DNA of 64,000 bases from Thermoanaerobaculia bacterium (GTDB lineage: Bacteria > Acidobacteriota > Thermoanaerobaculia > Multivoradales > Multivoraceae): positions 608,001-672,000 of the forward strand of contig OY761158.1 in the NCBI GenBank assembly GCA_963664405.1, written 5' to 3'. Below the pieces are notes generated by a model, which worked only from the letters and a program-made list of their open reading frames with translations, ran no database searches and was not told where the DNA came from. The translations under genes and the position numbers were made by a program. Positions 1 to 64,000 of the stretch are shown here, piece by piece; positions within the stretch are counted from its first letter, which is position 1, and each line of letters begins with the position of its first letter.

Positions 1-141
1 CTGGCCAAGAAGGTCGAGCAACTGGAAAAGGAGCTATCCCGTACTCGCGAGGCGCTGCGCAAGGCAGAGCTGATCCTCGAAGTGCAGGGAAAAGTTGCCG
101 GGCTGCTGGGCTTCAACCTCGAGGACGGGAGGAGCTCCTGA
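1..141 (+). CDS. IS3 orfA, C-terminal part (LAKKVEQLEKELSRTREALRKAELILEVQGK...)
   Basis: Open frame from position 1 to TGA 139-141 with a leucine-zipper-like pattern. Contains the slippery heptamer G GGA AAA at 87-93. Confidence 0.75.
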   Translation: MAKKVEQLEKELSRTREALRKAELILEVQGKVAGLLGFNLEDGRSS

Positions 142-155
142 TCGCCGCCGCCGAA

Positions 156-1145
156 TTGGCGCTGCAGGTCGGCGTCAAGCCGTCCTGTATCGCTCTCGGC
201 GTGGCACGGGCGACCCTGTACCGTCGTCGGAAGCCAACTACCGGGCCGCAGCCCCGGCCAACACCCGCCCGGGCTCTGAGCGAGGACGAGTGCCAAGCCG
301 TCCTGGACGTCCTGGACTCGCCTCGTTTCGTCGATCGTGCCCCCGCCGAGGTCGTCGCCACGCTCCTGGACGAGCAACGCTACCTCTGCTCGGAGAGGAC
401 CATGTACCGCATCCTCGCTGCGCGAGCTCCGGTGCGCGAGCGGCGCAACCAGCTTCGCCACCCCGATTACACCAAGCCGGAGCTGGTGGCGGTCGCCCCC
501 AACCAAGTCTGGTCCTGGGATATCACCCGATTGCGGGGTCCTGAGAAGTGGAGCTACTACTACCTCTACGTCCTGCTCGACATCTTCAGCCGCTACGTCG
601 TCGGCTGGATGCTCGCTCCCCGCGAGAACGCCAATCTCGCCGGTCGCCTCATCGAGGAGACGTGCTGCAAGCACGATGTCAAACCCGAGGTCCTCACTCT
701 GCACAGCGATCGGGGCTCCCCGATGACCGCCAAGTGCACGGCTCAGCTGCTCGCCGATCTGGGACTCACTCAGTCGCTCAGCCGGCCCCAGGTCTGTGAC
801 GACAATCCCTTTTCCGAGGCCCAGTTCAAGACCCTCAAGTACCACCCGAGCTTCCCCTCCCGATTCGCCAGCCAGGAGGCCGCCCAGGCTTTCTGCAGGA
901 CCTTCTTCCCTTGGTACAACACCGAGCACCGCCACGGTGGGATCGCCCACCTGACGCCGCACGGCGTCCACCACGGTCGAGCGGAGCAGGACCTTGCCGC
1001 ACGGCAAGTCACGCTCGATGCCGCCTTCCAAACTCACCCAGAACGCTTCCTCCGAGGGCGACCCATCGTCTCGCCTTTACCTGGAACCGTATACATCAAC
1101 CGGCCTGAGGATCCGCAGGTCTCGACCGAAGAGGACCTTCACTAA
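156..1145 (+). CDS. IS3-family transposase orfB (rve/DDE)
   Basis: Motifs PNQVWSWDIT, LLDIFSRYVVGW, HSDRG, DNPFSEAQFKTLK, WYNTEHRH. Lies in the -1 frame relative to orfA. Confidence 0.92.
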   Translation: MALQVGVKPSCIALGVARATLYRRRKPTTGPQPRPTPARALSEDECQAVLDVLDSPRFVDRAPAEVVATLLDEQRYLCSERTMYRILAARAPVRERRNQLRHPDYTKPELVAVAPNQVWSWDITRLRGPEKWSYYYLYVLLDIFSRYVVGWMLAPRENANLAGRLIEETCCKHDVKPEVLTLHSDRGSPMTAKCTAQLLADLGLTQSLSRPQVCDDNPFSEAQFKTLKYHPSFPSRFASQEAAQAFCRTFFPWYNTEHRHGGIAHLTPHGVHHGRAEQDLAARQVTLDAAFQTHPERFLRGRPIVSPLPGTVYINRPEDPQVSTEEDLH

Positions 1146-1186
1146 TTTATGACTCGAGGTGTCTCAAAGTTCTTGACAGGTTCCGC

Positions 1187-2242
1187 GATGATCTTGTGCT
1201 CGACTATCAAGAGGGCAAGGAAAAGTACGCCTATGATCTTCGGTTCTCGCGGGGTGGGATTCGCAGATGGGTAACCAAAAGGCGAATGCCTCGCCATCAG
1301 TGCAAGTCGTGCAATCATGCATTTATACCGGTCGAACCGAAGTCTCAACAGCGCCTCGGCCACAACCTGCTCGCTTGGGCCATGCACCAGCATGTCATCA
1401 ACCGAACTTCCCTCGCGAACCTGACGATGACCGCACGTGAGTGTTTTGGCTTGGAACTCGGAGAATGGGACTTCCAGAGGCTGAAGTCAATGGCCGGGAA
1501 GTACTATCAAGAAACGTATGACAAGTTACTGAGTGAGCTGGTGGCGGGGCCTCTGCTTCATATCGACGAGACGAGTGTTTGGTTAAGAGGCCATGTCACC
1601 GGCTACGTGTGGGTATTCACAAGCATGGAGTCGGTCGTGTTCATGTACCGGTCTACGCGGGAAGGCGATTTTCTACACGACCTCTTGCGGACGTTCACGG
1701 GCGTAATGGTGACGGACTTCTATACGGCGTATGACTCGATACAGTGCCCACAGCAAAAATGCCTAGTGCACCTGATGTGGGATATCAATCGGGCGCTGCT
1801 TAAGCATCCGTTTGACGAGGAACTGAACGAACTTGGCAGGACGTTTGGGACTCTCATGCGAGATGTCGTCGGCACAATCGATCGATTTGGTTTGAAGGAC
1901 CGGTATCTGAGAAAGCATCGAGAGCAAGCGTCGACATGGCTTCGCGGACTGCGAGGGAGTCCGTGGAAATCGGTCATCGCGGAGAAGTTTCGTAAGAGGA
2001 TTGTCAAGTACGACGATCGTCTATTCACTTTCCTCGACTACGATGGCGTACCTTGGAATAACAACAACGCTGAGAATGCAATTAAGCCGTTTGCGAAGTA
2101 CAGAAGACTGGTTCGGGGACGGATAACCGAGCCTGGACTTCGCGACTATTTGGTGCTGCTGAGTATTGCCCACACATGCAAATACCGTAGCGTCTCACTG
2201 CTTGACTTTCTCTTGTCCGGGGCTCAGGAGATTCCTGATTGA
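1187..2242 (+). pseudogene. IS66-family (TnpC-like) transposase, 5'-truncated at the IS3 end
   Basis: CKSC zinc motif, HIDETS, VTDFYTAY, QKCLVHL, NNNNAENAIK. The frame is open back to the IS3 boundary and the segment is visibly more AT-rich than its flanks. Confidence 0.8.
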
Positions 2243-3456
2243 GCGGGCTCCGCCGGGGATCCTCCACTCTTAACTGTAATCGCGACTCTGGCACCCTCGC
2301 TGCCGGATATGCGCTCGGCAACCAGGGAGTCGAGAGGGCGCCGGTAGAGGCTGGTCTCGGCTCCCTCGCGACGGACGAAGACCACCATCCGACCGTCCGG
2401 AGAGAGCGCGAAGGGCTGATCCGGAGCTGCCTCGAGGTCGAGAGCCGTGACCGTCCAGGTGTCGCCCGAGGCAGCGTCGCTCGCCGCATCGCCTCCATCT
2501 CGGAACAGGACGAAGCCCAAGACAAGACCGACCACCACGGCGAGGGCGAGGACGAGGACCGCCAACACCGGTCGCCTGGTAGGCACCGTCTCGGTCTCGG
2601 GCTTATCGGTAAGGGCCTCGAGTTCGAGGGCCAGGTCGTGGGCGTGCCAGCGCCGCTCGGGAGCCTTCTCGAGGCAGCGACTCACCAGCCAGTCGAGGCG
2701 ATCGGGAGCGACTGGCCGCCGCTCCCGTAACGGCTCCGGCTCGCTGGTCATGATCGCGGCCATGAGCCTCACCTGGGATTCCCCGGCAAAGGGTCGCGCT
2801 CCGGTCACCATCTCGTAGAGGACAGCACCCAGCCCCCAGATGTCCGAGCGCTCGTCGGCCTCCTTGCCTTCGAGCTGCTCAGGGGCCATGTACTGGAGCG
2901 TCCCCAGGATCGAGCCTTCGCCGGTCAGGGGCTGCGTGACGGTCGGGGTCTGTGTATCCCCCACGGCCAGCCCGGAGTGAACCACGCCCTTGGCGAGGCC
3001 GAAGTCCAGAACCTTGGCTCCGTCTCGGGTCAGCATGACATTGCCAGGTTTGAGGTCCCGGTGGATCACTCCGTGACGATGGGCGGCATCGATGGCCTCG
3101 GCGATCTCCGAACCGATCGTCGCCACCTCCTCTAGGGGCAGGGCGCCGCGTCGAAGCCGGTCCTCGAGAGTTTCGCCCTCCAGGTACTCCATGACCAGGT
3201 AATCGACACCGTCTTCGCTGCCAATGTCGTGGAGGGTACAGATGTTGGGATGGCTCAGCTGCGAGAGGCTCTTCGCTTCACGCTCCAGCCGCTGGCGGTA
3301 GAGCGTGTCCTGCCCGAGCTCCTCAGGCAGTACCTTGATCGCGACATCCCGCTCCAGGCGTGTGTCACGACCCAGGTACACCTCTCCCATGCCGCCCTTT
3401 CCGCGCAGCTCGACGATCTCGTAGGGACCGAGGCGGGAGCCTGGTTCTAGAGCCAT
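2224..3456 (-). CDS. Ser/Thr protein kinase with TM segment; C-terminally truncated duplicate of 3620-6286
   Basis: GKGGMGEVY, VAIK, HRDLKPGN, DFG, YMAPE. Homology to the full copy stops near 2287 and the last ~20 aa are unrelated read-through sequence. Confidence 0.88.
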   Translation of the reverse strand: MALEPGSRLGPYEIVELRGKGGMGEVYLGRDTRLERDVAIKVLPEELGQDTLYRQRLEREAKSLSQLSHPNICTLHDIGSEDGVDYLVMEYLEGETLEDRLRRGALPLEEVATIGSEIAEAIDAAHRHGVIHRDLKPGNVMLTRDGAKVLDFGLAKGVVHSGLAVGDTQTPTVTQPLTGEGSILGTLQYMAPEQLEGKEADERSDIWGLGAVLYEMVTGARPFAGESQVRLMAAIMTSEPEPLRERRPVAPDRLDWLVSRCLEKAPERRWHAHDLALELEALTDKPETETVPTRRPVLAVLVLALAVVVGLVLGFVLFRDGGDAASDAASGDTWTVTALDLEAAPDQPFALSPDGRMVVFVRREGAETSLYRRPLDSLVAERISGSEGARVAITVKSGGSPAEPAQSGIS

Positions 3457-3516
3457 GACTTGGCGACATCTTACCCGTCGCCCGGTGGAATCAGCGGCTC
3501 GGAGCTCGATCTGTGC

Positions 3517-3609
3517 TGTCGCACCTCACCCGGAAGTGCGACACCGCCCCGATTTCGGGGCCTATCGACTTTCAGCTATGCCTGTCGCACTCCGCCAGCA
3601 AAGGCGACA
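3517..3609. promoter_or_regulatory. Pair of 27-bp palindromic TGTCGC-N15-GCGACA sites (3517-3543, 3583-3609)
   Basis: Read directly. Same length and arms as the sites at 6345, 6402 and 9787. Function inferred. Confidence 0.55.
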
Positions 3610-3619
3610 AGGCCCGCGC

Positions 3620-6286
3620 TCACGAGCCCCCATCGGAGAACATCTCGAGCACCTTGGCCCGCCAGTTCTGGATGAAGACTCGACGCTCCTCCTCGTCCTC
3701 TGCCGCCTGGATCATGAGGAAGCGACCGTCGGGGTGGATATCGTAGTTCTGGAAGCGGGTGGCCACGCGCAGGTACTCATCCACGAAGAGTGGCTCGGGA
3801 CGGCGGGTGACGAGACGCTCGCCGGTGATCTCGACCGGGAGCGTCATCATGTGGGTCGGGCTGCGATAGAGGATCTCCCGGCCTTCGGGGGAGAAGCTCG
3901 CCTCCTCGCCGCCGTCGAAGGTGAGCTGGCGCGGCTCGCCGGGACCGGGGAAGGGCCGAATCCAGACGTTCGCTTGTCCCTCAACGCGCACCGAGTAGGC
4001 GATCCAACGTCCGGCGGGGTGGAAGCGGGCGGCGTGGACCTGCTTCCCCTCGAGGAGGGTTTCGGACTCCCCGCTCTGCCGGTCGAAGACCCAGAGCCCG
4101 TTGACATCGAGGAGGCCCGTGTAGAGCAGGTAGCGCCCGTCCGGGGAGAAGTCGAGCGGGAGTTGGTTGTGCTCCGACGGTACGAGACGCTCCGCAGAGG
4201 ACCTGCGATCGGCGGGCTGGATGTAGATCTGCCGGCGTCCCTCGAAGCGATCCGACGCGAAGACGATCTCCCGTCCGTCGGGGGGCACCCACATCGCGCC
4301 AGTGTTGCGATTCCCCTCCTGGGTCGGGCGGGTCCAGGAGCCGGTCCCGAGGTCGAGCATCCACTGCTCATTATTCCCCCTGGCGTTGCGGGCTGCCACC
4401 GAGATCCGGCGCCAGTCCAGGGAATGTCGCGGCCTCGAGAAAGGCTTGCGCTCTGGCGCCACCTCCTCGATGTCCAGGCCGTCCCGACTCACCCAGACCA
4501 GGCGGTCCCCATTCCGACTCCCGAGGACGTAGAGCAGGTCGCCCGAGTCGGCGAGCGCGAAGCGGCCGCCGGCACCGACGCTGCCGGGGGACGGGGCCAC
4601 CCCGGTCTCGACCTGACGCGCTGGGCCGAGGAGGTCGGCGGTCTCGGGATCGATCGGCACCGCCCACAGTCCGCCTTCGCGATAGAAGACCAAAACCCCC
4701 GGATTGAGATAGCGCGGCTGCGTCCCAGGGAGGAGAACCCGTTCCTTGCCGGTCTCGAGGTCCACCGCCAGCACATCGCGCCCGAAGCCGTCCTGACGCT
4801 CGGATCTCGATTGGGTCAGGGCGATCCGTTCACCAGGCAGAAGCGCTGCCCCGTCGCCATGTCGTCCCACCTGCTCGGGGACACCCCCACCCGCCGGAAT
4901 CCGCCATAGCTCGCGAGACGTGGCGCTGCCTATCTCAGGCGTGTAGTAGAGGAAGCCGTCGCGCCCCCAGACAGCGGCTGCGCGGATCCGGATCCCTTCC
5001 ACCAGAGCGCTGGCGCCGCCTCCACCCTCCACGCGAAGCGTCTTCAGACTGCCCCCGGCGTCCACGAAGGCAAGCTGTTTGCCGTCGGGCGAGAAGATCG
5101 GGCTGCGGGCACCGTCGCTGCCGGAGATGCGCTCGACGACCAGGGAGCCGAGAGAGCGCCGGTAGAGGCTGGTCTCGGCTCCCTCGCGACGACGGAAAAC
5201 CACCATCCGACCGTCCGGAGAGAGCACTGCGGGCTCATCCGGAGCTGCCTCGAGGTCGAGAGCCGTGACCGTCCAGGTGTCGTCGGAGGCAGCGTCGCTC
5301 GCCGCATCGCCTCCATCTCGGAACAGGACGAAGCCCAAGACAAGACCGACCACCAGGGCAAGGAGGCCGAAGGCACCGGCGAGGACCGCCGATACCTGAC
5401 GCTTGGCAGGCGCCGTCTCGGTCTCGGGCCTATCGGTAAGGGCCTCGAGCTCCAGGGCCAGGTCGTGGGCGGAATGCCAGCGACGCTCGGGGGCCTTCTC
5501 GAGACAGCGGCTCACCAGCCAGTCGAGGCGGTCGGGAGCCACTGGCCGCCGCTCCCGTAACGGCTCCGGCTCGCTGGTCATGATGGCCGCCATGAGCCTC
5601 ACCTGGGATTCCCCGGCAAAGGGTCGCGCTCCGGTCACCATCTCGTAGAGGACCGCACCCAGACCCCAGATGTCCGAGCGCTCGTCGGCCTCTTTGCCTT
5701 CGAGCTGCTCCGGGGCCATGTATTGAAGGGTCCCCAGGATCGAGCCTTCGCCGGTCAGGGGCTGCGTGACGGTCGGGGTCTGTGTATCCCCCACGGCCAG
5801 TCCGGCGTGAACCACGCCCTTGGCGAGGCCGAAGTCCAGGACCTTGGCTCCGTCTCGGGTCAGCATGACGTTGCCGGGCTTGAGATCGCGGTGGACTACT
5901 CCGTGACGATGGGCGGCATCGATGGCCTCGGCGATCTGCGATCCGATCGCCGCCACCTCATCCAGCGGCAGGGCGCCGCGTCGAAGCCGACCCTCGAGGG
6001 TCTCGCCCTCCAGGTACTCCATGACCAAAAAGTCGACACCGTCTTCGCTGCCAATGTCGTGGAGGGTACAGATGTGGGGATGGCTCAGCTGCGAGAGGCT
6101 CTTCGCTTCACGCTCGAGCCGCTGGCGGTAGAGCGTGTCCTGCCCGAGCTCCTCAGGCAGCACCTTGATCGCTACATCCCGCTCCAGGCGTGTGTCGCGG
6201 CCCAGGTACACCTCTCCCATGCCGCCCTTGCCGCGCAGCTCGACGATCTCGTACGGACCGAGGCGGGAGCCTGGTTCTAGAGCCAT
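3620..6286 (-). CDS. Membrane Ser/Thr protein kinase with C-terminal TolB-like (PD40) beta-propeller
   Basis: Hanks kinase motifs, a hydrophobic TM segment and repeated SPDG-type blades (FSPDGK, FSPDGR, FSPEGR). Start set at MALEPGS (6286) by analogy with the duplicate. Confidence 0.92.
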   Translation of the reverse strand: MALEPGSRLGPYEIVELRGKGGMGEVYLGRDTRLERDVAIKVLPEELGQDTLYRQRLEREAKSLSQLSHPHICTLHDIGSEDGVDFLVMEYLEGETLEGRLRRGALPLDEVAAIGSQIAEAIDAAHRHGVVHRDLKPGNVMLTRDGAKVLDFGLAKGVVHAGLAVGDTQTPTVTQPLTGEGSILGTLQYMAPEQLEGKEADERSDIWGLGAVLYEMVTGARPFAGESQVRLMAAIMTSEPEPLRERRPVAPDRLDWLVSRCLEKAPERRWHSAHDLALELEALTDRPETETAPAKRQVSAVLAGAFGLLALVVGLVLGFVLFRDGGDAASDAASDDTWTVTALDLEAAPDEPAVLSPDGRMVVFRRREGAETSLYRRSLGSLVVERISGSDGARSPIFSPDGKQLAFVDAGGSLKTLRVEGGGGASALVEGIRIRAAAVWGRDGFLYYTPEIGSATSRELWRIPAGGGVPEQVGRHGDGAALLPGERIALTQSRSERQDGFGRDVLAVDLETGKERVLLPGTQPRYLNPGVLVFYREGGLWAVPIDPETADLLGPARQVETGVAPSPGSVGAGGRFALADSGDLLYVLGSRNGDRLVWVSRDGLDIEEVAPERKPFSRPRHSLDWRRISVAARNARGNNEQWMLDLGTGSWTRPTQEGNRNTGAMWVPPDGREIVFASDRFEGRRQIYIQPADRRSSAERLVPSEHNQLPLDFSPDGRYLLYTGLLDVNGLWVFDRQSGESETLLEGKQVHAARFHPAGRWIAYSVRVEGQANVWIRPFPGPGEPRQLTFDGGEEASFSPEGREILYRSPTHMMTLPVEITGERLVTRRPEPLFVDEYLRVATRFQNYDIHPDGRFLMIQAAEDEEERRVFIQNWRAKVLEMFSDGGS

Positions 6287-6344
6287 GAGTTGGCGACATC
6301 TTACAGTCGCCCGGTGGATCAGCGGCTCAGAGCTCGATCTGTGC

Positions 6345-6428
6345 TGTCGCAGAGCACCCAAAAGTGCGACAGCGGGAGGCTTATTCGCTTCGAGCTATTC
6401 TTGTCGTGGTCCGCCCCCAAATGCGACA
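6345..6428. promoter_or_regulatory. Pair of 27-bp palindromic TGTCGY-N15-GCGACA sites (6345-6371, 6402-6428)
   Basis: Read directly. Function inferred. Confidence 0.55.
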
Positions 6429-6458
6429 GTCTCGTCCGACTTGCGCCGCGCCGGCTCT

Positions 6459-7107
6459 TCAGGCTCTGGCAAGCAGAGCTTCCGTAAGGCCGACGTGTCT
6501 GGGCATCCCGATCTGCTCGTAAATGGTGAGCGCCTCTTCCAGGAGCCGATGCGCCCGAGCCGTGTCGTCGGGGGCGGCACGTTCGAGGAGCATATCCGCG
6601 TACCAACGACGGGCGTCCGCCTGCTCACTCTTGAAAGGGATTCTCTCGGCCTGGTCGAGAGCCTCTCGGAAGTGCTCTTCAGCGCGATCCCAATCGCCGA
6701 GGCAGGAGGCCCCGATGCCGGCAGTCGTCTGCAGGAGCCGCGGAACGTTAGGCGGGATGAGCGTGCCGGTATCGATGGCTCTCTCGAGCATCGGGTAGAG
6801 CTCAGCGGCCCGGTCCCGCTCTCCCATGATGGCGAGCGCCTCTGTAGCGCCCAGTAGAATGGACCAAGCACCGTTGGCGTTCGGGCCGGAGCCTCGAGGA
6901 AGGGCGTCTTCCGAGTCAACGAGGGCGAGCACCTCGCTTCGTCGACCGAGATAGCCGGAGACGAGGAGCAACGAGGACGTGGTGACGCCGTAGAGCGCCC
7001 CGACCGGCTCTCCTCTCACGGCTTCTTCCAAAAGGTCGTACGCCGCCTTCCAGTCGCCTCTCCAGAACGCAGCCAAACCACGCCACCCTCGCGCGAACGA
7101 ATGCCAA
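6459..7107 (-). pseudogene. C-terminal TPR region of a larger regulatory protein, 5'-truncated by the adjacent element
   Basis: TPR-like helices (GDWDRAEEHFREALDQA, ARAHRLLEEALTIYEQIGM). The frame runs open into the element's left inverted repeat with no convincing start. Confidence 0.7.
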
Positions 7108-7270
7108 GGCTTGAACGAAGGCCGCTGCGCGGCAGTTCCGGACGATGAGTCGAAGATCGTGGTCGTAGCGCCGGGCGTGAGCAGGGCCGAGAGTTAGCCA
7201 CGGTCGAGGAAAGTCTCCATCCTCTTGGTTTGGCGTCAATGCCGACGCCTGCAACGAGGAGGACCCTGTC

Positions 7271-8131
7271 ATGGGTGCACTGAGAGATCGGATGGAGACG
7301 GACATGAAGCTGCACGACTTTCGACCGGCGACCCAATCGCAGTACTTGCACTGCGTGCGCCGGCTGGCGAAGCACTACGGGCGCTCGCCCGATAAGCTGT
7401 GCGAAGAGGAGGTGCGCAGTTTCCTGCTCTACCTCCGCGAGGACCGTGCTTTGAGCTCGGCGAGTATCAGCACCTACACGGCGGCGCTGAAGTTCTTCTA
7501 CGGGATCACCCTTCACCGCGAGGAGATGGTGCCCTCGTTAGGCGCGCCGAAGGTGCGCACGCAGCTTCCGGTCATCCTCTCGGGCACCGAGGTCGCGGCG
7601 GTGCTTGGCGCGATCCGCTCGCACGAGCTGCGTACGTTGGCCACGGTTCTGTACGCTTCGGGCCTGCGCATCAGCGAAGCGTGCGCGCTGGAGGTGTCAG
7701 ACATCGACTCCGAGCGCATGCTGATCCATGTGCGCGACGGTAAGGGCGGCCGCGACCGCTTCGCCCTTCTCAGCCCGCAGCTGCTCAAGGTGCTGCGTCG
7801 ATACTTCCGCAAAGAGCGCCCCGAGCCGCCCTATCTGTTTCCCGCTCCGCGCTCCGGCAAGACGTTGCGCCCCGACACGGTGCGTAAGAGCCTGCATCGG
7901 GCGGCTTTGCGCTGCGGGATTGTCAAGCGTGTGACCCCACACCTGCTGCGTCACTGCTTTGGCGCCCACATGCTGGAACTGGGCACTGATATCCGTGTGC
8001 TGCAGGCGCTGTTGGGTCACCGCTCGATCCGCACGACCCAGCTGTACGTACAGGTCTCCACCCAGCTGATCGCGCGCACCCCAAGCCCGTTGGACCTGCT
8101 CGGCACTCCCGCGGGCAAGGTCCTCGGATAA
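7271..8131 (+). CDS. Tyrosine recombinase/integrase
   Basis: YASGLRISE (R), GKGGRDR (K), HLLRH (HxxR), LLGH, TTQLY (Y). GAGGAGG RBS upstream. Confidence 0.95.
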   Translation: MGALRDRMETDMKLHDFRPATQSQYLHCVRRLAKHYGRSPDKLCEEEVRSFLLYLREDRALSSASISTYTAALKFFYGITLHREEMVPSLGAPKVRTQLPVILSGTEVAAVLGAIRSHELRTLATVLYASGLRISEACALEVSDIDSERMLIHVRDGKGGRDRFALLSPQLLKVLRRYFRKERPEPPYLFPAPRSGKTLRPDTVRKSLHRAALRCGIVKRVTPHLLRHCFGAHMLELGTDIRVLQALLGHRSIRTTQLYVQVSTQLIARTPSPLDLLGTPAGKVLG

Positions 8132-8149
8132 CCGCGCGCTACAGCAACC

Positions 8150-9376
8150 GTGCACCCCCAGCAGGGGTGCGCTCGGCAGCTCGACCGCAAAGCGGGTCGG
8201 TCTCGCTATGACCTGGGCGAGATCTTCCGGGCGCACATCGACGCCTTCCGTGACCGCCACTTCTTGAGTCCTTTACAGGCTCAGGTGGTGCGGGCGATCT
8301 GTGCCTGCCGCACCGCGCAGCTGGGCGGGCATCTGGACGTGTGTCGGGACTGCGGCTATAGGCGCCCTGCGTATAACTCATGCCGGAATCGTCACTGCCC
8401 CAAGTGCCAGGCGCTGGATCAGCACCGTTGGCTCGAGCGGCGCCTGTCTCGCATTCTCCCGGTCGGCTACTTTCACGTCGTCTTCACCCTGCCGGGGGAG
8501 CTCGCCTCAGTGGGTCTGCGCAACCGCCGCCTTGTCTACGAGCTGCTCTTCCGAGCCGCGGCGGAAACGCTTCTGACCCTCGGCAAGGATCCCCAACGGC
8601 TCGGAGCCCTGCTCGGCATCACGATGGTGCTGCACACCTGGACTCGGGACCTGCGTTTCCACCCCCATATCCACGCCATCGTCACCGGCGGAGGACTCAG
8701 CCTCGACGGACGGCGGTGGCTCTCGACGGGCGAGAAGTATCTGTTTGCCGTCAAGCTTCTGGGGAGGCTGTACCGCGGTAAGTTTCTCGGCCACCTGGCC
8801 CGTGCCTACAAAGACGGACAGCTCGACCTGCCACGAGATCTGGCCGAGGACGGTGGCTTCGATCGCCTGCTGTCGAAGCTCTACGCCAAGGACTTCATCG
8901 TCTACGCCAAGCGTCCCTTCGCCGGTGCGCAGCAGGTCTTCTCCTACCTGGGCCGCTATACCCATCGAGTCGCACTGTCCAACCACAGAATCCTCAACGT
9001 CACGGAGCAGGCCATCACCCTCGCCACGCGCGATGGCAAGACCGTGACGCTCTCTCCCGAGGAGCTCATCCGCCGCTTTGTGCTGCACGTCCTGCCCCGA
9101 CGATTCCAAAAGATTCGCCACTATGGACTCATGGCCTCGGCCAACGTCCACTCTCGCCTCGAGCGAGCCCGCGCTCTGCTCGAGTCCACCGCCACAGCGA
9201 CCCAGGCCGAAACCTCCCACCCCATCCCCATCGAGTCGGAAACCACAAACGAGCTCCTCCAACGCCTCACCGGCATCGACCTCGCGATCTGTCCCGCCTG
9301 CCAAGGTCCCCGCCTCCAACGTTTCCCCCTCGACACTCCTGCCTACGCCCGGCCTCCACCGGTGGCGGCCGCGTGA
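8150..9376 (+). CDS. IS91-family (Y2 HUH) transposase with N-terminal zinc-binding domain
   Basis: CRDCG...YNSCRNRHCPKC, HVVFTLP, HTW...HPHIH (HUH), YLGRYTHR (YxxxY), IRHYG, C-terminal CPAC. Confidence 0.93.
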   Translation: MHPQQGCARQLDRKAGRSRYDLGEIFRAHIDAFRDRHFLSPLQAQVVRAICACRTAQLGGHLDVCRDCGYRRPAYNSCRNRHCPKCQALDQHRWLERRLSRILPVGYFHVVFTLPGELASVGLRNRRLVYELLFRAAAETLLTLGKDPQRLGALLGITMVLHTWTRDLRFHPHIHAIVTGGGLSLDGRRWLSTGEKYLFAVKLLGRLYRGKFLGHLARAYKDGQLDLPRDLAEDGGFDRLLSKLYAKDFIVYAKRPFAGAQQVFSYLGRYTHRVALSNHRILNVTEQAITLATRDGKTVTLSPEELIRRFVLHVLPRRFQKIRHYGLMASANVHSRLERARALLESTATATQAETSHPIPIESETTNELLQRLTGIDLAICPACQGPRLQRFPLDTPAYARPPPVAAA

Positions 9377-9896
9377 TCGCGCGCCTTTCTCTTCCCGCGC
9401 TCCCGGTCCCGCCGCGGACAAGGCGGAGGTGTGCCCGCGGTGGCTCCGAACCCAAAATCGAGACGCCGGTGGACCTCCCAGGGGCCGCGCAGGCGCCTGA
9501 CCGCAACCCAGTGCACCTCTGGAACTACCTCACAACCCTCGACCTGGGGCGCGTCGCGCGCAGCACAGCCTGCCAACGAGGCTGATAACCCCATACACAA
9601 CCGCTCGTCTGGCGGCCTCCGCTCAAGCCAGGTCTAGCAGAATCCCGCTCGGGTAGATCCGCGCGACGACGAACCTCCTGCCTCGCGGGACTCTGCGAGA
9701 TCCTTCTCCATAAGACGACACCGATGCTCGGAAAGGCCAGTAGACGTTGGACCGTCGTGTTGGCCCAGGGGCGAAAGGCGACAGTTTGTCGCGATATGTG
9801 CGTGGGTGCGACACCCATACCTGGATGACGACTCAGTCGAGCGCCACTTCGGCTTCCATGGGGCTGAGGGGAGAGGGCGCTTTCGGTCGCTCTCCA

Positions 9897-10406
9897 CTAC
9901 TCCGCCAGAAGCTCTTCGATGCTCCAGTAGGCCGTCCGGCCGCTATGCTGGTCGCGAATGTGCTCTACCGTCTCCGGCGCGATCGCGGCGCTTGATGAGC
10001 CGAAACGGATACGGACGAAGCTGAGCAAGGCCGCCACCTCCTGATTGGACAGGATCTCGCCGAACCCCGGCATCTCGCGATCGTAGGTCTCACCCAGTAC
10101 CTCGACCGGGCCGCGGACGCCATGAAGCACGATCTTGATAATCCGCTCCTCAGGCCCGCGAACCCAGGACGACTGATCCAGGGGAGGACCCTCCAAGCCC
10201 CCGCGGCCATTGTATAGATGGCAAGCTGAACAGTGGCTTCCGTACAGCTTCTCTCCGGCCTTTCCCCCTAGGCGATCACCGTCCACACTCTCCTCTAACG
10301 GGCCGACTCCACAGGAAGTCAAAGCAAGCAGAGAGGCGAACCCAACGGGTATCCCGAGACGCATCATCGAGGGTAATCTGGGGACCTTGAAGAACAACCG
10401 GCTCAT
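9897..10406 (-). CDS. Class I c-type cytochrome, probable lipoprotein
   Basis: CSACH heme motif, GPPL, distal MPGF ligand, LTSC lipobox-like sequence. Confidence 0.88.
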   Translation of the reverse strand: MSRLFFKVPRLPSMMRLGIPVGFASLLALTSCGVGPLEESVDGDRLGGKAGEKLYGSHCSACHLYNGRGGLEGPPLDQSSWVRGPEERIIKIVLHGVRGPVEVLGETYDREMPGFGEILSNQEVAALLSFVRIRFGSSSAAIAPETVEHIRDQHSGRTAYWSIEELLAE

Positions 10407-10491
10407 TTAGACGAGAACCCTAGTGCAATTTAACGCTCGGCTCAGTTCCGTTGAGAGATAGACTGCTCGCAAAGCTGCAAGGAGAGTTGAA

Positions 10492-13344
10492 ATGAGCAGA
10501 GCCTTCCTCTGTGCCGTAGGCACGACCCTCGTTCTTACAACTGCGACCTCCGCACTCGACAACGACGTCACCCTACTCTTGACTTTCGGCATCGATGCCG
10601 AAGCGGAAGATCAATGGGACGGGCGCATCGAGGTGGACGGCGGCGAACTGCTCAATCTCGAAGAGCGAGACTTCCTCAACATCGATCCGGTGCTGAGAGA
10701 GCCGGTCGTCGCCGAGATCGATGCCAACGGCTCGTGGAAGGTCTCCGTCCGCAAGGATTGGAATCAATTTCATCGGATTAATTACATCGAGGCCAGTCCA
10801 GCTCACCCCCTGCCGACTCTCTTCTTTCCGGTTTCTGTCTTCGCCACGGTGCGAGACCTCGGCTCGGCACGCGTGAGCGTCAACACCGTTCAGGGCGACT
10901 TCGACTTCTCGCTCGCTGATATCGGTACCGAGCCTCGCCACTTTCTCGACGGTAGGGCCTCGGCAGTGCGAACGCCGACGGTCGAGCGACTGAGCAGCCC
11001 AGAGTTCGAAGACGACGAGCCGGCTATCGTCGCCCACTCGAATGGCGACGTGTCAGTCGCATGGATCGCCTACCGAGAGAGCGGGGACCGAGTCCTTCTT
11101 CGCACTCGATCCGGCGACTCCTGGTCCGAAAGTGAAGAGATCACACCGGCACCCGCCGATATCTTTCGCTGCTCTCTCGCGGTCGATGGCCAGAAGCGGC
11201 TCTGGGCCTTCTGGAGCGAGCGCGAAGGCACCCGCTGGCACATCTGGGGGCGGGTGCGCGGTACCCGAGGATGGGAGGAGCCGATCCGTATCTCTTCCGA
11301 CGGCTCGAACACTTTTCACCGAGCCGCCTCCGGCGGAGGTTCTGTTTTCGTCGCTTGGCAGAGCTTCCGATCAAGCCAGGGTGTCGCGCAAAGCGACATC
11401 CAAGTGCGAGTTCTCAGCAATGGCCGTTGGTCCTCGGAGCTCCAGGCGAGCAGCTCTCCAGCCAACGACTGGGAACCGGCGATCGCCGCCACCGACAACG
11501 GCTCTGCCTACCTGGTCTGGGACAGCTACGACGGTGACAACTACGATGTCTTCTTTCGTAGCCTCGAAGGCGATCGCCTCGGCAGACTGGAACAGATCAC
11601 AACCAGCCCCCGCTTCCAAGCGCATGCCACGGTCGCCGTCGACGGATCGGGGCAAGCTTGGGTGGCGTGGGATGAGTCCGGAGTCAACTGGGGCAAGGAT
11701 CAGGGCTTCCTCATCAACCCCTCGCTGGCTTCACCGCTGCACCAGGAGCGCAGCATTCGTGTCGCGCGTCACCAAGGCGGGGCCTGGCAAGAGCTCAGCC
11801 CGAGGCTGCCCGAGTTCTACCTCTATCGCCTCTATCCTAATTTCGAAAGCCCCCAGCTTCACTTCGACGGTCACGACACTCTGACCATGGTCTTCCGACA
11901 CTGGACTCGGGTCCAGGCGCGAGGAATAGGAAGTCCTCTGGGGTGGGAGAATTTCGTCACCCGATTCCGTAACGGAAGCTGGTCGACTCCGGTCGCCCTT
12001 CCCCACAGCCGTGGATCGATCGAGAAGCGACCCGCCCTGGCCCGTGCCGACAACGGGCGTCTGGTGGCAGCCTGGATGACGGACAATCGCACCTTCTCCG
12101 GTCGCGATCTCCCACCGATAGGACGCCGCGCGTTGATGCTTCCCCAAAACGCCGAGGTTTACTTCGCGGACCTGGGACTTGCAGAAGAAACATCCGGATC
12201 CATCGGCGACTCCCTCGAGCCTTTCATCGAGCCCTACGCCGAGGAAGTGCCGATTCATGTCGACGAGAAGGGAGACGTAGCGGCGATTCGCGGCTACCGG
12301 ATACAGGCGGGCGAGAAGACCTACGGCATCTATCGTGGCGATCTCCATCGCCACACCGACGTCTCTACAGACTTCAAATACGACGGATCGCTGATCGAGG
12401 TCTATCGTTACGCCCTCGATGCGGCCGCCTTCGATTTCATCGCCCCCACCGACCACCAATTGGGCTTCGACATGGAGTTCACCTGGTGGCAGGACGAGAA
12501 GCTCACCGACCTCTTTCACGTCCCCGGCGCCTTCACTCCCCTCTTCGGCTACGAACGTAGCCTGACTTTCCCCAACGGGCACCGCAATGTGATCTTCGCC
12601 CATCGAGGCGTACGACCACTCCCGATCCCGGCAGACGAGAGTCGCGGTGAAGCTGGAGCCGCCAAGCTCTACGACTATCTCCACGAGAACAATGGCATCT
12701 CCATGCCCCACTCCAGCGGCACCGACCAGGGCACGGACTTTCGAGACAACGACCCAGAAGTCGAGCCTTTGATGGAAGTGTTCCAGGGCTACCGCGCGAG
12801 CTACGAGTACACGGATGCACCCAAGGCCGCCAGCCGACAGAGGCTGATCACCCAGCGCAGCGGCTTCAACGCGGCAGGCTACTGGTGGGACGCGCTCGCC
12901 AAAGGGCTCAAGATCGGTGTCCAGGCAAGCTCGGACCATTGGTCCACACACATCTCCTACGCCTGTCTCATCGCCGAGGATCTCAGCCGCGAAGCACTCT
13001 TCGACGCGATCAAGAAGAGGCACGCATACGGCGCCACCGACAACATCGTGCTCGATTTCCAGGCCCAGAGCGGCGGCGAGGCCTACATCATGGGCGACAT
13101 CATCGAAACCGACCAGGTGCCCAAACTGCGTATCCGGGCTCGAGGCACCGGCGTCATCTCACAGTTGGTAATCGTCAAGAACCAGCAATTGATCTTCGAG
13201 AGCCGACCCGGCGAGCAGGAGATCGATGTCGAGTTCGTCGATCAGAACTTCGAGCCCGGAGACAGCTACTACTACGCCCGAGTGATGCAAGCCGACGGCA
13301 ACCTCGCCTGGAGCTCACCGATCTGGATAGAAGCACCGCCCTAG
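10492..13344 (+). CDS. Large secreted protein with beta-propeller-like repeats and a C-terminal PHP-like (DUF3604/CehA-McbA-like) metallohydrolase
   Basis: Signal peptide, repeated PAIA...VAW blades, GDLHRHT, TDH, GHRN and SSDH metal-ligand motifs. Confidence 0.75.
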   Translation: MSRAFLCAVGTTLVLTTATSALDNDVTLLLTFGIDAEAEDQWDGRIEVDGGELLNLEERDFLNIDPVLREPVVAEIDANGSWKVSVRKDWNQFHRINYIEASPAHPLPTLFFPVSVFATVRDLGSARVSVNTVQGDFDFSLADIGTEPRHFLDGRASAVRTPTVERLSSPEFEDDEPAIVAHSNGDVSVAWIAYRESGDRVLLRTRSGDSWSESEEITPAPADIFRCSLAVDGQKRLWAFWSEREGTRWHIWGRVRGTRGWEEPIRISSDGSNTFHRAASGGGSVFVAWQSFRSSQGVAQSDIQVRVLSNGRWSSELQASSSPANDWEPAIAATDNGSAYLVWDSYDGDNYDVFFRSLEGDRLGRLEQITTSPRFQAHATVAVDGSGQAWVAWDESGVNWGKDQGFLINPSLASPLHQERSIRVARHQGGAWQELSPRLPEFYLYRLYPNFESPQLHFDGHDTLTMVFRHWTRVQARGIGSPLGWENFVTRFRNGSWSTPVALPHSRGSIEKRPALARADNGRLVAAWMTDNRTFSGRDLPPIGRRALMLPQNAEVYFADLGLAEETSGSIGDSLEPFIEPYAEEVPIHVDEKGDVAAIRGYRIQAGEKTYGIYRGDLHRHTDVSTDFKYDGSLIEVYRYALDAAAFDFIAPTDHQLGFDMEFTWWQDEKLTDLFHVPGAFTPLFGYERSLTFPNGHRNVIFAHRGVRPLPIPADESRGEAGAAKLYDYLHENNGISMPHSSGTDQGTDFRDNDPEVEPLMEVFQGYRASYEYTDAPKAASRQRLITQRSGFNAAGYWWDALAKGLKIGVQASSDHWSTHISYACLIAEDLSREALFDAIKKRHAYGATDNIVLDFQAQSGGEAYIMGDIIETDQVPKLRIRARGTGVISQLVIVKNQQLIFESRPGEQEIDVEFVDQNFEPGDSYYYARVMQADGNLAWSSPIWIEAPP

Positions 13345-13973
13345 CGCCACGCAAAGACAGGCTGCTCAAAATGAGCGACTCGCGTCGCGCGCCCGCGCAA
13401 CGCGACTTCGAGCAGCTGATAGATGAAGGCCGCAGTCGGCGCATGGACGTGCATGCCAAGCACAGGCATAGAGAGTACCGGCTTATCACTCTGCGGTATT
13501 TTGGTGATAATCGGCGCGTCGGGATGCTCCAGGTCGCCAAGCGGTACGCGGTATAGACGTGACACCTCGTGGGGGTCGGGCACCAGATCGCGCCACTCGT
13601 CGCACCACACCAGGAACGGGCTGATGACGAATCCGGATCGCGTCGCGAAGTCGTCGAGGCGGCCGAGAATTGACGCCTCGCCGAGAACGAGCCCGACCTC
13701 TTCTGCGAGCTCCCGCAGAGCGGCATGCCGCGCCTCCTCTCCCGGCTCCAGTTTGCCGCCGGGCAGGGCGAACTGGCCACGATGATTGCGCAGGCCCAAT
13801 CCGCGTCGAGTGAGGATGAAACAGGCCCGCCCGTCCTCGTCAGGCACCAAAGCGATGGACACTGCGGCGCGACGAGCATCGGGCTTCTCTATCGCCCGCC
13901 AATCGAAGTCGGACACGCGCTCCTTTACCCAGATCCGCAGCTCCTCGCCGTGCTCCACCGGGAAAGTCGCCAT
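13341..13973 (-). CDS. Nudix hydrolase, CoA pyrophosphatase type
   Basis: LTRR...HRGQFALPGGKLEPGE...ALRELAEEVG Nudix box. Confidence 0.9.
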   Translation of the reverse strand: MATFPVEHGEELRIWVKERVSDFDWRAIEKPDARRAAVSIALVPDEDGRACFILTRRGLGLRNHRGQFALPGGKLEPGEEARHAALRELAEEVGLVLGEASILGRLDDFATRSGFVISPFLVWCDEWRDLVPDPHEVSRLYRVPLGDLEHPDAPIITKIPQSDKPVLSMPVLGMHVHAPTAAFIYQLLEVALRGRATRVAHFEQPVFAWR

Positions 13974-14017
13974 CGGCGTAGCAGTATACTTGCCCCCACT
14001 TCAGGAGGACCCGCCCG

Positions 14018-15253
14018 ATGGATTTCAATGATTCTCCCCAGGAAAGCGAGTTTCGCGCCGAATGCCGTGCCTGGCTGGAGGCCAACGCCGAACCTCTTGA
14101 CAGCGCTTCAGCGGCCTTTCGCTGGCAGGCGAAGATGTCCCTCGACGAAGCCGTCCAGAGTGCTCGCGACTGGCAGGCCAAGAAGGCCGAAGCAGGCTTC
14201 GCCTGCATTACCTGGCCCAAGGAGCACGGCGGCCAGGGGTTGAGCCTGATGCACAAGATCATCTACGACGACGAGGAGAAGGGTTTCGAAGTGCCCAGGG
14301 GCTTCCTCGACATCGGTCTCAACATCTGCGCGCCGCCGGTCGCGGCTTATGCCACTGAGGAGCAGAGGCAGCGCTACCTGCCGAAGCTCGCGAACGGCGA
14401 GGAGATCTGGTGTCAGCTCTTCTCCGAGCCGGTGGCGGGCTCGGATCTCGCCGGCCTGCGCACCCGAGCCGAGCGCGACGGTGATGAATGGGTGGTCAAC
14501 GGCCAAAAAGTGTGGAACTCGGGGGCTCACTACGCCGACTACGCGATCCTGGTCACCCGCCACGATCCAGACTTGCCGAAGCACAAGGGCATGACCTTCT
14601 TCTTCCTGAGCATGTCGACCCCAGGTGTCGAGGCGCGTCCCATCAAGCAGATCTCCGGCGCCTCCAATTTCAACGAGGTCTTCCTGACTAATGTGCGCAT
14701 CCCCGATTCTCAGCGCCTCGGAGAGATCGGTGAGGGCTGGCAGGTCTCGCTCACCACCTTGATGAGCGAGCGACTCGCCTCATCACCGGGGCCACCCGAC
14801 TTCCAGCACATCTTCGAGCTTGCCAAGCGCACCGAGCTCGAGAGTGGCCCAGCCGTCAGCAACGCGGCCGTTCGGCAGAAGCTCGCCGACTGGTATGTCG
14901 AGCACCAGGGTCTGCGCTATACCCGGGCGCGGCTCCTCACCGCGATCTCGAAAGGCAAGCGTCCGGGACCGGAAGCATCGATCCAGAAAGTGATCAACGC
15001 CAGTAAGCTCCAGGACATCGCCTCCTTCGGTGCCGACCTCCAGGAACTGGGGGGAATGATGACCGAGCCAGATCTGGCGGCGGCGGAAGGCCTGTTCCAA
15101 CAGGGCTACCTCAACGCTCCCGGCGGACGTATCGCGGCAGGCACCGATGAGATTCTGCGCAACGTCATCGCGGAGCGTGTGCTCGGACTGCCGGGCGACA
15201 TCCGGGTCGATCGAGACACCCCCTACTCCGACATTCCCGCCGGCTCCGCCTGA
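14018..15253 (+). CDS. Acyl-CoA dehydrogenase family protein
   Basis: WCQLFSEPVAGSDLAGL, VNGQKVW, FNEVF, IAAGTDEILRN. Confidence 0.93.
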   Translation: MDFNDSPQESEFRAECRAWLEANAEPLDSASAAFRWQAKMSLDEAVQSARDWQAKKAEAGFACITWPKEHGGQGLSLMHKIIYDDEEKGFEVPRGFLDIGLNICAPPVAAYATEEQRQRYLPKLANGEEIWCQLFSEPVAGSDLAGLRTRAERDGDEWVVNGQKVWNSGAHYADYAILVTRHDPDLPKHKGMTFFFLSMSTPGVEARPIKQISGASNFNEVFLTNVRIPDSQRLGEIGEGWQVSLTTLMSERLASSPGPPDFQHIFELAKRTELESGPAVSNAAVRQKLADWYVEHQGLRYTRARLLTAISKGKRPGPEASIQKVINASKLQDIASFGADLQELGGMMTEPDLAAAEGLFQQGYLNAPGGRIAAGTDEILRNVIAERVLGLPGDIRVDRDTPYSDIPAGSA

Positions 15254-15263
15254 GCACTGCGCC

Positions 15264-15632
15264 ATGGGTGAGTTCATTCGCCTGGAGCCGATTTGGCTTC
15301 AGGCCTGGATTCTGTTCATGGTGGTGGTGAACTCGATGTCGCTCCTTTTCGTACGGCAGCTCGAAGCTCGCTGGATACTCATAGCCTGGGTCGCCAATGT
15401 CCTACTCATGAACTGGCTCTTCGCACGCTTCGGATACGTAAGGCTTCTCGGCGCCAGTCACGCTCTGTTTTGGTCCCCACTTCTCCTCTACCTCTACCTG
15501 AGACGAGCGAAAATCGCCGAGGCGGGCCGGATCTTCCGCGCCTGGGTGGCCGTGCTCGTGGTCACCGACGCCACGTCTTTGGTCATAGACTACGTCGACA
15601 TTGCTCGCTACTTTCTAGGAGATCGGAGCTGA
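15264..15632 (+). CDS. Small integral membrane protein (hypothetical)
   Basis: About four hydrophobic segments; tightly packed between co-oriented genes. Confidence 0.75.
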   Translation: MGEFIRLEPIWLQAWILFMVVVNSMSLLFVRQLEARWILIAWVANVLLMNWLFARFGYVRLLGASHALFWSPLLLYLYLRRAKIAEAGRIFRAWVAVLVVTDATSLVIDYVDIARYFLGDRS

Positions 15633-15635
15633 ATC

Positions 15636-16880
15636 ATGAGCGTCGCCCAGATTAGAACTGAGCTCGAGACCGTCGACCCGACCGAGGTGGGGCTTTCGCC
15701 CGAGCGCCTCGCTCGCATCGAAACTCACCTCGACCGCCGCTACATCGAGCCCGGAAAGATCGTCGGCTGCCTGACTCTGGTCGCTCGCGACGGTCGCCTG
15801 GCCTGGCTCTCGTGTCAAGGTCTGCGCGATCGTGAGCGCGACCTGCCGATGAGCGAAGACACGATCTTTCGCATTTACTCGATGAGCAAACCGATCACTT
15901 CGGTCGCCCTCATGAGTCTGTACGAAGAAGGCGGCTTCCAGCTCGACGATCCGGTGGCGAAGTTCATCCCCGAGTTTCGTGATCTGCGCGTCTACCGATC
16001 GGGAATCCATCCGAACTGGCTCACCGAGCCATGCGCCAGGCCGATGACCGTTCGCCATCTTCTCAGTCACATGTCGGGTCTCACTTACGGTTTCATGCTG
16101 CGCACCAACGTAGATGCGGCGTACCGCAAGCTGGGTCTAGGCGAGCGCAAAGGCACCCTCCGCGAGATGGTAGAGGCGATGGCAGAGATTCCGCTCGAAT
16201 TCTCGCCGGGCGAGCGATGGAGCTACTCGATGGCCACCGACGTCTGCGGCTATCTGGTGGAGGTTCTCTCGGGCAAATCTTTCGACCAGTTCCTGCAAGA
16301 AAGAATCTTCGATCGTCTGGGGATGGTGGACACGGGTTTTCACGTACCCGATGACAAGGTGCACCGCTTTGCCGCCAACTATCAACGCGGCGCTGACAAG
16401 ACCCTGGCACTGCTCGACGATCCCCAAGAGTCTCCCTATCGGAAACCGGCGAGGTTCCTTTCCGGCGGCGGCGGGCTGGTCTCGACCGCCCATGACTACC
16501 TCCGCTTCTGTCAGATGCTCCTGGCTGGGGGCGAGCTCGCCGGCGAGCGAATCCTTGGGCCGAGAACCCTCGAGCTGATGACCAGCAACCACCTGCCCGA
16601 TGGCAAGCTCCTCACCGACCTCGCAACGGGCTCCTTCAGCGAGATCACCTACGAAGGCCAAGGCTTTGGGCTGGGCTTCTCGGTCGTACAAGACCCGGTT
16701 CGCGCAGGCGGTGGGGGCTCGCTGGGAGAGTCGGGCTGGGGAGGAGCAGCGTCGACGGCATTCTGGATCGATCCGAGTGAGGACCTCGCCGTCATCTTCC
16801 TAACCCAGTTCATGCCCTCAGGCACCTTCAATTTCCGCGGCCAGCTCAAGAGCATCGTCTACGGGTCCATCACAGAGTAG
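15636..16880 (+). CDS. Serine hydrolase, beta-lactamase class C/esterase family
   Basis: FRIYSMSK (SxxK), LLSHMSGL, PGERWSYS, GWGG. Confidence 0.92.
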   Translation: MSVAQIRTELETVDPTEVGLSPERLARIETHLDRRYIEPGKIVGCLTLVARDGRLAWLSCQGLRDRERDLPMSEDTIFRIYSMSKPITSVALMSLYEEGGFQLDDPVAKFIPEFRDLRVYRSGIHPNWLTEPCARPMTVRHLLSHMSGLTYGFMLRTNVDAAYRKLGLGERKGTLREMVEAMAEIPLEFSPGERWSYSMATDVCGYLVEVLSGKSFDQFLQERIFDRLGMVDTGFHVPDDKVHRFAANYQRGADKTLALLDDPQESPYRKPARFLSGGGGLVSTAHDYLRFCQMLLAGGELAGERILGPRTLELMTSNHLPDGKLLTDLATGSFSEITYEGQGFGLGFSVVQDPVRAGGGGSLGESGWGGAASTAFWIDPSEDLAVIFLTQFMPSGTFNFRGQLKSIVYGSITE

Positions 16881-17072
16881 CTCTGGGAATGGTGAATACC
16901 ATTCCCAGAGCTACCATACTGTTGGCGCCGAGGACGGCGCACGTCCCTGGGAATGGTCAATACCATTCCCAGAGCTACCATACTGTTGGCGCCGAGGACG
17001 GCGCACGTCCCTGGGAATGGTCAATACCATTCCCAGAACTACCATGCTGTTGGCGCCGAGGACGGCGCGCGT
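16877..17072. repeat. Tandem array, 3 x 64-bp REP-like units each with two hairpins
   Basis: Units start at 16883, 16947 and 17011. Hairpins ctgggaatggt-caat-accattcccag and gcgccg-agga-cggcgc. Confidence 0.92.
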
Positions 17073-17116
17073 CGCCCGGCCGAGGGGCTCGGACGGGCTC
17101 CCTGCTTCGGGAAGGT

Positions 17117-18475
17117 TTAGGCCGAAGAGGGCTTGTCGTCTTGCTTTCGGGGTGGGCGGATCAGGCAGACGAGTACGATCGGCACGATCGCGATCAGAGC
17201 ATCGAGGCCCAGCGTTCGGCGGTAACCGTGCCGACCGGCGAAAGCCCCCTGCCAGACGCTGGTGTAGGTGTTCGCCAAATTGCACAGCGCCATGTAGCCG
17301 GTGAACTGGGTCGCGGCCACGTTGCGGTTGGTCAGACTCATGAACACTGCGTTTCCGGTTCCATACTGCAATCCGTTGGTCAGACTCGCGCCGATGGTTG
17401 CAAGGGTGAAAGCGGTCAGCGTCAGCCCGACAACACCATCGTCTCCGAGGTGGGCCATGAGATAGAGATTGGGCAGGGTCGTCAGAGCGAACCAAGTCAC
17501 CAGCGAGCGTCGGTGGCCCAGACGATCGGAGATCCAGCCGCCGGCGACACATCCCAGAGCTCCACCGATAGAGCCGAGCAGAGCAACCAGCGCGATCTGG
17601 TTCTCATTGAGTCCCATGTCGACCCGGATGGTGGTCGCAATCGTCAGCCCAAGCGCGATCGCACCCTTAGGTGCAAAGGCCAGCAGCACGCCGACAGCGG
17701 GTCCCCAACCTGAGCGAAAGAAACCGCCATAGACATCCCTCAGAAAACCTCCAACGCGACGATAGAGGAGCCTGAGACGGTCTACCGCCGAACCGAGCTC
17801 CGACGAGGCATCATCGCCTAGCCCAGAAAGCACCTCGTCGGGCTCCTGGAGTCGCGTCGATACAAAGAGCAGCAACAGGACGAGCACCAGAAGCACTAGC
17901 AAGAAGGCGGCGCGGAACCCGAACAATCCAGAGATGAAGAGGGCCGCGCTACCGCCGATCGCCTGACCACCAAAGGCTGCCGCGAACATGAATCCATTCG
18001 CGGTGCCAAGCTCCGAGGAGGGGATAACCCTCACCGCAAGGGCGTCAATGGCAACATCCTGGGTCGCCGCAAAAATATTGTGCACCACCATCATGGTGAT
18101 GAGCAGTCGAAAATTCGTCGACAGATCTAAGAAGAGGGCCGTCGACAGAGTGAGAATCATCAGGCTCTGCGACGCGACGATCCAGGTGCGATGCGGCCCG
18201 AAACGGCGCGGCCGAATGAGATCGATAAGAGGGGCCCAAGCCCACTTGAAGCCCCAGGGACCATACAGAGCAGCGGTGAAGAGGCCGATCTCCGCCAGCC
18301 CCACCCCCTGCTGACGCATGTATGTCGCCATCGTCGTCAGGGTGAAGCCAAGGGGGATGCCCTCGGAGATGTAGAGCAGCGAAAAGGTCGTGAAGCGACC
18401 GCGACGGGACTCGAGAAGCCGCGAGCTCACAAGACAACCTTTGACTAACAGACCGAGGCCGCGCTCAGGACACAA
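17117..18475 (-). CDS. MFS transporter, AmpG-like
   Basis: LYISEGIP, PWGFKWAWAPLID, ATQDVAIDA, ATQFT; about 12 TM segments. Exact start uncertain. Confidence 0.88.
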   Translation of the reverse strand: MCPERGLGLLVKGCLVSSRLLESRRGRFTTFSLLYISEGIPLGFTLTTMATYMRQQGVGLAEIGLFTAALYGPWGFKWAWAPLIDLIRPRRFGPHRTWIVASQSLMILTLSTALFLDLSTNFRLLITMMVVHNIFAATQDVAIDALAVRVIPSSELGTANGFMFAAAFGGQAIGGSAALFISGLFGFRAAFLLVLLVLVLLLLFVSTRLQEPDEVLSGLGDDASSELGSAVDRLRLLYRRVGGFLRDVYGGFFRSGWGPAVGVLLAFAPKGAIALGLTIATTIRVDMGLNENQIALVALLGSIGGALGCVAGGWISDRLGHRRSLVTWFALTTLPNLYLMAHLGDDGVVGLTLTAFTLATIGASLTNGLQYGTGNAVFMSLTNRNVAATQFTGYMALCNLANTYTSVWQGAFAGRHGYRRTLGLDALIAIVPIVLVCLIRPPRKQDDKPSSA

Positions 18476-18567
18476 TATCCTCGACCACGACGCCTTCGAC
18501 GTCGGTCAGGAGAGCGCCGACGGAGGGCCAACGAGCGGTTTCTCACAGGGGCAGTCTCGGTGTTGCT

Positions 18568-19386
18568 CTACTGACCGTATCGTTCCTTCCTGAGCCCCTT
18601 CAGCGCCAGATCGACCCCCTCCAACCTGAGCTGGCCCTCCGGTCGGGGGCCTCGAGTCTGCATGGTGACCAGATAATCGGCGAACGCAGCGTCGATACCG
18701 ATGCTGTAACCCTGAAGATCCTGGGCGCGATTCGTCGCCACCTTCGCCAACCGCACCGATGCCGCCGTGTTCTCGGCCACCCGTCGCGCGTAAGCCACCG
18801 TCTCGCGTTCGAGATCCTCAGGCTCGAAAACTTGGTTCACGAAGCCGATCTCCTTGGCCTCGGCGGCGTCGACGAATCGATACTCGAATAGGAGCTCTTT
18901 CGCCTTCCTGGGGTGAAGATCCCACGGCAGCGAGAAATACTCGAGCTGCGAAGGAAGAAAGAGAGCCTCCGTCGAGGCGAAAACCAGATCCATCGCCGCG
19001 GCAATCATCCAGCCACCGAAGATGCAATAGCCCTCGACCAGAGCTATCGTCGGCTTGGGAAGGTTGCGCCACTTGAGGGTGTAGTCGAGGTTGTACTTGC
19101 GAAAGTTATCGTAGAACTCGAGGCCTTGGTCAGGAACACCCCGCTGCTTCTGGTCCGCGGCCTGCTCGGCGGTGCCGAGATCGTGGCCCGACGAGAAGTT
19201 TCCGTCGGCGCCATCGACGATCACCACTCGTACGTCCTTGTCATCGACGGCCCGGTCCAGTGCCTGATCCAGCTGATCGAGAAGGCGCCAGCTCTGGGCG
19301 TTCCGATACCTGGGTCGATTCAGAGTGACTCTGGCGATAGGGCCATCAACAGAGTAGAGAACATCCTGGGTCGCAGTCTTGTGCAT
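18568..19386 (-). CDS. Enoyl-CoA hydratase/isomerase family protein
   Basis: TLNRP..RNA, FSSGHDL, KPTIALVEGYCIFGG. AGGAG RBS before ATG 19386. Confidence 0.9.
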   Translation of the reverse strand: MHKTATQDVLYSVDGPIARVTLNRPRYRNAQSWRLLDQLDQALDRAVDDKDVRVVIVDGADGNFSSGHDLGTAEQAADQKQRGVPDQGLEFYDNFRKYNLDYTLKWRNLPKPTIALVEGYCIFGGWMIAAAMDLVFASTEALFLPSQLEYFSLPWDLHPRKAKELLFEYRFVDAAEAKEIGFVNQVFEPEDLERETVAYARRVAENTAASVRLAKVATNRAQDLQGYSIGIDAAFADYLVTMQTRGPRPEGQLRLEGVDLALKGLRKERYGQ

Positions 19387-19509
19387 CGCATCTCCTGAGG
19401 TTACCGAAGAGCATACCGCCCGCAGCCTACCGAGGTCACGACGGCTGCGATCTCGCGATTGCGGTGCCGGTAACGCCGCGGTCGAATAGGCGCTGAATCT
19501 CGGCCTCAC

Positions 19510-19721
19510 TGAAGCCGAGTCGCTCTCGCAAAAGACGAGCCACCGAAATGGGGTTCGACGCCAACCACTGGTTCATGAACGTCGAGTACGCCGCCCTCGA
19601 TCGCATCGGCCACGAGACCGTGCGCTACGTCGCCAACATCTACAAGTACTACTCCGCCTACCGGGTCGGCCTCGAGCTCGCGGATCAAAGACGCGAGCTC
19701 CTGGACGAACTCGAGAGATGA
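19510..19721 (+). pseudogene. Remnant 3' end of an MltF-like lytic transglycosylase gene
   Basis: Translates as RRATEMGFDANHWFMNVEYAALDRIGHETVRYVANIYKYYSAY..., resembling the SLT C-terminal ETxxYV motif region. No upstream body of the gene is present. Confidence 0.65.
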
Positions 19722-19745
19722 GAAGAAGCTTAGCCGACCGCGCTT

Positions 19746-21035
19746 TCAGCTGCCGAAAGAGCGGTCGAAGAGCTCTTCGATCGCTTTGAGAGCCGCGTCC
19801 GTGGGAAAACGCGTTCCGGTACCGGCGAAGTGCGTCCGACGGATCACAGGTGCATCCACCGGCTGCCAGACTTCGTCGCGCCACTCGAACCATCGCTCCT
19901 GCGCCTGATCGAAGACGTAGACCCGTTTGTGGAAGTGCCGAGCCAGCTCGACACCCCATCCCGTGCCGCCACGGACGGTGCCGTCCTCCTGAAGGTACCC
20001 GACCGCAAACACCTCTCCGGCGGTCGCTACCTGGTGCCAGATCATCTTGAGAATACGCTGGAAGGTCTCAGTCTTGGGAAACGACCTGTGAAGCTGAACT
20101 TTGATGTAGGCCTCACTGACGCTACCGCGGTCGAGAGCCTCTTCGCTCAGGATCTCTAGTCCTCGTGAACGCTTCGGCTCACGACCGGCAAAGGTGAAGT
20201 TGACCTCGCCCACGCGGTGGCGCTCGGCGGCCTCTCCGAACGCCTTTTCCACACCCTTCGCGCTCCCCGAGATCAGGGTGAAGGCCTTGGGCGGAAGACT
20301 GACACGAGTCTCTTCCTGCTCCTCCCTTGCAATCTGCATGGTATCGGGATGAAGAACCAAGTGGGTCTCCGAGGGTTCGGGGTTGTCGTGATCCTTGAGC
20401 AGGCGGATACTAACTTCCGCCCCCTCGGGTTCGAGAAAGATCGCGATGTCGATCTCGTTCGCGCATCCGTCGCAGGGCGGAGTGATCCGGGTCGGATGGT
20501 CGGTGGTCGCCGCGCGCTGAGTCTGCGCCGACATCCACAGCTCGGCGCCGACGGTAGCAGCCAGTTCTTTGAGCAAGCCGATCTCGGCGACCAGGCTGTC
20601 CGGCTCGAAACCTGCCCAATCGAAGCCATCGATGAGAATCGCCCTTGGCATGAAGCCCAGCCCGTTGTCGTAGAGCTTGAGGGTTTCCGCCAGCTTCTCA
20701 GCATCCAGCGAGCCGCGTGGGGCAGCGTGGATCAGCCGATTCCGACCCAGCCTCTCTCGCGCTTGCACGACTTCTTCGTCATCGAAACTACTCTCAGCAA
20801 GATCCTCGAAGAGCGCGTCGTAGAACGACTCCATGTGGTCGAGATCCTGGCCGAAGGCAACGTGGAGCGTAGGCTTCTCGCGAAGCGCGTGATCAATACC
20901 GACCTGCACCAAGAACGCAGTCTTGCCGACTCCGGCGCGCGCCATGACGACGCCGAGGTCGCCGGGGCGAACCGCCCCGTGGGCGGTCTCTTCGAGGATT
21001 CGAAGAGGACTTCTCGAAATCTCTGTCGTCAACAT
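19746..21035 (-). CDS. RecA/KaiC-like P-loop domain fused to a SLOG-like C-terminal domain
   Basis: Walker A-like ARAGVGKT, Walker B-like ILIDG, C-terminal SGSAKGVE...GGTGWGVELA...VYVFD. Starts 13 bp after the fusA stop. Confidence 0.7.
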   Translation of the reverse strand: MLTTEISRSPLRILEETAHGAVRPGDLGVVMARAGVGKTAFLVQVGIDHALREKPTLHVAFGQDLDHMESFYDALFEDLAESSFDDEEVVQARERLGRNRLIHAAPRGSLDAEKLAETLKLYDNGLGFMPRAILIDGFDWAGFEPDSLVAEIGLLKELAATVGAELWMSAQTQRAATTDHPTRITPPCDGCANEIDIAIFLEPEGAEVSIRLLKDHDNPEPSETHLVLHPDTMQIAREEQEETRVSLPPKAFTLISGSAKGVEKAFGEAAERHRVGEVNFTFAGREPKRSRGLEILSEEALDRGSVSEAYIKVQLHRSFPKTETFQRILKMIWHQVATAGEVFAVGYLQEDGTVRGGTGWGVELARHFHKRVYVFDQAQERWFEWRDEVWQPVDAPVIRRTHFAGTGTRFPTDAALKAIEELFDRSFGS

Positions 21036-21048
21036 CTAGATCTACTCC

Positions 21049-23130
21049 TCAAGCCTTTACTTCGGCGGCCTTACGGGCCACCAATTCTTCTTGCACAGAA
21101 TCCGGGGCGGGGGCGTAGCGGGAAAACTCCATGGTGAACTCGGCCTTGCCCTGGGTCGACGAGCGTAGCGAGGTGGCGTAGCCGAACATCTCGGCCAGCG
21201 GTACCTCGGCATCGGTGGCCGCCATGACCCCGTCCTCCTCCGAGCCTATGATCGAGGCGCGGCGCTGCATCAAAGTGGTCAGAACAGCACCGCTGAACTC
21301 ACTCGGGCTCTCGACCGAGACGCGCATGATCGGCTCGAGTACCCGCGGCTTACCGCGATCGTAAGCCTCTCTCCAGGCGCCGCGAGCCGCCTCTTTGAAA
21401 GCGATCTCCGAAGAGTCGACTGCGTGGTTGTTGCCATCGTTGATGACCACTCGTACGTTGACGACCGGAGCGCCGATCTTGCGACCCTCGGCTATCATCG
21501 AGCGAAATCCCTTCTGCACCGCCGGGATGAACTTGGTGGGAATGACTCCACCCCTGATCTCGTCAACGAACTCGAATTCGGCATCCGGATTCGGTTCGAT
21601 GTACCCGGTGACGCGACCGTACTGGCCTGAGCCACCGGTCTGCTTCTTGTGGATGTAGTCGAAGTCGACGCGCCGGGTCACCGTCTCGCGGTAGGCGACG
21701 CGAGGGGGAGAGACTTCGACTTCGACGCTGTACTCCCGTCGCATGCGCTCGAGATAGACCTCGAGCTGTAGCTCGCCCATGCCGTGAATAACGGTCTCTC
21801 CCGAATCGGGATCGGCACCGGCCCGGAAGGTTGGATCCTCCTTGGTGAAGCGACGCAGGGCCTTGGTGAGGTTGGCCTGCGACTTGTTGCCCACCGGATG
21901 CACCGACAAGGAGATGACCGGCTCCGGAACGTAAATCGAAGTCAAGGCCACCTGCAGGCCGCCGCTGGTAAAGGTGTCGCCGGAGTGGCAGTCGAGACCA
22001 AATATGGCAACGATGTCGCCAGGTCCCGCCTCCAACACATCCTCCATCTCGTCTGCGTGCATCCGCACCAGACGACCGATCTTGGTCTGTTTGCCCGTAC
22101 GCGTGTTAGTGATCAACGTCTCGCGGTTGGCCGTGCCCTGGTAGAGACGGATGTAGGTGAGTTGCCCATAACGCCCGTCTTCGAGCTTGAAGGCGAGGAG
22201 AACGACATCATCGTCAGGGTCGCTGGACAAGATCATCTTGTCCTCATCAGCGCTATCGAGGCGGATGCCCTCGTTCACAATCTCGGTGGGGTTCGGGAGA
22301 TAGCGACATACTGCATCGAGTAGGGGCTGCACGCCCTTGTTCTTGTAGGCCGAACCAATCAACATCGGCGTCAGCTGAAGCGAGATCGTCGCTTCTCGAA
22401 TCGCCTCCCAGATGACCTCTTCGCTGAGCGTGTCTTCGAGAATGGCTTCCATGAGCTCGACCGAGAACATCGAAACCGCATCGAGCATCTCTTCGCGAGC
22501 AGCTTCGGCGGCCGCTTTATGCTCGCCGGGAATCTCCCGATCCACCGGCTCTTCGCCAAATTCGCCCTCGAAATAGATCGCCTTCATCGAGATGAGATCG
22601 ATGACCCCCTCGAAGTCGTGACCCAGGCCGATCGGCAACTGCAAGAGCACCGGATTCTGCCCGAGCTTCTCTCGTAGCTGATCCCTCACCCGATGAGGAT
22701 CGGCCCCCTCCCGATCGCACTTGTTGACGAAGGCAATACGGGGCACCTTGTAGCGGTTCATCTGCCGGTCGACGGTGAAGGACTGACTCTGTACTCCGGC
22801 CACCGCGCAGAGCACCAGCACCGCCCCATCGAGCACCCGCAAACTACGCTCGACTTCGATGGTGAAGTCGACGTGGCCAGGGGTATCGATGATGTTGATG
22901 TGATTGCCGTCCCATTCGCAGTGAGTGGCGGCGGAGGCGATGGTGATGCCTCGCTCGCGCTCCAGCTCCATCGAGTCCATCTTGGCGCCGACCCCGTCCT
23001 TGCCACGAACGTCGTGGATGGCGTGAACCCGATCGGTGTAGAAAAGAACTCGCTCCGTCAGGGTAGTCTTGCCGCTGTCGATGTGTGCGGAGATCCCGAT
23101 ATTGCGTAGAGTGCTGAGGTCTTGGGTCAT
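21049..23130 (-). CDS. fusA: Elongation factor G (stand-alone copy)
   Basis: [49 protein letters not shown]. Confidence 0.97.
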
Positions 23131-23348
23131 GGCTGCTCTCCTGGAGGGCTACCTGCGGAGCTCGAGTTCAGCGCCTAGACCTAGACGCCCCAAGCTCAGG
23201 GGCAATCGAAATAGTTGATCTTGTTGAGGAATCGAAATGCCGACGACTGCCGGCACACCGCATTGCGCGAACAGGCCAAACTCAGAGCCCGATACATACG
23301 CAGAGAGCGTACTTTACCACAGAAGTCAAATAGAAAGGCGATTAGTTC

Positions 23349-24029
23349 ATGGATTTCAACGAGGTAGTCCGCACCACCTTTGCTGCGCGCGAGTTCCTGC
23401 CCGATCCAGTCCCCGACCAGGCCCTCTACGAGATCCTCGAACACGCTCGCTTCGCACCTAGTGGAGGTAATCGCCAGGGCTGGCACGTCATCATCGTCCG
23501 CGACCCCACCGCTCGCGCGCGGCTTGCCGAAATGATTCAGCCGGTGTGGCGCCTCTACCGAGCGCAGGTGGGCGCCGGCGAGAACCCGCTAAACGCCATC
23601 GTGCCAAGCAAAGTCGACGCTGAGCAAGCGGCGGAGACTCCCGCCCCCTCTCCACTTCTCGACCACCTTGACGAGCCGCTCCGGATCCCGACCCTGCTCG
23701 TTGTCACCGTCGACCTCTCGGTCGTCGCATCGATGGACAAGGATCTCGACCGCATCGGTGTCATCAGCGGAGCTTCGATCTACCCCTTCGTCTGGAACCT
23801 CCTCCTCTCCGCACGAAGCCGAGGCTACGGGGGCGTACTCACGACCTTCCTCGCCGCGGCCGAGCCTGCTGCCCAGGAGCTGCTTGGAATTCCACCCAGT
23901 CATGCGGTCGCCGCGATGGTGCCTCTGGGAAAGCCGGTCAGGCAGCTCACCAAGCTCCGACGGCGACCGGTTGAGGAGTTTGCGACTTTGGACCGCTTCG
24001 ATGGCGAGAGCTTTTCGCTTCCGGGATAG
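23349..24029 (+). CDS. Nitroreductase family protein
   Basis: ARFAPSGGNRQGW, NLLLSARSRGYG. Confidence 0.9.
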   Translation: MDFNEVVRTTFAAREFLPDPVPDQALYEILEHARFAPSGGNRQGWHVIIVRDPTARARLAEMIQPVWRLYRAQVGAGENPLNAIVPSKVDAEQAAETPAPSPLLDHLDEPLRIPTLLVVTVDLSVVASMDKDLDRIGVISGASIYPFVWNLLLSARSRGYGGVLTTFLAAAEPAAQELLGIPPSHAVAAMVPLGKPVRQLTKLRRRPVEEFATLDRFDGESFSLPG

Positions 24030-24064
24030 AGACCGAGACGAAAGTGAGGATCGGCGCTCGAGAG

Positions 24065-24231
24065 CGAGTGTCCTGTATCAGTGGTTCGTTGCATAAATCG
24101 CGCAGTCATTTTGGGTGCTGCCAAGGCGCTACGACGAAGGCATATTGGGCAATATTGCGAGGAGGAGAAACGACGGCAGCGCGCAAAAGGGCCAGCGAGT
24201 TGTGGGACGAACTACTGGTACAGGACACTAG
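24065..24231 (+). repeat. CTAG-bounded palindromic element, copy 1 (arm type A)
   Basis: Arms c(g)agtgtcctgta...tacaggacactag. Near-identical to the reverse complement of 57312-57476. Confidence 0.9.
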
Positions 24232-24776
24232 CTCTTCAGCCCCTCGAGCATGCTGATGAAGGCATCACGCTCGGCGGCAGCGGTCGCACCAGGAGCAACC
24301 AAGCGCAAGAACCAGGGCCCGCCCTCGCCCTCGACGATCGCCCCCAGCAGACGGTAGCCCGGCAGATCCGTGCTCGGAAAGGAGCCGATACGGCTCGCTT
24401 TGAGCGTCCCGGAAACGTCAACCGTGTGCACTCGGAGGCTGCCGACCGAGAGCTCTTCACGGATCGGCCCGCTTCCTGCCGCCAATTCGAGCTGGCCAAT
24501 CCACCGCTCGATATTGGCCTCGACTCCCCCACCGCCGCCCACTCCAAAATGAAAAACCAGAAACTCCCCATCGCCGCCGGCTCCAGGCACCCTCGCCTGC
24601 AGAAGACGCATATTCGAGCTTGGTGTCTCGGGCTCCCAGCCGGACGGAATCTCGATGCCTAGTCCACGAGCAGAGATCACCTCGGCCGCCACTCCGCCGC
24701 CAACCGCGAACAAGAATGCCGCGGCTATCAGCGTCGGAAGCCGGTAAGGGGCCGGGCCCGTGACGATTCGGATCAT
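24228..24776 (-). CDS. Hypothetical exported protein
   Basis: Signal-like hydrophobic stretch; GGGVEANIERWIGQ motif. The longer ORF-track start runs through a repeat element, so the start was moved to ATG 24776. Confidence 0.75.
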   Translation of the reverse strand: MIRIVTGPAPYRLPTLIAAAFLFAVGGGVAAEVISARGLGIEIPSGWEPETPSSNMRLLQARVPGAGGDGEFLVFHFGVGGGGGVEANIERWIGQLELAAGSGPIREELSVGSLRVHTVDVSGTLKASRIGSFPSTDLPGYRLLGAIVEGEGGPWFLRLVAPGATAAAERDAFISMLEGLKS

Positions 24777-24856
24777 GAAAGTAGGCTGCGGAGCGTTGGA
24801 AGACACCGGCGCAGAGGCTAGCAGAAAGTGAAATGGATCGTCTCGGCCCTTCGCAC

Positions 24857-25022
24857 CTAGTGTTGTGTCTCCGACATGGCTTGCCAAGAGCTCGAGGTCA
24901 TTTTGTTCGCTGTCAAGGAGCGACGAGGCAGGCATATTTGGAATATGTCGACGAGTCGCGACGACGGCAGCGGGCAAAAGGGGCCGAGATATTGGTAAGC
25001 CATGTCGGAGACACGGCACTAG
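24857..25022 (+). repeat. CTAG-bounded palindromic element, copy 2 (arm type B)
   Basis: 31-bp arms ctagtgttgtgtctccgacatggcttgccaa / ttggtaagccatgtcggagacacggcactag; shared core. Confidence 0.9.
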
Positions 25023-25031
25023 AATGGCGCG

Positions 25032-25985
25032 GTGAGCAGCTCTCCCCAAGAGACCCCTTTGCCTACGTTCCGGCGGCGCACTCTGGATGAGCCAGAGATC
25101 GTCCACCCCCACCGGCGCCATCTCTTCCATCCCAAGCGGGGCTGGTTCCGTAGACTCGAGCGCTGGCTGAGCTCCCTGCTGAGCGCTCGAATCTACCCCC
25201 ACTTCCCCATCCTTGGCGCTGTCTACTCTCGACAGATCGAACGCGACCTCACAGTGGCGGAGGTCGAAATCGGGATCCGGAGTCTAGGTAGTGCCTTCGA
25301 TGGTCTGCAGCTGTTGTTGGTGAGCGACATTCATACCGGGGCCTTCCTTCCTCCGCCCATCCTCAGTCAGACCTTCGAACGGCTTGCCTCGCTCGCGCCC
25401 GATGTGATCCTCCTCTGCGGCGACCTCATTACGACCCGGCTGGAAGACCTCACAGAACATCTGGAAGCCTTCGCCGCCCTCGGGGCCCCACTCGGCGTCT
25501 TCGCAGTTCTCGGCAACCATGACCACTACACCGAGGACGTGGGTGCGCTGAAGCAGCAGTTGGAAGAAACAGGGGTTGAGCTCCTCCACAACCGCTCGAT
25601 CGAGCTGAAGTGCGGCGGCGACCGTCTCTTCCTCGCCGGCATCGACGACTGGCTCATGGGCGAGCCGGACCTTCCAGCAGCGCTCGAAGGTGTAGAGCGC
25701 CCCACCGTTCTCCTCTCACACAACCCGGACTCCTTCTTCGACGCGGCGGCATCGAGCGTAGATCTCGTGCTCTCGGGGCACACTCACGCCGGCCAGATCC
25801 GAGTTCCCGGACTCGGGGTTCTGGTACGCCAGAGTCGTTACGGCCTCGATGACGGCCGTTACCGGCTCGGGGAGTGCGAGCTCGTTGTCAGTCGGGGATT
25901 AGGAGCCGTAGGACTTCCGTTGCGCTTGGCCTGCCCGCCAGAAGCCGTGCTCATCCGACTGCGACAGCGGACGCCCCGCCCCTAG
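25032..25985 (+). CDS. Calcineurin-like metallophosphoesterase (YkuE-like)
   Basis: SDIH, GD, GNHD, SHNP, SGHTHAGQ. Confidence 0.92.
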   Translation: MSSSPQETPLPTFRRRTLDEPEIVHPHRRHLFHPKRGWFRRLERWLSSLLSARIYPHFPILGAVYSRQIERDLTVAEVEIGIRSLGSAFDGLQLLLVSDIHTGAFLPPPILSQTFERLASLAPDVILLCGDLITTRLEDLTEHLEAFAALGAPLGVFAVLGNHDHYTEDVGALKQQLEETGVELLHNRSIELKCGGDRLFLAGIDDWLMGEPDLPAALEGVERPTVLLSHNPDSFFDAAASSVDLVLSGHTHAGQIRVPGLGVLVRQSRYGLDDGRYRLGECELVVSRGLGAVGLPLRLACPPEAVLIRLRQRTPRP

Positions 25986-26005
25986 CCGAATGGTAGCCTG
26001 CCGAA

Positions 26006-26767
26006 GTGCCAGGGCCCGACTATCTACAGCGGAACCGGACGCAGTGGAACACCCTCGCCGCCGAGTACGCGCCCCGCGCCGTTCTCTCCTGGGCGCAGTC
26101 GGAGCCGAGCTGGGGAATCTGGGGGATCCCGGAGTCCGAGCTCGGCCTACTTGCCGACGTCGCCGGCAAGGACGCGCTCGAAGACGGCTGCGGCACCGCT
26201 TATGTATCGGCGTGGATGAAGCGCAGAGGAGCCGCACCGGTCGGGCTCGACAACTCCCCCGCCCAACTGGCGACGGCGAGGCGGATGCAGCGCGAGCACG
26301 ATCTTCACTTTCCGCTCGTTCACGGTGCGGCAGAGACGCTGCCCTTCCCGACGGAGAGCTTCGACCTGGTCTTCTCCGAGTACGGGGCCGCGATCTGGTC
26401 CGACCCTTACCTGTGGATTCCCGAGGCGAGCCGTGTGCTCCGCCAGGGTGGAGAGCTCATTCACCTCGGCAACGGGACTCTGCTCATGGCCTGCATGCCG
26501 GAGCTCGATACCGACCTGCCCGCCAAGCACGAGCTGTTGAGGGACTATTTCGGCATGCATCGATTCGAGTGGCCCGACGACGAAAGCGTCGAGTTTCATC
26601 TCGGATACGGCGACTGGATTCGCCTCTTTCGAAGCCACGACCTCGAGGTCCTGGACCTTCTGGAACTGCGCCCGTCAGCAGGAGCGGAAACGGTCTATGA
26701 CTTCGTCAGCGCGGAATGGGCGCGCCGATGGCCGGCAGAGCAGGTCTGGAGGGTGCGCAAGCGCTGA
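26006..26767 (+). CDS. Class I SAM-dependent methyltransferase
   Basis: LEDGCGTA, LPFPTESFDLV, RVLRQGG. Confidence 0.9.
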   Translation: MPGPDYLQRNRTQWNTLAAEYAPRAVLSWAQSEPSWGIWGIPESELGLLADVAGKDALEDGCGTAYVSAWMKRRGAAPVGLDNSPAQLATARRMQREHDLHFPLVHGAAETLPFPTESFDLVFSEYGAAIWSDPYLWIPEASRVLRQGGELIHLGNGTLLMACMPELDTDLPAKHELLRDYFGMHRFEWPDDESVEFHLGYGDWIRLFRSHDLEVLDLLELRPSAGAETVYDFVSAEWARRWPAEQVWRVRKR

Positions 26768-26797
26768 GCGGACCTAGGGCCACCCCTCAAAGCGAAC

Positions 26798-28027
26798 ATG
26801 AGCACTCTGGCTGCACCGCGCCTCTGTTGCCTCGACCTCGACACCTTCTTCGTCTCGGTCGAGAGACTCCTCGACTCCTCCCTCGAAGGCAAGCCTGTGA
26901 TCGTGGGAGGTCGGCCAGGCCAGCGCGGCGTGGTCACCGCATGTAGCTACGAGGTACGCACTTTCGGCGTGCGCTCCGGAATGTCCCTCACCGAGGCTGT
27001 GCGCCTCGCCCCTCGAGAGGCCATCTTCCTGCCGACCCGCAGCGACACCTACGGGCAGTACTCCAAGGCCGTGCGAGAAATCGCCGCCCGCTACTCGCCG
27101 GTCATCCAGGTCGCCAGCATCGACGAGCTCTACATGGACCTCGCCGGCTGCGAAGCGCTCTACCGCAAGCCTGGCGACGCCTCGGATGACGCGACGATCT
27201 TGCGCACCGTTCGCGAGCTGACGACGACGATCAAAACTGAGCAGGGACTCCCGGCCAGCGTCGGCATCGCCACCAGTCGATCGATGGCCAAGGTCGCAAG
27301 CGGACTCGCCAAGCCGGCGGGAGTTCTTCTCATTCCCGGCGGCACCGAAGCGGAGCTACTGGCGCCACTTCCCGTTCGCAAGCTCCCCGGCATCGGACCG
27401 GTGGCGGAGGCGAAGCTCTCCAGCCACGGGATCGGGACTCTCGGCCAGATCGCCTCGGCGCCGCTCCCCGAGCTACAGCAGATCTTCGGGGCCTGGGCCG
27501 AGCATGTTCAGGCGGGGGCGCGCGGCGAAGGATCCTCGGATCTCAGTCGCGATCGGCCCGCGTTCCGCGAGCATGACCTCGCCGGCGACTCGGTCGGTAG
27601 CATCTCGAACGAGCGTACCTTCGGTCGCGACGTGCGCGATCCCAGCGTCCTCGAGGCGCGCTTGTGCTCTCTGTGCGAACGAGTGTGCTGGCGGGCACGA
27701 AAGCGGGGAGTCAAAGCTCGTACGGTGACACTCAAGCTTCGCTATTCCGATTTCCAGACCCTCTCCCGTTCCAGAACCATCCCCCCCACCTCCTCCGAGC
27801 TCGAGATCTTTCCCGTCATCAAGGAGCTCATGGCCAAGGCGCACACCCGCGGTAGAAGCATCCGCCTGCTCGGCGTGGCGCTCTCAAATCTCGGATTCTT
27901 CGACAACCAGCTATCACTCTTCGAAGACGCTCGGCGCAACCAGGCCGTGGACGGGATCCGCGAGAAGTTCGGCTACGATGCAGTTCGCCTGGCTTCTGGG
28001 CGTCGGTTTCAAACGCGACGGCAATGA
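26798..28027 (+). CDS. dinB: DNA polymerase IV (Y family)
   Basis: DLDTFFVSVE, CSYEVRTFGVRSGM, SIDE, AKVAS..AKP, LPGIG, RLLGV. Confidence 0.95.
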   Translation: MSTLAAPRLCCLDLDTFFVSVERLLDSSLEGKPVIVGGRPGQRGVVTACSYEVRTFGVRSGMSLTEAVRLAPREAIFLPTRSDTYGQYSKAVREIAARYSPVIQVASIDELYMDLAGCEALYRKPGDASDDATILRTVRELTTTIKTEQGLPASVGIATSRSMAKVASGLAKPAGVLLIPGGTEAELLAPLPVRKLPGIGPVAEAKLSSHGIGTLGQIASAPLPELQQIFGAWAEHVQAGARGEGSSDLSRDRPAFREHDLAGDSVGSISNERTFGRDVRDPSVLEARLCSLCERVCWRARKRGVKARTVTLKLRYSDFQTLSRSRTIPPTSSELEIFPVIKELMAKAHTRGRSIRLLGVALSNLGFFDNQLSLFEDARRNQAVDGIREKFGYDAVRLASGRRFQTRRQ

Positions 28028-28100
28028 GAGTGGGCGCCGCTGCGGGAAGCGGTAGGCGAGCGGCGGCCCGGCCCGCGCTTCGGGTGTCTTGAGGGCGGGT

Positions 28101-28979
28101 TCAGGCCCTGTTTGCGGCAAGCAGGCTGGTTTCTCTCACAATGGCAGGGAGGCTGAGTCGCGACGCCATTTCCGCCAAGCCGTCACCGCCGCCACGCCAA
28201 CACAATGCATCGACTGAGCCGGAGACCGGTGCTTGGCGAACGACGGTGGCGATCTTTCTGAACAGCAGCGCCAGCTCGACCCGGCCCGCAAGAGTCTCTG
28301 CGAGCTTCGCCCGGCCACGAACCTCGACCGCCCAGTCCTCTCCGCGCGCCGGGATCTGTTCAATATGCTCGTAGTGAGCCAGCACCTTGGCGCTCGACTT
28401 CGCCCCCCAGCCCTTGATCCCGGGAAAGCCGTCGGCGGTGTCACCAACCAGGGCCAGGTAGTCTGGGATCGACGTCGGCAGCACCCCGAACTTGGCAACC
28501 ACTCCCGCCTCGTCGTAGCGCACTCCCTGGCGACGGTCGAACTGCACGACTCGCTTCCCCACCACGCACTGCGAAAGATCCTTGTCCGGGGTACAGATCA
28601 GAACTTCGGTCACGCGCTCGTCGCGCCCCGCCATCTCCGCGCCGGCGGCAAGAGCATCGTCAGCCTCGTACTCGACCATCGGCCAGACCACGATACCGAG
28701 CGCCTCCAGCGCCTCCTCCACCACCGGAAACTGCGCCAGGAGATCCGGCTCCACGCCCTCGCCGGACTTGTAGCCCGGCCACAGATCGTTTCGAAACGAG
28801 GGAATGATGTGGTCGGTGGCGACCGCGAGGTGGGTGGCCCCATCATGCAGCATGTTGAGGACCGACATGACGACGCCTCGAGTTGCGGCCAACTCGAAGC
28901 CCGCGGCGTCACGGTAGCTCGGCACCGCGAAGTAGTGGCGAAAAAGCTCGTAGGTACCGTCGATCAGGTGCACGCGCAT
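28101..28979 (-). CDS. Stand-alone 5'-3' exonuclease/flap endonuclease
   Basis: LIDG, FRNDLWPGYK, EADD, DKDL, LVGDTADGFPGIKGWG (H3TH). Confidence 0.92.
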   Translation of the reverse strand: MRVHLIDGTYELFRHYFAVPSYRDAAGFELAATRGVVMSVLNMLHDGATHLAVATDHIIPSFRNDLWPGYKSGEGVEPDLLAQFPVVEEALEALGIVVWPMVEYEADDALAAGAEMAGRDERVTEVLICTPDKDLSQCVVGKRVVQFDRRQGVRYDEAGVVAKFGVLPTSIPDYLALVGDTADGFPGIKGWGAKSSAKVLAHYEHIEQIPARGEDWAVEVRGRAKLAETLAGRVELALLFRKIATVVRQAPVSGSVDALCWRGGGDGLAEMASRLSLPAIVRETSLLAANRA

Positions 28980-28992
28980 GGCGGATGGGTCC

Positions 28993-29159
28993 CTAGTGTC
29001 GTGTCCCAGAAATGCCTACCCAATAGCTCGGCCCCTTTCGCTCGCTGCCTTCGTTACGCCTCGTCGACAGATTTCCCAATATGCCTGCCTCGCCGCGCCT
29101 TGGCAGCGAACGAAATGACCTCGATCTATTAGGCAGGCATTTCCGGGACACGGCACTAG
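28993..29159 (-). repeat. CTAG-bounded palindromic element, copy 3 (arm type B')
   Basis: ctagtgtcgtgtcccagaaatgcct...aggcatttccgggacacggcactag; core in reverse orientation. Confidence 0.9.
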
Positions 29160-29177
29160 CTATACTAACCGCCAGCG

Positions 29178-29936
29178 ATGAGCAGCAGGAAAGCCTCCGC
29201 CGTTGTACTGCTCGTCGCCGCTCTGGGCGCCGGCGCCAGCGCTTGTGGGCGGGCACCCGACAGCGGCCCCGAAACCCAACGTCCGACCCATGGCCTCGAT
29301 CAAGGGCAGGTGATGATCCGCGTTCATCTCGGAGGCGATGAGATACCGTCGCCAACCCGCATCGAGAACACGACCGACCCAGATATCTGTGGCGTCAGCC
29401 ATTCGCTCGAAGATCTTTCCGTCGACAGAGAGACACGGGGGATTCGCGACGTCTTTGTATCCCTCGACCCCGGCCCCCTCGCCGCCGAGGCGTCGATGGA
29501 GACCGTCAACGAGATCTCCCTAGAGCTCGCCAATCAAGGCTGCCGCTTCGAGCCCCACGCCGCGGCCGTGACTGTAGGCACGATTCTCGAGACCACCAAT
29601 CGCGACTCGGTTCTCCACACTGTTCACATCTACGGTCCGAGGGAGATCAATCTCGCCCTGCCCCTGGAGGGCTCGAGCGCCGAGTACCGCCTGACCGAGC
29701 CCGGCCTCTACGTCATCAAATGCGATGTGCACGGCTGGATGCAGGCCTTCGTCCGAGTCGACGAGCACCCCTACCACGGGGTCACCGATGGGGCCGGAGC
29801 CCTCCTGATCACCGGGATCCCAGCGGGCGACTACCCTCTCGAGGCCTGGCACGAGCGACTCGGTGGCCAAGAGATGCGAGTCCAGGTCAGGTCTGGAGAG
29901 ACAACCGAGATCGAAATCGAGTACGGTTCTCTCTGA
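29178..29936 (+). CDS. Lipoprotein with cupredoxin-like and carboxypeptidase-regulatory-like domains
   Basis: ASAC lipobox; CRFEPH, HTVH, KCDVHGWM; PAGDYPLEAWHE. Confidence 0.75.
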   Translation: MSSRKASAVVLLVAALGAGASACGRAPDSGPETQRPTHGLDQGQVMIRVHLGGDEIPSPTRIENTTDPDICGVSHSLEDLSVDRETRGIRDVFVSLDPGPLAAEASMETVNEISLELANQGCRFEPHAAAVTVGTILETTNRDSVLHTVHIYGPREINLALPLEGSSAEYRLTEPGLYVIKCDVHGWMQAFVRVDEHPYHGVTDGAGALLITGIPAGDYPLEAWHERLGGQEMRVQVRSGETTEIEIEYGSL

Positions 29937-29961
29937 CAAACCACCATTCCGGGAGCGAACC

Positions 29962-30690
29962 ATGTACCGAGTACGAAAAAATCTCCTCAGCGTCGGCCTA
30001 GTGCTCATCAGCCCCGTGCTGGCGGGCCAGGAGTCGAGCTTGCGAAACCAGCCTGGCGCCGACTCGATGAGTCTCTACACGCCGGAGCAGCACGACCTCT
30101 ACGACGGCCATTTCGTGATCTCGGCCGGGAAGATGCACCAGATCGGCAGGTTGTCCGACCCTCCGGGGTGGAACCACATGGGCAACGATGCCTCCAATGT
30201 GCGTGCGATTGGAGGCAGTGCAGAGATCGATGTCGACGAGAAAGCGAATACAGGTACCTTCATCGCACGCCTACGCGTGCCCGAGGGACAGATGGTCATC
30301 GAGCTCGAGCGTTTTATCGAGTCCAACCCCTGTCAAGACGGCGGAGTGGCCGCCTTTATCTACGAGCACGGCGATGCCGGCTGCGGCGACACCAACTGGC
30401 CCAAGACCCTGATCTACGTTGCCGGGTGGGGGTTGGGCAGCGCCACCTTGAACGGTGAGAAGCTCTACGAGGACTATCAGATCCACTTCATGGTCACGCA
30501 GGGCATGCGCGACCGCAAGACCCTGAAGACCAGTTACCCGATGCTCGACAAGAAGTCTCGCGCCGGGGCGGTCAATCCCGCCACTCAGCAGCTCGATTTC
30601 TTCATTCGAAGCCCGGAGACCGACGAGCGAAACAACCCCACCCGTAAGGTCTTCGACCACTTCTTCGCCATGGAAGTGACGTGGAAGTAG
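29962..30690 (+). CDS. Hypothetical exported protein
   Basis: GGGAG RBS, signal peptide, GC3-biased codons. Confidence 0.75.
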   Translation: MYRVRKNLLSVGLVLISPVLAGQESSLRNQPGADSMSLYTPEQHDLYDGHFVISAGKMHQIGRLSDPPGWNHMGNDASNVRAIGGSAEIDVDEKANTGTFIARLRVPEGQMVIELERFIESNPCQDGGVAAFIYEHGDAGCGDTNWPKTLIYVAGWGLGSATLNGEKLYEDYQIHFMVTQGMRDRKTLKTSYPMLDKKSRAGAVNPATQQLDFFIRSPETDERNNPTRKVFDHFFAMEVTWK

Positions 30691-30904
30691 CAGATAGCGG
30701 CCGCTGCGGGCCGCTGCGTAGCTTTCCGTCCTAGCGAAAGAAGTTGGAGCGGTTCTCCCGTACTTCTCGCATATATAGGTGTGAAGGAGACCAGGCGTGA
30801 AGCCGGGTCTCGAAGATAGTGCCCCGCCCTGTTGGCAAGGTACCACCCGACAGCAGGTAGGGTCATCCGGCATCGAGCCGATCAGCTACCCGCAGTTCCC
30901 TATC

Positions 30905-33057
<2,153 letters not shown>

Positions 33058-33191
33058 ATCCCCTCCGAGAAGACTATTGGTTGCAGGTACTGCGCGGCTT
33101 CCGGGACGAGCCGGCTGTAGCAGAGCACTTGATACCATGCCTTCAGCCGCTGGGCGAATTCGAGCCATCTACCGCAATCCCGGGAGAGAAC

Positions 33192-33836
33192 ATGAGCGAG
33201 CCAAAGGCACCCGAAGCCGCACTTCGGGTTGCCCATCTGATCGTCTACTCCGACTACCTCTGACCCTGGTGCCTGGTCGCAGCGGTCCGGCTGCGAGAGT
33301 TGAAAGAGGAGCTCGGAGAGAGCCTCCGGGTGACTTGGAAGAGCTTTCTTCTCCGCCCAAGGCCCGCCACGCATCCGCGCACGCTGGAGAAATTCAAGCG
33401 CTACACCGAGTCCTGGCGAGCTCCGGCGGCCGAAGAACCTGCGGCCGGGTTCAAGATCTGGTTTACCGAGGAAGGTCCTCCCTCCCACAGCCTGCCGCCC
33501 CACCAGGTCGCCAAGGCGGCGGCGCGCATCGGACAGGAGGCCTTCACTTCGATCCACGATCTTCTTCTCGACGCCTACTTTCGCCGCAGCCGAGATATCA
33601 GTAGCGAAGCGACTCTGCGCGAGCTCTGGCAGGAAGCGAATCTTCCGGCGGATAGCTTCTCCGATTGGCAGGACCCGGAGATCCTGCGCTCCATCGAGGA
33701 AGAGTTTCGGGAAGCCCTCGAGAACGGGGCGGGCGGAGCGCCGGCGGTGCGAATGGACGGCAACTACAGCGTCGTCATGGGCGCCCAGCCCACCGAAGTC
33801 TATCGACGCTGGATCAAGCGCATCCTACGGAAGTGA
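33192..33836 (+). CDS. DsbA/FrnE-like thioredoxin-fold oxidoreductase, probable selenoprotein (UPWC)
   Basis: ATG 33192 with GGGAGAG RBS; VYSDYL-TGA-PWC in frame with the downstream 178-aa ORF; C-terminal GAPAV and GAQP motifs; hairpin immediately 3' of the TGA. Confidence 0.88.
33277..33296 (+). promoter_or_regulatory. Putative bacterial SECIS element
   Basis: Stem tcgcagc/gctgcga with loop GGUCCG. The loop begins 20 nt after the UGA and starts with G, consistent with the bacterial SECIS model. Confidence 0.7.
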
Positions 33837-34132
33837 TCAATATCACTTCCTCCGGATGCGAACATGGCGCCGAGGACGGCGCATTCTACGGAAGTGATCA
33901 ATATCACTTCCTCCGGATGCGAACATGGCGCCGAGGACGGCGCATCCTACGGAAGTGATCAATATCACTTCCTCCGGATGCGAACATGGCGCCGAGGACG
34001 GCGCATTCTACGGAAGTGATCAATATCACTTCCTCCGGATGCGGAACATGGCGCCGAGGACGGCGCATCCTACCGAAGTGATCAGTATCACTCCCTCCGG
34101 ATGCGGAACATGGCGCCGAGGACGGCGCATTC
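33819..34132. repeat. Tandem array, 5 x 61-62-bp REP-like units plus a partial unit
   Basis: Units start at 33819, 33880, 33941, 34002, 34064 and (partial) 34126. The minus strand reads GTAG-RA-TGCGCCGTCCTCGGCGC. Confidence 0.93.
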
Positions 34133-34139
34133 GGATCTC

Positions 34140-35069
34140 CTAACCGGCGGAGCGGGCAGCCTCGAGAGCGGGCTTGGCGTCACGTAGGGCCTGGACGTGC
34201 TCGGGGCCGGTGCCGCAGCAGCCGCCGAGCAGGCGAACCCCTGACGCCACCCATGTCAAAGCTTCGGCAACCAGATCCTGCGGCGAGACAACGTCGACGA
34301 AGCTCCAGTTGGGCTTCGTGAAGTAGCCCGACTCCGGGTAGACACCGATCGGGGCCCTCCAACGCTCGCGGACCAACTTCAGGGCGTCGTCGACCGACTC
34401 GATCTCACAGTGCATGAGATTGACCACCGTCGGCGCCATCGGAATCAAGGTGTCGAGCACGACGGCGAAGTCGAGCTGGGGATGATCGAAAGCGACGAGG
34501 CCTCCGTGCTCGGGATGGCGTCTGCAGCTCAGGCCCAGCCAGACCGGAAGGCCGGTCTCCAAGGCAGCCCTCATCGCCAACGGGGCGTGTACCGGCTCTT
34601 CCATCATCTCCAAGGCGATCAGATCGACTCCGGCATCCGCAAGAATCCCCGCCAGCTCCCGATAGACCTCGAGCTCGTCCTCGGGGTTGGGGAAGGCGCT
34701 GCGATCAAAGTGTGCCGGCATTGCCGAGATCGACCCAGCGATCGCGACCGACTTCTTGGCCGTGCTCTCGCGTGCCTCGATCGCCACTTCGACCGCGCGT
34801 TGATTGATCGCCCTCACCTCGTCGCCCAGTCCGGCGCCTTCGAGCATCTGTCGGGTCGTACCGAAAGTGTTGGTGACAATCACCTCGGCGCCGGCGCGTA
34901 TGTAGTCCTCATGGACCTCTCGTACCACCCTGGCGTGAGTGTGCATTCCCGCTCCGCTCCAAGTCGCCTCGTCCATCGGTACGCCTCGGCGCTGAAGCTC
35001 GGTCCCCGTACCTCCGTCGAGAAGAACGATGTGGTCGGCTTCGAGACGTTTCAACCAATCCCTGGACAT
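34140..35069 (-). CDS. Homocysteine S-methyltransferase family protein
   Basis: LLDGGTGTEL, HEDYIRAGAEVIVTNTF, GVYP, GGCCGTGPEH. Start at ATG 35069. Confidence 0.92.
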   Translation of the reverse strand: MSRDWLKRLEADHIVLLDGGTGTELQRRGVPMDEATWSGAGMHTHARVVREVHEDYIRAGAEVIVTNTFGTTRQMLEGAGLGDEVRAINQRAVEVAIEARESTAKKSVAIAGSISAMPAHFDRSAFPNPEDELEVYRELAGILADAGVDLIALEMMEEPVHAPLAMRAALETGLPVWLGLSCRRHPEHGGLVAFDHPQLDFAVVLDTLIPMAPTVVNLMHCEIESVDDALKLVRERWRAPIGVYPESGYFTKPNWSFVDVVSPQDLVAEALTWVASGVRLLGGCCGTGPEHVQALRDAKPALEAARSAG

Positions 35070-35129
35070 GAGCGGTTCACCTGTCGAGTCGGCGCCTAGC
35101 ACCGTATCAAGGGTATAGTTTCGCCGCTC

Positions 35130-36041
35130 ATGACCGGAATCGAGCTCGAAGATCGCCAGATCGGATGCGCACGGATTCTCTTTGGTGAGAACAACGGTAA
35201 GTACCCTGACGCGAATTGCGTGCTGGTCGAGGGAGCCACGGAACGCGTGCTTCTGGACACCACGCCAGGACTCGTTCAACGTGGCCACGAAGCCGTAGAT
35301 CCCATCGACCGCATTCTTCTCACTCACTGCCACGAAGACCATCTGGCCGGGAATTTCCTCTTTCCGGAAGCTCAGGTCCATCTTCACGAGGCCGACCATC
35401 CCGGCATCGTCTCGCTCGAAGCGATGCTCGATATCTATGGGATGGAAGGGCCCCGCCGAAGCCGCTTCGCCAAGGTCTTGACCGAGACATTTCACTTCGT
35501 CCCCTGCCCCGAAGCCAAGTGCTTTCGGGAAGGAGACGTCTTCGATCTCGGCGGCGGTGTCACCATCGAGGTGGTGCACACGCCCGGTCACACTCCTGGC
35601 CATTGCGCGCTCTGGATTCGGCCGGCGGACATCCTCTTCCTTGGCGATATCGATCTATCCAGCTTCGGCCCCTTCTATGGAGACGTGTGGTCGAGTCTGG
35701 AAGACTTCACGGTCAGCCTCGACAAAGTCGCTGCTCTCGAGGCGCGCTATTACCTGAGCTCTCATCACGTCGGCCTGCTCGATGGTCGAGACTCGTTTCT
35801 CGAGCGGCTCGGCCGCTACAAGGCCAAACTTCTGGATCGCGAAAGTCGGATGGTCGAGTTCCTCGCCGAGCCCAGAAGCCTGGACGAGATCGCCGCTCAT
35901 CGCTTCGTCTACCGACCCGGGGACAAGATCGACAATGCCGAGCTAGTCGAGAGGACGATGATGGGCCAGCACATCGAGAAGCTGCACCGCATCGGCAAAG
36001 TCGAAGAAGTCGAGCCCGGGCGTTACCGCAGCGTAAACTGA
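35130..36041 (+). CDS. MBL-fold metallo-hydrolase
   Basis: THCHEDH, TPGHTPGH, GD, SH. Confidence 0.9.
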   Translation: MTGIELEDRQIGCARILFGENNGKYPDANCVLVEGATERVLLDTTPGLVQRGHEAVDPIDRILLTHCHEDHLAGNFLFPEAQVHLHEADHPGIVSLEAMLDIYGMEGPRRSRFAKVLTETFHFVPCPEAKCFREGDVFDLGGGVTIEVVHTPGHTPGHCALWIRPADILFLGDIDLSSFGPFYGDVWSSLEDFTVSLDKVAALEARYYLSSHHVGLLDGRDSFLERLGRYKAKLLDRESRMVEFLAEPRSLDEIAAHRFVYRPGDKIDNAELVERTMMGQHIEKLHRIGKVEEVEPGRYRSVN

Positions 36042-36071
36042 GACCTCGGCCGGCGGGCAAGGAGGAAGAGG

Positions 36072-36827
36072 ATGTATCTCGATCGTGATGGCGTTCATAT
36101 CTGGTACGAGGTCGAGGGCGACGGCGAGCTGATTCTGCTCAGCCACGGCTACTCTTCTACGGGGCTGATGTGGGAGCGCCAGACAGCCGCCTTCTCCGAC
36201 CGCTACCGGGTGGCGTCGTGGGACATGAGAGGCCACGGCCGCAGCGATTATCCGAAAAACGTCGAAGCCTACTCGGAGGAGGCCACGGTCGCGGATATGG
36301 CCGCAATCCTCGACCAATGCGAGGTCGAGATCGCGTGGATCGGCGGCCTCTCCCTGGGCGGCTACATGTCGCTCGCCTTCCACCACAGACATCCAGAGCG
36401 AGTGCGAGGCCTCCTTCTCTTCGATACCGGGCCTGGCTACAAGAGCGACGAGGCACGTGACGGCTGGAACCGGAACACGAATGCGCAGGCGGACGCCCTC
36501 GAGACCGAGGGTCTAGCCGCTCTTCGCTCCAGCCGCGAAGTGCGGGCCCGAAACCACCGAGGGGCACGGGGCCTGGCGAACGCGGCCCGAGGCATGCTGG
36601 CCCAAAGGGACGATCGAATCATCCAGTCTCTTCCCTCCATCCGAGTACCGGCTTTGGTCCTGGTGGGGTCTCGAGACAAGCCCTTTCTCGGCGCAACCGA
36701 CTACATGGTCAAGAAGATCCCCAACGCGACCAAGGCCACCATCGAAGACGCCGGGCACGCCTCCAATATCGACCAGCCCCAAGCGTTCAACGATGCAATG
36801 AGCTCTTTCCTCTCGAGTGTGAAGTGA
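36072..36827 (+). CDS. Alpha/beta-fold hydrolase
   Basis: HG, DMRGHGRS, GLSLGG nucleophile elbow, AGH. Confidence 0.92.
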   Translation: MYLDRDGVHIWYEVEGDGELILLSHGYSSTGLMWERQTAAFSDRYRVASWDMRGHGRSDYPKNVEAYSEEATVADMAAILDQCEVEIAWIGGLSLGGYMSLAFHHRHPERVRGLLLFDTGPGYKSDEARDGWNRNTNAQADALETEGLAALRSSREVRARNHRGARGLANAARGMLAQRDDRIIQSLPSIRVPALVLVGSRDKPFLGATDYMVKKIPNATKATIEDAGHASNIDQPQAFNDAMSSFLSSVK

Positions 36828-36834
36828 GAATGCG

Positions 36835-37094
36835 GTGCAGCTGGCACAAGCCAACATCGCCCGCATGCTCTACCCCCGCGACGCAGTGCGCACGCACTTC
36901 CCTTCAAGAGCCGACAGAGCTGGTTCGAGCCCTCGCAGCGACCGATGAACGTGCTCTGGTGGGTCGCTGTCGGCCATCAACCGGACGCCGAAGAGGCTGA
37001 AGAGCGCTTTCGGATTCTGTGGAAGGCAGGACCCAGCGCCGAAGGCTTTACCTTCAGATCAGCCGCTCAGTACGCTAGGTCGCTAAGCGGCTGA
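36835..37094 (+). pseudogene. DUF3291-like gene remnant with internal deletion and frameshift
   Basis: N-terminal VQLAQANIARMLYP joins out of frame to SAH...RQSWFE...VLWWVAVGHQP...GPSAEGFTF. The central region is missing. Confidence 0.7.
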
Positions 37095-38058
37095 GGCCCC
37101 CGCCGTCCTCGATGGCGTGGTGGTAGGCCATCCACAGAAAGAACTGGATCCCCACGATCACGCTGGCGAGAAACAGGTGCAGCGGTTGTAGCAGCGCCGG
37201 GAAGCCCGCGTAGTAGAGAACCGCCCCGCTCACGACCTCCAGGGTCGTGGTCACTACCAGAAGCACGGCCCATTTACGTAGAGGGCTCGGCGGGGACGCA
37301 TCTCGCAGAAAACGACGCGCCAGCAGTCCGTTCGCCACCAAGACGACCAGAGAGAACGAGCGGTGGAACAAGACGACGAACCCAAGCTCAGCTGCCCAGG
37401 TGCCTCTGGCACTCTCGGCCGACACCATGAGGACGTCGATCTCCTCGCGCACCTGAGTACCCAGAACCACCTGTATCAACGACAGCCCGACCACGATCGC
37501 CAACAGAGAGACCGTGCCTCTTTCCCGCTGCAGGCTCGCCGCCGCCAATTCTTCTCGCCGCGAGCGGCCCATCGCCAACAGTAGAGTCGCCACCACCAGC
37601 AAGGCGACGATCAGGTGCAGAGTAACCACCCATGGAGTCAGATTACTCTTGACCACCACCGCCCCCAGCCAGCCCTCGAAAGCAACAAGGACGAAGGCCG
37701 CCGCAGACCACCAGACGACAACTCGATCGAGCTTCCAGTAGCTCCACCAGCTCGCCACTAGGGTCGCGAAGATGAGGAGACCGATGAGAACTCCGAGGAG
37801 TCGATTGAGATACTCGGTCCACGTCTTGGTGACATTGAAGCGAGTCTCTCCATAGCCGTGTTCGGCGTAGATCTCTTGATAGTCGGCGGGCAGCTGAGAC
37901 TCGCTCGTGGGCGGCACCCAGCGACCGAAACAGGTCGGCCAGTCAGGGCAGCCCATGCCCGCCCCGCTCGCACGCACCAGACCTCCCACCAGGATCAGAA
38001 GGTATACCGCCGCAACGGTAACAATCGCCAGCCTACGGAAGCCGCGATCACTTCTCAT
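37075..38058 (-). CDS. ctaA: Heme A synthase (COX15/CtaA family)
   Basis: GGLVRASGAGMGCPDWPTCFG, EYLNR and conserved His residues in TM helices. Confidence 0.88.
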   Translation of the reverse strand: MRSDRGFRRLAIVTVAAVYLLILVGGLVRASGAGMGCPDWPTCFGRWVPPTSESQLPADYQEIYAEHGYGETRFNVTKTWTEYLNRLLGVLIGLLIFATLVASWWSYWKLDRVVVWWSAAAFVLVAFEGWLGAVVVKSNLTPWVVTLHLIVALLVVATLLLAMGRSRREELAAASLQRERGTVSLLAIVVGLSLIQVVLGTQVREEIDVLMVSAESARGTWAAELGFVVLFHRSFSLVVLVANGLLARRFLRDASPPSPLRKWAVLLVVTTTLEVVSGAVLYYAGFPALLQPLHLFLASVIVGIQFFLWMAYHHAIEDGGGLSRLAT

Positions 38059-39685
38059 TCGCGGAGCTCAGGCTGTGGTCCTTGAACTGTTCGCGTAGCG
38101 CCGTTTTGAGGATCTTGCCGGTAGCGGTATGAGGAATCTCGTCGACAAAGACCACCTCGTCGGGCATCCACCACTTGGCGATCTTCCCCTTCATATAGCC
38201 GAGGATGTCGTCGCCACTCACACTCGACCCCTCGACAAGAACGATGATGAGAAGAGGGCGCTCATCCCACTTCGGATGGACCACCCCGATCACCGCCGCC
38301 TCCGCCACCTCCGGATGCCCTACCGCCACGTTCTCGAGCTCGATCGACGAGATCCACTCGCCGCCCGACTTGATGACATCCTTGGATCGGTCGGTGATCT
38401 GCATGAAGCCCATCTCGTCGATGGTGGCGACGTCGCCGGTATCGAAGAAGCCCTCCTGGTCCAGAATCTCGCCCCCGTCGCCCTTCAGATAGGAACCCGA
38501 GATCGCAGGCCCGCGGACCACCAGATGGCCGAAAGCCTCGCCGTCGCGAGGCAGCTCACGGCCATCGTCGTCGAGGATCTTCATCTCGACCGTATAGGGA
38601 GGCCGGCCCTGCTTGAGCTTGTAGCCCAGCTGCTCCTCGGCGGGTAGATCGGCCATCCCCGCCTTGAAGGAGGCCAGCGTTCCCAGCGGACTCATCTCCG
38701 TCATTCCCCATGCGTGCAAGACCCGCACTCCGTAGTCGCGCTCGAACTTCTCGATCATCGAGCGGGGACACGCCGACCCACCGATAGCCACCCGGTCGAG
38801 GCTGTGCAGGGTCTTGCCCTCACTCTCCAGAAACTGGAGGAGCATCAGCCACACTGTCGGCACGGCGGCGGTAAAGCTGACCTCTTCGCTCTCCAGGAGC
38901 TCGTGAATCGAGGCCCCGTCCATCTGCGACCCCGGCATGACCAGCTTGGCGCCGCACATCGGCGCCGCAAAAGCGATCGCCCACGCGTTGGCGTGGAACA
39001 TCGGGACTACCGGCATCACCGAGTCTGTCGATTTCATATCGAAGCCGTCACCGGTGTTGACAGCGAGAGCGTGGATCACGTTCGAGCGATGAGAGTAGAG
39101 AACTCCCTTCGGGTTTCCGGTCGTCCCCGAGGTGTAGCAAAGACCACAGGCATCGTTCTCATCCACGGCTACCCAGTCGAAGTCTTCACTCTCCTCTGCG
39201 AGCAGATCCTCGTAACAGTGAACGTTTCGCAGGGTCGTCTCCGGCATGTGCTCGCGATCGGTCATCAGTACGTAGCCCTCGATTGCCGGGCACTCGTCCT
39301 GGATTCCCTCTACGATCGAGACGAAGCTGGTGTCGAGAAGTAGGAATTTGTCTTCCGCATGATTGGCGATGTAGACCATCTGCTCCTTGAAGAGACGCGG
39401 GTTCAAGGTGTGGCACACCGCGCCACTGCCCATGATCGCGTACCAGACCTCCATGTGGCGATGGGTGTTCCACGCCATTGTCGCCACCACATCCCCGCGG
39501 CCGACACCCAGACGGGCAAGAGCGTTGGCGCAGCGCTTGGAGCGCCTGTAGAGATCGGCGTAGGTGCAACGGTGAATCGGACCCTCGACGGTACGAGTCA
39601 CCACTTCGCGCTCGCCATGCCACTCATTCGCGTGGTCGAGAATCGTGCTCACCAGCAGCGGCCAGTCCTGCATCAAGCCTTTCAT
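38048..39685 (-). CDS. Acyl-CoA synthetase (medium/long-chain, DmdB/AlkK-like)
   Basis: [41 protein letters not shown]. Confidence 0.93.
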
Positions 39686-39699
39686 CGCCGATCCCTCCT

Positions 39700-40248
39700 T
39701 CAAAGCCCGAAGCTCAGGCTGAGCACGATCGAGTTCGCGCCCGGGTTGAATTCATAGAGAACGGCGTTGGACAGATGGTAGAAGTCCAAGCCGACGAGGA
39801 TCCTCTCCTTGATTCGATAGGCCAGCTCGAGGCCGGAGCGAAACTCCACCGACCCGCCGAGATCTTGTCCGGCTCCCTCGTCGTACCAGCCCGCGGCCAG
39901 ATGCGGTGTCAGGCGCCAGCGCTGACCCAGAGGCACTTGCAACCGGAACCCACTGTGCAAATAGTAGACCTCCTCGCTCGCCGTGCCCAGAACGCCAAAG
40001 GCAGGGATGAGCTCTCCCCATGAAGGGTGCCACAGCTCGATCGTGTCGAGGCGAACCTCGAATCCGACAACCACCGGCCCATCGACGTAAGAATGCTCGG
40101 TGTTGTAGCGACCCGCATGCACCGAAAACTCGGCCGCCTGGCCCATCTCCGCCCCTGAGACCAACGCCGCGAACGCAATAATGGTGCTCGCCACCACACT
40201 CTTGAGCCCCCCTCGCCTCTTACCCACCCTCGGCTCTCCAGATGACAT
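39700..40248 (-). CDS. Outer-membrane acyloxyacyl hydrolase (PagL-like)
   Basis: DLGGSVEFRSGLE, HLSNA, NPG; beta-barrel pattern. Start uncertain. Confidence 0.8.
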   Translation of the reverse strand: MSSGEPRVGKRRGGLKSVVASTIIAFAALVSGAEMGQAAEFSVHAGRYNTEHSYVDGPVVVGFEVRLDTIELWHPSWGELIPAFGVLGTASEEVYYLHSGFRLQVPLGQRWRLTPHLAAGWYDEGAGQDLGGSVEFRSGLELAYRIKERILVGLDFYHLSNAVLYEFNPGANSIVLSLSFGL

Positions 40249-40346
40249 GTTTCCGACCAAGGCCCGCAGCGGCGGGATTATGACAGAGCCACGGGCGATG
40301 ACTCGCGAGCTTCCTACTCGAGCCTGGCGAGCCCCCAGCTCGACGC

Positions 40347-42746
40347 TCAACGAGGTTCCAAACGAATGCGCAGAGCAGCCGCCTGCTCGACTCGGAAGCG
40401 GGAATAGAGCAGCGGAAAGGCCTCGTCCCGAGCCCACATCGGGAAGAGATCACGGTAATGCGGACTCTCGGGACGGCCGGACTGGCCAGGACTGTTCATT
40501 GCCACGGACTCGTCCCACGCGCCCACGTCGACGACCATGCGGAAGCTGGCACCGCCGGTCTGGCGAAAATCGGTCCCACGATACCGGGTCGCGCCAACCG
40601 TCTCACCGCTTCCGCCGCGGGGAAGAGGACCCACATCGGCCTCGGCGCCGAGCTCGGCCCGCAACAGTGAGGACAGCGGATGCTCCAGTCGACTGTGATG
40701 GAGGCTCCCCCACTGCCAGCGGCTGCGGTCGGCTCCAAGCAGATCTTCCGTTTCGGCTAGGGCCGCCTCGAGGGAGTCGAGAAGCACCTCGTCGCGAGCA
40801 TCGGCGCCAAGGAGATCGAGATCGAGGGCGCGCAGAAGCGATCGGGGACCCACTTGGGCGAGGGCCTCGACCAGTTCGCCTCCCCAGCCCCTCTCTTCGG
40901 CGAGGCGACCCCACAGCACAGATGGAAGATGGCGACGCAGCCACACCTCGAAGAGAGCAGCGGCGGCACTGTCTGCCTCCAGACGGTGGTCCCAGTTCTG
41001 AAGAAGGGCAAGAGCCTCCCGCTGAGCTCCGCTGCCGGCCTCGAGACCGGACAGTCGCCGGATGAGCTCGAACGCCGGGAGCGAGAGGAAGTCGCCCTGC
41101 AACTCGAGGGAATCTTCGACCGAGACGAGTCGCGCCTCTTCCAATGTGTCGGCGATGCGCGAGTAGCGGTAGGGCGCAGCCCACTCGAACCCGAGCTGAT
41201 GGGAGTAGGCGGGCGGCAGGTTCATCTGATTGGCGCTGCCGACCCAGCCGCGTTCGGGGTTGGACTCGACCGGTAGCTGATCCATGTCGTAGTAGCCGGA
41301 CCACTCGTAACTGCCGTCGCCTGGAACGGGGAGGAGCCCGTCCCAGTTCGGTCGTACCGGAGCAAGGCCACCCGGTTTCCAACCGATATTGCCATCCACA
41401 TCCGCATACACCTGGTTCTCTCCCGGTAGGCCCCACCTGTTCATCGCCGCCAGGAACTGATCCCAGTTGTCCGCTCGCATATATTGGATGCTTCCGAGGT
41501 AAGGCGCCATCCCCGGCTCCAGCCAGGCCGCTCGCAGGGCATAGGCCAGGTGACGCTCTTCGTCCTCCCACAAGACGGGGCCGTGCCGAGTGAAGCGCAA
41601 AGCCACCTCTTCGCTACCGCCGTCCTTCACTTCGATCTGTTCCCGCACTTCGGTCATCCGCTCCCAACGTCCGTCGTACCAGTAGTCGGTGGCGTGCTCG
41701 GGTCGCGTGCGGTACACGTACAAGTCTTCTTGATCGATGCTGAAGACCGTGAGACCGAAGGCGATGCGCTCATTGTGTCCGATCGACACTCCGGGGAGCG
41801 CAGGCTCACCGGCGCCGATGACGTTGATCCCGGGAGCCTGGAGGTGGACGATGTAACGCAGTGAGGGCACCGCGAGCGAGCGATGGGGGTCGTTGGCGAG
41901 AATCGGCCGCCCCGTAGTCGTGCGCCCAGGTCCAATCGCCCAGTTGTTGCTCCCCCGGGCGAATGAGCCCCACGCCTCAGAGGCCGCGACCGAGGCCTGC
42001 TCCTCCTCACCGAGGACGAAGCCGACAGCTCCAGTAGCAAGGGTGTAGCGCGCGAGGACCTCCGCCGTCACGCTGTCGAGATCGAGTCCCTCAGGCACCT
42101 CGAGCTCGTGCTCCGGCTCGTAGACGTCACGAAGAGCGAGGGCCTCGCGACCGTAGCGATTGAGGAACTGCGCTCGACCAACTTCGCTGTTGACGTTGCG
42201 CAGCAGGCCGTGGCTGCGGATCTTGACCACCGTCTCGGGGGTCCAGTGAGCTGGCCGGTAGCCGAGGACCTCGAACTCGGGAGCAAGAAGCTCGGGGCGC
42301 GAAGAAGTCAGGTCGACATAGGCGTTCACGCCTGTAACGAAGGAGCTGACGATGCGTTTGGTGTCGTCCGCATACGCCAGCCATTCGGCGTGCATATCCC
42401 CGCGGTACAGGAATAGACGGGCAGCCCGGTCTTTCTCCAAATACTCAGCCCCGAGGACCTCCGCCAGTGTGCCGTCGCCGCGACGCTTCCACAGGTCGAG
42501 CTGCCAGAGGCGATCTCGAGCGGCGTTCCAACCCTGCGCTAGGAAAAGGTCGTCCTGCGAGGTTGCATAGATATGGGCAACACCCCAGCGATCGACGAGA
42601 ATCTCGACCGACGAACTGAGCCCGGCAACAGAGTAGCTCTCCTCGTCGACCGACCTCGTCGGTACCGACGCCGAACAGGACAGCAAAGCCAGTGCCAAGA
42701 CCGCGGCGACCAGAGTCGCGACGAATGGCCGATCAGGGCAATACAT
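40347..42746 (-). CDS. Penicillin acylase family (Ntn hydrolase) lipoprotein
   Basis: DRWGVAHIYA, DRLWQ, GSNNW, ANDPH, PGQSG. Confidence 0.94.
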   Translation of the reverse strand: MYCPDRPFVATLVAAVLALALLSCSASVPTRSVDEESYSVAGLSSSVEILVDRWGVAHIYATSQDDLFLAQGWNAARDRLWQLDLWKRRGDGTLAEVLGAEYLEKDRAARLFLYRGDMHAEWLAYADDTKRIVSSFVTGVNAYVDLTSSRPELLAPEFEVLGYRPAHWTPETVVKIRSHGLLRNVNSEVGRAQFLNRYGREALALRDVYEPEHELEVPEGLDLDSVTAEVLARYTLATGAVGFVLGEEEQASVAASEAWGSFARGSNNWAIGPGRTTTGRPILANDPHRSLAVPSLRYIVHLQAPGINVIGAGEPALPGVSIGHNERIAFGLTVFSIDQEDLYVYRTRPEHATDYWYDGRWERMTEVREQIEVKDGGSEEVALRFTRHGPVLWEDEERHLAYALRAAWLEPGMAPYLGSIQYMRADNWDQFLAAMNRWGLPGENQVYADVDGNIGWKPGGLAPVRPNWDGLLPVPGDGSYEWSGYYDMDQLPVESNPERGWVGSANQMNLPPAYSHQLGFEWAAPYRYSRIADTLEEARLVSVEDSLELQGDFLSLPAFELIRRLSGLEAGSGAQREALALLQNWDHRLEADSAAAALFEVWLRRHLPSVLWGRLAEERGWGGELVEALAQVGPRSLLRALDLDLLGADARDEVLLDSLEAALAETEDLLGADRSRWQWGSLHHSRLEHPLSSLLRAELGAEADVGPLPRGGSGETVGATRYRGTDFRQTGGASFRMVVDVGAWDESVAMNSPGQSGRPESPHYRDLFPMWARDEAFPLLYSRFRVEQAAALRIRLEPR

Positions 42747-45153
42747 CCAATGCCCTTAGGCGCTTCACCTCCTCCGGCGAGTAGCCGAGGAGCTCCTCGA
42801 GGATCTCGTGGTTGTGCTCGCCGAGAAGCGGTGCGGGGCTGTCCGGGGGCGGCGCGTCACTCATCTTCCAGGGGGCACCGACCAGCTCGAGATCACCCAA
42901 CTCAGGGTGAGCCACGGTGACGAAAGAGCCCCTCTCGCGAAGCTGTCGATCGGCATACAGGTCCCGAGCGTTCCGCGACGGAGCGACCGCCAAGCCGGCC
43001 TCTTCGAACTTGGCGACCATCCAATCGCGGTCGCGGTCGCGCGTCCACTCTTCGATCAGGCGATCCAGCTCGGCCTCGTTCTTCTTGCGCGCGCCGCGGG
43101 TCGAGAAGCGGTCATCGACCGCCAGCTCCGCCTGTCCCAGAGCCTTCGCAAGGCGAAAGAACTCGTCGTCGTCGCGAATCTCGAGAGCAATCCAACGGTC
43201 CGTACCCCAAGCGGCATAGACACCGTGCGGTGCATACACCGGATGGGCGTTCCCCATCCGCTCGGGGACCTGGCCGGTCATCTCGAAGCCGAGCAGGAGA
43301 TCCCCGAGGATCGAACAAGCCCCCTCGCTCTGCGAAAAGTCGATGAACTGGCCCTCACCGGTGCGGCGGCGATGGTGAAGCGCAGCGAGCAGAGAGACCG
43401 CGAGAGTCATCGCGTTGAGGAGGTCTACGTCACCACCGCTATGGCAGGGATGGCTGTCTGGGTAACCCGTCACATAGGCCCCGCCGCCGAGGCCCTGGTG
43501 GACCGAGGCGAAGCCGAGATAGTTTCGCTCGGGGCCGACATGCCCACGCCCGGAGGACGACGCGACGATGATGTCCTCGCGTTGGCGACGAAGGTCGTCA
43601 TAGCCAAGACCCAGCTTGGCGAGCGCACCCGGGCGCATATTGTCGACCACCAGATCTGAGGTCGCGGCCAACCGACGAGCGATCTCGACACCCTCGTCCT
43701 GGGAAAGGTCCACGGCAAGACTCTTCTTGTAGAGATTGACCGAATTGAAGGCCATCCCCTGATTGGGCGGAATGTGCCGAGGAGCGGGCTCTGGCAGAGG
43801 CCAGTTGACACTGCGCCGCATCAGGTCCGTTCGTCGATGACCTTCGACCTTGATTACTTCGGCACCGAGACTGGCGAGAAGCATGCCGGCATAGGGCCCT
43901 GCCCAAACCCAACAGAGCTCGGCAACACGGATTCCAGCGAGAGGAAGTGAAGGGGCCGACGGTGGAGCGACAGCTGCCTTTTTCGGTCCAGTGCCGGCTA
44001 CGGACCTCTCGGCCCTCACTTCCTCGTCGTGCTCTCCGAGGAGCGGAGCGGGCCGCCCCGGGCGTGGCGGAGAAGCGGCCATACGGTAGGGGGATCCCGC
44101 ATAGCGGTGGCGGCCGGCTCGCGGGTGCTCGACCTCGACAAAGAAATCTCTGGCCTCGAATTGCGGGTTCGCCATGACGTCCGCGGCCGACGCGATAGGA
44201 CCGATTGGGATCCCCTTCTTGGCGGCGCGATGATGCACCTCATCCTTCGCCTGTCCCAGCATCCACTCCTCGATCTTGGCAGCGATCTCCATGAGGTGGT
44301 GCGCTCGGTAGGACATCGATCTCCACTCCTCACCGGCACACCAGTCCGGGTTGCCGATAAGGTCGCGAAAAGCGTCGAAGTGGTGATCGTCGAAAGCATT
44401 CACGATCACATAGCCGTCTCGGGTCTGGAGCCGACCCATCGCGGGGGGTCGGTCAGGCACTCGGCTCCAGGTGGTGTCCTGATAACGATTCAACGCAACC
44501 AGCGGGGCCACCAGCGCGAGCGACACTTCTTGTACCGAGATGTCGATCAGTCGACCTCGAGAGTCGTTCTCGCGCCCGTACAGAGCGCCAAGAGTGGCGA
44601 GAGCCGCGACCACGCCGGCAGTGTGCTCGAGCTGCCAGCCTCCTAGCTTCACCGGAGCCCGGTTGACGCTGTCGGAGCGACTGGGAAGTAAGTTCGCGAG
44701 CCCGCCCGCGTGACTCACCGTCAACTCGCCACCCGGGACATGAGCCCGAGGACCCGAACGGCCATAGGGAGTAATCGTGGTGCGGACCAACGACGGATTG
44801 AGAGCACGAAGAGCCTCGGCTCCTAGCTCAAGGCCCTCGAGCGTCCCCGGCTCGAGGCTGTCTACCAGCACATCCGCCGATTCGAGCAGACCCCGTAGAG
44901 TGCCAAGATCCTCCGCGCTCCTAAAGTCGCAGCACACACTCCGCTTGCCCGTGTTGTTATAAAGAAAGAGCGGGCTGACCTCCTCATCTTCTTCGACTCC
45001 GAAGGGATCTATCCGGCGCGATGGATCTCCCTCGGCCGACTCCACTTTCACTACCTCAGCGCCGAAGTCGGCGAGAAGCTTGGCGCAGTACGGCGCCGCG
45101 ACCATGGTCCCTAGCTCGACGAGCGTCACCCCATCCAAAGCCTTTGCCGTCAA
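42733..45153 (-). CDS. Fused two-domain class III CoA-transferase (CaiB/BaiF)
   Basis: Two repeats of L.G..V.EL....A.PY...LA..GAEV.KVE, each ending APLLGEH. TTG start after a GAAGGGAG RBS. Confidence 0.92.
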   Translation of the reverse strand: MTAKALDGVTLVELGTMVAAPYCAKLLADFGAEVVKVESAEGDPSRRIDPFGVEEDEEVSPLFLYNNTGKRSVCCDFRSAEDLGTLRGLLESADVLVDSLEPGTLEGLELGAEALRALNPSLVRTTITPYGRSGPRAHVPGGELTVSHAGGLANLLPSRSDSVNRAPVKLGGWQLEHTAGVVAALATLGALYGRENDSRGRLIDISVQEVSLALVAPLVALNRYQDTTWSRVPDRPPAMGRLQTRDGYVIVNAFDDHHFDAFRDLIGNPDWCAGEEWRSMSYRAHHLMEIAAKIEEWMLGQAKDEVHHRAAKKGIPIGPIASAADVMANPQFEARDFFVEVEHPRAGRHRYAGSPYRMAASPPRPGRPAPLLGEHDEEVRAERSVAGTGPKKAAVAPPSAPSLPLAGIRVAELCWVWAGPYAGMLLASLGAEVIKVEGHRRTDLMRRSVNWPLPEPAPRHIPPNQGMAFNSVNLYKKSLAVDLSQDEGVEIARRLAATSDLVVDNMRPGALAKLGLGYDDLRRQREDIIVASSSGRGHVGPERNYLGFASVHQGLGGGAYVTGYPDSHPCHSGGDVDLLNAMTLAVSLLAALHHRRRTGEGQFIDFSQSEGACSILGDLLLGFEMTGQVPERMGNAHPVYAPHGVYAAWGTDRWIALEIRDDDEFFRLAKALGQAELAVDDRFSTRGARKKNEAELDRLIEEWTRDRDRDWMVAKFEEAGLAVAPSRNARDLYADRQLRERGSFVTVAHPELGDLELVGAPWKMSDAPPPDSPAPLLGEHNHEILEELLGYSPEEVKRLRALDVLP

Positions 45154-45254
45154 CGATATTCTCCCTTCTTGGTCCAACCGGAACTCTACCCCACGGCCGC
45201 CCGGCCGCCGACTCGCATTGCCAGCCCTCTGCCGATCTCCTACTATAAAACTCG

Positions 45255-45728
45255 GTGTCCCGACCCCATCTCATCTCGCTCCCCTCCCTTCTTCTCGTGG
45301 GCGCTGCGTTGTGGCTATCAAGCCTCTTCGCAGCCCCTCTGGCCACTCACCTCGGTTTTTTCGGCGCTCCCCTCTTGTACGCGATCTTCGACCCCCTCTG
45401 TCATCAGATCGCCGAGCGCAGCTTTCACTTCTGGGGCGAGCCCCTCGCGGTCTGCCATCGCTGCGCGGGGCTCTACAGCGGGGTCGTCCTCGGTCTCCTT
45501 CTCTGGCCTCGGCTGCACAGATCTCGAGCCCTCTTGCTCGAGCGGGGCCGTTGGATCCTGCTCTTCTTCGCGCCCATGGCGATCGACGTGGCGCTCCCCT
45601 GGAATACCGAATGGACCCGCTTCACGACCGGGTGTATCGCTTCTTTTCCGGTCGCACTTCTCTTGCTCGTAGCTGTCGAGCAGCTCAGCATCGACCAACT
45701 ACGCCTCGCCCCAAGGAGGGAACAATGA
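45255..45728 (+). CDS. DUF2085-like membrane protein
   Basis: CHQIAERSF and VCHRCAGLY motifs. Confidence 0.8.
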   Translation: MSRPHLISLPSLLLVGAALWLSSLFAAPLATHLGFFGAPLLYAIFDPLCHQIAERSFHFWGEPLAVCHRCAGLYSGVVLGLLLWPRLHRSRALLLERGRWILLFFAPMAIDVALPWNTEWTRFTTGCIASFPVALLLLVAVEQLSIDQLRLAPRREQ

Positions 45729-46222
45729 CCGATGACACCAATGCCAAGCTCAAGCCCGCCCTCATCGGAGGGGTCAGCCTGGGGGTCGCCTCAGCGATTC
45801 CCATCGTCAACTGGTTGAACTGCGCCTGCTGTGCCCTGGTCGTTGGCGGAGGCGTTCTCGCCTCTTACATGTATATGAAAGATCAACCTCCATCGGCGCG
45901 ACCACCCTACGGCGACGGCGCGATCGTCGGTCTTCTGGCAGGCATTATTGGAGCCGTCGTGGGCAGTGTGGTGCAGATTCCTTTCACCATGTTCTCCGCA
46001 AGCCTGGGCATGTTCTCGGGTATCGAGTCCGCGCTCGAAGAGGCCGGTGCTCCCGAACAGGTGACCGAGATCCTCTCGGGGCTCGGAGCCGGCGGTTTCG
46101 CGCTCGGTGCCATGATCGTCGGCCTCTTCTTCTCGCTCTTCATCTATTCAGCGTTCGCGACCGGCGGTGCTCTCATTGGCGTAGCCGTCTTCCACAAGAA
46201 GACCACCGACGGCGCCAGCTAG
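45725..46222 (+). CDS. Hypothetical membrane protein
   Basis: AGGAGG RBS, ATGA overlap with the upstream gene, about four TM segments, NCACC motif. Confidence 0.8.
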   Translation: MTDDTNAKLKPALIGGVSLGVASAIPIVNWLNCACCALVVGGGVLASYMYMKDQPPSARPPYGDGAIVGLLAGIIGAVVGSVVQIPFTMFSASLGMFSGIESALEEAGAPEQVTEILSGLGAGGFALGAMIVGLFFSLFIYSAFATGGALIGVAVFHKKTTDGAS

Positions 46223-46231
46223 CGTCGAGTT

Positions 46232-47143
46232 GTGCGAGTAGGCATCTCCATCACCTCGGCGCATCCGGTCGGGGACCCCCGCGAAGGGGCAAGCAGGATG
46301 ATCGACCGAGCACGGGCGGCAGAGGAGGCGGGCCTCGACTCGCTCTTCGTCGGCGACCACCACGCCACGCCTCGGCCCTACTACCAGAACAGCCCCATTC
46401 TCGGACGCCTCCTCGCCGAGTGGGGAGATCGCCCTTGCGGCGCCCTCTATCTCTTACCTCTCTGGCATCCGCTGCTCGTCGCTGAACAGGTAGCCACTCT
46501 TGCGGCCATCGCCCGCGGGCGCTTCATCCTCCAATGCGCGATCGGACCGGCAGATGCACAGTCTGAAGCCATGGGCGTCGACCCGAGGCATCGCCCCTCA
46601 CGCTTCGAAGAGTCTCTCAGCATCCTCCGCCGGTTGTGGGCCGGCGAAGAAGTGACCTCCACCGGGAGATGGAGCTTTCAGAACGCAAGAGTTTCGCCGC
46701 TTCCATCGCACCCGGTGCAGGTGTGGATCGGCGCCAGCGCCGAGCCGGCGATCGACCGTGCCGCCCGCCTCGGTGACGGCTGGTTGGGGGCACCCTCACT
46801 GACTCCAGCGATCGCAGAGAGCCAGCTGAGCACCTATCTAGCCTGCTGCGAACGCCACCAACGCGAGCCGGGTACAGCAGCGATCCGCCGCGACATCTAC
46901 GTCGGCGAGAGTGCCGTAGAAGCTCGTGCGACGGCGAAGCCCATCGTCGATGCCGGATATCGCGGATTCCCCGCCGAAGCTCCAGTGATCGGCTCAGCCG
47001 AAGAGGTCGCCGACGCCTTCTCTCGCCTCGGCGCCATGGGCTATACCGACATCATCGTTCGCAACCTGGTCCAGGATCCGCACAAGGCCGTCGCCTCCAC
47101 GACCAGACTTGGCGCAGTCCGCGATCTCGTCGCAGGGCTGTGA
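46232..47143 (+). CDS. LLM-class flavin-dependent oxidoreductase
   Basis: AEEAGLDSLFVGDHH, HPLLVAEQVATL, RAARLGDGW. Confidence 0.9.
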   Translation: MRVGISITSAHPVGDPREGASRMIDRARAAEEAGLDSLFVGDHHATPRPYYQNSPILGRLLAEWGDRPCGALYLLPLWHPLLVAEQVATLAAIARGRFILQCAIGPADAQSEAMGVDPRHRPSRFEESLSILRRLWAGEEVTSTGRWSFQNARVSPLPSHPVQVWIGASAEPAIDRAARLGDGWLGAPSLTPAIAESQLSTYLACCERHQREPGTAAIRRDIYVGESAVEARATAKPIVDAGYRGFPAEAPVIGSAEEVADAFSRLGAMGYTDIIVRNLVQDPHKAVASTTRLGAVRDLVAGL

Positions 47144-47177
47144 TCCTACCGAGTCAAGAAGCAAAGGAGCCCTACCC

Positions 47178-48272
47178 ATGCCCACGCCAGCCAGAGTGGT
47201 AGTCCTTCCCGTCGCCGACGGTCCACTCGAGATCCACGACCTCCAACTCCCCGACCCTGGTGCGCGCCAAGTGGTGGCCCGCCTCCATTCGAGCGGGGTC
47301 TGTCACAGCCAGCTTCATCAAATGCACTCTCCACGACAGCAGCCCGTCGTGCTCGGGCACGAGGCCACCGGCACCATCACCGCGGTAGGTACAGAGGTCG
47401 GCCACGTGGCTGTGGGAGATCGCGTCATCGTGACCTGGGTACCGCGGGATGGGGCTCACGCCGGTCGCGCGCCGGACCCCGTTACTCTGACCCTGGCGGA
47501 CGGGTCCGAGGCTGTCTCCCAAAACGTGTTCACCTGGGCCGACCACACCCTTGCCGACGAACAGTTCGTGGTCAAGGTGCCGAAGGACACCCGAGACGAC
47601 GTGACCTGCATCATCGGTTGCGCAGTCATCACCGGAGCGGGTGCGGTCAAGAACACGGCAGCAGTGCAGGAGGGGCAGAGTGTTGCCATCTTCGGCGTCG
47701 GCGGCGTCGGCTTGTCGGCGGTTGCCGCGGCCCGCAATGCCGGAGCTGACCCGATCATCGCTGTCGATCTCGACGAAGCCAAGCTCGACTTCGCGATGCG
47801 ATTCGGCGCTACTCACAAAATCAATGCATCGACAACCAACGCCGTCGCCGCCATCCGTGAGCTGACCTCGCGCGACGACGCCTGGGACATCCGTGGCAAA
47901 CCCGTATGCGGCGCCGATTTCGCCTTCGACTGCATCGGCCTGAAGGTGACCATGGAACAGATTGTTCCGGCGGCGCGCTCGGGATCCTTCGGTGTCGAGG
48001 AGGGCGGTACCGCCGTTCTGGTCGGCGTGCCAGGGACCCGCCCCGAAATCAACGCGCTCGACCTCCTGGTCAACGAAAAGAAGTTCATCGGGTCGATCGG
48101 CGGCTCTTGCCACCCCGATCGTGACTTCCCCATCTTCCTCGACTGGTTCGAAAAGGGAGTCCTGGACCTCGATGCCCTGGTAACGGCTCGCTACACCCTC
48201 GACCAGATCAACGAAGCCACACATTGCCTTCAAGCCGGCGAGATCTTCGGCCGCGCAATCCTCGAGCTATAA
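47178..48272 (+). CDS. Zinc-binding alcohol dehydrogenase (MDR)
   Basis: GVCHS, GHE, GCAVITG, GVGGVG. The structural-zinc Cys cluster is absent. Confidence 0.92.
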   Translation: MPTPARVVVLPVADGPLEIHDLQLPDPGARQVVARLHSSGVCHSQLHQMHSPRQQPVVLGHEATGTITAVGTEVGHVAVGDRVIVTWVPRDGAHAGRAPDPVTLTLADGSEAVSQNVFTWADHTLADEQFVVKVPKDTRDDVTCIIGCAVITGAGAVKNTAAVQEGQSVAIFGVGGVGLSAVAAARNAGADPIIAVDLDEAKLDFAMRFGATHKINASTTNAVAAIRELTSRDDAWDIRGKPVCGADFAFDCIGLKVTMEQIVPAARSGSFGVEEGGTAVLVGVPGTRPEINALDLLVNEKKFIGSIGGSCHPDRDFPIFLDWFEKGVLDLDALVTARYTLDQINEATHCLQAGEIFGRAILEL

Positions 48273-48300
48273 GACCCCACAAGTCGCTCGCCGTCGTGCA

Positions 48301-48426
48301 TGGCCGTTCAGGGTGCCCCAGATCGCCGCAGCGCAGGAGCGAGGCGACGCAGGCGTACTCCTGTACGCCGGAGGAGCCGAGCGACGAGAACGCGGTGATT
48401 TGGGGTGCCCTGGGCGGCCGGGCTAG
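48301..48426 (+). repeat. Shorter palindromic element related to the CTAG family
   Basis: 29-bp stem (48301-48329 with 48392-48420); core cgacgcaggc-gtac..gtac-gcc-gaggag...cgacg; followed by CTAG at 48423. Confidence 0.75.
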
Positions 48427-49220
48427 CGGCCCTGGAAGACCGGGCGGCGCTTCTCCATAAAGGCTCTTCGCCCCTCAGCGTAGTCCTCGCTCTCGAAGCA
48501 GGCTCGGACCACCTCTTCGCAGCGCTCGCGATCGAAGTCGACGCCCTTTTCTATCTCATCCACGATCGTTTTCACCGAGTGAATGGTGAGAGGAGCGTTC
48601 TCCGCGATACGACGGCAGATCTCCCGAACTTCCGCCTCGAGATCCGCGACGGGGAGAACCCGGTTCACCAACCCCATCGTGGCAGCCTCCTGGGCATTGA
48701 AGTGACGAGCCGTGAAGAAGATCTCTTTTGCAAACGAAGGACCGACCAGGTCTACCAGCGTGCGCAAACCACGGTGGTCGTAGCCAACGCCCAATCTGGC
48801 AGCGGGAATCGCGAAGGTCGAGTCCGCGGACGCCACCCGCAAATCGCAGTTGAGAGCGACGCCGAGACCTCCTCCGAGACAGTAGCCTCGAATCATCGCC
48901 ACAGTCGGGAGATTCGTCATCTTCAAGCGTCGATTCGCCTCCCCCGCGATGCGTCCGTAGTTGGACCGACTTGCCTGACTCGAGCGCTCCTTCTCGAACT
49001 GAGAAATGTCGGCACCGGAGATGAACGCTCGCTCGCCCGCACCCTTTAGAACGACGACGCGGATGCCCTCCTCCTCCTCCAAGACGTCAAAAGCCTTGGG
49101 GATGGCGTCCCACATGTCGACAGACAACGCGTTATGACGCTCAGGCTTGTTGAAAGTGACCCAACCAATCGCACCGTCTTTCTCGACCCGCACACGATCG
49201 TTGGCAAAACTAGAAGTCAC
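48423..49220 (-). CDS. Enoyl-CoA hydratase family protein
   Basis: FNKPERHNAL, AFISGADI, GYCLGGG, EGRRAFMEKRRPVFQG. Start approximate. Confidence 0.92.
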   Translation of the reverse strand: MTSSFANDRVRVEKDGAIGWVTFNKPERHNALSVDMWDAIPKAFDVLEEEEGIRVVVLKGAGERAFISGADISQFEKERSSQASRSNYGRIAGEANRRLKMTNLPTVAMIRGYCLGGGLGVALNCDLRVASADSTFAIPAARLGVGYDHRGLRTLVDLVGPSFAKEIFFTARHFNAQEAATMGLVNRVLPVADLEAEVREICRRIAENAPLTIHSVKTIVDEIEKGVDFDRERCEEVVRACFESEDYAEGRRAFMEKRRPVFQGR

Positions 49221-49300
49221 GACACCGGCTCCACATCTTCGAGCCAACACGCAGCGTAAGCGCCGGTGATGACGCCGACGTTGCCGCCGAGATCGAATAG

Positions 49301-49544
49301 CTAGACCAGCGTTTCCAGAGTTCGCGCACATATCTCGGCCCCTTCTGCCCGCTGCCGGCGTTGCGCCTCATCGACCTATTGCCCAATATGCCTGCGTCGG
49401 CGCGCCTCGCCCCGGAAAACGGACCTGCGGTCCGTTCTCCGGCCCATCCCCGCCTGAGAACTACTCGCCTGCTTCGCAGGCTCCTAGCCAGCGAACAGAA
49501 TGAACTCGAGCTATGCAGCACGAACTTTGGAAACGCTGGTCTAG
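49301..49544 (-). repeat. CTAG-bounded palindromic element, copy 4 (arm type C) with a 78-bp nested insert
   Basis: ctagaccagcgtttcca...tggaaacgctggtctag; colinear with 63743-63907 except for 49408-49485. Confidence 0.9.
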
Positions 49545-49654
49545 TTAACAACTTCACTCTCTGCTTCTCCCCTGTCAGAAACGGCACCGGTCTCTCGGCT
49601 CCAGCTATTCGCCATTCTATGTCGACGCTGAAAAGGCAAAGCCGACGACCGGAC

Positions 49655-50950
49655 TCATCCTCGATTCTCGAGACTTTCGAGCAGCTCGGGGAGATCCACA
49701 GCAACGAAAGTATTGGCCCAGCTCACGACCAGAACGAGAGACACGATAGCAACCCAAACGAGGCGTCCTCGCTTCTCGCTCCGGGAGGGCACGACAACCA
49801 AACGAGCAGCGAAGACAGCGACGAAAGGCATCAGCGGGATGTGGTAGCGAGAGTGGCCGATCGTCAGCGCGTGAACTCCCATCAGCAACACAAAGAAGGA
49901 AAGGATAAGAGCCAGCTGTACTCTGTCCGGAGGCGGGCGCAGGATACCGCCGGCGACTCCCAGCAAGATGAGAAGCACGTAATACCCCCCGAAGCACACG
50001 GCCAGGCCAAGAGCCACGGCTCGGGGGATCGGCCCGATCAGACCCTGAACGGCAGCTGCTGACAGGGATCGATCGATCCGCCAGAAGCGGAGCCCATGTC
50101 GAATCGCTCTGCGAATCTTCTGGGTCGCCCGCCCTGGCTCCTGACGGGCACCGACGCCGGAGAACCCGGGGCCGGCAATGCGGTGGAAAACCGGCGCCGA
50201 GTAGCGCTTCACAACCCGCGTCGCTGCCGAGTCCACCGGCGAGAGCCGGCCGTTCAGTCGCGAGTTGCGGACGATCCACGGTGATACGACGACCGAGAAC
50301 GAAACCAGGAATGCGGCCGCAACCGCGAAGCGGCGGCGAGGAGACATCTTCGAGAGAGCGAGAACAAGAAGGATGAACAGCGGCGGATAGACTTGAAGCA
50401 CGCTCCTCGTGAGCGTGGCCAGACCCAGCACCCCAGCACCGGCGATGAGGAGAGGCCATCTCTCTTCAACAAAGAAACGCTGAAGAGCCAGGCAGCCGAG
50501 GCACAGCAAGAATGTGAATGGGACCTCGGTCAGAATCAGATTCTCGTGCCCCCACAAGGAGGGGTAAAAACCGATGAGTGCCGCCGCCCACCACCCCGTG
50601 CGGGCGTCGTAGAGACTAAGGCCGATGAGATAGACAATGCCGGCGATGCCGACTCCCATGAAGGCCTGCAACAGTCTCACGGCCTGATAATTCTGGTTAC
50701 CGAAGAGGCGGTAGACCCCGGTGACGAGGACTGGATAGAGAGGCGGCCGAATCGTCGTGGGTTTCCCGGGCTCGCGGGCGAACTCGCCGCTCTGCGCAAT
50801 CGTCACCGCGATGGTGTCGTACTCCCTCTCGTCGTAAGTGAAGGGCTCGACCCGGGCAAACCATAGCCAGGGGCCGAGGCGAGCGAGTAACATTGCCAGC
50901 ACGAGCCAGCGCAGTCTGAAAGGCGGCGAGGAACGAAGAGAGCTCTGCAC
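49655..50950 (-). CDS. GT-C fold (ArnT/PMT-like) glycosyltransferase
   Basis: YDEREY, RPPLYP, LTE, PWIVRN, RYHIP; polytopic membrane protein. Confidence 0.82.
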   Translation of the reverse strand: MQSSLRSSPPFRLRWLVLAMLLARLGPWLWFARVEPFTYDEREYDTIAVTIAQSGEFAREPGKPTTIRPPLYPVLVTGVYRLFGNQNYQAVRLLQAFMGVGIAGIVYLIGLSLYDARTGWWAAALIGFYPSLWGHENLILTEVPFTFLLCLGCLALQRFFVEERWPLLIAGAGVLGLATLTRSVLQVYPPLFILLVLALSKMSPRRRFAVAAAFLVSFSVVVSPWIVRNSRLNGRLSPVDSAATRVVKRYSAPVFHRIAGPGFSGVGARQEPGRATQKIRRAIRHGLRFWRIDRSLSAAAVQGLIGPIPRAVALGLAVCFGGYYVLLILLGVAGGILRPPPDRVQLALILSFFVLLMGVHALTIGHSRYHIPLMPFVAVFAARLVVVPSRSEKRGRLVWVAIVSLVLVVSWANTFVAVDLPELLESLENRG

Positions 50951-51061
50951 TTGTTATAGCCGGCGCACCGGATGCTAGCAGAGGCGTTCCGGAGTCTTCG
51001 CAGCGATCCCTCGATCCTGTACATTCCCCCTACCGCCACCCCGCTCCCTCCCTAGACCCCG

Positions 51062-52096
51062 ATGACGGAAGCTCCCCCACTCCCTGAAATCGACGTGGTG
51101 ATCCCAGCCCTCAACGCGGCAGGGCACCTCCCTCAGGTCCTCCAAAGCCTCCGCGACGACCGCGGATACAAACGGATCCTCGTCGTCGACGCCGGCTCCG
51201 AGGACCAGACCGCCAACCTCGCGCGCGAGCTTGGAGCCGAGGTCCTCGAGCTGACTGATCGAGCCGGCCCGGCCCTTGCCCGAAACCACGGGGCGGCGCT
51301 CGCAACCGCCGAGCTGATTCTATTTCTGGATGCCGACTGCGTTCCAGGCTCGTCGGTGTGCGCCGACGTGAAGTGCGCCTTTGCCGAAGCCCCCGATCTC
51401 ATCGCACTCTGCGGTTCCTATGACGCCGATCCACCTGCTCCGGGGTTCTTCTCTCAGTACATGAACCTCCGCCATCACTTCACTCATCAGCACGCATCGG
51501 TTGACCCGACCTTCTGGGCCGGCTGCGGCGCCGTTCGCCGAAAGGCTTTCGAAAGTGTCGGAGGGTTCGACGCAGAGCGTTACCCCCTACCGCAGATCGA
51601 AGATATCGAGCTCGGGCTGCGACTCCGGGCCCTCGGTACCCTGCGGCTCGACCCTCAGCTTCAAGTCAAACATCTCAAGTCTTGGAGCCTCGGCTCGGTC
51701 ATCGAGACCGACATCTTCCATCGAGCTCTTCCCTGGTCTCGTCTGATCCTCGAGCGTGGTGAAATCCCTACGGATCTCAACCTCCGGGTCTCACAGCGGA
51801 GTGCGGCCGTCCTCGCCGGGCCAGCCCTACTCTCGTTGCCTTGCGGAGCCGTCGCCGCGGCCCTTGGAGCCCCGATCGTACTTCTCTCATGCCTTTCCCT
51901 GGTACTGACATCGATGCTCCTGAACTGGCCGATGCTCTCTCTCTTCCGACGCAAGCGAGGCTGGCCGTTCGCCGTCGGCGGATGGTTCTTCCACCAGGTG
52001 CACCTTCTCTACAGCGGGGTCGCCTTCCTCTTCTGTTGGCTATTCGACGAGACCGGCAGGCGCAGTGCGCAGCCGAAGAGCAGATCCCGTGACTAA
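51062..52096 (+). CDS. Glycosyltransferase family 2
   Basis: VVIPALN, VVDAGSED, ARNHG, FLDAD, GGFD, EDIEL. Confidence 0.92.
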   Translation: MTEAPPLPEIDVVIPALNAAGHLPQVLQSLRDDRGYKRILVVDAGSEDQTANLARELGAEVLELTDRAGPALARNHGAALATAELILFLDADCVPGSSVCADVKCAFAEAPDLIALCGSYDADPPAPGFFSQYMNLRHHFTHQHASVDPTFWAGCGAVRRKAFESVGGFDAERYPLPQIEDIELGLRLRALGTLRLDPQLQVKHLKSWSLGSVIETDIFHRALPWSRLILERGEIPTDLNLRVSQRSAAVLAGPALLSLPCGAVAAALGAPIVLLSCLSLVLTSMLLNWPMLSLFRRKRGWPFAVGGWFFHQVHLLYSGVAFLFCWLFDETGRRSAQPKSRSRD

Positions 52097-53501
52097 GCCC
52101 CACGTCATCATCCTCGGAGGTGGCCCCGCCGGGTGCGGCGCCGCCTACAGCCTCCGACGAAGCGGAAAGGCGCGCGTAACGGTGATCGAGCAAGGGCCGG
52201 AAGTCGGCGGCAACGCGGGCAGTTTCCGCCTCGCCGACCAATGGGTCGACTTCGGCAGCCATCGCCTTCACCACGCCTGTTCGCAGACTGTACTGACCGA
52301 CATCCGAGGCTTTCTCGGTAGCGATTTGCGGAGGCGTGATCGCCACGGCCGCATCCGCCTGCGGCGACGGTGGATCCATTTTCCGTTGAAGGCCGGCGAC
52401 CTCCTTCTGCGCCTCGACCGAAAGTTCGCCCTTGGCGTTGCCTGGGATATGACTACACGCCTTGTGCCTCGGTCGCCCAGCGCAGAGAGCGCCACCTTCG
52501 CCTCGGTCTTGCGCGCTCAACTGGGCTCGACCATCTGCGAGGACTTCTACTTCCCGTACGCACGAAAGATCTGGGGACTCGAGCCTGAGAACATCTCCGC
52601 CGAACAGGCACGCAAAAGAGTTTCCGCCGGAACCTTCGTCAAGCTGTTGAAGCGGATCATCCGCCCGCCCGGAAATGGCACCTTCTTTTACCCTCGCCAG
52701 GGCTACGGCCAAATCACTCGAGCCTACGCGGCTGCCGCCGCAGATCTCGGCGCGGAGATCCGGCTCGGCACGCGGGTCGAGAGACTGCATCAGCCGGCCG
52801 ACAGTGCCGCACCTTGGTCGATCCAGATGCTGGACAGCAACGGCAACCGTGGCGCGCTCGAAGCCGACTACATCTTCTCAACGATCCCACTGACCCGACT
52901 CGCCGACCTGGCGCAGCCTTCTCCCCCTGCAAACGCCATGGCGGGAGCAAAGGCCCTCGATTACCGAGCGATGCTTCTGATCTATCTGCGGATCCCAGTC
53001 GATCGCTTTACCGAGACCGACGCTCACTACTTTCCCGAGTCCGACGTCAGTATCACCAGGCTCTCCGAGCCAAAAAACTACTTTGGTGTGGACGAGCCAA
53101 CCGGTAGCACGGTCCTCTGTGCGGAGCTACCCTGCTCCACCGAGGACCCGGCTTGGCGAATGACCGACGAGGAGCTAGGAGAACGGGTCAGCGAGGAGCT
53201 CACCCGAGTGGCCCTTCCGCTTCCGGCACCGCCTTCGGAGATCCATACACGCCGCCTACCCCATGCCTACCCCGTCTACCGACTCGGCTTCGAGGAGCCT
53301 TTCGAGAAACTCGACTCGTGGGCCTCGTCACTTCCTCGCTTCCTCAGTTTCGGGCGCCAAGGCCTGTTCGTTCACGACAATACTCACCACGCTCTGACCA
53401 TGGCCTACGCGGTGACTGAGTGTCTCGGGCCTGGAGGTATCGACCGAGAGCTCTGGAATTCCTACCGCCAAGAATTCGAGCAGCATGTAGTCGAGGATTA
53501 G
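52089..53501 (+). CDS. FAD-dependent oxidoreductase (HemY/UDP-galactopyranose mutase-like)
   Basis: GGGPAG, VGG, DFGSHR, KIWG, YPRQGYGQ, AYPVY, GRQG. Confidence 0.85.
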   Translation: MTKPHVIILGGGPAGCGAAYSLRRSGKARVTVIEQGPEVGGNAGSFRLADQWVDFGSHRLHHACSQTVLTDIRGFLGSDLRRRDRHGRIRLRRRWIHFPLKAGDLLLRLDRKFALGVAWDMTTRLVPRSPSAESATFASVLRAQLGSTICEDFYFPYARKIWGLEPENISAEQARKRVSAGTFVKLLKRIIRPPGNGTFFYPRQGYGQITRAYAAAAADLGAEIRLGTRVERLHQPADSAAPWSIQMLDSNGNRGALEADYIFSTIPLTRLADLAQPSPPANAMAGAKALDYRAMLLIYLRIPVDRFTETDAHYFPESDVSITRLSEPKNYFGVDEPTGSTVLCAELPCSTEDPAWRMTDEELGERVSEELTRVALPLPAPPSEIHTRRLPHAYPVYRLGFEEPFEKLDSWASSLPRFLSFGRQGLFVHDNTHHALTMAYAVTECLGPGGIDRELWNSYRQEFEQHVVED

Positions 53502-53505
53502 GCCT

Positions 53506-54471
53506 TTGACCACCGAGCAACTAAGCCGGACGCCGAGGCGACGCGTCGTACTTCGAGTCGCGGCAAGCATCGCGCTATTGGTGGCTCTCATCGCCGTGGT
53601 CCCGCGCGCAGAGCTCGTAGACGCGTTGCAGCGCGTGCCTTATTGGGGATGGGCACTCCTTTTGTGCACCTACCTCTCCGTCCACCTCCTTGGACTCGCC
53701 AAGTGGCGCACACTCCTAGTCGCGGCGCGCACCCCTGTACCCTGGACCGCCGCCGCCCAGTACTACTACTACGGCCTCTTCGGCAATATCTTTCTTCCAT
53801 CCGTGGTCGGAGGAGACGCGGTCCGTTTCGGCCTAGCGGTTCGTGGCGGCGCCAGAGCTGGCGGCATTCTCGTCGGCGGAGCCGTCGATCGCTTCTTCAC
53901 TATCGTAGCCCTGACCGCCCTTGCCGCTTTAGGAGCATGGAGGCTGCCCGCGGGCGCCGACCTGAAGCAGGAGCCGATCCTGCGAGCCACCGCTCTGCTA
54001 CTCAACCTGGCACTCTTTGCCGGGCTCGCAGCACTTTGGCTCTTCCCCGCCCGCGCTATGCCACGTCGACTGAGAAGAACGCTGATCGACATGCGCAGGT
54101 CACTTGCTGCCCTCTCACGACGCCCGGCCACGATCCTCTTCGCACTCACTATCGCGCTCACTATGCAAGGATGCCTGGTCGGCCTTTGTGCCTTGCTTTC
54201 CACCGCCCTCGGTTTCTCAATCCCCTTTTCGGTTTGGCTCTTCGTGTGGCCGCTCGCGAAGATCGCAGCAGCAGTGCCCATCACCCAGGGCGGCATCGGC
54301 GTTCGAGAAGCAACTCAGGTCGGCCTGTTCGCCGCGCTCGGCCTCCCCACCGTGGCTGCCCTCGCTGTCGGACTGGTTTTTCAAGCCACCGTCATCGGCG
54401 GCGGATTGGTCGCCGGAGGTTTGGCCCTGGCCCTGAGCCGGTGGGCGCCCTCGAGGCCGAGCGAAAACTGA
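53506..54471 (+). CDS. Lysylphosphatidylglycerol synthase TM-domain (flippase-like) protein
   Basis: NIFLPSVVGGD, DR, PITQGGIGVRE. Confidence 0.88.
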   Translation: MTTEQLSRTPRRRVVLRVAASIALLVALIAVVPRAELVDALQRVPYWGWALLLCTYLSVHLLGLAKWRTLLVAARTPVPWTAAAQYYYYGLFGNIFLPSVVGGDAVRFGLAVRGGARAGGILVGGAVDRFFTIVALTALAALGAWRLPAGADLKQEPILRATALLLNLALFAGLAALWLFPARAMPRRLRRTLIDMRRSLAALSRRPATILFALTIALTMQGCLVGLCALLSTALGFSIPFSVWLFVWPLAKIAAAVPITQGGIGVREATQVGLFAALGLPTVAALAVGLVFQATVIGGGLVAGGLALALSRWAPSRPSEN

Positions 54472-54497
54472 GTACCGGGTCACATGCCCAGCCGCCC

Positions 54498-55031
54498 TCA
54501 CTCAGCCAGCAGGGTGACACTCGAAGCTTGAGGCCCCTCTGCCCCCTGTTCTTCGGCATAACGCACTCGAGAGCCGAGCTTGACGTCGGCAAAATCACCG
54601 AGCACGCTGTTGCGGTGGAAGTAGACCACTCTTCCGTCCCGGGTCTGGAGAAAGCCGTAGCCACGATCGCTGAACAGCTTGTTGACCGTAGCCTCCGGGG
54701 CTTCGTCGTGGACCTTGGTCTCTCCACGCTGACGCTCGACGAAGTCGTGGATCTGCCGCTTCGCCGCATCGAAGGCGTCGCGGATCGCGATCATCAGCTC
54801 TTCCGCCGACTGATGTGAGACGACAATCTCCTTGCCGGGGACCCGAAGGTCGATGCGAACATCGAAAGGGCCACCGTTGCGGTGGTGTTCGCCGGGTCCC
54901 TCGAGGGTGACGTGACAGCGAATCAATCGCGGGTGAAAGCGTTCCAAAGCATCGGTGCGCTCCCGAAGTGTCTGCTCCAGGGAGTCGTTCAGATCAACGT
55001 GCCGAGCGGTGATCTCGAGAGGTACCTGCAA
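54498..55031 (-). CDS. HPF/RaiA ribosome-associated protein fused to a cold-shock domain
   Basis: N-terminal LEITARH...AIRDAFDAAKRQ; C-terminal GYGFL...VYFHRNS. TTG start after GGAGG. Confidence 0.9.
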   Translation of the reverse strand: MQVPLEITARHVDLNDSLEQTLRERTDALERFHPRLIRCHVTLEGPGEHHRNGGPFDVRIDLRVPGKEIVVSHQSAEELMIAIRDAFDAAKRQIHDFVERQRGETKVHDEAPEATVNKLFSDRGYGFLQTRDGRVVYFHRNSVLGDFADVKLGSRVRYAEEQGAEGPQASSVTLLAE

Positions 55032-55328
55032 AAGAAACCTCCTTCTGTCTGTCTCCGAGGCTGCCGACCTCCGACGTCCTCGAAGTAGGAAACGTTTAGG
55101 TCTCCGAGCCACGTACGGACCTCGGAGACGCCACCTAGTCAAAAACAATAGTAGCCCGTCGCAGCGATCAGCTCAAACCAGCGCAAGACTCCGGGCCGGC
55201 GCCTTGGACCGCTTCTCAGCGCGCTCGGCCCTCGCCCGCAGAAAGCTCGAGTGCGCCATGCGGGTCGGTGGCCGGGCGAAGCGCCGCTGACAAGATCGCC
55301 CAATCGGTATACTGCCGCCGGCCACGAT

Positions 55329-55724
55329 ATGTCTGTCTTCCCAGGCTCTTGTCTCTGCACTCGGGTGCAGTTCGAAATCACTTCTCCCACAAACTGGTGC
55401 GCGCATTGTCACTGCTCGATGTGCCAGAGAGCCCATGGCGCTGCCTTCGTCACCTGGGTGGGGGTTCCGCTCGAGCATTTCTCCTTGACACAAGGCGAGA
55501 CTAGCGTCCGCTGGTACGCGTCTTCCGATGACTCTCGCAGAGGCTTCTGCGATCTTTGCGGCAGCTCCCTCTTCTTTCGCTCAGAGCGCTGGCCCGGGGA
55601 GCTCCACGTTGTCAGGGCCAACATTCCAGGGGAGATCGACCGCGCGCCGGATGGGAATGCCTACAGCGAGTCCAGAGTCAGCTGGGCTCGGACCGACGAG
55701 ATCGAAGACCCCTCCACCACATGA
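55329..55724 (+). CDS. GFA/CENP-V family protein
   Basis: GSCLC, CHCSMCQR, FCDLCGS. Confidence 0.92.
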   Translation: MSVFPGSCLCTRVQFEITSPTNWCAHCHCSMCQRAHGAAFVTWVGVPLEHFSLTQGETSVRWYASSDDSRRGFCDLCGSSLFFRSERWPGELHVVRANIPGEIDRAPDGNAYSESRVSWARTDEIEDPSTT

Positions 55725-55835
55725 CTGCGGACAGCGGCTCGGGCCGAGAAAGAATCTGCGTCTTCGCCAGTTTCCAACAGCACCAGCCGCCGAAGGCCCC
55801 CAGTTGGGTCGGCCGACCTCAGACCTGAAGCCCGA

Positions 55836-57311
55836 TCATCTCTTCATCTCGTCCAAGAGACGCAGGGCCGGGGCTCGCACGAAAGCGTAATTCGGGTGCA
55901 GACCGTTCCAGGCGGCGGCCTTTTCGAGCAACTCCTGCGCTTGCTCCCCCTCGCCCTTGCCCAGGCTTGCAAGGGCAAGGAGATAGAGCGTGCGCGGATC
56001 CAATTGACTCGCCTGCTCGAGATGGGCCTGTGCAGAGCCGAAGTCTCCGCGCTCCAAGGCCAGAAGAGCCTCGAGCTCGTGGTACTGCCAGACCTCGCTG
56101 GGAACGGGGCTCAACCGAGCCTGCGCCCCGTATTCATCGGCCTTGATCTGAGCCGAGGCGGCGTCGCCGCGGCCAAGCGCGGCCCGAGCCAGGGCGTAGA
56201 GGTGATTGCGCCGAGTAGCAGCCTTGACGGCATTCGGAGCGTCCGAACCCTCCATCGTTATCAACGCTTCACCGAAACTCTCTTCAGCTGCCTCGGCGCG
56301 CCCGGCCTCGAGCAAGACCTGCCCCATCTGGATCAGGTCGAGGGCCATCGAGCTGGCATCTTGACTCGACTGCGAGATCTCGTATCGCCGCCCGATCTCG
56401 CCAAGCGCCGCCTCAAAGTCTCCCTCGAAGAGAAACGAGCGCGACCGACAAGTCAGCGCCTGCCGGCGCTCCCCATCGTTGCGTGCCAGCTCGTAGAAAA
56501 CATCACAAGTGCGACGCGACGCCTCGGAATCTCCGAGCAGGATCTGATTGAGCGAAATACCGCCGTGCGAAGCGACGAAGAAACGGTCGGCCTCGAGCGC
56601 TCGCCGATAGTTCTCGATCGACTCTTCGAAGCGGCCGATCTTCATCAGCAGCTCTGCGTACGAATCGTAGGGGTTGGGCTCGGACGGGACTAACTCGATG
56701 TACTGTCTGAAAGCCTCCTCAGCCGCCGCATAGTCTCCGAGAAAGCGCAGTGAATAACCGAGCTGATTGTATGGCTGCGCGAAGGCAGGATTGATCTCGG
56801 TAGCCCGTCGATAGTGCTCCGCGGCAGAACCATACTCCTGACGACCGAAGTAAAAAGCGGCCAGGGCTGCATGGGCGCGCTCGTCCAGCGGGAAGTCTCG
56901 TACCAAGGCATCGGCATGTTCCCGTGCCACCACCGGATCACGATTGACCCCGGCCGCGAAGGCGAGGATCTGATGGCGTTCACCGTCGGACGCAAGCCCG
57001 GCCAGTTCGACCGACCGCTCGAGGTGTGAGAAAAAGACGCTCCCGGTCGGAGAGCTCTGAGCAGCCCCGAGGTGGGCGAGCGCAAACTCCTCGTCTTCGG
57101 CCAACGCTTTTAGAAAATACGGGTGAGCCTCGGTAGCACGTAGATTCTCCTGTAAGGCACGACCTTCGAGGTAAAGAGCTCGTGCTTCACGCGAAATCGT
57201 GCTGATGGGAATCTTCTGGGCGCCATCCCCACCCGGCTCGGCCACCTCCGGCGGTGAGCATGCAGCAAGGATGGCGAGCAGGAAGAGCGCACTGGCCGCG
57301 GGCAATCTCAT
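55836..57311 (-). CDS. TPR-repeat lipoprotein
   Basis: LAAC lipobox; multiple TPRs. Confidence 0.88.
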   Translation of the reverse strand: MRLPAASALFLLAILAACSPPEVAEPGGDGAQKIPISTISREARALYLEGRALQENLRATEAHPYFLKALAEDEEFALAHLGAAQSSPTGSVFFSHLERSVELAGLASDGERHQILAFAAGVNRDPVVAREHADALVRDFPLDERAHAALAAFYFGRQEYGSAAEHYRRATEINPAFAQPYNQLGYSLRFLGDYAAAEEAFRQYIELVPSEPNPYDSYAELLMKIGRFEESIENYRRALEADRFFVASHGGISLNQILLGDSEASRRTCDVFYELARNDGERRQALTCRSRSFLFEGDFEAALGEIGRRYEISQSSQDASSMALDLIQMGQVLLEAGRAEAAEESFGEALITMEGSDAPNAVKAATRRNHLYALARAALGRGDAASAQIKADEYGAQARLSPVPSEVWQYHELEALLALERGDFGSAQAHLEQASQLDPRTLYLLALASLGKGEGEQAQELLEKAAAWNGLHPNYAFVRAPALRLLDEMKR

Positions 57312-57476
57312 CTAGTGTCCTGTACCAGTAGTTCGTCACACAACTCGCTGGCCCTTTTGCGCACTGCCGTCGTTACTCCTCCTCGCAATATTGCCCAATA
57401 TGCCTTCGTCGTAGCGCCTTGGCAGCACCCAAAATGACTGCGCGATTTCTGCAACGACACTGATACAGGACACTAG
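57312..57476 (-). repeat. CTAG-bounded palindromic element, copy 5 (arm type A)
   Basis: ctagtgtcctgta...tacaggacactag; fills the entire intergenic gap. Confidence 0.92.
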
Positions 57477-58216
57477 AGCTTCAAGCTCATGCCGTCTTCG
57501 GCGCACTCCATGTCGACGCTATCCAACCGTTCCAACATGTCGGCTCCGAGATGAGTCAGTATCAGGCGGCGACACTCGAGACGATCCTTGCGCCGTACGA
57601 GCTCTCGATAATCGAGGTGGTACGGAGCTCGAGGCTCGAAGTGAGAGCACTCGCAGATGAAGAGGTCAGCCTGACGGGCGGCGTCGACGAGACTTTCGGT
57701 CCACTCCGTATCACCCGAGAAGGCAACCACCCGATCCTCGCAACTCAATCGCAGCGCGTAAGAGGGGGCGCCACTGGGATGAGAAACCTCGAAGGGGAGG
57801 ACCTCGACCTCCGCCACCGTCGCCGAGCGACCCGCTTCGAGCTCGAGAAAGCCGAGCGGGAAACTCTCATTCGCGTTCACTGAGCCTGGATAGAGAAGCT
57901 CCATGGCCGCTTCGACACGTTTCTTGACACCGGGTGGACCCGCAATCGTCAGCGGCTTCGCGCGCTTGCTGACGTGGCGCGCGTCGAGCATGAAAAAGGG
58001 GATGCCGGCGAAGTGATCGCCATGAAGATGACTCAGAACGATCGCGTCGACCTCGTTGGGGTCGACGCCGAAGCGCCTGATGGCCATCATCGCCGACGCT
58101 CCGCAGTCGATCAACACTCGGCAGGCCTCGGAGCTCAGCGAGATGCAAGTGTGAAAGCGGCCACCGCTTCCCATCGCATCTCCGCAGCCCAAGAACTGAA
58201 CTTCGACCTCGCTCAA
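57473..58216 (-). CDS. MBL-fold metallo-hydrolase (RNase Z/BN-like)
   Basis: FLGCGD, IDCG, SHLHGDH, SGDT, THL. GAGGAGG RBS. Confidence 0.9.
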   Translation of the reverse strand: MSEVEVQFLGCGDAMGSGGRFHTCISLSSEACRVLIDCGASAMMAIRRFGVDPNEVDAIVLSHLHGDHFAGIPFFMLDARHVSKRAKPLTIAGPPGVKKRVEAAMELLYPGSVNANESFPLGFLELEAGRSATVAEVEVLPFEVSHPSGAPSYALRLSCEDRVVAFSGDTEWTESLVDAARQADLFICECSHFEPRAPYHLDYRELVRRKDRLECRRLILTHLGADMLERLDSVDMECAEDGMSLKL

Positions 58217-58455
58217 ACCGTTCCTCCTCGCCGCCGCCCACCCGGTAACTCGCCGACGCCCGCAGATACTATCGCGGCGGGGACGTCAACCCGCTACCTA
58301 GTCAGCCCTCTGCTGCGGCCAGGTTGCGGCGCGTTCGCGCCTCTATCCGTTCGAATCGCCCAGCCTCGAAGTCCTCGGGGCAACACAAGATCGCGCTCGC
58401 TTTGCGGCTTCCAAACAGCGAACGACCTTGTCTGCCTTTCATTGCGGTCCTCTTT

Positions 58456-59901
58456 CTAATAGGCGCCCTTGCCTCGCAGCACAGCGCCGAGGGTTCGACC
58501 CAGAATGTAGAGGTCGAGCCAGACCGACCAGTTTCGTAGGTAGTAAGTATCGAAAGACTGTTGCTCTTCGACGCTTCCCTCACTGCGCACCATGACCTGC
58601 CAGAGACCGGTGATGCCTGGCCGCATCCTCTGGCGCAACTCCAGGAAGTCCGGAGCGAAGCTACTGAGGTGATAGCCGGGAAACGGGCGAGGACCCACCA
58701 GGCTCATATCTCCCTTCCACACGTTGAAAAGCTGCGGAAGCTCGTCCAGGCTGAAGCGCCGAAGCAGGCGACCCACCAACGGAACCAGCCGTGGGTCGTC
58801 GCGGAGCTTGAAGCTACGATTCCACTCCCGCTGCTGCTCAGGGTGACCGGCCAAATGCTCTTCGAGAAGCCGCTCGGCATCGACCTGCATCGTGCGAATC
58901 TTGAGCACTCCAAAGGTGCGACCACCTAGGCCGGACCTCTCCTGAGAGAACAGGGGCCAGCCGCGGCTGACGAGTCTGACCAACACCGCCGCCAGCAGGA
59001 CGACCGGCGCCGCCAGGATCAGGCCCAGAGACGACGCAACGAGGTCGAGAAGCCGCTTGGCGAAGCGGTTGTGCGGGCGCAGAAGACTGCTGGTGTACTC
59101 GATCGTGAGCACCCCTCCAAGATTCCTCAGCTGAGCGCCCTCAACTGGTAAGTGCTCATACTCACGAAAAGTCACGACGCGGTAAAAGTGCTTCTGGAGC
59201 ACGTCGAGAGTCGCTTCCGCAGGAAGCGTTTCATTGGCCAGAATTGCAACCTGGACACCTTGGCGCGCCAGCTCACTGGCGGCCTCGAGGCCACCCATGA
59301 TCTCGACATTCTCGATCCTGCCCGGCTTGCTCCCCGCTGGCTCGCTCCAGCCCGGGTCGATCACAGCGACGGGCCGATAGTCTCGCTGCTCCGCCTCTTC
59401 CAGAGACAGGATGGTACGAGCCACCAGCGGGCGGGCTCCGATCACTACGACAGGCTCTCGCCACCACGATCGACCCGAGACCGCCCGCAGCATCAAAGCT
59501 CGGCAAGCCGGGACCAAGATCAGCCCTAGCAAGAGGCCGATGCCGAAGGTCATGCGGGAGTAGAGCTGGGGCAACTTGACCGCGAAGGTGATCGATGAAA
59601 GCACGAGAAAACCGAAGCCGGTGACATACGAGCTCCGGCGAAGAGTCTCGACAGGACCCAAGCCCAAACCGGGATAGAGGTCGGCGGCGAGATAACCGGC
59701 CAGGAAGAGAGCGAAGAGAGGCGCGAGGCCCAAATAGAGGTCCGCTGACTGGCCGCGAACCGGCTTCGCCCACAACAGGTAGGCCAGAAACCCCGCAAGG
59801 AGCAGGCCGAAAAGATCGGAGACTGCGAGCAGCGCGACCCTCAGCGTCCGGGCCCAAAAGGGGTTCAAAGAAGGCAGAGCTACGTCGACTTGCTCTACCA
59901 C
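58456..59901 (-). CDS. Polyprenyl-phosphate hexose-1-phosphate transferase (WbaP-like)
   Basis: KRLLD, KIRTM, DDPR, SLDELPQL, MSLVGPRP, PGITGLWQV. Confidence 0.93.
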   Translation of the reverse strand: MVEQVDVALPSLNPFWARTLRVALLAVSDLFGLLLAGFLAYLLWAKPVRGQSADLYLGLAPLFALFLAGYLAADLYPGLGLGPVETLRRSSYVTGFGFLVLSSITFAVKLPQLYSRMTFGIGLLLGLILVPACRALMLRAVSGRSWWREPVVVIGARPLVARTILSLEEAEQRDYRPVAVIDPGWSEPAGSKPGRIENVEIMGGLEAASELARQGVQVAILANETLPAEATLDVLQKHFYRVVTFREYEHLPVEGAQLRNLGGVLTIEYTSSLLRPHNRFAKRLLDLVASSLGLILAAPVVLLAAVLVRLVSRGWPLFSQERSGLGGRTFGVLKIRTMQVDAERLLEEHLAGHPEQQREWNRSFKLRDDPRLVPLVGRLLRRFSLDELPQLFNVWKGDMSLVGPRPFPGYHLSSFAPDFLELRQRMRPGITGLWQVMVRSEGSVEEQQSFDTYYLRNWSVWLDLYILGRTLGAVLRGKGAY

Positions 59902-59906
59902 CGTTT

Positions 59907-61718
59907 CTACCCAGCGGACGCGGGAGGGGTAGGGAGACTCAATCTCTTGTCCTTCGCGACTTCGAGAAAAACGATCGGCTCACCGAGATAGCGTACCGCT
60001 AATCCGGCTAGGGTTCCCTCCAAGGCTTCGGTCGGGAGTGCATTGCGGGCAAGGAAGACGCGGCGTCCGCCATCGAGCAGTGCATCGATCGTCTCTCGCA
60101 TCGCGACCGCTTCGTCGAGAGCCGGATTGAGAATCACGATATCTCTCTGTAGCTGAAGAGGACCGAGAGCGTCTTTGATACCGGACCGGGCGAAAACCGC
60201 CGAGCCGTCGACCAGGAAGGGCCCGAGTCGTTTCTGATACTCGTAACGAGAACGCCGGAGACTGCGCGAAGCAGGAAGATCGTCTGCCAGATGCACCATC
60301 AGGGCCCAGGCCAGAGTAGCTCCCAAGACCACGCTCATCGCGAGAGCGGTACTGCGGCGGGCTCGTGCAACGAGCCAGGCGACGGCGAGGAGGAGCGCGA
60401 GAGCGAGGGGCGCCCTCAGCAACACGAGTTGGGCCACCGCAGAGTCGGCCTCGAGCAGCACGAGCGCGGGTATCGCGGCGAGAGCACCGAGAAGAGCGCC
60501 GCCCAAGATCCACTCTCTGCGTAGGGAGACCCCGTCGGCCGCCCAGGCGAGTAACACCGCCATCAGTGGCACCAACTCGTGGAAGTAGCGCTGGTTGAAG
60601 CAAAAACCGTCGGTCCGGTAGATGCCGGAGGTCGAGAACATGAGCAGGGTCAGGACCACGGGGATGGAGAGCAGGCGCAGCTCCTGCTGTGGAGTCGCAC
60701 CGAGAACCCTGCGGAATCCGGATGGAGGCAGCCAGGCCAGCACGACAAGTAGCAAAGGCAACACCATCCACGGGCTCGACTGAAGCCAGGCCTTCTTGAC
60801 CGCACCCACCACCATGTAAGCGCCGGTCGTCGGATCAGGCTGCAAGAAGCTCTCGACGGCCGAGCCTGTCATCGGCGGACGGAAAGAATAGTCCACCACC
60901 CTCGCCCAGGCCATCTTGACTGCGTCCGTGAGAGCGTCGCCGCTCGAAAGAGTCCGGGTCGAGGGCAGGTAGCCCGGCCCCTTGCTGATCGGATTCCAAT
61001 AGCCCATTCGTAGGCCGTTGAGAACGGAGCTCATGGCCAGGGGTATCGCAAGACCGAAACCGTAGGCGCTCGCGAGGCGGAAGCGCCGCGGCGCGAGCAG
61101 CACCAAACCCAAACCGAGAGCGGCGGCGAACAGAATATTCTGATAGCGAACCCCAGTCGCTATGCCCACCGAGATCCCTGCAACGAGGGCCCAGCGAAGC
61201 TGTTGCTCATGCCAGGCCCGACTTGCTGCAACAACTGCCGCGGAGCATAGAAAGACCGTGAGCATATGAGGCCAGACGCCCTGCGCGTACTCGAGCGAGT
61301 AACTCCCCAGGGCGAAGGCGAACGCCGCGATCCACGGGGTCATCGGGCCTGAGCTATGACGACGAGCGTAGGCAAAGACGAGCAGTACCGTGGCCAGAAA
61401 GCACAGCGTGTTCAAGGCCACGAGACCGCGCCAGCCGAGAAGAGAGAAAGGCGCAGCGATAAAAGAATAGAGGGGCGGAACATTCGAGACCACTGGGGTT
61501 TCGAGAACCTGCCGGGAGCTGCCGGCCGGATCGAAGTAGAGGAGCTCTCTGCTCGGCGGCAAACCCTCTGTACCTGGCACCGTCAGACGGCCTTCCATGA
61601 GGCCGACAACGGTCACCAAGTAGTTGTTTTCGTCGATACTGAAGGGGCCAGGAACTAGACTGGCGGTGAGGACGGATCCCAGAACAAGCAGGGCAAGCAG
61701 AAGGCTCCGGGGGAACAC
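59907..61718 (-). CDS. Polytopic membrane protein, probable GT-C glycosyltransferase
   Basis: IDE motif after TM1, PPLY, NQRYF; many TM segments. Confidence 0.7.
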   Translation of the reverse strand: MFPRSLLLALLVLGSVLTASLVPGPFSIDENNYLVTVVGLMEGRLTVPGTEGLPPSRELLYFDPAGSSRQVLETPVVSNVPPLYSFIAAPFSLLGWRGLVALNTLCFLATVLLVFAYARRHSSGPMTPWIAAFAFALGSYSLEYAQGVWPHMLTVFLCSAAVVAASRAWHEQQLRWALVAGISVGIATGVRYQNILFAAALGLGLVLLAPRRFRLASAYGFGLAIPLAMSSVLNGLRMGYWNPISKGPGYLPSTRTLSSGDALTDAVKMAWARVVDYSFRPPMTGSAVESFLQPDPTTGAYMVVGAVKKAWLQSSPWMVLPLLLVVLAWLPPSGFRRVLGATPQQELRLLSIPVVLTLLMFSTSGIYRTDGFCFNQRYFHELVPLMAVLLAWAADGVSLRREWILGGALLGALAAIPALVLLEADSAVAQLVLLRAPLALALLLAVAWLVARARRSTALAMSVVLGATLAWALMVHLADDLPASRSLRRSRYEYQKRLGPFLVDGSAVFARSGIKDALGPLQLQRDIVILNPALDEAVAMRETIDALLDGGRRVFLARNALPTEALEGTLAGLAVRYLGEPIVFLEVAKDKRLSLPTPPASAG

Positions 61719-61762
61719 TCGGCGACCGTAGCACGCGCCTGTAGAGGGTACAATTCAGCCCC

Positions 61763-62572
61763 ATGAAGATCGGCATAGTGCTCAAAAACTCGGGTCCGGC
61801 TTCGCGGCGCGACCTGATCGAGCCGTGCGCGCGCTTCGCCGACAGCGCGGGGCTCGACTCTCTATGGGTGAATGACCACATCGCGATACCTCCCGACGAC
61901 GCCGAGGGATCCGGCGGTCGCTACCTGGACCCGCTCGCCACCCTGGCCTTCGTCGCCGGCGTGACCGAGCGAATCGGTCTCGGAGTCGGGGTGCTCATCC
62001 TTCCCTACCGGCCCTCCCTCGCCACCGCCAAGTGGGTGGCAACGATCCAGGAGCTTTCCGGCGGACGCCTTCTGCTCGGCGTCGGCGTGGGATGGATGGG
62101 AGCGGAATTTCGCGCCCTGGGAGTAGATCGCAGCAAGCGGGGCATCGCCACAGACGCGACGCTCGACTTCCTCCACCGCTGCTTCGGATCCGACCTGGTC
62201 AACGCCAACGGTCAAGAGTTTCTCTTCCTACCTCGGCCGCAACGGCCGCCGATCTTCGTCGGCGGCGCCGCACCCCACGCCTTCCGGCGCGCGCTTCGCT
62301 ACGGCGAGGGATGGATGCCGATGGGAGCCGACGTCGAGAAGCTCGGCCCCGCGATCGAAGAGCTCCACGGCGAGGCGAAAGAGGCCGGCCGGCCGGTTCC
62401 CGAAGTCATAACTTTCGCTCGCCTACCCCTGAGCGATCGCGATCGCGCCCACGACCTGTTGAAGTCACTCGAAACAGTCGGAGTGACTCGGGTGATTCAC
62501 ACCCTCGCCTACGAAGACACCGCTACCTACGAGATGGCTGTAGAAGCACTCGCAGTGCTGCAACAGCGGTGA
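61763..62572 (+). CDS. LLM-class (probably F420-dependent) oxidoreductase
   Basis: DSLWVNDHI, DPLATLAFVAG, LSGGRLLLGVGVGW...EF. Confidence 0.88.
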   Translation: MKIGIVLKNSGPASRRDLIEPCARFADSAGLDSLWVNDHIAIPPDDAEGSGGRYLDPLATLAFVAGVTERIGLGVGVLILPYRPSLATAKWVATIQELSGGRLLLGVGVGWMGAEFRALGVDRSKRGIATDATLDFLHRCFGSDLVNANGQEFLFLPRPQRPPIFVGGAAPHAFRRALRYGEGWMPMGADVEKLGPAIEELHGEAKEAGRPVPEVITFARLPLSDRDRAHDLLKSLETVGVTRVIHTLAYEDTATYEMAVEALAVLQQR

Positions 62573-62603
62573 CAAGGCAGCACAGAAGCGAGTCGAAGCC
62601 GCA

Positions 62604-63746
62604 ATGAAGATCGTCGTTGCCATGGATTCCTTCAAAGGCAGTCTCTCCGCTCATCAAGCTAGCACTGCGGTGCAGCGTGGTCTCGAGCGCGAGATCCCCG
62701 GCGTCAGGGTCGTGTGCTCACCCATGGCCGATGGCGGAGACGGGACTGCCGCAGTCCTCCGCAACGCCCTCGACGGTCAATGGATCGAAGAAGAAACCGC
62801 CGGGCCTCTCCCCATGCAGCGTGTGCAGGCCGGCTATCTATGGATGCCGAGGCAGGGCCCGGGTGCGTTGGTCGAAATGGCATCCGCAAGCGGTCTCTCG
62901 CTGCTTGGACCCGGCCAGTTGGACCCTCTACGCACGACTACCGTCGGCACCGGCCAGCTCTTGGAGCGAGCTGCGAGAAAAGGCGCCAGGAAGCTGTGGC
63001 TCACGCTCGGCGGTAGCGCAACCGTCGACGGCGGAGTCGGAGCCGCCACCGCCCTCGGCTGGCGATTCCGCGACCACGAAGGGCTCCTCGTGGAGCCTGG
63101 TGGTGGGCACCTCGAGAACATCGTCACTCTGGTTCCACCCGAAAGGGCGACCCTGCCCGAGTGCGAGGTTCTCTGCGACGTCGACAACCCGCTGGTCGGC
63201 GAACGAGGCGCAGCGCGGATCTTCGGGCCGCAGAAGGGAGCCACCCCCGAACAAGTCAAGCAACTGGAGACCGGCCTGGAGAACCTGGCGCTGCGGTGGA
63301 GGGAGCAGCTCGGCCTCGATCTGAGCGAGACCCCGGGGGGCGGGGCCGCGGGAGGATTCGGGGCCGGTGCGATCGCGTTCTTCGGCGCCGATCTCAAGCA
63401 AGGCGGTCGAGCGGTCTCCGAGCTTACTGGGCTGGCCGAGAAGCTGGAGGATGCGAGCTGGGTGATCACCGGCGAGGGACGCCTAGATCGCCAATCTCTG
63501 GATGGCAAAGTGGTCTCAGCCGTCCTCGAGAAAGCCCTGGTAAAGGGCGTGGACGTGGCGGTCATTGCCGGTCAAGTCGCGCTTTCACCGGAGGAAGCCC
63601 TGGCGTCAGGCCTACGAGCCGCCGAGGCGGCCATGCCCACCGATCTCTCCCTCGGCCAGGCACTCGAACAAGCTGAGAGCTTGCTCGAAGGGGCGGCGCG
63701 GCGCTTCGCAAGATCCTTCCTAGAGAGCGGCTCGAACGGCAACTAG
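62604..63746 (+). CDS. Glycerate kinase
   Basis: DSFKGSL, PMADGGDGT, LGGSATVDGG, FGPQKGA, ITGEG, GKV. Confidence 0.95.
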   Translation: MKIVVAMDSFKGSLSAHQASTAVQRGLEREIPGVRVVCSPMADGGDGTAAVLRNALDGQWIEEETAGPLPMQRVQAGYLWMPRQGPGALVEMASASGLSLLGPGQLDPLRTTTVGTGQLLERAARKGARKLWLTLGGSATVDGGVGAATALGWRFRDHEGLLVEPGGGHLENIVTLVPPERATLPECEVLCDVDNPLVGERGAARIFGPQKGATPEQVKQLETGLENLALRWREQLGLDLSETPGGGAAGGFGAGAIAFFGADLKQGGRAVSELTGLAEKLEDASWVITGEGRLDRQSLDGKVVSAVLEKALVKGVDVAVIAGQVALSPEEALASGLRAAEAAMPTDLSLGQALEQAESLLEGAARRFARSFLESGSNGN

Positions 63747-63907
63747 ACCAGCGTTTCCAAAGTTCCCGCACATATCTCGGCCCCTTCTGCCCGCTGGCGG
63801 CGTTGCGCCTCCTCGACATATTCCCCAATATGCCTGCGTCGGCGCGCCTGGCCAGCGAACAGAATGACCTCGAGCTATGTGCACGAACGCTGGAAACGCT
63901 GGTCTAG
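63743..63907 (-). repeat. CTAG-bounded palindromic element, copy 6 (arm type C)
   Basis: ctagaccagcgtttcca...tggaaacgctggtctag; the left CTAG contains the glycerate kinase stop codon. Confidence 0.92.
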
Positions 63908-64000
63908 ACCACCCGCTGTCGTTGACGGCCCTGAAACTCGGCGAGTACGATGCTCCGTATGCGCACACTCACCGCCGCTCTCGCTCTGTCCCTCCTTCTG

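Follow-up and report, generated by a model that had tools for sequence, protein, structure and literature searches.

Gene organisation at the locus

The window, by which we mean the whole stretch of 64,000 nucleotides that was analysed, carries at 33192-33836 one intact gene that ordinary gene callers cut in two. The open reading frame (ORF) listing gives the two parts as 33081..33263 (60 aa) and 33300..33836 (178 aa), both on the plus strand and, as both start coordinates are divisible by 3, in one frame. A preliminary description of the locus, made from the letters alone, had reported this split in a single frame, and we recovered both ORFs at exactly these positions. The first part ends in the TGA at 33261-33263, which is followed directly by CCC TGG TGC, and the open frame on its 3' side runs for 191 codons up to a second TGA at 33834-33836. 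From direct reading of the sequence, the likely start of the frame is the ATG at 33192. Reading through the first TGA gives the peptide ...LIVYSDYL-U-PWC..., so that the TGA stands at the first cysteine position of the family motif, as had been proposed (SDYL-U-PWC versus SDYLCPWC in the cysteine homologues). The features of the gene, in which U denotes selenocysteine (Sec), are as follows.

33182..33188, plus strand: Shine-Dalgarno-like GGGAGAG, 3 nt 5' of the ATG at 33192 (direct sequence reading)
33192..33836, plus strand: candidate DsbA/FrnE-like selenoprotein gene, 214 residues with Sec as residue 24 (translation with TGA read as U)
33261..33263, plus strand: in-frame TGA (U24), predicted attacking residue of U-P-W-C (sequence and homologue column)
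33270..33272, plus strand: TGC, the predicted resolving cysteine C27 of UxxC (sequence and homologue codons)
33277..33296, plus strand: SECIS-type hairpin inside the coding sequence (fold, bSECIS constraints and conservation in the Sec set)
33834..33836, plus strand: stop TGA of the DsbA-like gene, which has no SECIS-type context; homologues terminate there too

Protein family and predicted fold

The read-through product matches the Pfam family DSBA (PF01323) with an E-value of 5.2e-18 and 65.9 bits (cut-off 25.6), and the match covers residues 16-205 and thus spans the TGA. In the NCBIfam search of the protein no model scored above its cut-off, the best named one being the Rcas_1661 (seleno)lipoprotein family with 26.1 bits against a cut-off of 190. 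The best sequence match in the PDB was SCO1869 of Streptomyces coelicolor (E 1.9e-6), and FrnE of Deinococcus radiodurans was found with an E-value of 1.1e-5.

An AlphaFold2 model built from a 25-row alignment has a mean pLDDT of 93.5 and a pTM of 0.89. In the model, residue 24 lies between the strand 14-20 and the helix 25-44, which is where thioredoxin folds have their attacking cysteine. When the model was compared to the PDB with Foldseek, the top matches were proteins with a cytoplasmic-type DsbA fold, namely 3kzq, FrnE (5cp1 and 5xwh), 2in3, YjbH (6ghb), SCO1869 (3gl5) and DsbM (5hfg), with TM-scores of about 0.73-0.78. The preliminary description had called the product a DsbA/FrnE-like oxidoreductase, and the Pfam, PDB and Foldseek matches agree with that assignment.

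Only 13 polar or charged residues (MSEPKAPEAALRV), without a hydrophobic stretch, precede the strand 14-20, which leaves no room for a signal peptide. From its sequence and model, the window protein is predicted to be cytoplasmic, without signal peptide or membrane anchor. C27 is its sole cysteine, and the protein therefore lacks the C-terminal CxxxxC of drFrnE; in the model the chain ends 13 residues after the start of the last helix. The CP(W/F)C-type motif of FrnE is present as U-P-W-C, with Sec predicted to replace the first Cys.

The protein-database search returned 1642 matches at E <= 0.001, and motifs were counted in the best 120 of them. D-x-x-C-x-x-C is found at the N-terminus, in the same place as the window motif, in 114 of these 120 homologues. 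The other 6 of the best 120 begin 3' of the motif, at positions that are not homologous to one another, which bears out the earlier statement that standard annotation misses the active site. One of these 6, a relative of 168 aa that is 98% identical, begins at the residue matching M47 of the window protein. From their sequences, such short entries appear to be the signature of gene callers cutting the TGA-containing copies.

The Sec/Cys column in relatives

A single scan of species-representative genomes gave 80 loci whose proteins are 46-62% identical to the query; the genome that the window comes from is not among them. The preliminary description had called for an alignment of homologues with regard to Cys/TGA pairing at this column, and the pairing was found: the codon at the U24 column is TGA in 29 of the 80 loci and a cysteine codon in 51 (TGC in 36, TGT in 15), with no other codon present. 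The C27 codon is TGC or TGT in 79 loci, and L067 also has Cys there. The octapeptide LIVYSDYL on the 5' side of the TGA is conserved in all 80. Each of the 29 TGA loci has 187-203 open codons 3' of the TGA, and in most of them a start codon stands 13 codons 5' of it. By record title, these 29 loci belong to Myxococcota or 'delta proteobacteria' (13), Binatia (7), Acidobacteriota (4), Gammaproteobacteria (4) and Spirochaetales (1).

In a quick maximum-likelihood tree of 81 proteins (LG+G4, SH-aLRT only, all rows coded identically at the Sec column), 11 changes of the Sec/Cys label are needed, and at least 4 of them are forced by starred, that is, well-supported branches. Shuffled labels gave 24.5 changes on average, and none of 500 shuffles was as low as 11. 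The window protein falls in a group of six that are all Sec forms (support 93, not starred), together with L001, L004, L025 and L017, which are Acidobacteriota, and L006.

It is possible, if rather doubtful at present, that these proteins, about 200 residues long and recognisable by SDYL[U/C]PWC, FLLRPRP and GPPSHS, form a FrnE-like clade of their own, within which Sec and Cys were exchanged many times. Such a clade may extend over Acidobacteriota, Binatia, Myxococcota and some Gammaproteobacteria, and its SECIS may be written into the codons of helix alpha-1 (A-A-V-R-L-R). Sec forms may make up about a third of its genes at the DNA level (29/80) and may be present in protein databases only as truncated entries. 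If the clade is real, it would offer a suitable natural setting in which to study the advantage of Sec over Cys in a DsbA fold.

The hairpin downstream of the TGA

The 7-bp stem with a GGUCCG loop that had been noted 3' of the TGA is present at 33277-33296. Its arms are TCGCAGC (33277-33283) and GCTGCGA (33290-33296), and the loop GGTCCG occupies 33284-33289. The stem begins 13 nt after the TGA, the spacing from UGA to loop is 20 nt, and the hairpin alone folds with -12.3 kcal/mol. In the part of PMC13188914 that was available to us, the bSECIS model is given as a loop of 3-9 nt, a stem of 4-16 bp, a G in the first two loop positions, a spacing of 16-37 nt and an MFE <= -7.5. The window hairpin, with its 7 bp, its 6-nt loop starting with GG, its spacing and its energy, lies within all of these bounds. 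The 66-nt stretch 33255-33320 has a fold z-score of -0.97, a fold that 34 of 200 shuffles equal or surpass. As the fold of the single sequence is unremarkable for a genome with 63% G+C, the case for the hairpin rests on the comparison with relatives. Rfam gave no match in the whole window at the gathering score; in E-value mode, six chance-level matches (E 0.15-8.8), none of them SECIS-related, were found in 33150-34200, and no family was assigned to the hairpin at E <= 10.

For this comparison we used gap-free alignments of 60 nt around the codon, namely a Sec set of 30 rows including the window and a Cys set of 51 rows. In the stem columns 23-29/36-42, 79.8% of the cells pair in the Sec set (n=30; none of 500 shuffles as high, slid registers 21-52%) whereas 43.4% pair in the Cys set (n=51; 257 of 500 shuffles as high), and the mean MFE of the fixed 20-nt segment is -8.97 kcal/mol in the Sec set versus -4.32 kcal/mol in the Cys set (Mann-Whitney p = 8e-11), where both the shuffle counts and the p value overstate independence because the sequences are related. 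The same segment folds at or below -7.5 in 24 of the 30 Sec rows and in 4 of the 51 Cys rows. The loop G-U (columns 31-32) is present and always unpaired in 30/30 Sec rows, compared to 36/51 Cys rows with the two bases. At the outermost pair, 23-42, 16 distinct Sec rows have A-U and 7 have U-A. Judging from the codons, the swap is compensatory, one partner changing through an Asn or Val codon and the other through a synonymous Arg codon. Taken over the two alignments, the comparison indicates that the TGA genes have conserved a SECIS-type hairpin, which the Cys genes have not.

Not all measures separate the two sets. With the bSECIS constraints applied to contiguous stems only, 8 of the 30 Sec rows and 5 of the 51 Cys rows pass; the remaining Sec rows need a bulged U, which is a common variant, or a mismatch. 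The MFE of the 52 nt 3' of the codon does not distinguish the sets, with -16.0 for Sec versus -17.8 for Cys (p 0.065) and thus a difference in the wrong direction. Two Sec loci of Pseudomonadales type, L036 (L036:10043-10102) and L065 (L065:10037-10096), have weak hairpins of -5.4 and -4.2, their relative L024 having -8.2; the two may use a different SECIS or may have undergone decay. The Cys locus L040 (L040:10019-10078) has TGC at the column yet a perfect 8-bp hairpin of -13.6 kcal/mol, as if it had recently been converted from Sec to Cys.

The 20-nt hairpin of the window is base-for-base identical in two Myxococcota loci, L019 and L058, the proteins of which are only 53% and 52% identical to that of the window.

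Neighbourhood of the gene

Within 5 kb, no neighbour family is common to the window and the loci of the relatives. The commonest neighbour in the relatives is a gene with a flavin-reductase domain (PF01613), which immediately precedes the DsbA-like gene in the same orientation in 22 of 81 loci, of which 3 are Sec forms (e.g. L003:3274-3810, plus strand); it is absent from the window and could be a lineage-specific operon partner. A penicillin-amidase-family gene is found in the window at 40347-42746 (minus strand), about 6.5 kb downstream of the DsbA-like gene, and the same Pfam family occurs within 5 kb in 14 loci (e.g. L016:14151-15626); this proximity may be a remnant of synteny.

Other features of the window are listed below.

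156-1145: rve-type integrase (Pfam)
7271-8131: phage-integrase-family recombinase (Pfam)
8150-9376: IS91-type Y2 transposase, directly after the recombinase (Pfam)
33818-34130: tandem array with a 61-bp unit, 5.1 copies, 96% matches

The mobile-element genes cluster near the left end of the window. The 61-bp array sits between two convergent genes, the DsbA-like one and, on the minus strand at 34140-35603, one for a homocysteine S-methyltransferase. The first unit of the array takes in the last 19 nt of the DsbA-like gene, the stop TGA at 33834-33836 falling in the stem of that unit, and one unit folds with -24.9 kcal/mol (z -4.18). The 22-nt palindrome of the unit occurs 5 times in the window, always in the array (0 expected), and in 0/80 loci. 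No Rfam family was found for the array, either at the gathering score over the whole window or in E-value mode over 33150-34200, and it is unlike CRISPR, as all units are alike and there are no variable spacers.

On the other side of the DsbA-like gene lies a fadB-like gene (30905-33168, minus strand) with an enoyl-CoA hydratase domain followed by 3-hydroxyacyl-CoA dehydrogenase domains. It is split into two overlapping ORFs by an imperfect near-tandem duplication of about 74 nt at about 32400-32526. The duplicated peptide, which starts VSG(D), is encoded twice, the second copy in the frame that runs into the dehydrogenase part. The split may be either a real pseudogene or an assembly artefact.

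UGA usage and alternative readings

We consider it very probable that 33192-33836 is one gene for a cytoplasmic, FrnE-like thiol-disulfide oxidoreductase of the DsbA family with Sec as the first residue of its redox motif (U-P-W-C). That the UGA is read as Sec in a UxxC DsbA-like protein had been proposed at the outset; the TGA/Cys pairing at the column, along with a hairpin conserved in the Sec set only, speaks for this reading, and Sec insertion is predicted from the sequences. Three other readings were weighed.

The first of these, which we regard as very unlikely, is that the UGA is read by a route other than Sec, either through genome-wide reassignment (codes 4 or 25) or by a near-cognate tRNA (Cys or Trp) after loss of the Sec machinery. 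It draws on the search of the 64-kb window for that machinery, where ARAGORN reported 0 genes of any kind, Rfam gave 0 matches at the gathering score and Pfam, applied to 47 ORFs, gave no SelA, SelB or SelD; the sole translation GTPase among these ORFs is EF-G (21049-23130, minus strand). Around the 29 Sec loci, ARAGORN likewise reported no tRNA-Sec; the only tRNA genes in these flanks are for tRNA-Leu(gag) (5 loci) and tRNA-Thr (1 locus). However, TGA ends 25 of the 46 window ORFs that were sent to Pfam, and it ends the DsbA-like gene as well, which excludes genome-wide reassignment. Moreover, without SelB there would be no reason for a SECIS-type hairpin to be retained, with its loop G-U invariant and one of its pairs compensatory.

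The tRNA-Leu(gag) genes all lie downstream of the DsbA-like gene on the opposite strand, in L048 and L059 within about 50 nt of its end. As called by ARAGORN, their positions are as follows.

L048:10644-10730, opposite strand: tRNA-Leu(gag)
L059:10646-10732, opposite strand: tRNA-Leu(gag)
L028:4118-4204, opposite strand: tRNA-Leu(gag)
L037:12070-12157, opposite strand: tRNA-Leu(gag)
L018:16453-16539, opposite strand: tRNA-Leu(gag)

We also scanned the window for other UGA-interrupted genes, using the third-position GC upstream and downstream of every TGA. The scan gave 9 places, none with a redox motif, and is a weak negative, since the filter missed the DsbA-like gene itself through its short upstream part. 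The TGAs at 15630, 26765 and 36039 (plus strand) were considered as recoded codons and rejected: each joins two same-frame ORFs, 189-419 codons long, that look like neighbouring genes.

An extremely unlikely reading is that the locus makes two products, a 23-residue peptide stopped at the UGA and a truncated protein that starts at TTG 33300 and lacks the redox motif. This matches both the gene-caller output and the truncated database entries, but the latter start at differing, non-homologous positions. A protein starting at 33300 would also lack strand beta-1, the redox motif and the first 12 of 20 residues in helix alpha-1, all of them parts of what is modelled with confidence as a single domain, and LIVYSDYL, on the 5' side of the TGA, is conserved in every locus.

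Close to refuted, finally, is a nonsense pseudogene or base-call error, with TGC or TGT having become TGA and the gene being dead or mis-sequenced: the frameshifting duplication in the adjoining fadB-like gene is the reason for keeping a small probability of decay or assembly error in this region, and the window holds no visible Sec machinery, but the identical TGA stands at the column in 29 of 80 loci of other species and neither another stop nor an odd codon is seen there, 191 further codons are open past it, TGA genes retain the hairpin whereas Cys genes do not, and the 98%-identical relative is also called only from its M47-matching residue, as would be expected with a shared TGA.

Proposed mechanism

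With the UGA read as Sec, decoding would follow the known bacterial route. During translation, SelB carrying Sec-tRNA(Sec) would bind the hairpin at 33277-33296, which, 13 nt after the UGA, would present G-G-U at the start of its loop to SelB. SelB would then deliver Sec to the UGA at 33261-33263 in place of termination. In the folded protein, as suggested by the fold and by published proteins of the FrnE/DsbA type, the selenolate at the N-terminal end of helix alpha-1 may attack disulfides of substrates or other oxidised thiols; C27 would resolve the mixed intermediate, giving an internal selenenylsulfide, and a cellular reductant would regenerate the enzyme. Under oxidative or metal stress, the enzyme would probably reduce or isomerise disulfides. 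Such a role in the cytoplasm seems likeliest because the protein has no predicted signal peptide and because FrnE, DsbM and YjbH are among the nearest folds.

For annotators, this means a whole DsbA-like gene whose predicted catalytic residue is selenocysteine, versus the automatic fragments of 60 aa and 178 aa. The source organism is a likely selenium user. The paired Sec and Cys orthologues, with a hairpin found conserved in the Sec genes only, may serve as a clean comparative set for the rules of the bacterial SECIS and for Sec/Cys exchange.

Comparison with known systems

The literature statements in this section refer to the parts of the cited papers that were available to us. Lists of selenoprotein families have included the "DsbA-like protein, UxxC" since 2005, when it was reported under COG2761 as a new family from the Sargasso Sea metagenome with 9 sequences (PMC1088965). 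A DsbA-like selenoprotein was later listed in bacterial genomes including Anaeromyxobacter dehalogenans (PMC1794560), and by 2016 the count was 41 organisms and 45 sequences (PMC5029168). A review of 2026 lists a 'DsbA-like protein form 1' (PF01323, UxxC) and also a 'form 2' with the motif DxxUP (PMC13188914). The remark in the preliminary description that UxxC DsbA-like selenoproteins are already known is thus in line with these four sources. The window gene shares with this family a DSBA-like thioredoxin domain, a predicted Sec as the first residue of UxxC, a SECIS hairpin directly downstream and widespread Cys homologues. With every sequence feature of the family present, it is best regarded as a further member of an established family, and since the principle was already established, the gene confirms and adds to what is known without altering it. 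By COG or Pfam label and motif, on which this comparison is based, the D-Y-L-U-P of the window also fits the DxxUP of form 2, and the two published forms may both touch the FrnE-like clade tentatively set out above.

Among proteins of known structure, FrnE of D. radiodurans (DR_0659; PDB 5cnw, 5cp1, 5xwh) shares the cytoplasmic DsbA fold and has an active site of CP(W/F)C type. The putative placement with FrnE is based on the sequence match (E 1.1e-5) together with a Foldseek probability of 1.00 and TM-scores of 0.76-0.77, values that SCO1869 and 3kzq equal or exceed. The two proteins differ in that identity over the structural alignment is about 19-20%, that Sec would take the place of the first Cys in the window protein, and that the latter is without the C-terminal CxxxxC tail. 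In the FrnE subfamily (cd03024) the active site is CP(W/F)C, and the C-terminal CxxxxC is present in many but not all members; the tail helps to regenerate drFrnE, and some FrnE homologues are without it (PMC8945050).

DsbM of Pseudomonas aeruginosa (5hfg), YjbH of the Bacillus subtilis type (6ghb) and SCO1869 of S. coelicolor (3gl5) have the same fold and size, with Foldseek E-values of 1e-8 to 1e-10. All three are Cys proteins with 18-22% identity to the window protein, and the functions known among them (GSH-dependent reductase, Spx adaptor) cannot be transferred to it.

Periplasmic DsbA of the E. coli type has the motif CPHC. It resembles the window protein in its thioredoxin fold, into which a helical domain is inserted, and in its motif of CxxC type; the window protein differs in having UPWC and no predicted signal peptide, and in the Foldseek comparison the classical DsbA structures rank well below the matches of FrnE type.
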